Shown here piece by piece: positions 1-64,000 of a stretch of 64,000 nucleotides of DNA (its first letter is position 1; each line of letters begins with the position of its first letter). Both the position numbers and the translations under genes were made by a program. Source of the DNA: Octopus sinensis (lineage: Eukaryota); assembly GCF_006345805.1 (NCBI RefSeq), contig NC_043001.1, positions 47,182,001 through 47,246,000 of the forward strand, in the 5' to 3' direction. Below the pieces are notes generated by a model that saw only the letters and a list, made by a program, of their open reading frames with translations, did not search any database and had not been told where the DNA came from.

Positions 1-2231
1 CGATGAGCGTTTGCACAAGTCGCAAATCGCCAGCTTTAGAATCCTATGTATTCATGTCAGATTTGCCTTATGAATCCTATGTATTCATGTCAGATTTGTT
101 TGACGACTTCTTGGCAGACGATTACCGTAACTGGCAACAGAACGGGAAAATTCTCAGGGCTGTTGGTCGGGGTGTGGTGATACCGCTGAAGAAGGACGCC
201 GACAGTGGGGACATGATAGGGAATTTTCGGCCCTTAACTCTGCTAGACACAGAGCTTAAGATTTTAGCGATAAGGTTGGCGCTTGTGGTCCGTAGTTTAG
301 TAGGGGAAGCACAAACGTGCGTAATCATGAACAGGTCTATCCGCGACAACCTCCACCTTATGCGATACATCATAGAGAAGGCTGGGACTAAAGCTGGCTT
401 CGGTGGGGTCCTGATCAATCTGGATCAATCAAAAGCATTCGATAGGGTCGACCATCGCTACCTAGAATGCCGTCTTTATAGCGGCCGGTGCGTGCTGGCT
501 CTCGTGCCACTGCTACGGAAGTTGGAACAATTGAGGGGGGCATCCCATTCGAACTGGGACTTGGAAGAGCAGTGTCTGCATACACGGACGTCACCGTCAT
601 GATGTCGGACGCCTTCGAGACGGTCGGCTCCACTCGAGAAGAATATGAGTCGGTTGCAGGGGCTAAACTCAATGCCAAGAAGTCGGTGGGCTTGCGACTG
701 GGCACCTCTAGAGACAGGTCGATGCCGTCAGATGGCGTCGTCGGACGCTGGACTGATGGACCAGTTAAACTGCTTGGGGTCTGGTTTGGTCTCGAACTCC
801 AGGTGGATAAGAACTAGGATGAGGTGACGAACTGGGTGGCCAGTCTTACCCAGAAATGGGCTGAGAGGAAACTGTCCTTGAAAGGTCGGGCAGAGGTAGC
901 GAATGCCTACATCGCCACCGTTATCATCTATCGTCTGACCGTCGTGCTTTGCCTCAGTTATTGTTTGATCAAATTGGAGCATCTCTTGTTCATGTTCTTG
1001 TGAAAGGGACGCGTTCCAATGGTCAGGCTGTCAATCTGCTGTTAGCTCTCTCTGAGTGGCGGCTGAGGCATGCCGTGGCTTTTGATGGGCAAATATGCGC
1101 TTAGGTTGTGCCACCTGCATCGATTTCTAAGAGGTGAACGTGTGTGGGTTCTGTTTGTGAGGCACGTATTTCTGCAACTCGTCTCTTTGACAGAACTGCA
1201 GTCCTGGGTAAAGGATGACTAAGACTGGGCACTTGGCACTTAGAATGTCGTCAGGTGCTCACTGTCCTCTACCAGTCAGGCAATTGGGTCGGTGGATGTT
1301 CCACTTTAGCTATTTATAGAAGATGAGTGGCGGGAAAGTGCGACGACATCCTAGGAGAGACACTGGGTGTTGACGAAGATGAACTGACTAGCCTGTTCCG
1401 GAGGACTTTCAAGTTGGGGACTATTATGGATGATTTCCAGATGTCTTTGACTTGGCAGTGCTACCGGGGGACGCTACCGGTTCGAGATAAACTCTAGAGG
1501 CACGGATGTATTGTCAGACGGGCTTGTCCGAGATGCGCACAGAGCGATGAAACCGTTCTGCATGCACTTGTTCAGTGTCCGGGCATTGCTAACTTGTGGA
1601 GTTATGTCGAACAGTTTCTGTTACGTATGGGGCGGATCTGTCTGTCGTCCGAATTCATAGTGCAGATTGCCCCGCCACCCTCCTTTAATCAGACCGGCAA
1701 GGCAGTTTTCCTTTGCCTGGTTGCTGCGGCGAAAGAGATTGTCTGGTGGACGAGGCTGAAAGGAATGAGGACAGAGACATTCCTCTTTGGTAAAGCCCTC
1801 ATCGATTTTTTCAACTTTCACTTCAAAAGGAAAATGAGAGTAGAAAGGGAGGTGCTGTCCTCAAGTGAATTTATGAAAAGGTGGGTGAAAGTTGCGAAAA
1901 TGGTTAGAGTGGATTGTACCACTCTCAGCGTAGACCTGTGAGTCGGAGGAAAGGAGTTGAAAAATGTATTTGTCCGTGGTATTCAGAGTGATTTTGGATG
2001 GTGGGGTTCGTCGATCATCCCTAGCGATCCTCCTGTATCAGGAGCCCCCGCCATCACATTTTTCTCTCCTAATTGCTGTATACTGTGTATACTTCACTTC
2101 TTTTAATGTATACTGTGTATACCCCATTTAAAAAATTATTATATCATTCTATTATATGTACCCCCACCCCAATTTATGTCTGTCTTTGTATTTTTCCCCT
2201 CATCCTTCGCCCTGGTGGCAAATAAAAGAAA
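1..2231 (+). mobile_element. Degenerate Tx1/L1-clade non-LTR retrotransposon, 3' part (RT, C-terminal CCHC knuckle, 3' UTR); runs off the left edge
   Basis: ORF pieces with NFRPLTLLDTELKILA, LDQSKAFDRVDHRY, AKLNAKKS, LSLKGRAEV and a CPRC..DETVLHALVQC knuckle. In-frame stops, internal deletions (QG motif lost, YADD decayed to YTD) and a 27-bp direct repeat at 39-65/72-98. Ends GCCCTGGTGGCAAATAAAAGAAA. Confidence 0.9.
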
Positions 2232-2246
2232 TTATTATTTTTAACA

Positions 2247-2408
2247 GGCGCGGGAGTGGCTGTGTGGTAAGTAGCTTGCTTACCAACCACACGGTCCCGG
2301 GTTCAGTTCCACTGCGTAGCACTTTGGGTAAGTGTCTTCTACTATAGTCTCGGGCCGACCAAAGCCTTGTGAGTGGAGTTGGTAGACGGAAACTGGAAGT
2401 AGCTTGTC

Positions 2409-2458
<50 letters not shown>

Positions 2459-2660
2459 GTATACGTTTGTGTCTGTGTTTGTCCCCCTACCATCGCTTGA
2501 CAAGTGATCTTGGTGTGTTTACATCCCCTTAACTTAGCGGTTCGGCAAAAAAGTCCGATAGGTTTACAAAGAATAAGTGCTGGTGGCGATTTTCTTGACT
2601 AAAGGTGGTGCTCCAGCATGGCCACAGTCAAATGACTGAAACAAGTAAAAGAGTAAAAGA
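2247..2660 (+). mobile_element. tRNA-derived SINE, family A (head GGCGC.GGAGTGGCTGTGTGGTAAG, internal (AT)n)
   Basis: A/B-box-like head; body and tail recur many times in the window. Confidence 0.85.
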
Positions 2661-3101
2661 ATTTTCCAATGACACCAAAGCATAAAAGTGTTGACAAATG
2701 ACAGGGGAAATAACTCTTTAGCATACATGATTTAATTTGATATTTAATATGTATATAAAAAAATCTTAAAATGTTTTGCTATCTTGTCTAAATAAAGTAT
2801 TGTTAATTACAGTTGGAATACCATTGATCTTAGTAGGTCTTCAAGATCAAGTTCGATTCAATAGTTAAGGAGTTCGCTTTAAAATCACGAACACACGAGT
2901 TCATTTGTTTTTCGGGCCATTTGGACAAGTTTTCCTATCGTTGCATATAACGTTCTTCAAGCCTTGCGAGTGAAATTAAGATATAACTATGGACAAATCA
3001 AGTAATTTCGGTTGGAGATCACAAACTGAAACGAAAAGTACATAAAATGAAAGCGAAACATCGAGTGAAAGACGGTCATCTATACATACATGTATATACT
3101 T

Positions 3102-3186
3102 ATGTATGTATGTATGTATGTATGTATGTATGTATGTATGTATGTATGTATGTATGTATGTGTGTGTGTGTGTGTGTATGTGTGTA

Positions 3187-3217
<31 letters not shown>

Positions 3218-3252
3218 ATGTATGTATGTATGTGTGTGTGTGTGTGTGTGTG

Positions 3253-3297
<45 letters not shown>
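3102..3297. repeat. Compound (TATG)n/(TG)n microsatellite
   Basis: Seen directly. Confidence 0.95.
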
Positions 3298-3298
<1 letters not shown>

Positions 3299-3552
3299 TA
3301 CTCAGAGTTTCATGGTCCCGTTCGTCAGGCAGTTGTGATCAAATTGTGTGTGGCTCTGTGTCTTCCCGACCACCACTTGAAAACCGGTGCTGGTGTGTTT
3401 ATGTCTCCGTAACTTAGTGGTTCGGCATAAGAGACCGATAGAATAAGTACCAGGCTTTAAAATGATAAGTACTGATGACAGAAACAAATAAAAAACAAAA
3501 AGGAAAAAAGAATAATTTAGCAAAGTTAATAGGAAAATATTGGTAAAAAAGT

Positions 3553-3710
3553 AAAGTTTTGTTAGAAAAATCAGAACACTTGCACATAGGCTCCATTGGT
3601 TGTAGGCAGCACGTCTAGATGAAGCTCAATTTCTGGCCAAGTGTGTTGGAGCAACTTCTCATCAATGTTAGATATGGCTTGATGTATTTTTCCATGAGAT
3701 CATTGAGGTC
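3553..3710 (-). mobile_element. Tc1/mariner-superfamily transposase C-terminal remnant
   Basis: Minus strand reads approximately DLNDLMEK.HQAISNIDEKLLQHTWPEIELHLDVLPTTNGAYVQV; homologous to 4014-4150. Confidence 0.65.
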
Positions 3711-4013
3711 TTGAACTTTAATAACGATCTATGTTGTTTATAACAAAGAAAAAGGAAAAAAAAAAAAGAAAAGAAAAGAGAGATAAGGAAAAGAAATAAA
3801 TAAAAAAAGAGAGGGTAGGTAAAGCAGTAGGAGATGGAGGGGGAGGAGGGCGATGGTTTAGAACAAATGGTGTGGTCAGCTGTGCTCCGCAGTAATGACT
3901 TCGATAGCGTTGCCGCGGAGAATATCCTGCGACACTTTCTGCAGTCGCCACTCCATCTCGCGGGGTTCATTTCTGCAACGGGTCGCCGTTATCCCTATTG
4001 AACTTTTGGACGC

Positions 4014-4207
4014 CAAGCCATATCCAACATTGATGAGGGCGTACTCTTACGTATATGGTCAGAAATTGAATATTGTCTAGACATGGTGCGTACAACCAAT
4101 GGAGCCTTACGTGGAAGCTTTCTGATGTTTCAGTTAAACTCTGCTGAGTTGTTATTTTTTTTTCGTGAACTTTTCAAGTTGTAAAGGTAATTTATGGACA
4201 CCCTGTA
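4014..4207 (+). mobile_element. Tc1/mariner-superfamily 3' end remnant with right TIR and TA
   Basis: QAISNIDEGVLLRIWSEIEYCLDMVRTTNGA, then ...TTTATGGACACCCTG|TA (reverse complement TA|CAGGGTGTCC, a typical Tc1-like terminus). Confidence 0.7.
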
Positions 4208-4800
4208 TATTGTACTCTCGAGCTTGCTCCTATTCTCACCAACCAATTCAATCTTTTTCTTTCTGCGGAGAATTTACATTCACTACTATTCCGTAGCACT
4301 CAGTTCCGATATTTCAAAAGATGTGGAGACGACCTTGAACGATTATATATCAACATAAATCTCTCTCCTCTTATTGACTACCAGCATATTTTACATAGTC
4401 AGACTGTTCTATCAGAGACATACTTTCCTACGTCATAATCAGTGGCCTCCCATCGTTAGATATTTATCGAAAGCAATCTTGTTGCACTTATCATCAGAAA
4501 GTCTCTCGACCCTGTCTGACATAACAACCTCCAAGCAAATTTGCTTGATAAATATCTTCTGATTTATCTGCTTTGTTTCCAAGGACACAACATACTGTTT
4601 CATTTGCTGTTGGGAGGGCAATGTCTTCTCCAAATAGTTTAAGCTTTCATTGCTGTGTGGTTATGAAGTTCGAAACCACGTGGTTTCTGATTCAGTCCCA
4701 TTGCACGGTACCTTGGACAAATGCTTTCTACTATGGATCCAAACCAACCTATCAATGCCTTGTTAGTGAATATGGTAAACAGAAACTTTGAGGAAGCCCG

Positions 4801-4888
<88 letters not shown>

Positions 4889-5423
4889 GATATATATATA
4901 TATATATATATACACGTAAAATATATAGGGTAGCGAGTTTTTTTAGAAATTTCACTACCAGTGGCCTAGCACAAAAAGTCAACAGGCAACATATTCTCAA
5001 TATAAAATAGTGTACATTTAAACACAAGAGAAACTACCTTTAATAGGCAGCTTTACACGCTAGAAGAAGTAGTCAAAACGACCAAAACCACATTTTAAGA
5101 GCAATTTGGAAGGAATGAGAAATAACTTTTACCTTGTTATTTTTTTACGGTCATACCTAGATTTCGAATTTTATTTAACAAATAAAATAATTTGCTAGGC
5201 GAAATTCTCATCAGTGACTACACCATAACATTAACATATAATTTAGAGACAAATAACACGTGTCTCATCATTATATATTATAATTTTTCAAAAGTAATCT
5301 CCCCACAAAAATACGAAGAAAAAAACACAAGAAGAAAACAACAACAACGAGAGAATGTGGTACATGCAAAGTATTAACAGGGAAGGAAAGAAAGTTAGTT
5401 TTACGTTTCAAACAAAGCTCTCC

Positions 5424-7170
5424 TTATTTTAATCGATCCCGAGAGGATGAAAAGCAAAGCCTGAAATTTTGGGCGAGGGGACAAGTCGATTTCATTGCCT
5501 CTACCTGCTCCCGTGTTCGGTTAGTACTTGTTTTATCAACTCCGAAGGGACGAAAGGCAAAATCGACATCGGCAGGATTTGAACTCAGAACATAACGAGC
5601 CGGAAGGTATGCCGCTAAGCATTTTGTCCGGCTGGTAACTATGCTGCCAGATAAAATAATGAAAGTAATTGACATATGTTAATGTTCTATCTGAGGAATT
5701 TTACAGAGCTAACTTGAAGGCGACAAGCTGGCAGAATCATTAGCACATTGGGCAAATGCTTAGCGGCATTTCATTCGTCTTTATGTTCTGAGTTCAAATT
5801 CTGTCGAGGTCGCCTTTGCCTTTCTTCCTTTCCGGAGTCTTAGTTGAGCACTGAGGTCAATGTAAACCAGGCACATACCGTCAGTAACTACTCAGGGTAG
5901 GCAGTTGGTGACCTTTATGTAGTGAAAAACACACACACACACACAAAGAAAAAATAAAGCGAAACACAGGCGCGCGACTGAGTTGTAGGCAGATTTCTTC
6001 TACCTTTATATCACGTAAAAAAAAACGTTGTTGTAGGAGTGGATACAGCACACATGTACTGCAGCATTACTATGTGTAGCTTAAATACTGAGATTGAAAA
6101 GCAGGGACGAATTATGCTTACCTAATCTATATATATAATATATATATATATATATAATAGATATATATATATATATATTGCATTTTATACATCGTAATCT
6201 GAGTAACCTTCATAATATTATATGAATTAGATGCTTATTTTGCCATGAAAGGAAAATGTTGCTATCGATCTATTTTATCCAAGGTAGGCACTGCCTACCT
6301 AGACGGTACGTCCCTGATGTAAACGAACTTGCTGGCCTTGTGCCAAAATTTGAAACCATTATCACGTAGCCAACTTTGCTCAGAAATAACGCTAATGCAT
6401 GCTTAATCCTTGTAGACGTCCGATACACCTGGCAACGTTAAGCTAATGCTACACAATGGTTATATAGTCACATGCTAGGAGTTTTTTGTTTGAAGTTAGC
6501 GGGTATTGATTTCCCCTTTATAACTGGGTAGCGCATCAATTGATTTAAAATGCAGTCGTGTGACCTTGAATAAACAAGGACAGACAAACGGATTAAGTCG
6601 ATTATATCGACTCCAGTGCGTAACTGGTACTTATTTAATCGATCCCAAAAGGATGAAAGGCAAAGTCGACCTCGGCGGAATTCGAACTCAGAACGTAGCG
6701 GCAGACGAAATATCGCAAAGCATTTCGCCCGGCGTGCAAACGTTTCTGCCATCTCACCGCGTTTATAAAGTTTATATACCACTTGGAAAAAAATGAGGTT
6801 GTTGCTATGAGGTTGTTACGTTACACAGTTACACTTCTTCACCTCTATGTACCCCTTGAAAAGTGCAAATAAAGATATGGGGTATTTGTTTCAGATATTG
6901 AGAAGATATAGTTTTAGTAGTCTCTCTTACATGTTAGAAATATCAGTTACATATTTCCTAGAACCGTTAGCACACCGGGCGAAATGCGTAGCCGTATTTC
7001 GTCTGCCGTTATGTTCTGGGTTCAAATTCCGCCGAGGTCCACTTTGCCTTTCATCCTTTCGGGGTCGATAAATTAAGTACCAGTTACGCACTGGGGTCGA
7101 TATAATCGACTTAATACCTATGTCTGTCCCTTCTGTGTTTAGACCCTTGTGGGCAGTAAAGAAATACCTA
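5424..7170. mobile_element. Cluster of family B SINE copies and fragments on both strands (core GAGGTCGACTTTGCCTTTCATCCTTTCGGGGTCGATAAATTAAGTACCAG)
   Basis: Copies at about 5424-5645(-), 5716-5870(+), 6545-6750(-) and 6955-7165(+); boundaries approximate. Confidence 0.8.
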
Positions 7171-7332
7171 ATAAATATCCTGAACTAAACAATAACTTGT
7201 TGATAAATGTTGTGATGGGTTCCCTATAAATAAGAAAAGAAAGTTAGAAGAAAATGAGACAAACAAGTCTGGAATATCTCTCATCATAGAACTGAAAAGA
7301 ACTTAAAATAATATAATCAAAATAAATATCTT

Positions 7333-7403
7333 TGCATCGGCCGGGAATCGAACCCGGGCCGCCCGCGTGGCAGGCGAGCATTCTACCACTGAACCACCGA
7401 TGC
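7333..7403 (-). tRNA. tRNA-Gly-GCC: tRNA-Gly(GCC), intact, 71 nt
   Basis: Reverse complement of GCATCGGTGGTTCAGTGGTAGAATGCTCGCCTGCCACGCGGGCGGCCCGGGTTCGATTCCCGGCCGATGCA; full cloverleaf; T-run downstream. Confidence 0.97.
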
Positions 7404-7829
7404 ACACATTAGAACTGTCTCTAAAAATAACTATTGAATTAACATAAGAAACTACCCTTATCAAGAATTAATTATATTTTAATATTATATACATATATAT
7501 CATTAACTGCTACTTTTTCCAGTTTCAAAAGATCTACTGATAACGGTTTACTTGCAGTAGGAGTAATAATATTGTTCTTCGAGGTAATTGTAATAGTAGC
7601 TTTCACAAGAATTACGCTGGAAGAAAAGTGTCTACCTCAGCGATTTTAAAACATGTCTCTACATTCAGAATTTTTTCTGTATCTCTCTCAGATACATTAC
7701 ACTGTGTAAAAGAAATTTAAATGCTCTCTCTCTCTGTGCTTCTCTGTGTGTGCCCCTCTCTCTGTTTAAATTTTCAATTGGCAGAAAAGTTACAAAAGCG
7801 ACACAAGGCCTGTGAGTTTCGTGCACGGC

Positions 7830-7831
<2 letters not shown>

Positions 7832-7889
<58 letters not shown>

Positions 7890-7921
7890 GCCTGCCTGTC
7901 TGTCTGTCTGTCTGTCTGTCA

Positions 7922-7957
<36 letters not shown>

Positions 7958-7994
7958 GTCTGTCTGTCTGTCTGTTTATCTGTCTGTCTGTTTA

Positions 7995-8093
<99 letters not shown>

Positions 8094-8148
8094 GTCTGTC
8101 TCTGTCTGTCTGTTTATTTGTCTGTCTATCTGTCTGTCTGTCTATCTA

Positions 8149-8189
<41 letters not shown>

Positions 8190-8388
8190 GTCTGTCTGTT
8201 TATCTGTCTCTCTGCCAATGATACATGTATAGCCATCCATGCATAAATACATGTATATATATATACATACACGCATACATACATACACTTACATTTCCTA
8301 CATACATATACATACATCCAAATCGTACATACATACATGCATACATGCATACATACATACATACATACATACATACATACATACTACA

Positions 8389-8420
<32 letters not shown>
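7832..8420. repeat. Compound (TATC)n/(TGTC)n/(TACA)n microsatellites
   Basis: Seen directly. Confidence 0.95.
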
Positions 8421-8542
8421 AACACAATTACACTTACAAACGTCCATCCATCAATCCACCCAGCTGTCCGTCCACCCACCCACACACACACACACACACT
8501 CATTGTATACGAAATTTAATAGTTGCAAAAAAAAAAAAAAGC

Positions 8543-8977
8543 GGCGATCTTTCGTCTCTAGTAGACCTTTCCGTCGATTTCCGTAAAAAAATTTTTTTTT
8601 TTACATATGGGCTTGCGGGAACTTTTGAAGTAATATACATACATATACACATACACCGAGTAAAAAATTTCAGTTATCTCTTTCTTTCACACATTACTCT
8701 GTCTCTTCACACACACTAACAGAAGCACTTCACTTACACAACATACTTTCTGTCTCCCACACCCCATCAAACACACACACACACACACGCACACACACAC
8801 ATGTACATCAATGCTCCCATGCACGGTAACTTCAAAAGAACTTCCCTCGTCATACAATCGCTTTCTCTTAGTCTCTTTCGCTCTCATTACTTCAAAAATT
8901 CCCGCAAGCCCATATGTAAAAAAAAAAATTTTTTTACGGAAATCGACGGAAAGGTCTACTAGAGACGAAAGATTGCC
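8543..8977. mobile_element. MITE with ~92-bp TIRs (GGCRATCTTTCG...), Merlin-like; copy 1
   Basis: TIRs 8543-8634 and 8886-8977; flanking 8-bp duplication AAAAAAGC (8535-8542/8978-8985). Superfamily is inferred. Confidence 0.85.
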
Positions 8978-9818
8978 AAAAAAGCAATATTTCAAAATAG
9001 AAAATAACACCTGATTCATTTGCGCAGCGTGGGTGCATGGCTGTGCAAAACGCGCGGATGCGCTCATATATGTGTTTCTCATTGTCCTTTAAAAGCGAGT
9101 TCCACCGTGACTGTCTCGTCTTTTTTTTAATGTGTTCCAACTGTGACCATCCTGTCATTTTTAAAAAGCGTTCCACCCATGACCACCCCGCCTTTTTCAA
9201 GAACATTTCATCTGTGTGTGAAAATCTCGTATTCTAATCGTGACCACCTCATCTTTTTATAAGTCGAATTTCCGTGTCAACGCAGGGCCTCCGAAGAAAA
9301 TTTTGTGAGGCAGAATAAGACTGTATTCAGGCGAGCATTCTGCTGCCTAAGGTATAACCTGCTAGAAATAGCAACCAAATATCACCTATATCACATCATG
9401 CCATCTTAAAAATAGGAATGAAGGGTAAAACCCAACTAGGACTAAACCTAGAAAAAGAAACACGCGAAAAAATTTCTCGAGGACGAAACCCCCACCCCAG
9501 ACAAAAAAAAAAAAAAAAAACAAAGCAAAAAAAAAACAAGCTATTTTTAAATCCTAATTTTCATTCTTATTATTTGTAGTTTATGCTTAGTGACATTTAC
9601 TCTGACCTAACGTTCTGAGTTCAAATTCTGCCAAAGTTGACTTAGCCTTTCATCCTTTGGGGGGGGGGGGTGATGATGAAATAAGTACCAGTTGAGCACT
9701 GGGATTGATGTAATCCATTTACTCCCTCCCTGCAAATTTCAGGCCTTGCACCTATAGTAGAAAGGATTATTTGTAGTTTATGAACACTTCTCTGAGATGT
9801 AAAATATTACATTAATTT

Positions 9819-10243
9819 GGCAATCTTTCGTCTCTAGTAGACCTTTCCGTCGATTTCCGTAAAAATTTTTTTTTTTTTTACATATGGGCTTGCGGGAACT
9901 TTTGAAGAAATATACATACATATACACATACACCGAGTAAAAAATTTCAGTTATCTCTTTCTTTCACACATTACTCTGTCTCTTCACACACACTAACAGA
10001 AGCACTTCACTTACACAACATACTGTCTGTCTCCCACACCCCCATCAAACACACACACACACACATGTACATCAATGCTTCCCATGCACAGTAACTTCAA
10101 AAGAACTTCCCTCGTCATACAATCGCTTTCTCTTAGTCTCTTTCGCTCTCATTACTTCAAAAGTTCCCGCAAGCCCATATGTAAAAAAAAAAAAAAAATT
10201 TACGGAAATCGACGGAAAGGTGTACTAGAGACGAAAGATTGCC
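9819..10243. mobile_element. Same MITE; copy 2
   Basis: Near-identical to copy 1; flanks CATTAATTT (9810-9818) and CATTAATTA (10244-10252). Confidence 0.85.
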
Positions 10244-11397
10244 CATTAATTATATAATAACACCAATCATAAATATGAGCGTAATAAAAAGAACATAATA
10301 TGGTATTTTTGAAAAATTAAAGCAAACACAATATTGAAAACCTCATTAAATGTTGAGGTTTCTTTAAAGTTAAGTTCATTTTGCTACAATCTGATATTGT
10401 ACCCTATGCCATTCAGAAATTCCTCTAGGGTCTTTCTCTCATTCACATAGTCTGGACCCCTAAAAATAGACAGGCATTGATGTATGGTAAAGAAGTTAGT
10501 TTAGCAACCACGTGGTTTGGGGCTCAGTCCCACCGTATGACACATTAAGGCATCCGAAGTTTGAAAGTGTTTAGTTACAAAAAATTAATTTCCAGATCTG
10601 CTGTTCAAAGGGAAAAGATCCTTATTTCCTTTCCCCGTAGGGGAGGGTATAGGGGGGGGGGACCACAGACAATAATAACAAAACAATTTTTCTAATAGAT
10701 AGCAAGAATTTTTGACACACCTTTGAATAATGAACACACTCCCAGACACCAAGTGACTAACTGATTTTTGCTTGGGGGTTCTTGTTTTTATTACTATCCA
10801 GAAGGGTAGACATATCATTGAGAACAATAGATTTAGTTGGTGGTCTTGTTATCTTAATTCTAGCTTTTGGTGAAATAGAAGAGGTTTGAAAGGTCAATTG
10901 GTGAAGACATTATTTTGGCCTAGCAAAAGTAAGACTGCTGTCACAGAAAAACTATTGTTCTACTGTGAGAAAAGTTCTGTTGAAGTGTTAATTTAAATTT
11001 GGCTATAGTGGATCGAATCCACTTCCTGCCTGCAAGATCCACTACACATAGGTCAGATGGAGTTTATTGAGGCAAATATTCTATATCTTGATGCCATTCC
11101 TGTTGCCAGCCTTCACCAATAATGGAAATGAATGGCAATTCTTGTATGACAGGGATAATCATTTACAACTTTCACATGATGTCAAGGAAAGGAGATACCA
11201 CACACACACACACATGCATATGCACACAAACACGCATATGCACACGCACACCCACCCACACATATACGTCTGCCTGTCTATCTTCCTTTCTTTCTCTCTC
11301 TCTCTATCTATCTATCTATCTCTCTCTCTTTCTTTCTTTCCATCCATCTAGCCTTTCTTTCTCTCTTTCTGTCTATCTATCTCTCTATCTGTCTGTA

Positions 11398-11474
<77 letters not shown>

Positions 11475-11984
11475 GTGTGTGTGTACAGTCACATCTCAAC
11501 ATTCAATTTATTATGTTTACAGGAACCAAATGGAGTTCATTGAGGCAGATTTTCTATAGCCAGATGGCTTTCCTCTCACCGACCCATGCCTGTTACCTAC
11601 AAAGGTAATGCTTTCTCTTGGCCAGACATGTTTTTCACAGAAGATTGTAAATGAACAAGGCTGATTTACAACCATCATCGTCTGACGCATGGAAAAATAA
11701 ATATTAAAACTATGATGATGATAGTTGAAAGGCAGGTATATGTTTGTGTGTGTGTGTGTGTGAATGTGTGTATGTGAGAAAGAGAGAGAAAGAGAGAGAG
11801 GGAGAGGGAGTGGGAGAGACATAGAGAGTGAGAGGTGAGAGATTAAGAGAAGATAAATTTGACTTGGAGATTTAGATATGCATTGGAGGTGCTTCTACTG
11901 TTAAGAGTCATGACTTTGGAAGATGAAACATCTATAGACAATTATGGGGTGTGCACACACACATATACATGTCTATATATCAAC

Positions 11985-12640
11985 ATTTTCATCATCATCA
12001 TCATCATCGTCTTTTAACGTCTACTTTCTCTACGGGTATGAGTTGGACAGGCGACGAGCTGGTATTTCGTCTGCCGTTACGTTGTGAGTTCAAATTCCGC
12101 CGAGGTCGACTTTGCCTTTCATCCTATCGAGGTCGATAAATTAAGTACCAGTTACGCACTGGGGTCGATATAATCGACTTAATACCTACGTCTGTCCTTG
12201 TTTGTCCTCTCTATGTTTAGCCCCTTGTGGGTAATAAAGAAATAGGTATGAGTTGGACAGTTTGACTGTGGACTGGAAAGCCAGAAGGCTGCACCAGGAT
12301 CCAAACTTACCTGGCAAAGTTTCTACAGATGAATGCACTTCCTAACGCTGACTACTCTGAGAGTGTAGTGAGTGCTTTTTATGTGCCGCTGGCACGGAAG
12401 CCAGTTAGACTGCACTGGCAATGATCATACTCAACTGGAGCTTCCCATGTGCCACCAGCACAGGACCACTCAGGCAGTACTGGCTTTGACCATTCTTAAA
12501 GGTCCCTCCTACATGCCACCGGCCCGGGTGCCAACCAGGTGGTACTGCACTCAGCCATGACAATGACTTCACCTGACTCAACAGGTCCTTACAAGCGCAG
12601 TTTATTGTCCAATGATTGAAGAGCACTCTTAAATGGGCTG
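11985..12640 (-). mobile_element. Retroposon with (GAT)n tail (family D), interrupted by a family B SINE
   Basis: (CAT)n then the same body as 17981-18300; boundaries approximate. Confidence 0.65.
12051..12244 (+). mobile_element. Family B SINE with internal deletion and 16-bp TSD
   Basis: GGTATGAGTTGGACAG at 12035-12050 and 12245-12260. Confidence 0.85.
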
Positions 12641-12773
12641 GACATGCTGCAATGGCACAGACCACAGCTACAGTCTCACTTCGCTTGCTGGGTCTTCTCA
12701 TGCACAACACATTTCCAAAAGGTTTTGGTGACATGCCATTGCTTCTGTGGGGCCTAACATTCGAAGATCATAC

Positions 12774-12819
<46 letters not shown>

Positions 12820-13074
12820 TAAATATATATATGCATAAATATATATATATGCATAAATATATATACAAATATATATACAAATATATATACATACATATAG
12901 TTACAAATTGAGATAGGGGTTGTAAATGCAACCCTCCATGGGATAACATATATCCAAAATACTGCTAGTGAAGTACCCAACAAAGTTAATACATAAATGT
13001 TAATGATTGCGATGCAATCAATTCATTTATTGTATTATATGGGCAAAGGTAAAATGATTTACCACAAATTACTA

Positions 13075-13150
13075 ATACAAGATAAGAAAATGGAGAAATA
13101 CATCTAAATCAATTGATTTAGATGTATTTCTCCATTTTCTTATCTTGTAT
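13075..13150. repeat. Perfect 76-bp palindrome (38-bp arms, no spacer)
   Basis: ATACAAGATAAGAAAATGGAGAAATACATCTAAATCAA followed by its exact reverse complement. Confidence 0.95.
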
Positions 13151-13363
13151 ACATACATACATATATATATATATAATATATGTATGTATGTATGTATGTA
13201 TATATGTATGTATATATATATATGTACATATGTATATATATATATGTGTGTGTATATATATATATGTGTGTGTGTGTATATATATATGTATGTATATATA
13301 TAATATATATATATATATGTGTGTGTGTGTGTATATATATGTATATGTGTATGTATATATATG

Positions 13364-13394
<31 letters not shown>

Positions 13395-13679
13395 TATATA
13401 TATATACAAATTGATATAGGGGTTGTAAATGCAACCCTCCATGGGATATACATATACATATTATATATACATACACATACATATATGTATTATATATACA
13501 TACATATACATATGTCTGTATGAGTTAGAGGTTAAGAAACCATCTAAGGGTTATTAAAATCCAATATACTACTGGATGTGTACCTACATATTTTTAACCA
13601 AGTGCTTTCTATTGCATGGCAATATTGCATTTGAATACTATGTATGGGTGGGGGCAAATTGGAAATTTACCCAAGGTTT

Positions 13680-14329
13680 ATAAGGAAGGCAATGAGGAAG
13701 ACAGCAGAACCACCAGCAATGAGGATGAGAAAGATGATTTCTTCAGCAACATCACTCAATTCTGGGAGAGCAGGAGCCACAGGTCACTGAAATCCAAGGT
13801 GGAGAACTTGGTGAAGAACTGGCTAGAGGCTTTCTTGAAGGAGGTCCTGACTGAAGTTGCCTTTTTGGGTGAGCAGGTCTTGATCGACCTGTTCACCAAG
13901 TATAACACCGCCATACATCCAGTGCTGCAGTTGAGTGCCTATTCACTATAGGTAATGGTATTTTGAGGGCCAAGAGAGCCACCCTGTCAGATGGTAACTT
14001 TGAGCCGCTGATGTTTATGAAGGGCAAAAGGCCCAGCCAGAGTAGTACATCCTGATCATCATCTGATCTTGGCATGCTACACTTTTTTGAAAAGCTCTAT
14101 GTCTAAGCTACAACATGAAAGTGTCAGCCCTCTAGGTCGGTTTTTAAGGGTTTTTGAGCCAAAAATCCAAACCGAAGCTAAATTCATATGATAAAAGTTA
14201 GTGGTTATCAGTAAGTATTAGCTTCCACTAATCTTTTTACCTGTTTAGTGGTTTAGCGTTTGCAAAGCTAACTGTTTTAGTTAGCGGATTAGTGGTTAGC
14301 GAAGCTAACTTTTTGGTTGCCCACCACTG
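13680..14329 (+). mobile_element. hAT transposon 3' remnant (dimerisation-domain fragment, subterminal repeats, right TIR)
   Basis: With one frameshift reads LFTKYNTAI(P)SSAAVECLFTIGNGILRAKRATLSDGNFEPLMFMKG. TTAGC/GCTAA repeats. End is the reverse complement of CAGTGGTGGGCAACC. Confidence 0.8.
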
Positions 14330-14339
14330 TATATATGCA

Positions 14340-14730
14340 TATCTTTTACTTGTTTCCGTCATTTGACTGCGGCCATGCTGGGGCACTGCCTTGAAGGGTT
14401 TTAGTCAAGCAAATCAACCCCAGGACTTATTTTTTAAGCCTAGAACGTATTCCATTGGTCTCTTTTGCCAAACGTCTCAGTTATGGGGATGTAAACATAC
14501 CAACACCAATTGTCAAGTGGTGATGTGGGGGGGCAAACACAGACACAAAGACACACACCGACACACACACATACAATAGGCTTCTTTCAGTTTCTGCCTA
14601 CCAAATCCACTCACAAGGCTTTGGTTGGCCTGAGGTTATAGTAGAAGACACTTACCCAAGGTGCCATGCAGTAGGACTGAACCCAGAACCAAATGGTTGG
14701 GAAGCAAGCTTCTTACCACACAACCAGTTG
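14340..14730 (-). mobile_element. Family A SINE
   Basis: Reverse-complement match to 2247-2660. Confidence 0.8.
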
Positions 14731-14985
14731 TTTATATATTAGATAAAGAAGCACACTCTAAAAGCATTGGAGCGTAATAAATTTTTTTAGAAAGTTAAAA
14801 TTTTATGGCATTTGGTTTTGCACCTATAAAGTGATTAGCAGTATATGCAACTCGTTAGACTCAAATGGCTCAATTTGAGTCTGATGAGTCATCTATACTA
14901 CTCAACACTTTATTGCCGCAAAACCAATGGTTACTCTATGACTGGCCATAAATTTTAGCTTCCTAAAATATATATATACATATAT

Positions 14986-15235
14986 GTGGAGGCGCGTGGC
15001 TTAGTGGTTAGGGTGTCAGCATCATGATCGTAAGATTGTGGTTTCGATTCCTGGACCGGGTGACACGTTGTGTTCTTGAGCAAAACACTTCATTTCACAT
15101 TGCTCCAGTCCACTCAGCTGGCAAAAATGAGTAACGCTGCGATGGACTGGCGTCCCGTCCAGCTGGGGAACCCATACGCCATAGAAACCGGGAAACCAGG
15201 CCCATGAGCCTGGCTAGGCTTTAAAAGGGTGCATT
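14986..15235 (+). mobile_element. tRNA-headed SINE with CORE-like and V-domain-like segments
   Basis: Head GTGGAGGCGCGTGGCTTAGTGG...GTTTCGATTCC, then TTGTGTTCTTGAGCAAAACACTT and GCGATGGACTGGCGTCCCGTCCAG. Domain names are from memory and unverified. Confidence 0.7.
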
Positions 15236-15237
15236 TA

Positions 15238-15279
<42 letters not shown>

Positions 15280-16079
15280 ACATATACACCGACCCATACA
15301 TATACAAATGTGCATATATTTATGTATCTATGCATGTATGTATATAACTCAAAGCTGTGTATATATTATCTTTGAAGGTCATTGCTCATGGTAGTAAAAA
15401 CCTCATCCAATACATATCTAAAACTTCAAATCAATCCTAGAGCTCTTCTTTATCTCCTTCCTTCTCTAACACCCACTCTGTGCCCCCTCCCGCTTCCAGC
15501 TCTCATATCTCTTCTCTGTCTTCTTTGCTTAATCATTTTCATACCAGCGCACTGTAGTTATCTCTATATTTATCCTATTAATAGAAACTAGAAGATATGT
15601 TGAAGAAATGAATCACAGTTATTTTTAAGCAGCTTTCAGATTGTCCTAAAAATACATGTGAACATTTCTTAAAAAAATTTGGGCTCCTTTTCAAGAGTAG
15701 CACTATGATATGGCAGGAAGTTAGTCAGAATGCAACATATATAAGTAAATTCTTTTCCTTTCTATACCTTTTTCTCATCCTTCATCCATCCTCATCCACA
15801 ATGATCCTTGGGGGCCAATGATTAAGTAACTTGGTGGAATACCACATATGATGAGAAGTCTCTATGAAGCATTTCTGTAGCTGCCTGCCTGCTTGCCAAA
15901 TGAGTGACAGGTAAAACAGACTATATTTTATAAGATTAACAATTATGGATAAATAGTTTTACCCACTCATCACTATCTTTGAATATATTATTCTACATGA
16001 ATAGTCATAGCTTCCTAATCAACTTGTCACCCACAAGCATGAATATGCATATAGATTGCCACTGATGATAATATATATA

Positions 16080-16092
16080 TTATATAATGATG

Positions 16093-16127
<35 letters not shown>

Positions 16128-16207
16128 TAATATATATATATATATATATATTTATTTATTTATTTTATCTAGTTTCAGCTCACAAGCTGTGGCCATGCTG
16201 GGGCACC

Positions 16208-16251
<44 letters not shown>

Positions 16252-16275
16252 ATAATATATATATATATATATTAG

Positions 16276-16358
<83 letters not shown>

Positions 16359-16373
16359 ATATATATATATATA

Positions 16374-16430
<57 letters not shown>
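16080..16430. repeat. (AAT)n/(AT)n microsatellites with a SINE tail fragment
   Basis: Seen directly. Confidence 0.9.
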
Positions 16431-16433
<3 letters not shown>

Positions 16434-17124
16434 TGAAATACGTTTTTACCACTTGGATCACTTTCAAGGCCACTACATCCTGTCCGATTCACTCCAAAAT
16501 TTACAGGGACATGTAAAATGAGGTGACGATGCCCGTGGGCTACCTTAGAAATCCCTATCTTAAAAGGTGTCATTGCTAGGGGCCAAAAACCCACTTTGAC
16601 AAGTCCACTCCCGTTCTTTTACGTATATGTCTTCCTCACTCACTCACACTATTTCCTCCATTCCCCTCTAACTCCCCTTCAGTTCTTTTATGTATCTGTC
16701 TGCATTCATAGAGAGAATTATCATCGCCACAAACAACACACAATCATGAGAACAAATATTATGAATCAGATATTTATTGCGTTCATTTATATATGTGTGT
16801 GTGTGTGTGTGTGTTCGATATATAAATATGTATATATAATGTATATATACAAAGTGTATATATCTGTATTTATGTATATTAAACTTTTTAATACTTTTTG
16901 ATAGTTATATATATTTTTAAACAAATTATAAATATAATTTAATAATTTTTATTTTCAATTTAAATAATTTAAATTTTTCAATTTTATATTTTATATATTT
17001 TCTATATTATATTTTTATTTTTATGTTTTTGTTTTTGGTTTTTTACTGTTTCATTTGCCTATTAGTGGTTTTATCTCTAATTTAATTTATACATATATAT
17101 ATATAATTTGTATATATAATGCGT

Positions 17125-17180
<56 letters not shown>

Positions 17181-17980
17181 TATGTGGTCGGTCGGTTCAG
17201 CTGAAAATATGCACACCTATGTTAAAAGTGCTGGCAAGTTTGCATGACAACTATTTTTTTCCTCAAATGAAAGACGTGACCTCTAGGACAAAATTCCTCA
17301 TCTTATAAAATGTGGCCCCAGAAGACCCGAATGAAATCGGGTTATATTAACCAAAATGTGAAAAGGGGTCTAAATAGGGCTGGAAGGGGATTAAAATTTA
17401 AAGGAGCGAGTGTTTAGGAATTCTCTGTTACATCAAGCTAAAAAATTTGCGCCAGCCTTTTAATCGTCAATGTGTTGCGTCCATGATGAAGAAGTTTTCA
17501 ATGCTTGCCATGGTGAGTCTACTGTCGTGAGAAAGAATCACTTCAAAACTTGGTGTTTACAAATTTTCTTTTACATCAAGTTCAAAATTTTATGCCAGCC
17601 GTTAAATTGTCAATACGTTGCTGTCCGTCGTTAAGAAATGCCAGCCATGGTGACTCTACTATCCTCACATTCTATCCCTTCAAACTTTGGTTTCCAATAT
17701 TTTATTATTTTTATTCAGCTCGCAAGTTCGTCTGTCCCTTTTAATTGTTAGCGTTTTGCTGTCTGCCTTGAAGCAGACCTTTCCGTTGCCACTGCCTGAT
17801 ATTTATGATTGATCTTTCTAAATATTTTATTTCTCAACTTACTCAAGATCTTTTGTTGTTTATAAATGGGAGAGAGATAGATAAAGATAGAGAGTAAGAG
17901 AAAGCGAGGGAGAGTCCGAGAGAAAAGAAAATTAAGAGAGTGGGAAAGTGAGAGAGAAAGGAGAGAGAAACAAAGAGGGA

Positions 17981-18300
17981 GAATCATCATCATCATCATC
18001 ATCATCGTTTAACGTCTGTTTTCCGTGCTAGCACAGGTTGGACAGTTTGACCGGGGTCTGGGAAGCCAGGAGGCTGTACCAGGCTCCAGTCTGATCTGGC
18101 AGTGTTTCTATAGGTGGATGCCCTTCCTAACGCCAACCACTCTGTGAGCGTAGTGGGTGCTTTTTTCGTGCCGCCAGCACAGGTGCCAGGGGGGCTGGCA
18201 GCAGCTACAATCGGTTGGTGCTTTTTACGTGCCACCGGCACAGAAGCCAGTCAAGGCGGTGCTGCAATCGGCCACGTTCGGATGGTGCTTTTTACGGTGC
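17981..18300 (-). mobile_element. Family D retroposon 3' part with (GAT)n tail
   Basis: Homologous to 11985-12640. Confidence 0.65.
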
Positions 18301-18366
18301 TGAAAGGAAGCAACAGAAAGTAACAACCACACTCTTACCTGCGCGTAGAGCGGTCACCTTCAGCTA

Positions 18367-18428
<62 letters not shown>

Positions 18429-18714
18429 ATATATATATGGACCTCTTTCTGTCAAGTGTCCCAGATGAACCAAATTTGCGGAAGGAGGTACAGATGAGGG
18501 CAGCTGCATCAAACTCTCTCATGCACCAAATGTCAATTCCTAAAAAGCATTTGTGAAGTAAAATTACATAACAACACCAAATGGCAGTGCCCCGGCATGG
18601 CCACAGCTCATAAGCTGAAACTAGATAAAATAAAAATAAAATAAAAATAAAAAATGTATATATATATGTATATATGATGGACTCTCTCGTCGGTTTTGAT
18701 GTATGAGGCTCTGA

Positions 18715-19072
18715 CAACATACTCGTTCCTTGTCAGTCATAATGCTTATGTCGAATGCTACATTTAAGTCCCACCAATGATTTGCAAGGAAGGCCACAGA
18801 TGTTGCAAGTTTGAGGATTACAGGTCAGTGTAGGTGGTATATTTGCAGCCCCTTTTCTCCTTTGCCTTGCACCCCAAAGCTTCTTAATGCTGGCTGCATC
18901 AAAGTTTTTATTACCATTTTGATACAACAATCTCCATTCTGTTCGTACCAAGGCTGTTCGCCCAAAGGTGTTGTGAGCTATTTTCATCTCCAAGAGCGTA
19001 CTCTTCAGCTTGTCCTTATATCTGAGCCATGGTCAACCAACGTTCCTGTGCCCACTCTCAAGCTGACTGTAC
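18715..19072 (-). mobile_element. RTE-like LINE 3' fragment
   Basis: Minus strand GHRNVG*PWLRYKDKLK...ALVRTEWR...RQRRKG...CNICGLPCKSLVGLK resembles an RTE C-terminus with terminal zinc finger. Confidence 0.7.
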
Positions 19073-19089
19073 GAATATATATATATCTC

Positions 19090-19340
19090 TTTTTTTACTC
19101 TTTTATTTGTTTCAGTCATTTGACTGTGGCCATGCTGGAGCACCACCTTTAGTCGAGCAAATCGACCCCAGGACTTATTCTTCGTAAGCCTAGTAATTAC
19201 TCTATTGGTCTCTTTTGCCAAACTGCTAGTGACGGGGACGTAAACACACCAGCATCGGTTGTCAAGCAATGTTGGAGGTACAAAACACAGACACACAAAA
19301 ATACACATATTACACCACAACAACACACACACACACCACC

Positions 19341-19386
<46 letters not shown>

Positions 19387-19545
19387 TACGACGGGCATCT
19401 TTCAGTTTCCGTCTACCAAATCCAGTCACAAGGCTTTGGTCAGCCCGATGCTATAGTAGAAGACACTTGTCCAAGGTGCCACACAGTGGGACTGAACCTG
19501 GAACCATGTGGTTGGTAAGCAAGCTACTTGCCACGCAGCCACTCC
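19090..19545 (-). mobile_element. Family A SINE
   Basis: Reverse-complement match to 2247-2660. Confidence 0.8.
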
Positions 19546-20029
19546 TTCACACACACACATATATATAATAATATATATATAGATTTGCCACTGATAATAA
19601 CAATAATAGCATCTTTATGAGTATCCATTTGAATATTCTCATGGCATCCTGCCACAGTATAGTTTGTTCTAACAGAACATTTGCATTCAGGTGGGGATAA
19701 ATATCTCTCAGTATCAATACTGCCTCTGTTGCTAATATATATATTTTTAACAAGCCAGCAGGTTAATCCTGACACCAGCACCTGGTGGGGAGATGAATCT
19801 CTGCAGCCTTTAGTGGTCGAGTGTCCATCAGTGACAAGACCAAACAAAATCAAAATCATGTGATCTGGTGGTCTTAGCACCGGAGTACTATCTCCGTGGT
19901 GCCAGCATAGGTGATTTTAACATGGTGCTCGTATGGCTGCTTCTCATGTGGTGCTGGCATGTGGGCTCTTTATGCAGTGCTGGCATGTGTGCTTTTTTTT
20001 ACGTGACACCAGCACAGAAATTTTTGGAA

Positions 20030-20520
20030 AGAATGGGATGGTAGGTAAGTTTGTGAGAGTATGACAAGAGAGAGACAGATGGTTATAGGTGACTGCAATG
20101 AATGGTGAACAGGATTGGAGGTGTGGGCAATGGTGAGTACCAATTCGGGGTGGAAGGTGAAGGAAACAGGAGTGGGACAGGGAAGAGAAGTTGATAAGCG
20201 ACAATACAAAAGAAAAAAGGCAGTGGAGAGTAACAGTACAAAACTATTGATAGATGAGAAATAGGGATCTGTGAAGTGTGGGACAGGAGAGAGAGGGATA
20301 GACAGGGACAGAGATGGAGATCAGAGGATCATAGGGGTGGAAATTGCAAGTGATGAAGAGAGTGGGTGGGGAGGGAATCATTGAAGGCAGGTAAAAGAGG
20401 TTGTTCAAAGCTATAAGGTATAAGGCATTTGGAGGAAAGTAAAGAGGTAAGAATGTGGGATAGGTGATACAGGCAGTGATCCCAAGGGGAGGGATAAATG
20501 GTATCACAAAAGGGGAACGG
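20030..20520 (-). mobile_element. Possible highly decayed Penelope-like remnant
   Basis: Minus-strand peptide LVLTIAHTSNPVHH resembles the Penelope IPLVLTYHP region; weak match. Confidence 0.3.
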
Positions 20521-20811
20521 TATGGAGTATGTGCAGTTTTATCTCATATAATTACAGCAATTGGGTAAGTAGCAATGTATTAAAAAAAAAAAAGAAGGGA
20601 TGTGTGTGAGGAAAATGAGTTGTTGGAGAAGAAGGCTTGATAGGGATAGATTGGGTTTGGGGAAAAAGACATAAATAATATACTTTTAGGACCTAATTTT
20701 AATTTTTGCTGAGATAGCCATGACCAGGTCTTCTTGAGCACAGTATATTATCAATCATATCAGACCTTTGTCAACCCCTCCTTGAGGTTCAACATCCTGA
20801 GGTTGGTCTTC

Positions 20812-20894
<83 letters not shown>

Positions 20895-20924
20895 ATGTGT
20901 ACGTAAATGTGTGTGTAATTATAT

Positions 20925-21305
20925 CTTTTACTTGTTTCATTTATTTGACTGTGGCCATGCTGGGGCACTGCCTTGAAGAATTTTTAGTCAAATGAATCAA
21001 TCCTAGTACTTATTTTTTTTCAAGTCTGGTACTTATTCTATCAGTCTCTTTTGCTGAACTGCTAAGTTATGGGGATGTAAACACAACAATAGGGGCGGGG
21101 GACAAACACACAAAAACACATGCACACACACAAACACACACACATGCACACACATGTATGCAATGAGTTTCTTTCAGTTTCCGTCTACCAAATCCATTCA
21201 CAAGGCTTTGGCTAGTCCAAGGCTATAGTTGAAATTACTTGTCCAAGGTACCATGCAATGAACTCAGGACCATGTGGCTGGGAAGCAAACTTCTAACCAT
21301 ACAGC
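20925..21305 (-). mobile_element. Family A SINE; its head plus flank is re-duplicated at about 21490-21740
   Basis: Reverse-complement match; shared flank ACAGCCAGATCT...TTATTGTTTTTGTAGCTTTC. Confidence 0.75.
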
Positions 21306-23226
21306 CAGATCTAATCCCAAAATGGTAGATCATCATTAGATATCTTGTAATAGAAATGATATTTTACTTCTTTTAATTCTATAGGACATTATTGTTTTTT
21401 GTAGCTTTCACTTTAAAATCTGTGTCTACACACACACACTCACGCATGTATGCACATATGCGTGCACACACACACACACACACATGACAGGCTTCTTTTA
21501 GTTTCAATCTACAAAATCCATTAACAAGGCTTTGGTTGTCCTGAAACTATAGTTGAAGACACTTGCCCAAGGTACCATGCAGTGGGATTGAACCTGGAAC
21601 CATGTGGTTGGGAAGCAAGCTTTTTACCACACAGCCAGATCTGATCCCATCTGGTAATAGAAAAAACTTCGATTAATTCTACCGAATATTATTGTTTTTG
21701 TAGCTTTCCCTTTAAAATTTGTATCTACACATACATACACATAACATAGAACAATATATTGTAAACCACGACCTCATTTCCTACTTCAAACCATGATGAA
21801 CCCTGTTATGTAATCATCACAACAAACATGAACAATCAACGTTGCCCATTGTCTCCCTTGATACAAGGACATTCAGTAAGTTTCCCGCCACAACAAATAC
21901 CTTGTACAACAACGGCAGTCTAATAAAGTATCTCGTATCGTTAACACGTTTTTTCAGTCTCTCTCATTTTCTTAATCTTTCATACTAAGTACTCACTACT
22001 TCCTTTAATACTCAATACGTTATATATATATAACAACAACAAACCCAACTAACACAAATGCTAGGCTTAGCTGGATTCTGTTACAGTACCATGTCTTTGG
22101 TTCTGGATCCTCAGCTATGGCTCTAAATAGCATCACTTTCTTGTGGAACAAAGGCTAGAGAATGATAACCATATTAAAAATCTTGAGTGGAATCACTAAA
22201 GTCGTCATATGCACAACTGAAAACTCTTTGAGTAATTCCTGCAGTGAAACTGGTGTCACTTATGCTACTCTGAATGACTGACCCACACCAGCAAGGTCTT
22301 TGGAGTGGGGGACAATGCACATTTTCATCACTCTGAGAGGTGGCATTTGCACACATACACACAGACAGACAGACAGACACAGACAGACAGACAGACACAG
22401 ACAGACAGACTGACAGACAGACTGACAGACAGACTGACAGACAGACACACAGACAGACACACACACACACACACACACACACGTACGCGGGGGGCATATA
22501 TGGAAAATGTTGTTTTTTAGGCTCCAGGTCGGCTCTGATAGAACAGACCTTAACAAGAAAAGGCTTTCTTTCTCATTTTGTATTAGCCATGGATTACATT
22601 ATTCTCTGTATCCATTTCTCTTTTCTTTTCTTCTTTTTGTTTGTTTGGCTGGGTGAGTGGAGTAAGACAGCCAGCTGTAATTGGAGATTTCACAGCCATT
22701 TCTGACAGGTTATATAAATCAAGCAGAGGAACTCTATGTGGTCGCTCGTCCTGCTAATAATAGCAACAACTAGATCTCCATCAAATCGCACACAACTGCC
22801 TTAGAAAAAGAATGATGCATTAAATTGCGTAGTCTTACAAACATTATTCCTTACCAATGAAAAATACGAGTTGGTTACGGTTTGAACCTTTTAAATCACA
22901 GGTTCTCTCAAACAAAGCTGACTTGGAGCTATTAATATGAACTGCAGTGTTTGAAATATTAAATGAGCATTCGTTACTTAGGATGAGACTTTCTAATTTA
23001 AGATTTCAAAACAAGACTTCTTACTATGCGCAAGTGAAACTAATGATATATAAAATTCAGAATGCCTCATAAAAATGATTTATTGAATAAAAAATATAGC
23101 ATGAAAACATCGTTTACAATTGACTTTTGTGATAATCCCAATGTGAAATAGGAATTAGTATTCATTACTTTGTATTAATAAACATACATCTCAATATCAA
23201 TGTCCCTATTGAATCTATTATCGTTA

Positions 23227-23566
23227 GGCGCAAGAGTAGCTGTGTGGTAAGTAGCTTGCTTACCAACCACATGGTTCCGGGTTTATTCCCACTGTGTGGC
23301 ACCTTGGGCAAGTGTCTTCTACTATAGCCTTGTGAGTGGATTTGGTAGACGGAAACTGAAAGAACCCATCGTATATATGTATATATACACCAGCATCGCT
23401 TGACAACCGATGGTGGTGTGTTTACGTCCCCGTAACTTAGCGGTTCGGCAAGAGAGACCGATAGAATAAGTACTAGACTTCCAAAGAATAAATCTTGGGG
23501 TCGATTTGCTCGACTAAAGGCGGTGCTCCAGCATGGCCGCAGTCAAATGACTGAAACAAGTAAAAA
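23227..23566 (+). mobile_element. Family A SINE
   Basis: Match to 2247-2660. Confidence 0.85.
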
Positions 23567-23603
23567 GTCATTGAGCAAATTAGTTGTCCTTATTATTTAA
23601 AAC

Positions 23604-23651
23604 TGACGGCGAGCAATATTAGAATCTAGATTCTAATATTGCTCGCCGTCA
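23604..23651. repeat. Perfect 48-bp palindrome (24-bp arms, no spacer)
   Basis: TGACGGCGAGCAATATTAGAATCT|AGATTCTAATATTGCTCGCCGTCA. Confidence 0.95.
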
Positions 23652-24036
23652 AGCGTTAGTATTACACATACACACAATGTGAAACAGGGAAGTAACTCTT
23701 TTGGTTACTTCACTTCAAGTGATTAAAAATAGAGGTTTTATTAATGTTTGTTCATATATAAATGGTAATAAAGAAAACAAAACACCTTCTCTAATTAATA
23801 AAGTCTGTGCCTTACGTCTCTATGCGAAGATACATTATTCTTGGCTTATTAAGGTTAACATGATAGGCGCTTAATTTGAAACCGCTTTTATCTTAAATTT
23901 GAGTTATTTCCCTTTAATACTGTATTATACATGGTATCTCCCGTTAGCTTGAAATTAATCATAAAATCGTATATTTAAGAGTACCACACACATACACCAC
24001 ACACACACACACGCGCGCGCGCGCATATACACACAC

Positions 24037-24126
<90 letters not shown>

Positions 24127-24943
24127 GTGTATACATACATATATTTGTGTGTGTCTGTCAAGGACAATAGATATTCTGGAACAAAATAATGACTGCATCT
24201 CAAAAATATATTCGCATTAACAATAAAATCTTTATTGACAAATATGGAATATCTAGATATGATTTCTCATACTATAATATTAATTTCTAACTATGGGTGT
24301 CGTACAAATATCAGTCTTATTTCTTGTCTTTCATATATACATACGCACACGCGTTCAAAGTCTCACAAGGACACACATACACATAAATTTACACACATAT
24401 ACACAAACTCAGACTCATACAACAAACTCTCTCTCTCTCACACACATATATATACATACACACATACACACACACATACAGACAAAATCCCACACACAAA
24501 CACTCAATCATACATGAAAACACATTCTGCCATACAGGGTTATGGAAACAGACGATTGCGACTTACGATATGTCGGTAATGGATGTTTCCGATTGGATAA
24601 AATTTTATAATTTTAGGAGCTTGTAACTTTTTTATTATTAATTTCTAAAGAAAATGAATGTGATCTTCGTAATTAGCATTCAAAACTGCATCAGTGTAGA
24701 AAATTAAAAAAAAATTTTGTCTTGTAAAGAATTAAAAAAAAACCCCAGACCCTGTATATTTGTTTACACACATATATATTATAATATTAATTTCTAACTA
24801 TGGGTGTCAAATAAATATCAGTTTTATTTCTTGTCTCTCATATATACATACATACGTGCGTGCAAACTCGCACAGGGACATCACATAAACTTACACACAT
24901 ACACTCACACTCAGACTCATACAACAAACTCTCACTCTCTCAC

Positions 24944-24979
<36 letters not shown>

Positions 24980-24994
24980 ACACACACACATATA

Positions 24995-25218
24995 GTAGTT
25001 TTGAGATATCTTTAGGGTCCTTGATTGCTGGTGATACATTTGTGTCATCAGTGTAGTTGGTAAGAGCAGCTGACTATATGAATGAGAGCAGCTCCGACAG
25101 AGAATCCGAAGAGCAGTGGTTCCAGTACACTTTCCCGAAAGGCTCCGCTTAGTTTTGATTCTTCTTCTTCTTCTTCTTCTTCTTCTTCTTCTTCTTCTTC
25201 TTCTTCTTCTTCTTCTTC

Positions 25219-25249
<31 letters not shown>

Positions 25250-25420
25250 AGATGAAAGATAGATAGATAGATAGATAGAGAGGGAGAGAGAGAAAGATAG
25301 ATAGAGAGAGAGAGAATGAGAGATAGGGAGAGAGAGAGAGAAAGATATATAATATATAATATATATATATATAATATATATATGAGGGGAGGAGAGAGAG
25401 AGAGAGAGAGAGAGATGAGA

Positions 25421-25476
<56 letters not shown>

Positions 25477-26030
25477 TATCATTGACTGTGACTACTGGAC
25501 TCCTAGGTTTTAAATAGCCAAGCGGCCATTCTTTCAGTTTACCAACGATATCAAGGTCACGCAGTTTGTAAGATTTCATCCTGTGATCGACTTTGTCGAA
25601 GGCCTTGGCAAAATCGAAATACATCACATTCACATTTGAACAACTGACCTGTTGTTTCAGTACCCAGTCATAATGTAATGAAGGCTGTGTGAGACAGCCA
25701 TGCTGCGTGTTAATGAACAAGTAATTTTTTTTTTAGTAGGAACATGATTAACTTCCTTCTAACAATGCATTCCATGATTTTGCTGGCTTGTGATGCTTGA
25801 TAGAAAGGTCTGTAATTCTTAGCATCTGCTCGTCTCCCTTCTTTGTTGATAGAGCATATGATACTTTCTTTTAACAATTTGGGAAATGTACCATTTGGGA
25901 AGAAACTCTGGAAAAGTATCTGCAGTGGTTTTGCGACACTTTTTTCGCATGACTTTAACAAAAAAAGCAACTGCAAAATCATCTGCGGAGTTTGAATCCA
26001 TCTCACCAATAGCCGATATTGTCCAAGATA
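24995..26030 (-). mobile_element. CR1/L2-group LINE reverse-transcriptase fragment, split by a composite microsatellite
   Basis: GTFPKLLKESII..KEG.RADAKNYRP, QHG, YFDFAKAFDKVDH, SG(AF)RESVLEPLLF and YTDDT (25041-25055). Confidence 0.85.
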
Positions 26031-26530
26031 CCACGAAGTTGGAGTGAAACCAGAACCCTGTGCTGGGAAGCAAATTTTTTACCACACAACAACCGCACCT
26101 GTTTCTGTAGTATATATAAAATATCATTCTTCTTTCTTTGCTATGGTGTTGAGCAAGTTTAAACAAATTTCAATCTCTCTTAATTTTATTAATCATGGCA
26201 ATTTATAAATAGAATCATTAGCATACCGGGTAAAAATGCATTGAAGCATTTCTGCCTGCTTTACGTTCTGAGTTCGAATTCAGCCGAAGTTGACTTTGCA
26301 TTTTATGGGGATCGATGTAATCGATTATCTTCAAAATTTCAGGCCTTGTGCCTATAGTAGAAAATATCATAATAATTCCTCCACCTCCTTTATAATCCTC
26401 ACAACTTCAGCCACTGATGAGAAACATCGCGCCATATTTCGCATGTAAAACCCACAGTACATGTAAATTACTTGACTAAAATTGATTTTATTGAAGTTGT
26501 CTATCTTACTTGATATTTTAGACTTTAAAC

Positions 26531-26926
26531 TCGTGGTTCTCAATCTTTTTAATATCCGAACCAGATTAAAAACCTGGGCAGCACACAAAAAAAGTCGATT
26601 TAGTTAAATCTGCTCAGAGTTAACTCTCTTCGGCATTTCTCATTGATAATGTTTAAAGAGCTAGAAACGCTGTCTGGAAATCCAACAGTGAGTAACACTG
26701 GGCAGACAAGCTGTTTTTACACCTTTTACTACAAGATACAATTTTTTCTCTATAGTTATCGCCATGAACTTGCCTTCAGAAGTCGAAATATATCACAAAT
26801 ATATTTTAATAAACCTAATGTTAAAAAAAATATTATTATATTTATAGAGGGAAGGCCGTCGGGGGGCTGCCGGAAGGATGCTTGAGGGCTGTACGCGACT
26901 GAGAGAACCGCACTTGAGAACCGCTG
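26531..26926. mobile_element. hAT (Charlie-type) MITE
   Basis: Termini TCGTGGTTCTCAA / TTGAGAACCGCTG; perfect 8-bp TSD CTTTAAAC (26523-26530/26927-26934) fitting NTNTANAN. Confidence 0.85.
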
Positions 26927-27193
26927 CTTTAAACACTACGTGGGAGTTTTTGTCCGGTAATTGCATGGATAATATGAATTAACCAAAGTTCGTTTTCAAC
27001 TTATTGCATTACATATATGAGAAGATACAGTATTCTATAAGGTTGTCTCACATGAAATGTATTTTAAACGGGTTTCTTATGAGTCATCTATAAATGGATT
27101 TTTAATGAGTTTCTATGTATATGCTTGTGTTTACTCTTAACTCTTTTTCTTTCTAGATAATACTATTATTCAAAATTGCTACCCACAGCTCTT

Positions 27194-28203
27194 ATGACAA
27201 AGTTGACAACTCAACAACACCGAGTGATTTTCTTGTACGAATACAAGTTGGGTCACTCTGTCACCGAAGCTCTACGAAACATCAAGTGGGCTTTTGGTAA
27301 CGATTCTGTTGACGTTAGAACTGTTCAGAGATGGTTCGTTCAGAAAATGAAAGCCTTAAAAATGAACCAAGTGGGAGACCTAAATCAGTTATTCGGCATG
27401 ATGAATTGAATGCTTTGGTTAAACGAAATCCGAGAATAACGGTCCCAAAAATCGGATCAGAGCCCCAGACATCTCCCGCAACTGCTTCTCGACACTTGAA
27501 GAAAATTAGAAAAAGTCAAAGAGATGGGTAGGTTTGTTCCCCATCAACTTAATGAGATTCACAGAAACAGACGCCTTACAGCGTGTTCCATGCTTATTTC
27601 TCGGTTGGAAAGCGAACCATTTTTGTATCGACTCATTACGTGTGATAAGAAATGGATACTCTTTGATAACAATAGGGGGACAGGACAGTGGTTAGATGCA
27701 GGAGAGTTACCAAAACACCCAAAGCCACCATTGCATCCTAAAAAGTTGATGGTCACTGTATGGTGGTCAACAAAGGGGTTTATTCATTATTCATTTTTGC
27801 AACAAGGAAAAACTGTAACAGCAACATCATATTGCCAGGAAATTGATTGTATGCATGAAAAATTAAAAAAATAAGCAACGCAAATTAACGAACAGGGATG
27901 GCCCAATTTTGCTTCATGAAATTACACGGCCTCACACTTTTCAAGCTACGGTTGCAAGGCCTGAATTATGAAATTTTGGCACATCATCCTTATTCTCTTG
28001 ATATCTCTCCTACTGATTATCCCAAATTTAAACACTTCGGGCTTGCTATACGCAATAAAACAATCTTAAATAAAGCAGAGGTAATTGAAACATTCGCCCA
28101 GTTTATCAGTGTAAAAGATGGCAGATTCTTTGAAGATGGAATATATGTCTTAGAGGAACGTCGGATGAAAGTCATAAATGAACAAGGATCATATTTTGAT
28201 TAA
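27194..28203 (+). pseudogene. Mariner transposase pseudogene (frameshifted)
   Basis: Four ORF pieces: RVIFLYEYKLGH (HTH), FVPHQL (WVPHEL motif), TCDKKW, HPKKLMVTVWW and HHPYSLDISPTDY (YSPDL motif). Confidence 0.92.
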
Positions 28204-28263
28204 ATAAATAAATATTCTAAAACTTAAAATACAATTTAAATTTTCTACTCGTTCAAAGCGTGC

Positions 28264-28334
28264 GCATCGGTGGTTCAGTGGTAGAATGCTCGCCTGCCAC
28301 GCGGGCGGCCCGGGTTCGATTCCCGGCCGATGCA
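28264..28334 (+). tRNA. tRNA-Gly-GCC: tRNA-Gly(GCC), intact, inside mariner
   Basis: Identical 71-mer; T6 terminator downstream. Confidence 0.97.
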
Positions 28335-29473
28335 AATTAATTTTTTAAAGTAATTTTATTTTTTCCTTTATTCGTATTTGTTTCAAATGCGACGTTTCAT
28401 GTGAGACAACCTAATATTTCATATAAACCTGTTTGTAATGTCGTTTAGTAAATGATAGAAGTCAATGGTTGGATGACAAAATCAGAATAACGATGGAGAA
28501 AATCCCTCGCAGTATTTAGGCACCTTCCTTTATGTTATGAATTCAATCCCTACTGGTGGTATGTTTTTTTCTTTTTTGATAGGTGGTCCTTCTATATCAG
28601 ATATGAGCAAACTTTTTCGAGAAGCAGACTACATTAGACATATCAAGACATATCAAGCGGAGAGCACTACAAAATATATGCGAAGTAAATTTTGGTTAGG
28701 CGTACTTTTCAGAAACTCCTGTGGGCCGCAGTTTGCTCATTACTGTTCTATATGGTCGCTCGATTTGTTAGAAATAGCAGCCACATTCCCCAGTCCAGAT
28801 TAGATTGGCTGAAAATTGGAAGGTCATGGATGAAACGTCTTTAAAGTATGCCTGCTTGACGAGAGCTAATCCGGGGTTAAAGAATAGAAATAATAGCAAC
28901 AAGTAGTTTCTGATCGTGTGAAATAGTTAAAGCTGCAAAGAAATTTATATAAGATTTAAAAAAAAAAAGAGTTACCTCCCTTGTTTCGTATTAGCCGTTG
29001 TCTCGAGGCATTTCCGAAACAAGAGACTGGAATGGATTGACTTGAGGGTTAAATAACTGCAGCAACAACTATTACAAGAATCGAAGTATATTCAGAGATG
29101 CAGCAAATATAAGGAAAAATTATTTCATATATATATATGTATGTGTAAGCATGTTATGTTTATGCTTACCTAAGCGTGTACGGACTTTTACTGGCTGCTG
29201 AAACACATGCGTTTGCAAATAAAGTGAGCGTACATTTAAATTTCTGCGTATATCTATTGTATACGTGTGAGTATGTATGTTAATATATTGATATCTGGTT
29301 ACACGTTAAAACTGGAACTACAATGAACAGAAGCAGAACAACGTTTCAGAATGGAATAGGAACCTGTTAATAGACAGTCATTAACAATAATAATAATAAT
29401 AATAAAAAAAAAATCCCACAAATTTTTTCATATACTATATATATAGATAATTTTTTACCCCTCTGAAGCGTGC

Positions 29474-29544
29474 GCATCGGTGGTTCAGTGGTAGAATGCT
29501 CGCCTGCCACGCGGGCGGCCCGGGTTCGATTCCCGGCCGATGCA
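29474..29544 (+). tRNA. tRNA-Gly-GCC: tRNA-Gly(GCC), intact
   Basis: Identical 71-mer; T6 terminator. Confidence 0.97.
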
Positions 29545-29610
29545 ACTTACTTTTTTAAAGTAATTTTATATTTTCCTTTATTTGTATTTGTTTTTTTCAA
29601 GTAAGCGTGT

Positions 29611-29681
29611 GCATCGGTGGTTCAGTGGTAGAATGCTCGCCTGCCACGCGGGCGGCCCGGGTTCGATTCCCGGCCGATGCA
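29611..29681 (+). tRNA. tRNA-Gly-GCC: tRNA-Gly(GCC), intact; second copy of a 137-bp tandem pair
   Basis: Identical 71-mer; T6 terminator. Confidence 0.97.
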
Positions 29682-30077
29682 ACTTAATTTTTTAAAGTAA
29701 TTTTATTTTTTCCTTTATTTGTATTTGTTTGTTTCAAGTATAGGTACAATCCTTTATATTGATTTTTGTTGTTTTGCATCTTAGGTAGGAAGGACTGTGT
29801 CCATGACATTATTTTCGGGGCCTTTGAGATCTTACGGGAAAAAAGTTGGATGCGAAGAGCACGTACTGAAAATGGAATCGTAGTACGACTTTTTGCAAAT
29901 GTGTGGATTTTGATGAAACCACGACAAGGACTCGGTGTTTATATTAATCAGGGTGACAGAGCCTGTCCATCGTAAAAAACCCCCCAAAAAACAGAAGTCA
30001 AAGACGAGGAATGAAGACAAAAATACTTCCATTCTGCTTTCTACCAATTCCGTTAATCTATCTTTGTGAATTCTTTT

Positions 30078-30256
30078 ATCTTTTACTTGTTTCAGTCATT
30101 AAACTGTGGCCATGCTGGGGCACCGCCATGAAGAATTTTAGTCGAGCGAATCGACCCCAGTACTTACGTTTTTTAAGCCTGGTGCTTTGTCGAACTATTA
30201 AGTTTCGGGGACATAAACAAACTAATATCGGTTGTGAAGCGATGTTGAGAGGACAA

Positions 30257-30296
<40 letters not shown>

Positions 30297-30462
30297 GCAA
30301 CCTGTTTTTTTCGGTTTCTGTCTATGAAATCCGTTCACAAAGTTTTGGTCGGCCAGTGGCTATAGTAAAAAAAAAAAAAAAAGACACTTGATCAGGGTGC
30401 AACACAGTGGGATTAAAACCCCGAACCATTTGGTTGGAAAACAAAGTTTTTACCACACAGCT
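30078..30462 (-). mobile_element. Family A SINE
   Basis: Reverse-complement match to 2247-2660. Confidence 0.75.
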
Positions 30463-31015
30463 ACGTCTGGTACATTATTTCATTGATCCCTAAACGAGGA
30501 AAGACAAAGTTGACCACAGTCGGATTTGAACTCAGATTACAGAGAGTAGGAACAAATGCTACAAGGAATTTTAGGCCATCATCTGACGGCTTTATCGATT
30601 CGTTGCCCTTTCTTTTTTGTTTGTGAGCTTCAGTCGATTATGTCGATCTTAATTCTTGACCAGTAGTTTACTTTCTTTTACGACACTCCGACAGATGAAA
30701 AGCAAAGTCAACCTCGACAACTTCAAATTGACTTGAACACAAAACGTAAAACGCCGATATTAAATACTGCAAGTCTTTTCATTCAATACTTCACCGATTC
30801 TACCTCATTCCATTAAACGACACCCTATTATTTGCCGAGGAAACGCATTCCTGATTGAGCTGTAGAACACTTAGAAATCTATCATAATCTGGTTCAGGAC
30901 GTAGTTAAAAGAGTTTACGACCTTTTTTCTTTCTTTTTTCTTTCTGACTAGAACAAAAGATTTTGACTATGGTGTTTGCAGACCTCCAAAACTGATACCA
31001 TTGATGTCATTAATG

Positions 31016-31677
31016 CAGTGGTTCACGACCGGTGTCCATATGGCTCTTGAAGGTCCATTTAAGATTTTGTTGGTAAAAATTATGAGCAATAAATTGGTTA
31101 TACTTCCACAGTTGGAAGCACTCCGTCGGTTACGACGACGAGGGTTCCGGTTGATCCGATCAACGGAACAACCTGCTCGTGAAATTAACGTGTAAGTGGC
31201 TGAGCACTCCATATACACGTGCACCCTTAACGTAGTTCTCGGGGATATTCAGCGTGACACAGAGAGTGACAAGGCCGGCCCTTTGAAATACAGGTACAAC
31301 AGAAACAGGAAGTAAGAGAAAGTTGTGGTGAAAGAGTACAGCAGGGATCACCACCATCCCGGCCGGAGCCTCGTGGAACTTTTAGGTGTTTTCGCTCAAT
31401 AAACACTCACAACGCCCGGTCTGGGAATCGAAACCGCGATCCTACGACCGCGAGTCCGTTGCCCTAACCACTGGGCCATTGCGCCTCCACACTTCCACAG
31501 TACACAAAATATTTTAACAATTTTTTTAAATACAATTCCTAATAATATTTAATTATAAAAATATAATGTGATTTTTTAAAACAGTGAATGGCTTGGAGGA
31601 TTCACCCGAGTAAAAGAGGAATCAAAGGAGTCCACAGGTAAAAAAAAAAAACAAACAAAAATGGTTGAGAACCACTG
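31016..31677. mobile_element. hAT-type MITE with nested SINE
   Basis: Termini CAGTGGTT... / ...AACCACTG; perfect TSD CATTAATG (31008-31015/31678-31685). Confidence 0.85.
31112..31490 (-). mobile_element. tRNA-derived SINE, family C
   Basis: Perfect 10-bp TSD ACTTCCACAG (31102-31111/31491-31500); same family as 39383-39755. Confidence 0.9.
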
Positions 31678-31894
31678 CATTAATGCATCGATAATGTTCT
31701 CGTAAGATTGGTAAGTTTGATGCTGTTAATGTTCCACTTAATATTCTCCCAAGACTTTCTGATTAGAATACAAGGTTTGTGACCATGATGTTTGCAGACC
31801 TCCAAGACTGTTAAAATCGATGTCATTAATGTATCGATAATGTTCTCTTTAGATTAATGCGACATTTGCTCTTGATGTACCTCTTAATATTCTC

Positions 31895-32510
31895 CCAAGA
31901 AAAGACGGCGAGCTGGCAGAATCGTTTGCACGCCGGGCGAAATGCGTAGCCGTATTTCGTCTGCCGTTGCGTTCTGAGTTCAAATTCCGCCGAGGTCAAT
32001 TTTGCCTTTCATCCTTTCGGGGTCGATTAAATAAGTACCAGTTACGCACTGGGGTCGATGTAATCGACTTAATACCTATGTCTGTCCTTGTTTGTCCACT
32101 CTATGTTTAGCCCCTTGTGGGTAATAAAGAAATAGGTATTTCGTCGAGGTTGACTTTATCTTTCATCTCTTTCGGGGTATATAATAAGTGCCAGTTGAGC
32201 ACTGGAGATCTACGAAATCGACTACCCACTTCCCCCAAAATTGCTGACCGTGTACCAAAATTTGAAACCAATATTCTCTCAAGACAAAACAGCTAGCTGG
32301 AAGAATCGTTAGACGCCGGGCAGAATGCCCAGCGGCATTTCGTCAGTCATTACGTTCCGAGTTCAAATTCCGCCGATGTTGACTTTGCCTTCAATTCCTT
32401 TCGGGGTCGATGAAATATGTACCAGCTGAGATTGGGGATCAACGAAATCGACTTAGCTCTCCACCAAAACTACTGACGTTGTGCCAGAATTTGAAACTAA
32501 TAATTTCAAG
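31895..32510 (+). mobile_element. Run of family B SINE copies
   Basis: Repeated core; boundaries approximate. Confidence 0.75.
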
Positions 32511-33802
32511 ACTGCGACTGCAGGGAGAAACCAAATGCTGAGAAGGAATTCCAATGAATTCCTGAATTCCTTCTTAGCGTTCTAGAAAGTGTAGCAAGTC
32601 ATAAAAGGCGGCAATATGACGTAATGGTCATTTGACCGAACAAGCATAATTGTTGGTAATCCCATTGGTTAAAATTACTCCCCATATACGAATTCTAAAC
32701 TTTCGTCAAAGAAATGTTTCACGAAATACGGTTCTTAGAATTCGGATATGAGCAGTTACCCTGAATTTTGGGTAATTACTCAGTGTTCGTTGGGTTGTTA
32801 CTAAACTCCACGACACTCACAATAGTGTTCGTTGGATTGTTACTAAACTCCACGACACTCAATGATTGAGATATTGGCTATTTTTTGTGCCATGTCTATG
32901 ATAAAAATCCAACAAGACTTATTTGAATTGTTGTGAACTCTACTAGTTAGTATGAAAGATTAGCTAGTGTGAATTTTAAGTCGTAATTCTCTACGACAAA
33001 ATGACTTTACTTTCCAATTGTACTATAAATGCTAAATGTACATAAATAAAATAATGTAGCAATTATTTTCCCTTTTTTCACGTTCTTCAACTTGTAAGTG
33101 AAATTTATTTCTGCAATTATGAATCTGTGTTTTTTTAATTTTTTATAGCGGTTAAAAGAACACGAATTTGTTAATCTTCAACATACATTCATGCATAAAA
33201 TGTCCGTTAGCGTTTCAGAGTATATATTTCTCGCCATGGCGTTTATGTAACTGGAGTCAGGATTTACGTATAATGATAACACTTATAAGTAAGTTATAAG
33301 TGACGGGTTTATCAATATATATTCCTACTTCAAAAGTAAAATATATTTATTATCTAATTCCAAATAGGAAACATATAAAAGTAGTGTTATACAAACGGTA
33401 ACAAAAGGCGTCTATAAAAAGTGGTAACCGGTTATTAAAAAAAAGGCTTGAATATAATAGTTAATATGGGTTTTGACGTGGTAGTGATGGTGGTGATGGT
33501 GGACGCAATATGGATGATGAGTTAAGGAGACAGATGTGACTCGCAAGTACATAAATGGAAGTGACACGAGAATAGCTAGTTCCAAGGTCCAGAGGAAAAT
33601 GTCGATACGATGGAAGATAGAGGAAAGAGAGAGGGAGAGAGATAGAGAGAAAGAGATAGAGAGAAAGACGTAGAGGCAGCGAAAAAGAAAAAGAGAGATA
33701 CAAAGAGAGAGAAGAAGAGAGAAAGAAAGATAGATAGACAGAGAGAGAAAGGGTGAGAGAGTGAGTGAGAGACTGAGTGAGAGACTGAGTGAGTGTGTGT
33801 GC

Positions 33803-33847
<45 letters not shown>

Positions 33848-34644
33848 CAACACGTTTGTGGGCAAGATGTTAGACTGTCTTGGTGAGATATCACATGCTA
33901 AGCACACAAGTGAAATTTTCTACTTAATGCGGCCTAGCATATCAGTCTGTGTGTGTGTGTGTGATGGCCAATGAAATGCATGTGCATTTGCAAATAATGC
34001 GAGTGTGTACGTAGAATGTGTAGGTTTATATTTCTGTGTATATCTATGTAAGGATATGTTTATGTTAATATGCTAATGTCAGACTATCTGTAAAAGCTGA
34101 AAATATAAACAAGGACCCCACCACCTCCCTCCCAAAAGAAACAAAACAAAAAGCAACCCCTACAAAAAAACACTAGCAAGAAAAACAAAAAAAAAACAAG
34201 AGTTTCAGAATCGATTAGAAATCTGTTAATAAACACTTATACATCCAAACAATAAAAAGAAGAAGAAAAAGGAACAAAGAAACCATTTTTGTTGCTTCTT
34301 GGAACGGTCATTTTGCCAATAAAAACACTCGCACTGGTTTAATTTCACTTTTGTTTATTATTCATCAGTTGGTTGACTATTTAACCACCAAACTGATTGT
34401 TTGATGATCCTCCCGAGATACAACAAAATGTGTTTCAGCAAACGAGTTCACATTAAGAACTATGCAAACAGAACGGAGAAACAAAACTCACCAAAAAGGC
34501 TGTTTGAGTAAGAAATTTGCTATCCAAACCACATACTTCCGGGTTCAGTCCCACTACGTGGCACTTTTGGGTTAGTGTCTTTTATATAGCCTTGGGCCAA
34601 CCAAAGCCTTGTTAGTGGATTTGGTAGACGAAGCCTGTGGTGTA

Positions 34645-34716
<72 letters not shown>

Positions 34717-35061
34717 GTCTATCTATATCTTTTATCTTTTACATGTTTCAGTCATTTCCCCGCGGCCATGCTGGGGCACCGCCTTATGCATATATGTGTC
34801 TGTGTTTGTGTTTGTCCCCCTCGATCGCTTGACAACCGACGTTGGTTTTTCTACATCCCCGTAACTTAGCGGTTCGGCAACGGTAGAATAAATATCAGGC
34901 TTAAAATATGAGTACTGGAGTTGATTTGTTCGACTAAACTCTTCAAGGCCGTGCCCCAGTATAGCCAGAGTCCAAAGACTGAAACAAATAAGATAAAAAA
35001 GTAAAGATACGTACCAAACCTTTTATATATATAGCAAATTATGTCAAGTGCATTCATCTGC

Positions 35062-35132
35062 GCATCGGTGGTTCAGTGGTAGAATGCTCGCCTGCCACGC
35101 GGGCGGCCCGGGTTCGATTCCCGGCCGATGCA
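35062..35132 (+). tRNA. tRNA-Gly-GCC: tRNA-Gly(GCC), intact (unit 1)
   Basis: Identical 71-mer. Confidence 0.97.
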
Positions 35133-35570
35133 ACTTTATTTTTAATTGCATTCTCTTTAGTAGCTTTCTTTTTAAATTAAAAAAAAATGTTTCTTTGCAA
35201 TAGGGTGGATGGGAGGAAGATCAATCGAAGCTGAAATCTTGTTGGGAGACCTCTTACCAACCACTTTTTGTTTTCATGCGTGGACACTTTAGGTCGGCGG
35301 TCTTCGCCTTCCTCTTGGAGAACACTGGCAGCGTGAAGAGGAGCAACATGACTATGTAGGAATCTGCAAGTTTTCCAGAAAAGAAACCTGGTCAAGGCCT
35401 GCATACAGGTGAAGATACCCTGGCCGACGGTGTTACTAGACACCACAGCAAATGCGACAGGATACGAACTAAATACCTGCTCCCCTCATCAAACTTCTCT
35501 CTACCTCTCTTTCTCTTTCTTACTTTCGTTCTTTCTTTCCTTCTTTCTTTCTTTCTTTCTTTCTTTCTCA

Positions 35571-35638
<68 letters not shown>

Positions 35639-36764
35639 ATACAGACACACTCTCTTTGTTTGTCTGCCTGTCTGCCTACCTGCCCGCCCATTTGCCTGTC
35701 TGTCCGTTTTCCTGTCTGCTGTCAGTCCTTTTACCTGTCTTTCTGTCTCTCTCAGACACACGCACTCTTTCTGTGTTTGCCTGTTTGCCCGTTAACCTGT
35801 CCGCTGTCTGCCCGTTTGCCCGTTTGCCTGCGTGTCTGTCTCTCTCTCTCTCTTAGACACACTCTGTGTTTGCCTGATTGCCCGTTTGCCCGTCTGTCTG
35901 TTTATCTCTCTATGTTTGTCTCTCTCAATATAAAAAAAAACTAGTACATAGTGCATGGCTCAGTGTGTAGGTCAATAACAGGACAGTCCGATGAGAGGGC
36001 AGGGGTTCGTGCCTCATTACTAATACGACGGTGTGTCTGTAGTAAAGAACCATTACTATTCTTTTCTACCCTGGGCACAAGACCCGAAATTTTTGGGGAG
36101 GGGGCCAGTCGCTTAGATCAATCTCAGTATGCAACTGGTACTTATTTTATCGACCCCGAAAGAAGGAAAGGTAAAGTCAACCTCGGCAGAATTTGAACTC
36201 AGAACGTAAAGACAGACGAAATACCTATTTCTTTACTACCCACAAGGGGCTAAACACAGATAGGACAAACAAGGACAGACAAACGGATTAAGTCGATTAT
36301 ATCGACCCCAGTGCCTAACTGGTACTTCTTTAATCGACCCCGAACGGATGAAAGGCAAAGTCGACCTCGGCGGAATTTGAACTCAGAACGTAACCGCAGA
36401 CGAAATACCACTAAGCATTTCACCCGACGTGCTAACGTTTCTTATTTCTTTATTGCACACAAGAGGCTAAACATAGAAAGGACAAACAAGGATAGACAAA
36501 CGGATTAAGTCGATTACATCGACCCCAGTGCGTAACTGGTACTTAATTTATCGACACCGAAAGGATGAAACGCAGAGTCAACCTCGGCGGAATTTTGAAC
36601 TCAGAATGCAGCGGCGAACGAAATACCGCTAAGCATTAGGAATGAATATGTACCGCATCGAAATTAAGATGTGATATACCAAACGCCATGCATAGAAAAT
36701 TATAGCCATCTGATTTTAAATACATTGAGTATAATTGTATGAATAGTTAAGCACTTTTATGTAA

Positions 36765-36835
36765 GCATCGATGGTTCAGTGGTAGAATGCTCGCCTGCCA
36801 CGCGTGCGGCCCGTGTTCGATTCCCGGTCGATGCA
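36765..36835 (+). tRNA. Variant tRNA-Gly(GCC), probable pseudogene (unit 1)
   Basis: A7:T66 compensated acceptor pair, but T.T mismatch in the anticodon stem and T.C in the T-stem. Confidence 0.75.
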
Positions 36836-36873
36836 CTGCTTACTTATATTTTCTTTTTTCTTACAACATGTGA

Positions 36874-37212
36874 CGGTGGTTCACTGATAGAATGTTTGCC
36901 TACAAATACAAGCGTCACAGTTTCGTCTCTCTCCATCTGACTTTTTGTTGCAAAACGAGACAACCATATACAAAAATTGTAACCTGTTGATTCGAAGGAG
37001 TTTTAGTATAACAGCTACCACAGTCGCAGACTTATGAGCGGCTCGTGTTCGATTCCCGGTCGATGCAATAATCTTTTTTGAAAGAAAATTTACAATTTCT
37101 CGATAGTCATAAAACAGACCCATGAACATTTATTTTACTAATAACATCTACGCCTTACATGTGGTTTTCCGAGTCAGCATCCGTTGTTCAATTGTAGTAT
37201 GTTCGTTGCCAT
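36874..37212 (+). pseudogene. Three decayed tRNA-Gly relics (36874-36929, 3' half 37036-37067, 5' half 37177-37212); repeated in each complete unit
   Basis: Alignable by eye to the Gly 71-mer, e.g. CGGTGGTTCACTGATAGAATGTTTGCC and GTTCGATTCCCGGTCGATGCA. Confidence 0.8.
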
Positions 37213-37440
37213 AAATGGTTGCAAAACGGATAATATCGTACGTAAGAAAACAAGGGAACGAAATATAAGCTACATTAGTATCGGCAATAGAATAAGTACC
37301 CGGCATAAAAATAAAATACATACTCGGGCCGAGTAGTTGGATTAAAATTCCTCTAGGCAATGCACAAGCATGGCCACAATCATATGACAGAAACGCGTAA
37401 AAGAAAATATAAAAGATAATTTGAAGTCACTCGTTCGTTG

Positions 37441-37511
37441 GCATCGGTGGTTCAGTGGTAGAATTCTCGCCTCCCACGCGAGTGACCCGGGTTCAATTCC
37501 CGGTCGATGCA
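37441..37511 (+). tRNA. tRNA-Gly-CCC: tRNA-Gly(CCC) (unit 1)
   Basis: CTCGC-CT-CCC-AC-GCGAG with fully paired anticodon stem; G7.T66 wobble; intact A/B boxes. Confidence 0.85.
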
Positions 37512-38597
37512 TTAATTTGTTGAATTTTTTTTTTTTGTAATTTGTTTATTTAATATAAATGGTTGGTGAGCTGGCAGAATCGTTTGCTCGTCGGGCAAAA
37601 TGCCTAGCGGACTTTCGTCTGTCTTTATGTTCTCAGTTCAAATTCTGCCGAGGTCGACTTTACCTTTTGTTCTCGATAAATGAAGTACCAGTCAAATACT
37701 AGGGTCGATGTGAATTGACTTACCCACTCCGCCAAAGTTACTCGCCTTGTGCCTAAATTTGAAACCAATGTAGGATGGTCGCAATGGGGATATATTAATA
37801 TTTTCACAAATACTTTACTTCCAGTTTCTGGCTTTCTGGATTTATTGATTGTTGTCATAGATAACAACGAATAAATTGTAATTCAGTTTCGGTTACGCTT
37901 GAAATCATTTCATTTCATAACGACAATATTTTGTGGAAAAAACATGAACACTGGTGTTTATTTATGCTGAAAATGTTGTCCATACTAATGAAAGTCATTA
38001 ACACGGTTCTCCATTTTTAAGAACGTGAATCCTTTAACCTTCATTCTACCATTGTTATACTTGTATCTCAGTATGTGATGGGTCCATCTGAACGTCTTTG
38101 TATTTATTTTACGTTGTTGATATTTTACTTAGGGTATGGACTTAATACAGGATTAAGGATTCAAAAGAGGGCCAGTATATTCCATGATGGATCTATAAAT
38201 GGTTCGTATATCAGTCTTGGTTTTAGTTGTAATTTTCCGAAGAACTTCATGACCTTGGGTAGAAGATTTTGTTCCAGTGTAAGTTGACCAGTAACAAACT
38301 TCTTCCTGGATAGAGTACCAATTTATAACGGACTGTGTTTAATTCCCATTCAGAAAGAAATTAATACATCACCGTATATCAAGGAATTACTTTTCACTTC
38401 TTTAGTGCTGTCACTCCTCAATTATAATTTAAAAAATGTAACGAGATAAGGAAATACATCAAATGGTCCAATGCCATAAATTTGGATAAATATGTTAAGA
38501 AGTGATGTACAGAATATCCGAACTTTTCATTAAATTACGTAGCCTCGGGCCAACCAAAGCCTTGTTACTGGATTTGGTAGACGAAGCCTGTGGTGTA

Positions 38598-38683
<86 letters not shown>

Positions 38684-39022
38684 ATCTTTTAAATTTTACA
38701 TGTTTCGGTCATTTCACCGCGGCCATGCTGGGGCACCGCCTTATACATATGTGTGTCTGTGTTTGTGTTTGACCCCCTCGATCGCTTGACAACCGACGTT
38801 GGTTTCTTTACATCCCCGTAACTTAGCGGTTCGGCAAAACGGTAGAATAAATATCAGGCTTAAAACATGAGTACTGGAGTTGATTTGCTCGACTAAACTC
38901 TTGAAGGCCGTGCCCTTGTATAGCCAGAGTCCAAAGACTGAAACAAATAAGATAAAAAAGTAAAGATACGTACCAAACCTTTTATATATATATAGCAAAT
39001 TATTTCAAGTTAACTCATGTGC

Positions 39023-39093
39023 GCATCGGTGGTTCAGTGGTAGAATGCTCGCCTGCCACGCGGGCGGCCCGGGTTCGATTCCCGGCCGATGCA
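39023..39093 (+). tRNA. tRNA-Gly-GCC: tRNA-Gly(GCC), intact (unit 2)
   Basis: Identical 71-mer. Confidence 0.97.
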
Positions 39094-39382
39094 ACTTTAT
39101 TTTTTTTTTAATTGCATTCTCTTTAATAGCTTTCTTTTTAAATTAAAAAAAAATGTTTCTTTGCAATAGGGTAGATGGGAGGAAGATCAATCGAAGCTGA
39201 AATCTTGTTGGGAGACCTCTTACCAACCACTTTTTGTTTTCATGCGTGGACACTTTAGGTCGGCGGTCTTCGCCTTCCTCTTGGAGAACACTGGCAGCGT
39301 GAAGAGGAGCAACATGAATATGTAGGCACCTGCAAGTCTTCCAGAAAAGAAACCTGGTCAAGGCCTGCATACAGGTGAAGAT

Positions 39383-39755
39383 GTGGAGGCGCAATGGCCC
39401 AGTGGTTTGGGCAGCGGACTCGCGGTCGTAGGATCGCGGTTTCGATTCCCAGACCGGGCGTTGTGAGTGTTTATTGAGCGAAAACACCTAAAGCTCCACG
39501 AGGCTCCGGCAGGGGGTGGTGGCGACCCCTGCTGTACTCTTTCACCACAACATTCTCTCACACTTATTTCCTGTTTCTGTTGTACCTGTATTTCAAAGTC
39601 ACTCTCTGCGTCACGCTGAATATCCCCGAGAACTACGTTAAGGGTACACGTGTCTGTGGAGTGCTCAGCCACTTACACGTTAATTTCACGAGCAGGCTGT
39701 TCCGTTGATCGGATCAACCGTAACCCTCGTCGTCGTAACCGACGGCAGTGCTTCC
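39383..39755 (+). mobile_element. Family C SINE inserted in unit 2 only
   Basis: TSD ACAGGTGAAGAT (39371-39382) / ACAGGGGAAGAT (39756-39767); empty site in the other units. Confidence 0.9.
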
Positions 39756-39864
39756 ACAGGGGAAGATACCCTGGCCGACGGTGTTACTAGACACCACAGC
39801 AAATGCGACAGGATACGAACTAAATACCTGCTCCTCTCATCAAACTTCTCTCTACCTCTCTTTC

Positions 39865-39919
<55 letters not shown>

Positions 39920-41083
39920 CTCTCTCTTTCTCTCTCGCTCTCTCTCTCACACACACAACACAGACACACTTTCTTTGTTTGTCTGCCTGTGTGCCTACCT
40001 GCCCGCGTGCGTTTCTGTCTGTCTGTCTGTCTGTCTGCGTGTTTGTCTGTCAGTCTGTGTCTCTCCCTCAGACACACACAAGCACACACACACCCACACA
40101 TCTCTGTTTGTCTGCCTGCCTGCCCATTTACCTGTCTGTCTGTCTGTTTGTCTGCCTGCGTGTCTGTCTCTCTCTCTCTCTTAGACACACTCTGTGTTTG
40201 CCTGATTGCCCGTTTGCCCGTCTGTCTGTTTATCTCTCTATGTTTGTCTCTCTCAATATAAAAAAAAACTAGTACATCGTGCATGGCTCAGTGTGTAGGT
40301 CAATAACAGGACAGTCCGATGAGAGGGCAGGGATTCGTGCCTCGTTACTAATACGACGGTGTGTCTGTGGTAAAGAACCATTACTATCCTTTTCTACCCT
40401 GGGCACAAGAACCGAAATTTTGGGGGAGGGGGCCAGTCGCTTAGATCAATCTCAGTATGCAACTGGTACTTATTTTATCGAGCCCGAAAGAAGGAAAGGC
40501 AAAGTCAACCTCGGCGGAATTTGAACTCAGAACGTAAAGACAGACGAAATACCTATTTCTTTACTACCCACAAGGGGCTAAACACAGATAGGACAAACAA
40601 GCACAGACAAACGGATTAAGTCGATTATATCGACCCCAGTGCGTAACTGGTACTTCTTTAATCGACCCCGAACGGATGAAAGGCAAAGTCGACCTCGGCG
40701 GAATTTGAACTCAGAACGTAACCGCAGACGAAATACCACTAAGCATTTCACCCAACGTGCTAACGTTTCTTATTTCTTTATTGCACTCAAGAGGCTAAAC
40801 ATAGAAGGGACAGACAAACGGATTAAGTCGATTACATCGACCCCAGTGCGTAACTGGCACTTAATTTATCGACACCGAAAGGATGAAACGCAAAGTCAAC
40901 CCCGGCGGAATTTTGAACTCAGAATGCAGCGGCGAACGAAATACCGCTAAGCATTAGGAATGAATATGTACCGCATCGAAATTAAGATGTGATATACCAA
41001 ATGCCATGCATAGAAAATTATAGCCATCTGATTTTAAATACATTGAGTATATTTGTATGAATAGTTAAACACTTTTTTTGTAA

Positions 41084-41154
41084 GCATCGATGGTTCAGTG
41101 GTAGAATGCTCGTTTTCCACGCGGGCGGCCCGGGCTCGATTCCCGGTCGATGCA
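41084..41154 (+). tRNA. Variant tRNA-Gly with anticodon TCC (unit 2), function doubtful
   Basis: CTCGT-TT-TCC-AC-GCGGG; T54>C in the B box (GGCTCGA). Confidence 0.6.
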
Positions 41155-41763
41155 CTGCTTACTTATTTTTTCTTTTTTCTTACAACATGTGACGGTGGTT
41201 CAATGATAGAATATTCGCCTACAATACAAGCGTCACAGTTTCGTCTCCATCTGACTTTTCGTTGCAAAACGGAGACAACCATATACAAAAATTGTAACCT
41301 GTTGATTCGAAGTAGTTTTAGTACAACAGCTACCACAGTCGCAGACTTATGAGCCGCGAGCGGCTCGGGTTCGATTCCCGGTCGATGCAATAATCTTTTT
41401 TGAAAGAAAATTTACAATTTTTCGATCGTCATAAAACAGACCCATGAACATTTATTTTACTAATAACATCTACGCCTTACATGTGGTTTTCCGAGTCAGC
41501 ATCCGTTGTTCAATTGTAGTATGTTCGTCTGCCATAAATGGTTGCAAAACGGATAATATCGTACGTAAGAAAACAAGGGAACGAAATATAAGCTACATTA
41601 GTATCGGCAATAGAATAAGTACCCGGCACAAAAATAAAATACATACTCGGGCCGAGTAGTTGGATTAAAATTCCTCCAGGCAGTACACCAGCATGGCCAC
41701 AGTCATATGACAGAAACGCGTAAAAGAAAAGATAAACGATAATTTGAAATTTCTCGTTCGTCG

Positions 41764-41834
41764 GCATCGGTGGTTCAGTGGTAGAATTCTCGCCTCCCAC
41801 GCGAGTGACCCGGGTTCGATTCCCGGTCGATGCA
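41764..41834 (+). tRNA. tRNA-Gly-CCC: tRNA-Gly(CCC) (unit 2)
   Basis: Full cloverleaf with canonical GTTCGATTC. Confidence 0.88.
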
Positions 41835-42913
41835 TTAATTTCTTGATATTTTTTTTTTGTAATTTGTTTATTTAATATAAATGGTTGGTGAGCTGGCAGA
41901 ATCGTTTGCTCGTCGGGCAAAATGCCTAGCGGACTTTCGTCTGTCTTTACGTTCTCAGTTCAAATTCTGCCGAGGTCGACTTTACCTTTCTCGATAAATT
42001 AAGTACCAGTCAAATACTGAGGTCGATGTGAATTGACTTACCCACTCCGCCAAAATTACTCGCCTTGTGCCTAAATTTGAAACCAATGTAGGATGGTCGC
42101 AATGGGGATATATTAATATTTAAAAAAATACTTCACTTCCAGTTTCTGGCTTTCTGGATTTATTGATTGTTGTCATAGATAACAACGAATAAATAGTAAT
42201 TCAGTTTCGGTTACGTTTGAAATCATTTCATTTCATAACGACAATATTTTGTGGAAAAAACATGAACACTGTTATGTTATCTCTCCCTTCTGGTGTTTAT
42301 TTATGCTGAAAATTTTGTCCATACTAATGAAAGTCATTAACACGGTTCTCCATTTTTAAGAACGTGAATCCTTTAACCTTCATTCTACCATTGTTATACT
42401 TGTATCTCAGTATGTGATGGATCCATCTGAACGTCTTTGTATTTATTTTACGTTGTTGATATTTTACTTAGGGTATGGACTTAATACAGGATTAAGGATT
42501 CAAAAGGGGGCCAGTATATTCCATGATGGATCTATAAATGGTTCGTATATCAGTCTTGGTTTTAGTTGTAATTTTTCCGAAGAACTTCATGACCTTGGGT
42601 AGAAGATTTTGTTCCAGTGTAAGTTGACCAGTAACAAACTTCTTCCTGGATAGAGTACCAACTTAAAACGGACTATGTTTAATTCCCATTCAGAAAGAAA
42701 TTAATACATCACCGTATATCAAGGAATTACTTTTCACTTCATTTTAAAAATGTAACGAGATAAGGAAATACATCAAATGGTCCAATGCCATAAATTTGGA
42801 TAAATATGTTAAGAAGTGATGTACAGAATATCCGAACTTTTCATTAAATTACATAGCCTCGGGCCAACCAAAGCCTTGTTAGTGGATTTGGTAGACGAAG
42901 CCTGTGGTGTATA

Positions 42914-43000
<87 letters not shown>

Positions 43001-43340
43001 ATCTTTTATCTTTTACATGTTTCAGTCATTTCACCGCGGCCATTCTGGGGCACCGCCTTATACATATGTGTGTCTGTGTTTGTGTTTGTCCCCCTCGATC
43101 GCTTGACAACCGACGTTGGTTTCTTTACATCCCCGTAACTTAGCAGTTCGGCAAAACGGTAGAATAAATATCAGGCTTAAAATATGAGTACTGGAGTTGA
43201 TTTGTTCGACTAAACTCTTCAAGGCCGTGCCCCAGTATAGCCAGAGTCCAAAGACTGAAACAAATAAGATAAAAAAGTAAAGATACGTACCAAACCTTTA
43301 TATATATATATAGCAAATTATGTCATGTCAAATCATGTGC

Positions 43341-43411
43341 GCATCGGTGGTTCAGTGGTAGAATGCTCGCCTGCCACGCGGGCGGCCCGGGTTCGATTCC
43401 CGGCCGATGCA
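43341..43411 (+). tRNA. tRNA-Gly-GCC: tRNA-Gly(GCC), intact (unit 3)
   Basis: Identical 71-mer. Confidence 0.97.
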
Positions 43412-43911
43412 ACTTTATTTTTTTAAAATTGCATTCTCTTTAATAGCTTTCTTTTTAAAGTAAAAAAAAAATGTTTCTTTGCAATAGGGTAGATGGGAGG
43501 AAGATCAATCGAAGCTGAAATCGTGTTGGGAGACCTCTTACCAATCACTTTTTGTATTCATGCGTGGTCACTTTAGGTCGGCGGTCTTCGTCTTCCTCTT
43601 GGAGAACACTGGCAGCGTGAAGAGGAGCAACATGAATATGTAGGCATCTGCAAGTCTTCCAGAAAAGAAACCTGGTCAAGGCCTGCATACAGGTGAAGAT
43701 ACCCTGGCCGACGGTGTTACTAGACACCACAGCAAATGCGACAGGATACGAACTAAATACCTGCTCCCCTTATCAAACTTCTCTCTTTCTCTTTCTTACT
43801 TTCTTTCTTTCTTTCTTCTTTCTTTCTTTCTTTCTATCTCTCTTTCTTTCTTTCTTTCTTTTTCTTTCTTTCTTTCTTTCTTTCTTTCTTTGTTTCTCTC
43901 TCTGTTTCTCC

Positions 43912-43965
<54 letters not shown>

Positions 43966-44168
43966 GACACACTCTCCTTGTTTGTCTGGTTGTCTGCCTA
44001 CCTGCCCGCCCATTTGCCTGTCTGCCCGCGGGCGTGTCTGTCTGTCTGTCTGTCTGCCCGCGTGCGTGTCTGTCTGTCAGTCTGTGTCTCCCCCTCTCTC
44101 TCCCTCAGACACACACAAACACACACACACCCACACATCTCTGTTTGTCTGCCTACCTGCCCATTTAC

Positions 44169-44219
<51 letters not shown>

Positions 44220-45360
44220 AGATAAACATACTCCTTTTCTGTTTTTATGCCTGTCTGCCCGTTTGCCTGTCTGTCTGTCTGTCTCTGTCTCTTTCTGTCT
44301 CTCTCTCAGACACACACACTCTGTGCTTGCCTGTCCGTTTTCCTGTCTGCTGTCAGCCCTTTTACCTGTCTTTCTGTCTCTCTCAGACACACGCACTCTT
44401 TCTGTGTTTGCCTGTTTGCCCGTTTACCTGTCCGCTGTCTGCCCGTTTGCCCGTTTGTCTGCCTGCCTGTCTCTCTCTCTCTCTCTTAGACACACTCTGT
44501 GTTTGCCTGATTGCCCGTTTGCCCGTCTGTCTGTTTATCTCTCTATGTTTGTCTCTCAATATAAAAAAAAACTAGTACATAGTGCATGGCTCAGTGTGTA
44601 GGTCAATAACAGGACAGTCCGATGAGAGGGCAGGGGTTCGTGCCTCGTTACTAATACGACGGTGTGTCTGTGGTAAAGAACCATTACTATCCTTTTCTAC
44701 CCTGGGCAAAAGACCCAAAATTTTGGGGGAGGGGGCCAGTCGCTTAGATCAATCTCAGTATGCAACTGGTACTTATTTTATCGACCCTGAAAGAAGGAAA
44801 GGCAAAGTCAACCTCGGCGGAATTTGAACTCAGAACGTAAAGACAGACGAAATACCTATTTCTTTACTACCCACAAGGGGCTAAACACAGATAGGACAAA
44901 CAAGCACAGACAAACTGGTACTTCTTTAATCGACCCCGAACGGATGAAAGGCAAAGTTGACCTCGGCGGAATTTGAACTCAGAACGTAACCGCAGACGAA
45001 ATACCACTAAGCATTTCACCCGACGTGCTAACGTTTCTTATTTCTTTATTGCACACAAGAGGCTAAACATAGAAGGGTCAAACAAGGATAGACAAACGGA
45101 TTAAGTCGATTACATCGACCCCCGTGCGTAACTGGTACTTAATTTATCGACACCGAAAGGATGAAACGCAAAGTCAACCTCGGCGGAATTTTGAACTCAG
45201 AACGTAGCGGCGAACGAAATACCGCTAAGCATTCGGAATGAATATGTACCGCATCGAAGTTAAGATGTAATATACCAAACGCCATGCATAGAAAATTATA
45301 GCCATCTGATTTTAAATACATTGAGTATATTTGTATGAATAGTTAAGGACTTTTATGTAA

Positions 45361-45431
45361 GCATCAATGGTTCAGTGGTAGAATGCTCGCCTGCCACGCG
45401 TGCGGCCCGTGTTCGATTCCCGGTCGATGCA
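45361..45431 (+). pseudogene. Variant tRNA-Gly(GCC) pseudogene (unit 3)
   Basis: GCATCAA acceptor mismatch plus anticodon-stem and T-stem mismatches. Confidence 0.75.
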
Positions 45432-46043
45432 CTGCTTATTTATATTTTCTTTTTTTCTTACAACATGTGACTGTCGTTCAATGATAGAATATTTGCCTAC
45501 AATACAAGCGTCACAGATTCGTCTCCACCTGACTTTTTGTTGCAAAACGGAGACAACCATATACAAAAATTGTAACCTGTTGATTCGAAGTAGTTTCAGT
45601 ATAACAGCTACCACAGTCGCAGACTTATGAGCCGCGAGCGGCTCGGGTTCGATTCCCGGTCGATGCAATAATCTTTTTTGAAAGAAAATTTACAATTTCT
45701 CGATAGTCATAAAACAGACCCATGAACATTCATTTTACTAATAACATCTACGACTTACATGTGGTTTTCCGAGTCAGCATCCGTTGTTCAATTGTAGTAT
45801 GTTCGTCTGTCATAAATGGTTGCAAAACGGATAATATCGTACGTAAGAAAACAAGGGAACGAAATATAAGCTACATTAGTATCGGCAATAGAATAAGTAC
45901 TCGGCATAAAAATAAAATACATACTCGGGCCGAGTAGTTGGATTAAATTCCTCCTGGCAGTGCACCAGCATGGCCACAGTATATGACAGAAACGAGTAAA
46001 AGAAAAGAAAGAAAAGATAATTTGAGATATATATCGTCGCGGT

Positions 46044-46111
46044 CGGTCGGTGGTTCAGTGGTAGAATTCTCGCCTCCCACGTGAGACCCGGGTTCGATTC
46101 CGGTCGATGCA
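46044..46111 (+). pseudogene. Damaged tRNA-Gly(CCC) (unit 3)
   Basis: 5' end altered and small deletions; may partly be consensus error. Confidence 0.65.
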
Positions 46112-46189
46112 TTATGCATTAATTCTTGAATTTAATAAAAAAAAAATTTTTTTATTAAATATAAATGGTTGGGGAGCAGGCAGAATCGT

Positions 46190-47226
46190 TTGCTCGTCGG
46201 GCAAAATGCCTAGCGGACTTTCGTCTGTCTTTACGTTCTCAGTTCAAATTCTGCCGAGGTCGACTTTACCTTTCGTTCTCGATAAATTAAGTACCAGTCA
46301 AATACTGAGGTCGATGTGAATTGACTTACCCACTCCGCCAAAGTTACTCGCCTTGTGCCTAAATTTGAAACCAATGTAGGATGGTCGCAATGGGGATATA
46401 TTAATATTTTCAAAAATACTTCACTTCCAGTTTCTGGCTTTCTGGATTTATTGATTGTTGTCATAGATAACAACGAATAAATAGTAATTCAGTTTCGATT
46501 ACGCTTGAAATCATTTCATTTCATAACGACAATATTTTGTGGAAAAAACATGAACACTGTTATGTTATCTCCCCCTTCTGGTGTTTATTTATGCTGAAAA
46601 TTTTGTCCATACTAATGAAAGTCATTAACACGGTTCTCCATTTTTAAGAACGTGAATCCTTTAACCTTCATTCTACCATTGTTATACTCGTATCTCAGTA
46701 TGTGATGGATCCACCTGAACGTCTTTGTATTCATTTTACGTTGTTGATATTTTACTTAGGGTATGGACTTAATACAGGATTAAGGATTCAAAAGAGGGCC
46801 AGTATATTCCATGATGGATCTATAAATGGTTCGTATATCAGTCTTGGTTTTAGTTGTAATTTTTCCGAAGAACTTCATGACCTTGGGTAGAAGATTTTGT
46901 TCCAGTGTAAGTTGACCAGTAACAAACTTCTTCCTGGATAGAGTACCAACTTATAACTGACTGTGTTTAATTCCCATTCAGAAAGAAATTAATACATCAC
47001 CGTATATCAAGGAATTACTTTTCACTTCTTTAGTGCTGTCACTCCTCAATTATAATTTTTTAAAATGTAACGAGATAAGGAAATACATCAAATGGTCCAA
47101 TGCCATAAATTTGGATAAATACGTTAAGAAGTGATGTACAGAATATCCGAAATTTTCATTAAATTACATAGCCTCGGGCCAACCAAAGCCTTGTCAGTGG
47201 ATTTGGTAGACGAAGCCTGTGGTGTA

Positions 47227-47296
<70 letters not shown>

Positions 47297-49359
47297 ATCT
47301 TTTATCTTTTACATGTTTCAGTCATTTCACCGCGGCCATGCTGGGGTACCGCCTTATACATATGTGTGTCTGAGTTTGTGTTTGTCCCCCACGACCGCTT
47401 GACAACCGACGTTGGTTTCTTTACATCCCCGCAACTTAGCGGTTCCGCAAAACGGTAGAATAAATATCAGGCTTAAGATATGAGTACTGGAGTTGATTCC
47501 CGGTCGATGCATTAATTTCTGGATTATTATTTTTTTTTAATTTTGTTTATTTAATATAAATGGTGGGAGCTGACGGACAGAATCGTTTGCTCGTCGGGCA
47601 AAATGCCTAGCGGACTTTCGTCTGTCTTTACGTTCTCAGTTCAAATTCTGCCGAGGTCGACTTTACCTTTCGTTCTCGATAAATTAAGTACCAGTCAAAT
47701 ACTTGGGTCGATGTGAATTGACTTACCCACTCCGCCAAAATTACTCGCCTTGTGCCTAAATTTGAAACCAATGTAGGATGGTCGCAATGGCGATATATTA
47801 ATATTTTCAAAAATACTTCACTTCCAGTTTCTGGCCTTCTGGATTTATTGATTGTTGTCATAGATAACAACGAATAAATAGTAATTCAGTTTCGGTTACG
47901 CTTGAAATCATTTCATTTCATAACGACAATATTTTGTGGAAAAAACATGAACACTGTTATGTTATCTCCCCCTTCTTGTGTTAATTAATGCTGAAAATTT
48001 TGTCCATACGAATGAAAGTCATTAACACGGTTCTCCATTTTTAAGAACGTGAATCCTTTAACCTTCATTCTACCATTGTTATACTTGTATCTCAGTATGT
48101 GATGGATCCATCTGAACGTCTTTGTATTTATTTTACGTTGTTGATATTTTACTTAGGGTATGGACTAAGTCCAGGATTAAGGAGCGAAAGAGGGCCAGTA
48201 TATTCCATGATGGATCTATAAATATGAGTACTGGAGTTGATTTGTTCGACTAAAGTCTTCAAGGCCGTGCCCCAGTATAGCCAGAGTCCAGGCAGACTCG
48301 TTTGGTGAGCAGGCAGAATCGTTTGCTCGTCGGGCAAAATGCCTAGCGGACTTTCGTCTGTCTTTACGTTCTCAGTTCAAATTCTGCCGAGGTCGACTTT
48401 ACCTTTCGTTCTCGATAAATTAAGTACCAGTCAAATACTGAGGTCGATGTGAATTGACTTACCCACTCCGCCAAAATTACTCGCCTTGTGCCTAAATTTG
48501 AAACCAATGTAGGATGGTCGCAATGGGGATATATTAATATTTTCAAAAATACTTCACTTCCAGTTTCTGGCTTTCTGGATTTATTGATTGTTGTCATAGA
48601 TAACAACGAATAAATAGTAATTCAGTTTCGATTACGCTTGAAATCATTTCATTTCATAACGACAATATTTTGTGGAAAAAACATGAACACTGTTATGTTA
48701 TCTCCCCCTTCTGGTGTTTATTTATGCTGAAAATTTTGTCCATACTAATGAAAGTCATTAACACGGTTCTCCATTTTTAAGAACGTGAATCCTTTAACCT
48801 TCATTCTACCATTGTTATACTCGTATCTCAGTATGTGATGGATCCACCTGAACGTCTTTGTATTCATTTTACGTTGTTGATATTTTACTTAGGGTATGGA
48901 CTTAATACAGGATTAAGGATTCAAAAGAGGGCCAGTATATTCCATGATGGATCTATAAATGGTTCGTATATCAGTCTTGGTTTTAGTTGTAATTTTTCCG
49001 AAGAACTTCATGACCTTGGGTAGAAGATTTTGTTCCAGTGTAAGTTGACCAGTAACAAACTTCTTCCTGGATAGAGTACCAACTTATAACTGACTGTGTT
49101 TAATTCCCATTCAGAAAGAAATTAATACATCACCGTATATCAAGGAATTACTTTTCACTTCTTTAGTGCTGTCACTCCTCAATTATAATTTTTAAAAATG
49201 TAACGAGATAAGGAAATACATCAAATGGTCCAATGCCATAAATTTGGATAAATACGTTAAGAAGTGATGTACAGAATATCCGAACTTTTCATTAAATTAC
49301 ATAGCCTCGGGCCAACCAAAGCCTTGTCAGTGGATTTGGTAGACGAAGCCTGTGGTGTA

Positions 49360-49423
<64 letters not shown>

Positions 49424-50410
49424 ATCTTTTATCTTTTACATGTTTCAGTCATTTCACCGCGGCCATGCTGGGGTACCGCCTTATACATATGTGTGTCTGA
49501 GTTTGTGTTTGTCCCCCACGACCGCTTGACAACCGACGTTGGTTTCTTTACATCCCCGCAACTTAGCGGTTCGGCAAAACGGTAGAATAAATATCAGGCT
49601 TAAGATATGAGTACTGGAGTTGATTCCCGGTCGATGCATTAATTTCTGGATTATTATTATTTTTTTAATTTGTTTATTTAATATAAATGGTTGGTGAGCT
49701 GGCAGAATCGTTTGCTCGTCGGGCAAAATGCCTAGCGGACTTTCGTCTGTCTTTACGTTCTCAGTTCAAATTCTGCCGAGGTCGACTTTACCTTTCGTTC
49801 TCGATAAATTAAGTACCAGTCAAATACTTGGGTCGATGTGAATTGACTTACCCACTCCGCCAAAATTACTCGCCTTGTGCCTAAATTTGAAACCAATGTA
49901 GGATGGTCGCAATGGCGATATATTAATATTTTCAAAAATACTTCACTTCCAGTTTCTGGCCTTCTGGATTTATTGATTGTTGTCATAGATAACAACGAAT
50001 AAATAGTAATTCAGTTTCGGTTACGTTGCTTGAAATCATTTCATTTCATAACGACAATATTTTGTGGAAAAAACATGACACTGTTATGTTATCTCCCCTT
50101 CTTGTGTTAATTAATGCTGAAATTTTGTCCATACGAATGAAAGTTATTAACACGGTTCTCCATTTTTAAGAACGTGAATCCTTTAACCTTCATTCTACCA
50201 TTGTTATACTTGTATCTCAGTATGTGATGGATCCATCTGAACGTCTTTGTATTTATTTTACGTTGTTGATATTTTACTTAGGGTATGGGCTAAGTCCAGG
50301 ATTAAGGATTCGAAAGAGGGCCAGTATATTCCATGATGGATCTATAAATATGAGTACTGGAGTTGATTTGTTCGACTAAAGTCTTCAAGGCCGTGCCCCA
50401 GTATAGCCAG
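46190..50410 (+). repeat. Higher-order ~2.13-kb tandem duplication of tRNA-less, deleted units
   Basis: 47169 to 49302 = 2133 bp; the same deletion junctions and private variants occur in both halves; outer bounds approximate. Confidence 0.85.
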
Positions 50411-50505
50411 AGTCCAAAGACTGAAACAAATAAGATAAAAAAGTAAAGATACGTACCAAACCTTTTATATATATATAGCAAATTATTTCAAGTTAACTCA
50501 TGTAC

Positions 50506-50576
50506 GCATCGGTGGTTCAGTGGTAGAATGCTCGCCTGCCACGCGGGCGGCCCGGGTTCGATTCCCGGCCGATGCA
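50506..50576 (+). tRNA. tRNA-Gly-GCC: tRNA-Gly(GCC), intact
   Basis: Identical 71-mer. Confidence 0.97.
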
Positions 50577-51009
50577 ACTTTATATTTTCTTAAAATTGCA
50601 TTCTCTTTAATAGCTTTCATTTTAAATTTAAAAAAATGTTTCTTTGCAATAGGGTGGATGGGAGGAAGATCAATCGAAGCTGAAATCTTGTTGGGAGACC
50701 TCTTACCAATCACATTTTGTTTTCATGCGTGGACACTTTAGGTCGGCGGTCTTCGCCTTCCTCTTGGAGAACACTGGCAGCGTGAAGAGGAGCAACATGA
50801 ATATGTAGGCATCTGCAAGTCTTCCAGAAAAGAAACCTGGTCAAGGCCTGCATACAGGTGAAGATAGCCTGGCCGACGGTGTTACTAGACACCACAGCAA
50901 ATGCGACAGGATACGAACTAAATACCTGCTCCCCTCATCAAACTTCTCTCTACCTCTCTTTCTCTTTCTTACTTTCGTTCTTTCTTTCTTTCTTTTTTTC
51001 TTTCTTTCT

Positions 51010-51069
<60 letters not shown>

Positions 51070-51260
51070 ACACAGACACACTCTCTTTGTTTGTCTGCCT
51101 ACCTGCCCGCCCATTTGCCTGTCTGCCCGCGTGCGTGTCTGTCTGTCTGTCTGCGTATTTGTCTGTCAGTCTGTGTCTCTCCCCTCTCTCTCTCCCTCCC
51201 TCAGACACACACAAACACCCACCCACACATCTCTGTTTGTCTGCCTGCCTGCCCATTTAC

Positions 51261-51294
<34 letters not shown>

Positions 51295-52513
51295 TTTAGA
51301 TAAACTTACTCCTTTTCTGTTTTATGCCTGTCTGCCCGTTTGCCTGTCTGTCTGCCTGTCTGTCTGTCTCTTTCTCTCTCTCCCAGTCTCTCTCTGTCTC
51401 TTTCTGTCCCTCTCTCAGACACACACACTCTGTGCTTGCCTGTCTGCCTGTTTTCCTGTCTGCTGTCAGCCCTTTTACCTGTCTGTCTGTCTCTCTCAGA
51501 CACACGCACTCTTTCTGTGTTTGCCTGTTTGCCCGTTTACCTATCCGCTGTCTGCCCGTTTGCCCGTTTGCCTGCCTGTCTCTGTCTCTCTCTCTCTCTT
51601 AGACACACTCTGTGTTTGCCTGATTGCCCGTTTGCCCGTCTGTCTGTTTATCTCTCTATGTTTGTCTCTCTCAATATAAAAAAAACTAGTACATAGTGCA
51701 TGGCTCAGTGTGTAGGTCAATAACAGGACAGTTCGATGAGAGGGCAGGGGTTCGTGCCTCGTTACTAATACGACGGTGTGTCTGTGGTAAAGAACCATTA
51801 CTATCCTTTTCTACCCTGGGCACAAGACCCGAAATTTTGGGGGAGGGGGCCAGTCGCTTAGATCAATCTCAGTATGCAACTGGTACTTATTTTATCGAAA
51901 CCCGAAAGAAGGAAAGGCAAAGTCAACCTCGGCGGAATTTGAACTCAGAACGTAAAGACAGACGAAATACCTATTTCTTTACTACCCACAAGGGGCTAAA
52001 CACAGATAGGACAAACAAGGACAGACACACGGATTAAGTCGATTATATCGACCCCAGTGCGTAACTGGTACTTCTTTAATCGACCCCGAACGGATGAAAG
52101 GCAAAGTCGACCTCGGCGGAATTTGAACTCAGAACGTAACCGCAGACGAAATACCACTAAGCATTTCACCCGACGTGCTAACGTTTCTTATTTCTTTATT
52201 GCACACAAGAGGCTAAACATAGAAGGGTCAAACAAGGATAGACAAACGGATTAAGTCGATTACATCGACCCCCGTGCGTAACTGGTACTTAATTTATCGA
52301 CACCGAGGGGATGAAACGCAAAGTCAACCTCGGCGGAATTTTGAACTCAGAACGTAGCGGCGAACGAAATACCGCTAAGCATTCGGAATGAATATGTACC
52401 GCATCATCGAAGTTAAGATGTAATATACCAAACGCCATGCATAGAAAATTATAGCCATCTGATTTTAAATACATTGAGTATATTTGTATGATATAGTTAA
52501 GACTTTTATGTAA

Positions 52514-52589
52514 GCATCAATGGTTCAGTGGTAGATGCTCGCTCGCCTGCCACGCGTGCGGCCCGTGTTCGATTCCCCCGGTCGATGCA
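52514..52589 (+). pseudogene. Variant tRNA-Gly(GCC) pseudogene with indels
   Basis: Same substitutions as 45361 plus small indels. Confidence 0.7.
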
Positions 52590-53200
52590 CTGCTTATTAT
52601 ATTTCTTTTTTCTTACAAATTGTGACTGTCGTTCAATGATGATAGAATATTTGCCTACAATACAAGCGTCACAGATTCGTCTCCACCTGACTTTTTGTTG
52701 CAAAACGGAGACAACCATATACAAAAATTGTAACCTGTTGATGCGAAGTAGTTTCAGTATAACAGCTACCACAGTCGCAGACTTATGAGCCGCGAGCGGC
52801 TCGGGTTCGATTCCCGGTCGATGCAATAATCTTTTTTGAAAGAAAATTTACAATTTCTCGATAGTCATAAAACAGACCCATTGAACATTCATTTTACTAA
52901 TAACATCTACGACTTACATGTGGTTTTCCGAGTCAGCATCCGTTGTTCAATTGTAGTATGTTCGTCTGTCATAAATGGTTGCAAAACGGATAATATCGTA
53001 CGTAAGAAAACAAGGGAACGAAATATAAGCTACATTAGTATCGGCAATAGAATAAGTACTCGGCATAAAAATAAAATACATACTCGGGCCGAGTAGTTGG
53101 ATTAAAATTCCTCCTGGCAGTGCACCAGCATGGCCACAGTCATATGACAGAAACGCATAAAAGAAAACATAAAAGATAATTTGGAATCTCTCGTTCGTCG

Positions 53201-53271
53201 GCATCGGTGGTTCAGTGGTAGAATTCTCGCCTCCCACGTGAGTGACCCGGGTTCGATTCCCGGTCGATGCA
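53201..53271 (+). tRNA. tRNA-Gly-CCC: tRNA-Gly(CCC)
   Basis: Full cloverleaf; G30.T40 wobble (GTGAG). Confidence 0.8.
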
Positions 53272-54378
53272 TTAATTTCTTGAATTTAAAAAAAAATAAA
53301 TTTTTTATTAAATATAAATGGTTGGTGAGCAGGCAGAATCGTTTGCTCGTCGGGCAAAATGCCTAGCGGACTTACACTGTCTTACGTTCTCAGTTCAAAT
53401 TCTGCCGAGGTCGACTTTACCTTTCGTTCTCGATAAATTAAGTACCAGTCAAATACTGAGGTCGATGTGAATTGACTTACCCACTCCGCCAAAATTACTC
53501 GCCTTGTGCCTAAATTTGAAACCAATGTAGGATGGTTGCAATGGGGATATATTAATATTTTCCAAAATACTTCACTTCCAGTTTCTGGCTTTCTGGATTT
53601 ATTGATTGTTGTCATAGATAACAACGAATAAATAGTAATTCAGTTTCGGTTACGCTTGAAATCATTTCATTTCATAACGACAATATTTTGTGGAAAAAAC
53701 ATGAACACTGTTATGTTATCTCCCCGCTTTGGTGTTTATTTATGCTGAAAATTTTGTCCATACTAATGAAAGTCATTAACACGGTTCTCCATTTTTAAGA
53801 ACGTGAATCCTTTAACCTTCATTCTACCATTGTTATACTTGTATCTCAGTATGTGATGGATCCATCTGAACATCTTTGTATTTATTTTACGTTGTTGATA
53901 TTTTACTTAGGGTATGGACTTTAATACAGGATTAAGGATTCAAAAGAAGGCCAGTATATTCCATGATGGATCTATAAATGGTTCGTATATCAGTCTTGGT
54001 TTTAGTTGTAATTTTTCCGAAGAACTTCATGACCTTGGGTAGAAGATTTTGTTCCAGTGTAAGTTGACTAGTAATAAACTTCTTCCTGTATAGAGTACCA
54101 ACTTATAACGGACTGTGTTTAATTCCCATTCAGAAAGAAATTAATACATCACCGTATATCAAGGAATTACTTTTCACTTCTTTAGTGCTGTCACTCCTCA
54201 TTTGTAATTTTAAAAAATGTAACGAGATAAGGAAATACATCAAATGGTCCAATGCCATAAATTTGGATAAATATGTTAAGAAGTGATATACAGAATATCC
54301 GAACTTTTCATTAAATTACATAGCCTCGGTCCAACCAAAGCCTTGTCAGTGGATTTGGTAGACGAAGCCTGTGGTGTA

Positions 54379-54454
<76 letters not shown>

Positions 54455-54455
<1 letters not shown>

Positions 54456-56502
54456 GACCATCGATACTTGGAGGCAGTCCTGAGAGCGGCTGGTTTCGCT
54501 CCCGTCTTCTGCGGCTGGATAGCTGCCTTGTACAGAGGCATCCGTTCGGTAATTCGCGTAAATGGACATCTATCGAGACCTTTCGACAATGCACGTTCGG
54601 TCCGTCAGGGATGCCCCCTCTCGGCGCTTCTATACGTATTGACTCTTGAGCCACTACTGCGGAAGCTGGCGACTCTAAGGGGCATCCCGCGAGAATTGGG
54701 ATGCGGGACGAGCGTGTCTGCATACGCGGACGACGTCACCGTCATAGTGTCTAGTCACGAGCACATCGAGCTGGTCGCGCGAGACGACACTGAAAAACTA
54801 CGAAGCGGTGACAGGAGCGAAAATCAACCGGGAAAAGTCAGTGGGCTTGCGACTAGGCACCTGGAGAAGCAAGAAGCCATGCCGTCCACCAGCGCCTCCG
54901 TCGTGGGACGCTGGACCGACGGCCCGGTGCCCGGTTGAGTTGCTCGGGGTCTGGTTTGGTCCGGACCTCCAAGTGGAGAAGAACTGGAACGAGATAACGA
55001 GTAGGGTGGTCACTCTCGTCCGGCAATGCCGAGGAGAGAGGAAACTGTCCCTAAAAGGTCGAGCGGAGGTGGTGAACACGTACATCGCGTCCGTCATCTA
55101 CTACCGCCTGACCGTCGTACCTTGTCCCGACCCTACCATCACCAAACTACAACGCATTCTCTTTCGCTTCTTTGTGGAAAGGATGCGTCCCGATGGTCAG
55201 GCGATCCATTTGCGGTCAACACCCGTTAAAAGGAGGGCTGGGCATGCCGTGGTTGATGATGCGCAGATACGCGCTGAGACTGCGACATCTCTGGCTCTAT
55301 GTAGACGACGGTGAACAGGTGTGGTCGCCGTTTGTGAGGCACGCTTTCCCGCAGCTCGTCTCCATGACCGAACTGCAGTCGTGGATCAAAAAGAGGCCGA
55401 GGAAGGGCGAATGGCACCGCGAGTGTCGCGTTGCTCTCAAGCAACTCTGCCGTCCTGGGTCGACCTTAAGTGACTCAACACAACCAAAGCATTCTATAGG
55501 GGTTTAGTGGAGGGGAGGTACGACGACGAGCTCGGGGCGAACCTGGGACGTCGACGAGGAGTACCTGACCCGCCTGTTCAGGACGACTTTCGGGCCAGGG
55601 CCCATGGACAACTTCCAGAGATCCCTGGCCTGGCAGTGCTACCGAGAAGCGCTACCCGTTCGGGATAAGCTCTACAGACACGGCTCGAGAAACACGGGGC
55701 CGACCTGCCCGAGATGCGGTCAGAGCGACGAAACCGTTCTGCACGCACTCGTTCCGTGTCCAACAATTTCCGACCTGTGGGCTTATGTCGAACAACTGCT
55801 GTCACGTGTGGGACGAGTCGGTTTATCAGCTGAGTCTATCGTCAATATTGTCACGCCTCCTTCCTTCAAACGGGAAGGAAGAGCTATTTTCATCATCCTT
55901 GTGGCTATGGCGAAAGAATGTATCTGGTGGACGCGTCTGAAAGGATTGGAGACAAACACTTTCCTCTCTGGTCAATCGCTCATCAACTTCTTCAAGTATC
56001 ACTTGAAGAGGAAAGTGAGAGTAGAGAGGCAAGTTTTGTCTAGTGAATGTTTTAAAAAGAGATGGGTGAATGTAGCAAGGATGGCACGTATGAATGACGA
56101 AGCCACCTTGACTATGATTCTATGAACCATAAAAATTTATACAGAGAGTTGCTTATTTGCAAAAAAAAAAAAAAGAAATATAACATGTGACTTCATTGAC
56201 CGAGGTTACCGTGGTCTTTTCCGTAGGCTTTTCTTTCCACGGGTAAACCTCACCTGTCCTCCCCTTTACACTTCATATTGACATTTCTGTGATAACGATC
56301 CCTATTATTCATTTTTTTTCTCCCCCCCTTTTTTTTAAACCCTCCCTTTTTTTTTGTCCTTTTTCTTTCCTTTTACGATCCCTTTTGATCAAAAACCACC
56401 ACTCTCTTTTTTTTTTATTTTTTTTTTTTTACCCCCAAAAGAAAAGCTCTACCTTGTAATTTGTTCTATCTGTGTGCAGCCCTGTGTGGCTAATAAAGAA
56501 AC
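54455..56502 (+). mobile_element. 5'-truncated Tx1-like LINE inserted into the (TATC)n tract of one array unit
   Basis: DHRYLEAVL..., RSVRQGCPLS, SAYADDV, LSLKGRAEVVNTYIASVIYYRL and CPRCGQSDETVLHALVPC. 3' end GCCCTGTGTGGCTAATAAAGAAAC. TATC repeats on both sides. Confidence 0.93.
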
Positions 56503-56859
56503 ATATCTATCTAACTATCTATATCTTTTATCTTTTGCATGTTTCAGTCATTTCACCGCGGCCATTCTGGAGCACCGCCTTATACATATGTGTGTCTGTG
56601 TTTGTGTTTGTCCCCCTCGATTGCTTGACAACCGACGTTGGTTTCTTTACATCCCCGTAACTTAGCGGTTCGGCAAAACGGTAGAATAAATATCAGGCTT
56701 AAAATATGAGTACTGGAGTTGATTTGTTCGACTAAACTCTTCAAGGCCGTGCCCCAGTATAGCCGGAGTCCAAAGACTGAAACAAATAAGATAAAAAAGT
56801 AAAGATACGTACCAAAACTTTTATATATATAGCAAATTATGACAAGTAAACTCATGTGC

Positions 56860-56930
56860 GCATCGGTGGTTCAGTGGTAGAATGCTCGCCTGCCACGCGG
56901 GCGGCCCGGGTTCGATTCCCGGCCGATGCA
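56860..56930 (+). tRNA. tRNA-Gly-GCC: tRNA-Gly(GCC), intact
   Basis: Identical 71-mer. Confidence 0.97.
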
Positions 56931-57390
56931 ACTTTGCTTTTTTTAAAATTGCATTCTCTTTAATAGCTTCCTTTTTAAATTAAAAAAAATGTTTCTTTGC
57001 AATAGGGTGGATGGGAAGAAGATCAATCGAAGCTGAAATCTTGTTGGGAGACCTCTTACCAATCACTTTTTGTTTTCATGCGTGGACACTTTAGGTCGGC
57101 GGTCTTCGCCTTCCTCTTGGAGAACACTGGCAGCGTGAAGAGGAGCAACATGAATATGTAGGCATCTGCAAGTCTTCCAGAAAAGAAACCTGGTCAAGGC
57201 CTGCATACAGGTGAAGATACCCTGGCCGACGGTGTTACTAGACACCACAGCAAATGCGACAGGATACGAACTTAATACCTGCTCCCCTCATCAAACTTCT
57301 CTCTACCTCTCTTTCTCTTTCTTACTTTCGTTCTTTCTTTCTTTCTTTTTTTCTTTCTTTCTTTCTTTCTCTCTCTCTCTCTTTCTCTCA

Positions 57391-57426
<36 letters not shown>

Positions 57427-57631
57427 ACACAGACACACTCTCTTTGTTTGTCTGCCTACCTGCCCGCCCATTTGCCTGTCTGCCCGCGTGCGTGTCTGTC
57501 TGTCTGTCTGCGTATTTGTCTGTCAGTCTGTGTCTCTCCCCCTCTCTCTCTCTCCCTCCCTCAGACACAAACAAACACCCACCCACACATCTCTGTTTGT
57601 CTGCCTGCCTGCCCATTTACCTGTCTGTCTT

Positions 57632-57684
<53 letters not shown>

Positions 57685-58889
57685 GATAAACTTACACCTT
57701 TTCTGTTTTATGCCTGTCTGCCCGTTTGCCTGTCTGTCTGTCTGTCTGTCTCTTTCTCTCTCTCCCAGTCTCTCTCTGTCTCTTTCTGTCTCTCTCTGAG
57801 ACACACACACTCTGTGCTTGCCTGTCTGCCTGTTTTCCTGTCTGCTGTCAGCCCTTTTACCTGTCTGTCTGTCTCTCTCAGACACACGCAATCTTTCTGT
57901 GTTTGCCTGTTTGCCCGTTTACCTATCCACTGTCTGCCCGTTTACCCGTTTGCCTGCCTGTCTGTCTCTCTCTCTCTCTTAGACACACTCTGTGTTTGCC
58001 TGATTGCCCGTTTGCCCGTCTGTCTGTTTATCTCTCTATGTTTGTCTCTCTCAATATAAAAAAAACTAGTACATAGTGCATGGCTCAGTGTGTAGGTCAA
58101 TAACAGGACAGTTCGATGAGAGGGCAGGGGTTCGTGCCTCGTTACTAATACGACGGTGTGTCTGTGGTAAAGAACCATTACTATCCTTTTCTACCCTGGG
58201 CACAAGAACCGAAATTTAGGGGGAGGGGGCCAGTCGCTTAGATCAATCTCAGTATGCAACTGGTACTTATTTTATCGAGCCCGAAAGAAGGAAAGGCAAA
58301 GTCAACCTCGGCGGAATTTGAACTCAGAACGTAAAGACAGACGAAATACCTATTTCTTTACTACCCACAAGGGGCTAAACACAGATAGGACGAACAAGGA
58401 CAGACACACGGATTAAGTCGATTATATCGACCCCAGTGCGTAACTGGTACTTCTTTAATCGACCCCGAACGGATGAAAGGCAAAGTCGACCTCGGCGGAA
58501 TTTGAACTCAGAACGTAACCGCAGACGAAATACCACTAAGCATTTCACCCGACGTGCTAACGTTTCTTATTTCTTTATTGCACACAAGAGGCTAAACATA
58601 GAAGGGACAAACAAGGATAGACAAACGGATTAAGTCGATTACATCGACCCCAGTGCGTAACTGGTACTTAATTTATCGACACCGAGAGGATGAAACGCAA
58701 AGTCAACCTCGGAGGAATTTTGAACTCAGGATGCAGCGGCGAACGAAATACCGCTAAGCATTAGGAATGAATATGTACCGCATCGAAACTAAGATGTGAC
58801 ATACCAAACGCCATGCATAGAAAATTATAGCCATCTGATTTTAAATACATTGAGTATATTTGTATGAATAGTTGAACACTTTCATGTAA

Positions 58890-58960
58890 GCATCGATGGT
58901 TCAGTGGTAGAATGCTCGTCTGCCACGCGGGCGGCCCGGGTTCGATTCCCGGTCGATGCA
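58890..58960 (+). tRNA. Variant tRNA-Gly(GCC), all stems pairable
   Basis: A7:T66 compensated pair, T31.G39 wobble, intact A/B boxes. Confidence 0.75.
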
Positions 58961-59576
58961 CTGCTTACTTATTTTTTTCTTTTTTCTTACAACATGTGAC
59001 GGTGGTTCAATGATAGAATATTCGCCTACAATACAAGCGTCACCATTTCGTCTCTCTCCATCTGACTTTTTGTTGCAAAACGGAGACAACCATATACAAA
59101 AATTGTAACCTGTTGATTCGAAGTAGTTTTAGTATAACAACTACCACAGTCGCAAACTTATGAGCCGCGAGCGGCTCGGGTTCGATTCCCGGTCGATGCA
59201 ATAATCTTTTTTGAAAGAAAATTTACAATTTTTCGATAGTCATAAAACAGACACATGAACATTTATTTTACTAATAACATCTACGCCTTACATGTGGTTT
59301 TCCGAGTCAGCATCCGTTGTTCAATTGTAGTATGTTCGTCTGCCATAAATGGTTGCAAAACGGATAATATCGTACGTAAGAAAACAAGGGAAGGAAATAT
59401 AAGCTACATTAGTATCGGCAATAGAATAAGTACCCGGCATAAAAATAAAATACATACTCGGGCCGAGTAGTTGGATTAAAATTCCTCCAGGCAGTGCACC
59501 AGCATGGCCACAGTTATATGACAGAAACGAGTAAAAGAAAAGATAAAAGATAATTTGAGATATATATCGTTCGTCG

Positions 59577-59647
59577 GCATCGGTGGTTCAGTGGTAGAAT
59601 TCTCGCCTCCCACGTGAGTGACCCGGGTTCGATTCCCGGTCGATGCA
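59577..59647 (+). tRNA. tRNA-Gly-CCC: tRNA-Gly(CCC)
   Basis: Same sequence as 53201-53271. Confidence 0.8.
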
Positions 59648-60743
59648 TTAATTTCTTGAATTTTTTTTTTTTAATTTGTTTATTTAATATAAATGGTTGG
59701 TGAGCTGGCAGAATCGTTTGCTCGTCGGGCAAAATGCCTAGCGGACTTTCGTCTGTCTTTATGTTCTCAGTTCAAATTCTACCGTGGTCGACTTTACCTT
59801 TCGTTCTCGATAAATTAAGTACCAGTCAAATACTGGGGTCGATGTGAATTGACTTACCCACTCCGCCAAAATTACTCGCCTTGTGCCTAAATTTGAAACC
59901 AATGTAGGATGGTCGCAATGGGGATATATTGATATTTTCAAAAATACTTCACTTCCAGTTTCTGGCTTTCTGGATTTATTGATTGTTTAACGAATAAATA
60001 GTAATTCAGTTTCGGTTACGCTTGAAATCATTTCATTTCATAACGACAATATTTTGTGGAAAAAACATGAACACTGTTATGTTATCTCCCCGCTTTGGTG
60101 TTTATTTATGCTGAAAATTTTGTCCATACTAATGAAAGTCATTAACACGGTTCTCTATTTTTAAGAACGTGAATCCTTTAACCTTCATTCTACCATTGTT
60201 ATACTTGTATCTCAGTATGTGATGGATCCATCTGAACGACTTTGTATTTATTTTACGTTGTTGATATTTTACTAAGGGTATGGACTTAATACAGGATTAA
60301 GGATTCAAAAGAGGGTCAGTATATTCCATGATGGATCTATAAATGGTTCGTATATCAGTCTTGGTTTTAGTTGTAATTTTTCCGAAGAACTTCATGACCT
60401 TGGGTAGAAGATTTTGTTCCAGCGTAAGTTGACCAGTAACAAACTTCTTCCTGGATAGAGTACCAATTTATAACGGACTGTGTTTAATTCCCATTCAGAA
60501 AGAAATTAATACATCACCGTATATCAAGGAATTACTTTTCACTTCTTTAGTGCTGTCACTCCTCAATTATAATTTTAAAAAATGTAACGAGATAAGGAAA
60601 TACATCAAATGGTCCAATGCCATAAATTTGGATAAATATGTTAAGAAGTGATGTACAGAATATCCGAACTTTTCATTAAATTACGTAGCCTCGGGCCAAC
60701 CAAAGCCTTGTTAGTGGATTTGGTAGACGAAGCCTGTGGTGTA

Positions 60744-60813
<70 letters not shown>

Positions 60814-61180
60814 ATCTTTTATCTTTTACATGTTTCAGTCATTTCACCGCGGCCATTCTGGGGCACCGCCTTATACATATGTGTGTCTGTGTTTTGTTTG
60901 ACCCCCTCGATCGCTTGACAACCGACGTTGGTTTCTTTACATCCCCGTAACTTAGCGGTTCGGCAAAACGGTAGAATAAATATCAGGCTTAAAACATGAG
61001 TACTGGAGTTGATTTGCTCGACTAAACTCTTCAAGGCCGTGCCCCAGTATAGCCAGAGTCCAAAGACTGAAACAAATAAGATAAAAAAGTAAAGATACGT
61101 ACCAAACCTTTTATATATATATAGCAAATTATATATATAGCAAAATATATATAGCAAATTATTCCAAGTTATCTCATGTG

Positions 61181-62560
61181 AATTCTTTAACCTTCAGTCT
61201 GTCATTGTAATACTTGTATCTCAGTATGTGATGTGTCCATCTGAACGCCTTTCAACTGATTTCACGTTGTCGATGTTTTCCTTGGGGTATGGATTTCATG
61301 CAGAATTAAGGATTTAAAAGAGGGCCAGTATATTCCACTATGGATCTATAAATGGTTTTGTATATCAGTCTTAGTTTTAGAAGTAATTTTTCCGAGGGAT
61401 TTCATGAACTTGGATAAAATATTTTGTTCTATTGTAAGTTGACCATTAACAAACTACTTCCTGGATAGAGTACCAACCTATAACGGACTATGTTTAATTC
61501 CTTTCTAGAAAGAAATGAATACATCACCGTATATCAAGGACTCACTCTTCATTTCTTTAGTGCTGCCACTGCTTAATATTAGCTTAAAAAAAAACTGAAA
61601 CGTGGTAAAGGAACTATTGTTACACGTAATTCTGCTCGTATCAGTGGGTCAGTAACGGAATACTGATTTAAAGCTTGATTTTTAAACGATTCATCAATTC
61701 CCATCTACCAGGAAGGATGCCTGAGTTCGATTCCCAATCGATGCACTTTGCGTGATTTTATTTTTTTTCTACCCACAACATGTGGCTTACTGTCTAATAC
61801 ACTATTAGCATCGGTTGTTCAGTGGTAGAATGTTTGCCAACCATACAGGCATTACGGTTTCGATTCAATTTGATCTTTTTTCTAAATAGACGATTGCAAA
61901 ACGAATCGTATAATATACAAAAATGTGTTGCCTACTGATTCAAAGTAATTTTAGTACAATAATTGTTATACAGATGGAAAATGGCGTCAGTGGCTCAGTG
62001 GTAGACTGTTTGCCTTTTTCGCGGGCAACCCTGGTTCGATTCCTTGTCGATGTAACTTTTTTGAAAGAAGTTTCCGATTCTTTTTGGATGGTTGCAACAT
62101 TGATCGATAAATATATATTTTACCAATGACTTCGACGAGTATTGATGGTTCAGTTATCATATGTTCGCCTGCTACGCAGGCCTCACAGTTTTGACCGAAT
62201 TTGATCATTGTTCTAAATAGATGATTGCAAAACAGATAATATCGAACGGAAAAAAAAAATAAAATAAAAAAATTAAAAATGCAACCTACCAATTCTGGAT
62301 ACTTTTAGTATATTTTATAGATAATTGGAAACAGTATATTTTATAGATAATTGGAAACAGCCTCACTGTTAGCATCGGTGGTTCAGTGGTAGAATTCTCG
62401 CCTCCCACACGAGTGGCCCGGGTTCGATTCCCGGTCATGCACTTTTTTGTTTTTTTTCTTGACTATTTCTTTTGTTTTTAATATAGATAATCACACAGGG
62501 GGTATATTAATATTTCAATGAATATATTATCTGCCATTCTGGATTTATTCATTGTTATCA
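61181..62560 (+). repeat. Diverged, SINE-free paralog of the array unit with a ladder of tRNA-Gly relics
   Basis: Spacer homologous but clearly more diverged; relics at about 61638, 61700-61745, 61808, 61984 and 62139. Confidence 0.85.
62372..62441 (+). pseudogene. tRNA-Gly(CCC), likely pseudogene
   Basis: 1-nt deletion in the acceptor 3' strand (CGGTCATGCA) and C31.A39 mismatch. Confidence 0.7.
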
Positions 62561-62795
62561 TCTTTCACACTGCTATAGGATTTACGGTTGAGCACCAACG
62601 AAATTGATGGCATTACCACTCAGAGATATCTTCAATCGTCATGATCTCCACCTCCTTCAACTAAGTAGAGAAAGGAAAACACTGATTCATTATTCAGCTT
62701 TTACTTGTTTCAGTAATTAAACTGCGTTCAGCAACTTCATGGCAGCTACTCTTTTGATGTATTTAAGAAAGCAACAGTCAAAATTAGGCAGTGAG

Positions 62796-62879
62796 ATGAG
62801 GGCCTGTCGCTGTTGGCCATACCATGAGGCCTTGTCGCTGTTGGCCATACCATGAGGCCTTGTCGCTGTTGGCCATACC
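62796..62879. repeat. 28-bp minisatellite x3 (ATGAGGCCTTGTCGCTGTTGGCCATACC)
   Basis: Head-to-tail, no spacers. Confidence 0.95.
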
Positions 62880-63155
62880 TCTCTCCCATTACATTTCTCG
62901 CTCATTCTCAGTTATTCAACATACTCAAGTCAGAAATACATACATTCTGTTACATACGTGCAATATTAGTTCAAGTTTTGGCACGAGGCTAGCGAGTTCG
63001 GATCAACTGGTACGTTTTATCGACTCCGAAAAGATGAAAAGCTAAGTCGACCTCAGAACATAAAGACGAACGAAATGCTGCTAAGCATTTTGCCTGGCGT
63101 GCAAACGATTCTGCCAGCTCGCCGCCTTAATAATAATATTAATAATAATAACAAG

Positions 63156-63255
63156 NNNNNNNNNNNNNNNNNNNNNNNNNNNNNNNNNNNNNNNNNNNNN
63201 NNNNNNNNNNNNNNNNNNNNNNNNNNNNNNNNNNNNNNNNNNNNNNNNNNNNNNN
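63156..63255. other. Assembly gap (100 N)
   Basis: Run of N. Confidence 1.
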
Positions 63256-64000
63256 AGAGAAGTAGATAGACAGCCGACAACTGATGAAGGGTCATGCTTT
63301 GTGTTACTTGTCTTGTTTTCCATTTGTTTTTCTCGTTGTTTGCGTATTGAACTAATTTGTTTTCGTATTTCATGGTTTTTTTTACTGTTGGTGACATCCT
63401 GTACCCATATATGGATGTGTTGCATATATATATATATATATATATTATTTATATATATCCATATAATAACTGTATATAATATATATCAATGATATTTGAG
63501 GCGACAACTTTTAAATATAAACAAATGACCGAAAAATGATGAGCAAAACTCAGTCTGAATCGAACTCACGAATTGACGCTTTTATGGCTCCTTGCAAATC
63601 TCATTGGCCAAACGATCACCCATCAGTTTCAGTCAAATTTACTTAATATATACTTAAGCTGTTTTCATACTACATACATAATGATATATATTATACACAG
63701 TTATAATTTCGTTGAGTCAATTTCGGGTTTGCTTATAAAAATATTGTGTAGTGTATATATATAAGCAAAATTTAGGTTAGCTAAAATATGTTTGTGACAT
63801 ATTTCAACTGCTAAAACACAAATACACTGCAGTTATCGGGGAGAAAATATCAGTTGAAATATGTCACAAATATATTTTAACTAACATAATATATATATAT
63901 AACGTAAAGTGTACTGTTACTGTTTACATCTCGTTCGGAGATTTATTAATATATATATATATATATATAAGCCCGTCGTATATATGTATGTATGTATATA

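What the first reader, a model, noticed from the sequence alone, without database searches (positions are those of the whole stretch)
27036..28416. An intact tRNA-Gly gene carried inside a full-length mariner transposon
Seen: both TIRs (2/25 mismatches) and TA duplications enclose the transposase pseudogene and a perfect tRNA-Gly(GCC) with terminator. The tRNA lies between the stop codon (28203) and the right TIR. The extra ~130 bp is bounded by a TTCAAA direct repeat (28252-28257/28382-28387); removing it leaves ~1.25 kb, normal mariner size. Known: dead mariners with good TIRs can be mobilised in trans. Inference: a DNA transposon that has captured a Pol III gene and could disperse functional tRNA genes.
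Basis: partly seen in the sequence, partly recalled or inferred. Interest (0 to 1): 0.8.

Follow-up and report, generated by a model that had tools for sequence, protein, structure and literature searches.

The report
Neighbouring tRNA copied into dead mariner
A decayed mariner transposon carries, just inside its right end, a 130-bp copy of a tRNA-Gly gene unit that lies 1.1 kb away; it looks like a one-off product of local DNA repair or replication copying, is unique in the genome, and is an ordinary single-copy "Pack-TIR" rather than a transposon that spreads tRNA genes.

Summary
Window 27038-28414 is a DD34D mariner pseudogene with TA duplications and good TIRs. A canonical tRNA-Gly(GCC) with a T6 terminator sits between the transposase stop codon and the right TIR, inside a 130-bp insert flanked by two TTCAAA copies.

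New results:
- All 27 other family copies with an alignable 3' end have this site uninterrupted, with one TTCAAA.
- The insert is 97-98% identical over 128 nt, 57 nt of non-tRNA flank included, to two tandem 137-bp tRNA units 1.08 kb downstream (29466-29740). This unit occurs nowhere else in the 2.7-Gb assembly.
- Both junctions, and any tRNA B-box next to this TIR, are unique genome-wide.
- The left junction is a scrambled mosaic of mariner-like and donor-like sequence. Short microhomology marks both breakpoints.

Best reading: an in-situ, microhomology-guided templated insertion (gap filling or template switching) into a resident mariner. This is a single-copy Pack-TIR, as described in animals by Tan et al. 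2021.

One family copy keeps an open DD34D reading frame, so trans-mobilisation is conceivable but there is no evidence for it. Interest is low. It is a new member of a known kind.

The parts
27036..27037 (.). Left TA target-site duplication of the mariner
   Evidence: Sequence. Most aligned family copies have TA next to TTAGGTTG.
27038..28414 (+). Mariner element, 1377 bp (1247 bp without the insert). It is 5.9% diverged from the family consensus of 1265 bp.
   Evidence: Genome search found at least 40 scored copies at 82-88% identity. Alignment and consensus. On the consensus protein, Pfam gives Transposase_1 and HTH_48. The best solved-structure matches are SETMAR and Mos1 transposase.
27038..27064 (+). 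Left TIR (TAAGGTTGTCTCACATGAAATG...). Position 2 is T>A relative to the family consensus.
27194..28203 (+). Transposase pseudogene. Relative to the 342-codon DD34D consensus it has indels of -10, +1, -3, +1 and -8 nt, plus in-frame stops.
28239..28251 (+). Scrambled patch at the left junction. About 7 of 13 positions differ from the mariner consensus, with 1 extra nt. The distal part matches the donor's own upstream flank in register.
   Evidence: The match to the donor upstream flank is 11/17, empirical p about 0.001 against all 17-mers of the window.
28252..28257 (+). Left TTCAAA. This is native mariner sequence and is present once in other copies.
28258..28387 (+). The 130 extra bp: an 8-nt leader, the tRNA, a 49-nt trailer and the second TTCAAA. 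Homology to the donor units runs over 28256-28383.
28264..28334 (+). tRNA-Gly(GCC), canonical sequence. The A box TGGTTCAGTGG and B box GGTTCGATTCC are present.
   Evidence: ARAGORN, Rfam 66.7 bits, identity to other copies.
28341..28346 (+). T6 run, a Pol III terminator-like signal 6 nt after the tRNA. A second T6 lies at about 28361-28366.
   Evidence: Sequence.
28382..28387 (+). Right TTCAAA copy. It is ambiguous between donor TTTCAA and mariner TTCAAA.
28388..28414 (+). The terminal 27 nt of the right TIR (TGCGACGTTTCATGTGAGACAACCTAA), colinear with the family 3' end.
28415..28416 (.). Right TA target-site duplication
29466..29740 (+). Donor locus: two tandem 137-bp units, each holding a tRNA-Gly(GCC) (29474-29544 and 29611-29681), in the same orientation as the insert and 1.08 kb downstream. 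Only unit 1 has the TATATATATAG upstream element.
   Evidence: TRF gives period 137, 2.0 copies, 97% matches. blastn gives 96.9% and 97.7% identity to the insert over 128 nt. These are the only other full-length matches in G000.

Best explanation
A mariner of an old, largely decayed DD34D family inserted at a TA next to a tRNA-Gly gene cluster. Later, at this same site, a break or stalled replication fork just inside the right TIR was repaired by DNA synthesis. That synthesis switched template to the tRNA-Gly unit 1.08 kb downstream, copied about 130 nt (8-nt leader, tRNA, terminator, 49-nt trailer), and switched back to the mariner. The switches were guided by short microhomologies: AA on the left, and GTT or TT(T)CAA on the right. 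This left a duplicated TTCAAA and a scrambled left junction.

The product is a single-copy 'Pack-TIR', meaning a TIR element with a host-derived filler. It has stayed where it was made.

Shown here: the insertion, its local and unique donor, its uniqueness in the genome, and the anatomy of the junctions. Inferred: the repair or replication mechanism, and the order of events relative to the tandem duplication. Unknown: whether this tRNA copy is transcribed.
For: 1. All 27 other family copies with an alignable 3' end carry the uninterrupted site TTTTTCAAATGCGACATTTCATG.
2. The insert matches two tandem units at 29466-29740 over 128 nt at 97-98% identity, including 57 nt outside the tRNA. Every other tRNA-Gly(GCC) in the 2.7-Gb assembly matches only over the tRNA and a few adjacent bases.
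3. Donor and copy are 1.08 kb apart and in the same orientation. This is the cis bias reported for gap-filling Pack-TIRs, where the majority of the nearby cases lie under 5 kb from the parent (PMC8277862).
4. Microhomology: a random TE-donor junction reaches 5 nt or more in 0.7% of simulations and 3 nt or more in 6%.
5. The 13 nt left of the junction differ from the consensus at about 7 positions, against 5.9% for the rest of the copy. The 17 nt upstream of the shared AA match the donor's upstream flank at 11/17 in register, p about 0.001. That is a complex junction typical of repair synthesis, not of a clean integration.
6. Both junctions are unique in G000 at up to 3 mismatches. The pattern 'B box, 55-85 nt, TIR core' is also unique.
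7. The event is old and real. The insert has 2 private substitutions in 57 flank nt, and the three unit copies are about equidistant from each other.
Against: - No reads, second haplotype or sister species could be examined, so neither the junctions nor the order of events is independently confirmed (searches found nothing).
- The insert covers almost exactly one tandem unit, with boundaries within about 2-8 nt of the unit's own. A random template switch would do that only about 4% of the time (my estimate). This hints at a discrete unit-length intermediate or a shared breakpoint mechanism.
- The right-hand microhomology is 5-6 nt only if a 4-nt TTTG slippage indel is allowed. Without a gap it is 3 nt.
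- A break caused by excision (transposase-dependent) cannot be told apart from one independent of transposition.
- The genome search scores only the best candidates, so copy counts are lower bounds.
Confidence: 0.8

Rival explanations
1. One reading: the mariner captured the tRNA gene and has been, or still can be, moved by a transposase supplied in trans, so that it disperses functional tRNA genes. This includes the variant in which capture happened beside the array and the element then hopped about 1 kb to its present site.
For: - Both TIRs are intact (23/25 complementary) and the insert lies just inside the roughly 30-nt terminal repeat, with TA duplications present.
- One family member (G000:C5:116742620-116743642) keeps an open 341-codon frame with the DD34D residues, though it is only about 90% identical to the consensus.
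- Multicopy Pack-TIRs do exist in animals, at 1.4% of cases (PMC8277862).
Against: - There is no second copy. The junctions, the unit and the B-box/TIR pattern are all unique in 2.7 Gb.
- The donor is 1.08 kb away, as expected for an in-situ event.
- The family is old (median K2P distance 0.068 to consensus) and, among its higher-identity scored copies, all but one have stop codons.
- A local hop is an extra event with no evidence behind it.
Confidence: 0.06
2. The 130 bp entered as a discrete piece of DNA. It could be a unit-length extrachromosomal circle or fragment released from the tandem array, or a retroposed Pol III read-through transcript. In this reading it integrated at a staggered break, and TTCAAA is a true 6-bp target duplication.
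For: - The insert is almost exactly one repeat unit (128-131 of 137 nt), with boundaries within a few nt of the unit's own.
- The insert is flanked by a perfect 6-bp direct repeat.
- It starts 8 nt upstream of the mature tRNA, a plausible Pol III start site.
Against: - The left junction is a mosaic whose distal part matches the donor's upstream flank. That sequence lies outside the repeated unit and upstream of any transcript.
- The insert runs through two T6 terminators and has no A-tail, which argues against retroposition.
- The unit is not dispersed anywhere else in the genome.
- The GT(A) of the tandem junction, expected in a circle-derived monomer, is absent.
Confidence: 0.09
3. Assembly artefact: a chimeric read or mis-join placed a copy of the nearby repeat inside the mariner.
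For: - The region is repeat-rich, with 20 tRNA calls and many microsatellites in the window.
- No read-level data were available.
Against: - The insert has private substitutions relative to both donor units (positions 80 and 117 of the unit).
- The mariner resumes exactly where it left off.
- The junction shows an evolved mosaic rather than an abrupt join.
- The nearest assembly gap is 35 kb away, at 63156-63255.
Confidence: 0.03

Closest known systems
Single-copy Pack-TIRs of animals made by transposition-independent gap filling (Tan et al. 2021, Nat Commun, PMC8277862). Of the 370 cases, 115 were in TcMariner elements.
   Same: A TIR element keeps both ends and its TSD and has a host-derived filler inside. 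The parental copy lies in cis within 5 kb. There is microhomology at the breakpoints (their median is 2 bp). The case is single-copy, and the element is old and decayed.
   Different: - The filler here is a complete Pol III gene (tRNA plus terminator), not a fragment of a Pol II gene or intergenic DNA. A full-text search found no paper containing both 'Pack-TIR' and 'tRNA'.
- No mariner sequence was lost; a 2-7 bp stretch was duplicated instead.
- The breakpoint is very close to the end (27-33 nt from it), whereas theirs are biased toward the interior.
Filler DNA and abortive or interrupted gap repair (SDSA with template switching) after excision of P, Ac/Ds or mariner elements. This is established knowledge, and is also cited in PMC8277862.
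   Same: Templated copying of nearby sequence into a transposon, short microhomologies, and complex mosaic junctions.
   Different: Here it cannot be shown that a transposase-made break started the event. The usual outcome is an internal deletion, and none occurred here.
Pack-MULEs and transduplication, for example Turmoil-1 in C. elegans (PMC2572040)
   Same: Host sequence is carried between the ends of a DNA transposon.
   Different: Those elements are multicopy and have transposed with their cargo. This one is a single copy at the site where it was made.
Dada DNA transposons, which target tRNA and snRNA genes (PMC3706591)
   Same: A DNA transposon physically associated with a tRNA gene.
   Different: Dada inserts into small-RNA genes at a specific site. 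Here the tRNA lies inside the element, the target is a plain TA, and the transposase is a DD34D mariner.
tRNA-derived SINEs
   Same: A roughly 130-nt insertion containing a tRNA, flanked by a short direct repeat.
   Different: The tRNA is an unmodified canonical gene with genomic leader and trailer. There is no LINE-like tail or A-tail, and the unit is not dispersed.

Membership tests
mariner (Tc1/mariner superfamily, DD34D) | Transposase with an N-terminal paired HTH domain and a DDE/D catalytic domain with D,D(34)D spacing | tested here: met
   On the family consensus ORF (342 aa): Pfam HTH_48 at 2e-19 and Transposase_1 at 6.5e-29. D154, D246 and D281 give 34 residues between the last two. 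PDB matches to SETMAR at 1e-92 and Mos1 at 7e-79. The window copy itself is a pseudogene.
mariner (Tc1/mariner superfamily, DD34D) | Short TIRs of about 30 bp, TA target-site duplication, length of about 1.3 kb | tested here: met
   TIR 23/25 complementary. TA on both sides here and in most aligned copies. Consensus 1265 bp.
Pack-TIR (TIR transposon with captured host sequence) | Both TIRs and the TSD retained; internal segment absent from the family consensus; parental copy of that segment identifiable elsewhere in the genome | tested here: met
   (27 of 27 informative copies lack it). (parental units at 29466-29740, 97-98% identity over 128 nt).
Single-copy, gap-filling subtype of Pack-TIR | Single copy in the genome | tested here: met
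   Junction patterns are unique at up to 3 mismatches. The unit search and the B-box/TIR pattern give the same answer.
Single-copy, gap-filling subtype of Pack-TIR | Parental copy in cis and nearby; microhomology at the breakpoints | tested here: met
   1.08 kb away, same strand. AA on the left; GTT (ungapped) or TTCAA/TTTCAA (with a 4-nt slippage) on the right. Random expectation is P(5 nt or more) = 0.007 and P(3 nt or more) = 0.06.
Single-copy, gap-filling subtype of Pack-TIR | An orthologous TE without the filler in outgroup species, showing capture after insertion | not testable with these tools
   No related eukaryotic genomes are on hand. Exact-protein look-ups in other assemblies found nothing.
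Functional nuclear tRNA gene | Cloverleaf with canonical sequence, internal A and B boxes, downstream oligo-T terminator | tested here: met
   T6 at 28341-28346.
Functional nuclear tRNA gene | Pol III occupancy or transcription of this particular copy | not testable with these tools
   No expression data. This copy lacks the TATATATATAG element that lies 20-40 nt upstream of donor unit 1 and of the five array copies. Upstream regions of identical genes elsewhere vary, so this is inconclusive.
tRNA-derived SINE or other mobile tRNA unit | Many dispersed copies sharing the non-tRNA part, each with its own target duplication | tested here: not met
   The 128-nt unit occurs only at the insert and at its two neighbouring donor units.

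The most novel reading that the evidence does not exclude
The tRNA-bearing mariner is a mobilisable Pol III gene cassette. With intact TIRs and at least one family member that still has an open DD34D frame, it could be, or in other individuals or populations already has been, moved in trans. In that case cut-and-paste transposons would contribute to the spread of tRNA genes in this tRNA-rich genome.
Probability: 0.03. Interest if true: 0.6.

Novelty: new member of a known kind. Interest (0 to 1): 0.22.

Why it matters
Taken on its own, this is one more single-copy Pack-TIR. Tan et al. report about 2 per 10,000 TIR elements in animals, and this genome gave about 60,000 first-look mariner-like candidates, so a handful are expected.

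It has modest value as a natural marker. Because the target is a transposon with a known consensus, the breakpoints of a non-tandem local duplication of a tRNA gene can be read to the nucleotide. They show that tRNA units in such clusters are copied by microhomology-guided template switching, and the tandem 137-bp pair next door may have arisen in the same way. It also shows that a complete Pol III gene can end up between working-looking TIRs, although here it went no further.

Tried and rejected
- Independent assemblies of the locus: exact-product look-ups for two ORF fragments of the pseudogene found nothing.
- Organism identity: not established. From memory, the assembly size (2.72 Gb in 13,516 contigs) and a SINE-like repeat suggest an octopus. 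I leave this untested.
It was replaced by a DNA search with the whole insert.
- Upstream promoter comparison: identical tRNA-Gly(GCC) genes elsewhere have heterogeneous AT-rich upstream regions, so the missing TATATATATAG element says little about activity.
- Dating: the insert has 2 private changes in 57 nt, against 5.9% divergence for the mariner. There are too few sites to order the events. Zero changes in the 71-nt tRNA has P of about 0.08 under neutrality, so it is not evidence for selection.
- Rejected: two truncated mariners flanking a tRNA. The two parts abut at the same consensus position with a 6-bp overlap.
- Rejected: a SINE.
- Rejected: a clean TSD-forming integration.

Full report
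OBSERVATION

The window is eukaryotic DNA (39% GC, rich in microsatellites) from contig C5 of a 2.72-Gb assembly.

- TIRs: a 25-nt inverted repeat with 2 mismatches at 27036-27060 / 28392-28416.
- Element: 27038-28414, flanked by TA on each side.
- Reading frame: transposase-like, ending with TAA at 28201-28203.
- tRNA: tRNA-Gly(GCC) at 28264-28334. It is called by ARAGORN and scores 66.7 bits on Rfam RF00005, where the gathering score is 29. It is followed by a T6 run at 28341-28346.
- Direct repeat: TTCAAA at 28252-28257 and 28382-28387.

THE ELEMENT

A search of the window's own genome returned 40 scored matches (780 first-look candidates) at 82-88% identity. I aligned 29 of them with the window copy.

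- The family ends are TA|TTAGGTTGTCTCACATGAAATG ... CATTTCATGTGAGACAACCTAA|TA.
- The majority consensus is 1265 bp and restores a 342-codon ORF.
- That ORF carries Pfam HTH_48 and Transposase_1.
- Its best solved-structure matches are the SETMAR transposase domain and Mos1.
- It has D154, D246 and D281, which is DD34D spacing.

The family is therefore a classical mariner. Copies sit at a median K2P distance of 0.068 from the consensus, and the window copy at 0.062. The window copy is a pseudogene, with indels of -10, +1, -3, +1 and -8 nt plus stop codons.

Among the family's higher-identity scored copies, one (G000:C5:116742620-116743642) has no stop codon. It keeps the three catalytic aspartates and is about 90% identical to the consensus.

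THE INSERT AND ITS SOURCE

Relative to the consensus, the window copy has one large insertion, at consensus position 1242 of 1265. All 27 other copies whose 3' end can be aligned read straight through this site as ...TTTTTCAAATGCGACATTTCATGTGAGACAACCTAA, with a single TTCAAA.

The window as a whole is a tRNA-Gly cluster, with 20 tRNA calls of which 19 are Gly. Tandem Repeats Finder reports a 137-bp repeat in two copies at 29466-29740, each unit holding a tRNA-Gly(GCC).

The mariner insert (28256-28383) matches these two units over 128 nt at 96.9% and 97.7% identity. The match includes the 8-nt leader AAGCGTGC and a 49-nt AT-rich trailer. The other canonical tRNA-Gly(GCC) genes of the window, and all others found in the genome, match only over the tRNA and a few adjacent bases. 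The donor is therefore the tRNA locus 1.08 kb downstream, on the same strand.

NO DISPERSAL

Three genome-wide tests each found only the window locus in 2.72 Gb.

- A 31-nt pattern for the left junction and a 33-nt pattern for the right junction, each allowing up to 3 mismatches.
- A gapped pattern asking for any tRNA B box 55-85 nt from the family's TIR core.
- A search with the 132-nt insert, which returned only the insert and its two donor units as full-length matches.

If a daughter copy had been made after capture, it would differ from this one by a few percent at most. The two independent junction searches should then have found it.

JUNCTION ANATOMY AND MECHANISM

Left junction. The mariner's TTCAAA runs into the donor's (A)AGCGTGC, so 1-2 nt (AA) could come from either side.

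Right junction. The donor's ...GTATTTGTTT meets the mariner's (GTT)CAAATGCG. That is 3 nt of microhomology without a gap. Alternatively it is TTCAA or TTTCAA (5-6 nt), if a 4-nt TTTG slippage difference from the donors (GTTTGTTTCAAG and GTTTTTTTCAAG) is allowed. In 200,000 simulated random junctions between this mariner and the donor region, 3 nt or more occurred in 6% and 5 nt or more in 0.7%.

Between 2 and 7 nt of mariner sequence are duplicated, and none is lost.

The 13 nt immediately left of TTCAAA (28239-28251) differ from the family consensus at about 7 positions and carry one extra base. This is the densest cluster of differences in the whole element. When the window and the donor are aligned in register on AAGCGTGC, the 17 nt upstream of the shared AA match the donor's own upstream flank at 11/17, with p about 0.001 against all 17-mers of the window. 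The distal 10 nt match the donor at 9/10. The proximal 9 nt look like the mariner, at 7/9.

I read this as a mosaic junction made by repeated template switching or by patchy heteroduplex repair. This is inference. It argues against a clean cut-and-paste or retroposition event in which TTCAAA would be a true target duplication.

The insert also runs through two T6 runs and has no A-tail, which argues against a Pol III transcript as the intermediate.

One observation is not explained by a random template switch: the insert corresponds almost exactly to one unit of the tandem repeat. This leaves some room for a unit-length DNA intermediate, or for a single complex event that produced both the tandem copy and the ectopic copy. 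The three copies are about equidistant in the 57 flank positions, with private changes of 2 in the insert, 2 in unit 1 and 1 in unit 2.

COMPARISON WITH WHAT IS KNOWN

Tan et al. 2021 (PMC8277862) catalogued 370 'Pack-TIRs' in 100 animal genomes. Their findings line up with this case as follows.

- 115 of the 370 were in TcMariner elements.
- 98.6% were single-copy.
- 57% lay within 15 kb of the parental copy, and the majority of those within 5 kb.
- 68% had microhomology at a breakpoint, with a median of 2 bp.
- The authors attribute them to transposition-independent gap filling.
- The rate is about 2 per 10,000 TIR elements.

The present case meets every defining feature that I could test. 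I could not test for an orthologous empty mariner in an outgroup.

It differs in three details. The cargo is a complete tRNA gene with its terminator; a full-text search found no paper containing both 'Pack-TIR' and 'tRNA'. The breakpoint is 27-33 nt from the element's end. No transposon sequence was lost.

It is not a Pack-MULE-like multicopy transduplicate such as Turmoil-1 (PMC2572040). It is not a small-RNA-gene-targeting transposon such as Dada (PMC3706591). It is not a SINE.

FUNCTION OF THE tRNA COPY

The 71-nt sequence is identical to the canonical gene, which was found at 27 distinct loci among those fetched, and it has A and B boxes and a terminator. Zero changes in 71 nt, given about 3.5% private divergence in its flanks, has P of about 0.08. 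Conservation by selection or gene conversion is therefore not demonstrated.

This copy lacks the TATATATATAG element found 20-40 nt upstream of donor unit 1 and of the array copies. Upstream regions of identical genes elsewhere are heterogeneous, however. Whether it is transcribed cannot be decided with these tools.

VERDICT

The structure is real, but it is a one-off, in-situ templated copy of the neighbouring tRNA unit into a resident dead mariner. It is not a vehicle that has dispersed tRNA genes.

Trans-mobilisation remains formally possible, because the TIRs are intact and one family copy keeps an open frame. There is no evidence that it has happened.

This is a new member of a known kind, and interest is low.

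Noticed in passing
window 34580-61560: A tandem array of at least 5 units of about 4.3 kb at 92-97% identity, some stretched to 6.4-7.2 kb by internal duplications or insertions. Each unit carries three tRNA-Gly genes in the same order: canonical GCC, a GCC variant (GCATCGATGG...) and CCC. In all, 19 of the window's 20 tRNA calls are Gly.
   Followed up: partly
window 41084-41155: In one array unit the GCC-variant gene reads anticodon TCC (anticodon loop CGTTTTCCACG, against CGTCTGCCACG in its paralogue at 58890). This is an anticodon shift inside a GCC-type body, and it still scores 60.3 bits on Rfam.
   Followed up: no
window 61984-62054, 52514-52590, 46047-46111: Decayed tRNA-Gly-like copies. 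One is called tRNA-Lys(TTT) by ARAGORN but falls below the Rfam threshold. One is a 77-nt copy with small insertions. One is a remnant seen only by blastn.
   Followed up: no
window 30056-30187 and at least 20 other places (for example 34896-34998, 38855-38957, 43067-43274, 50353-50440, 56694-56796, 60984-61086): A SINE-like repeat of about 105-130 nt (...ACTGTGGCCATGCTGGGGCACCGCC...) occurs many times in both orientations, often 60-70 nt upstream of the canonical tRNA-Gly(GCC) genes of the array. I did not identify it. From memory it resembles an abundant cephalopod SINE.
   Followed up: no
G000:C5:116742620-116743642 (L004 1661-2683): This is the only family copy among those scored that has an uninterrupted transposase frame: 341 codons, DD34D kept, about 90% identical to the consensus. 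Its left TIR has a 2-nt deletion.
   Followed up: partly
whole genome G000: The protein search gave about 60,000 first-look candidates for mariner-like transposase and many distinct families at 43-70% identity. Three matches had no stop codon: the family copy above, plus two at 45-46% identity to the consensus (C2:120075971-120076978 and C9:50112111-50113091).
   Followed up: no
G000:C7:40.00-40.23 Mb: A second large cluster of identical tRNA-Gly(GCC) genes lies on another chromosome-sized contig, with at least 15 hits within 230 kb.
   Followed up: no
window 26860-26930: A GC-rich island (GGAAGGCCGTCGGGGGGCTGCCGGAAGGATGCTTGAGGGCTGTACGCGACTGAGAGAACCGCACTTGAGAACCGCTGC) sits about 100 nt upstream of the mariner in otherwise AT-rich DNA. 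It may be another repeat.
   Followed up: no
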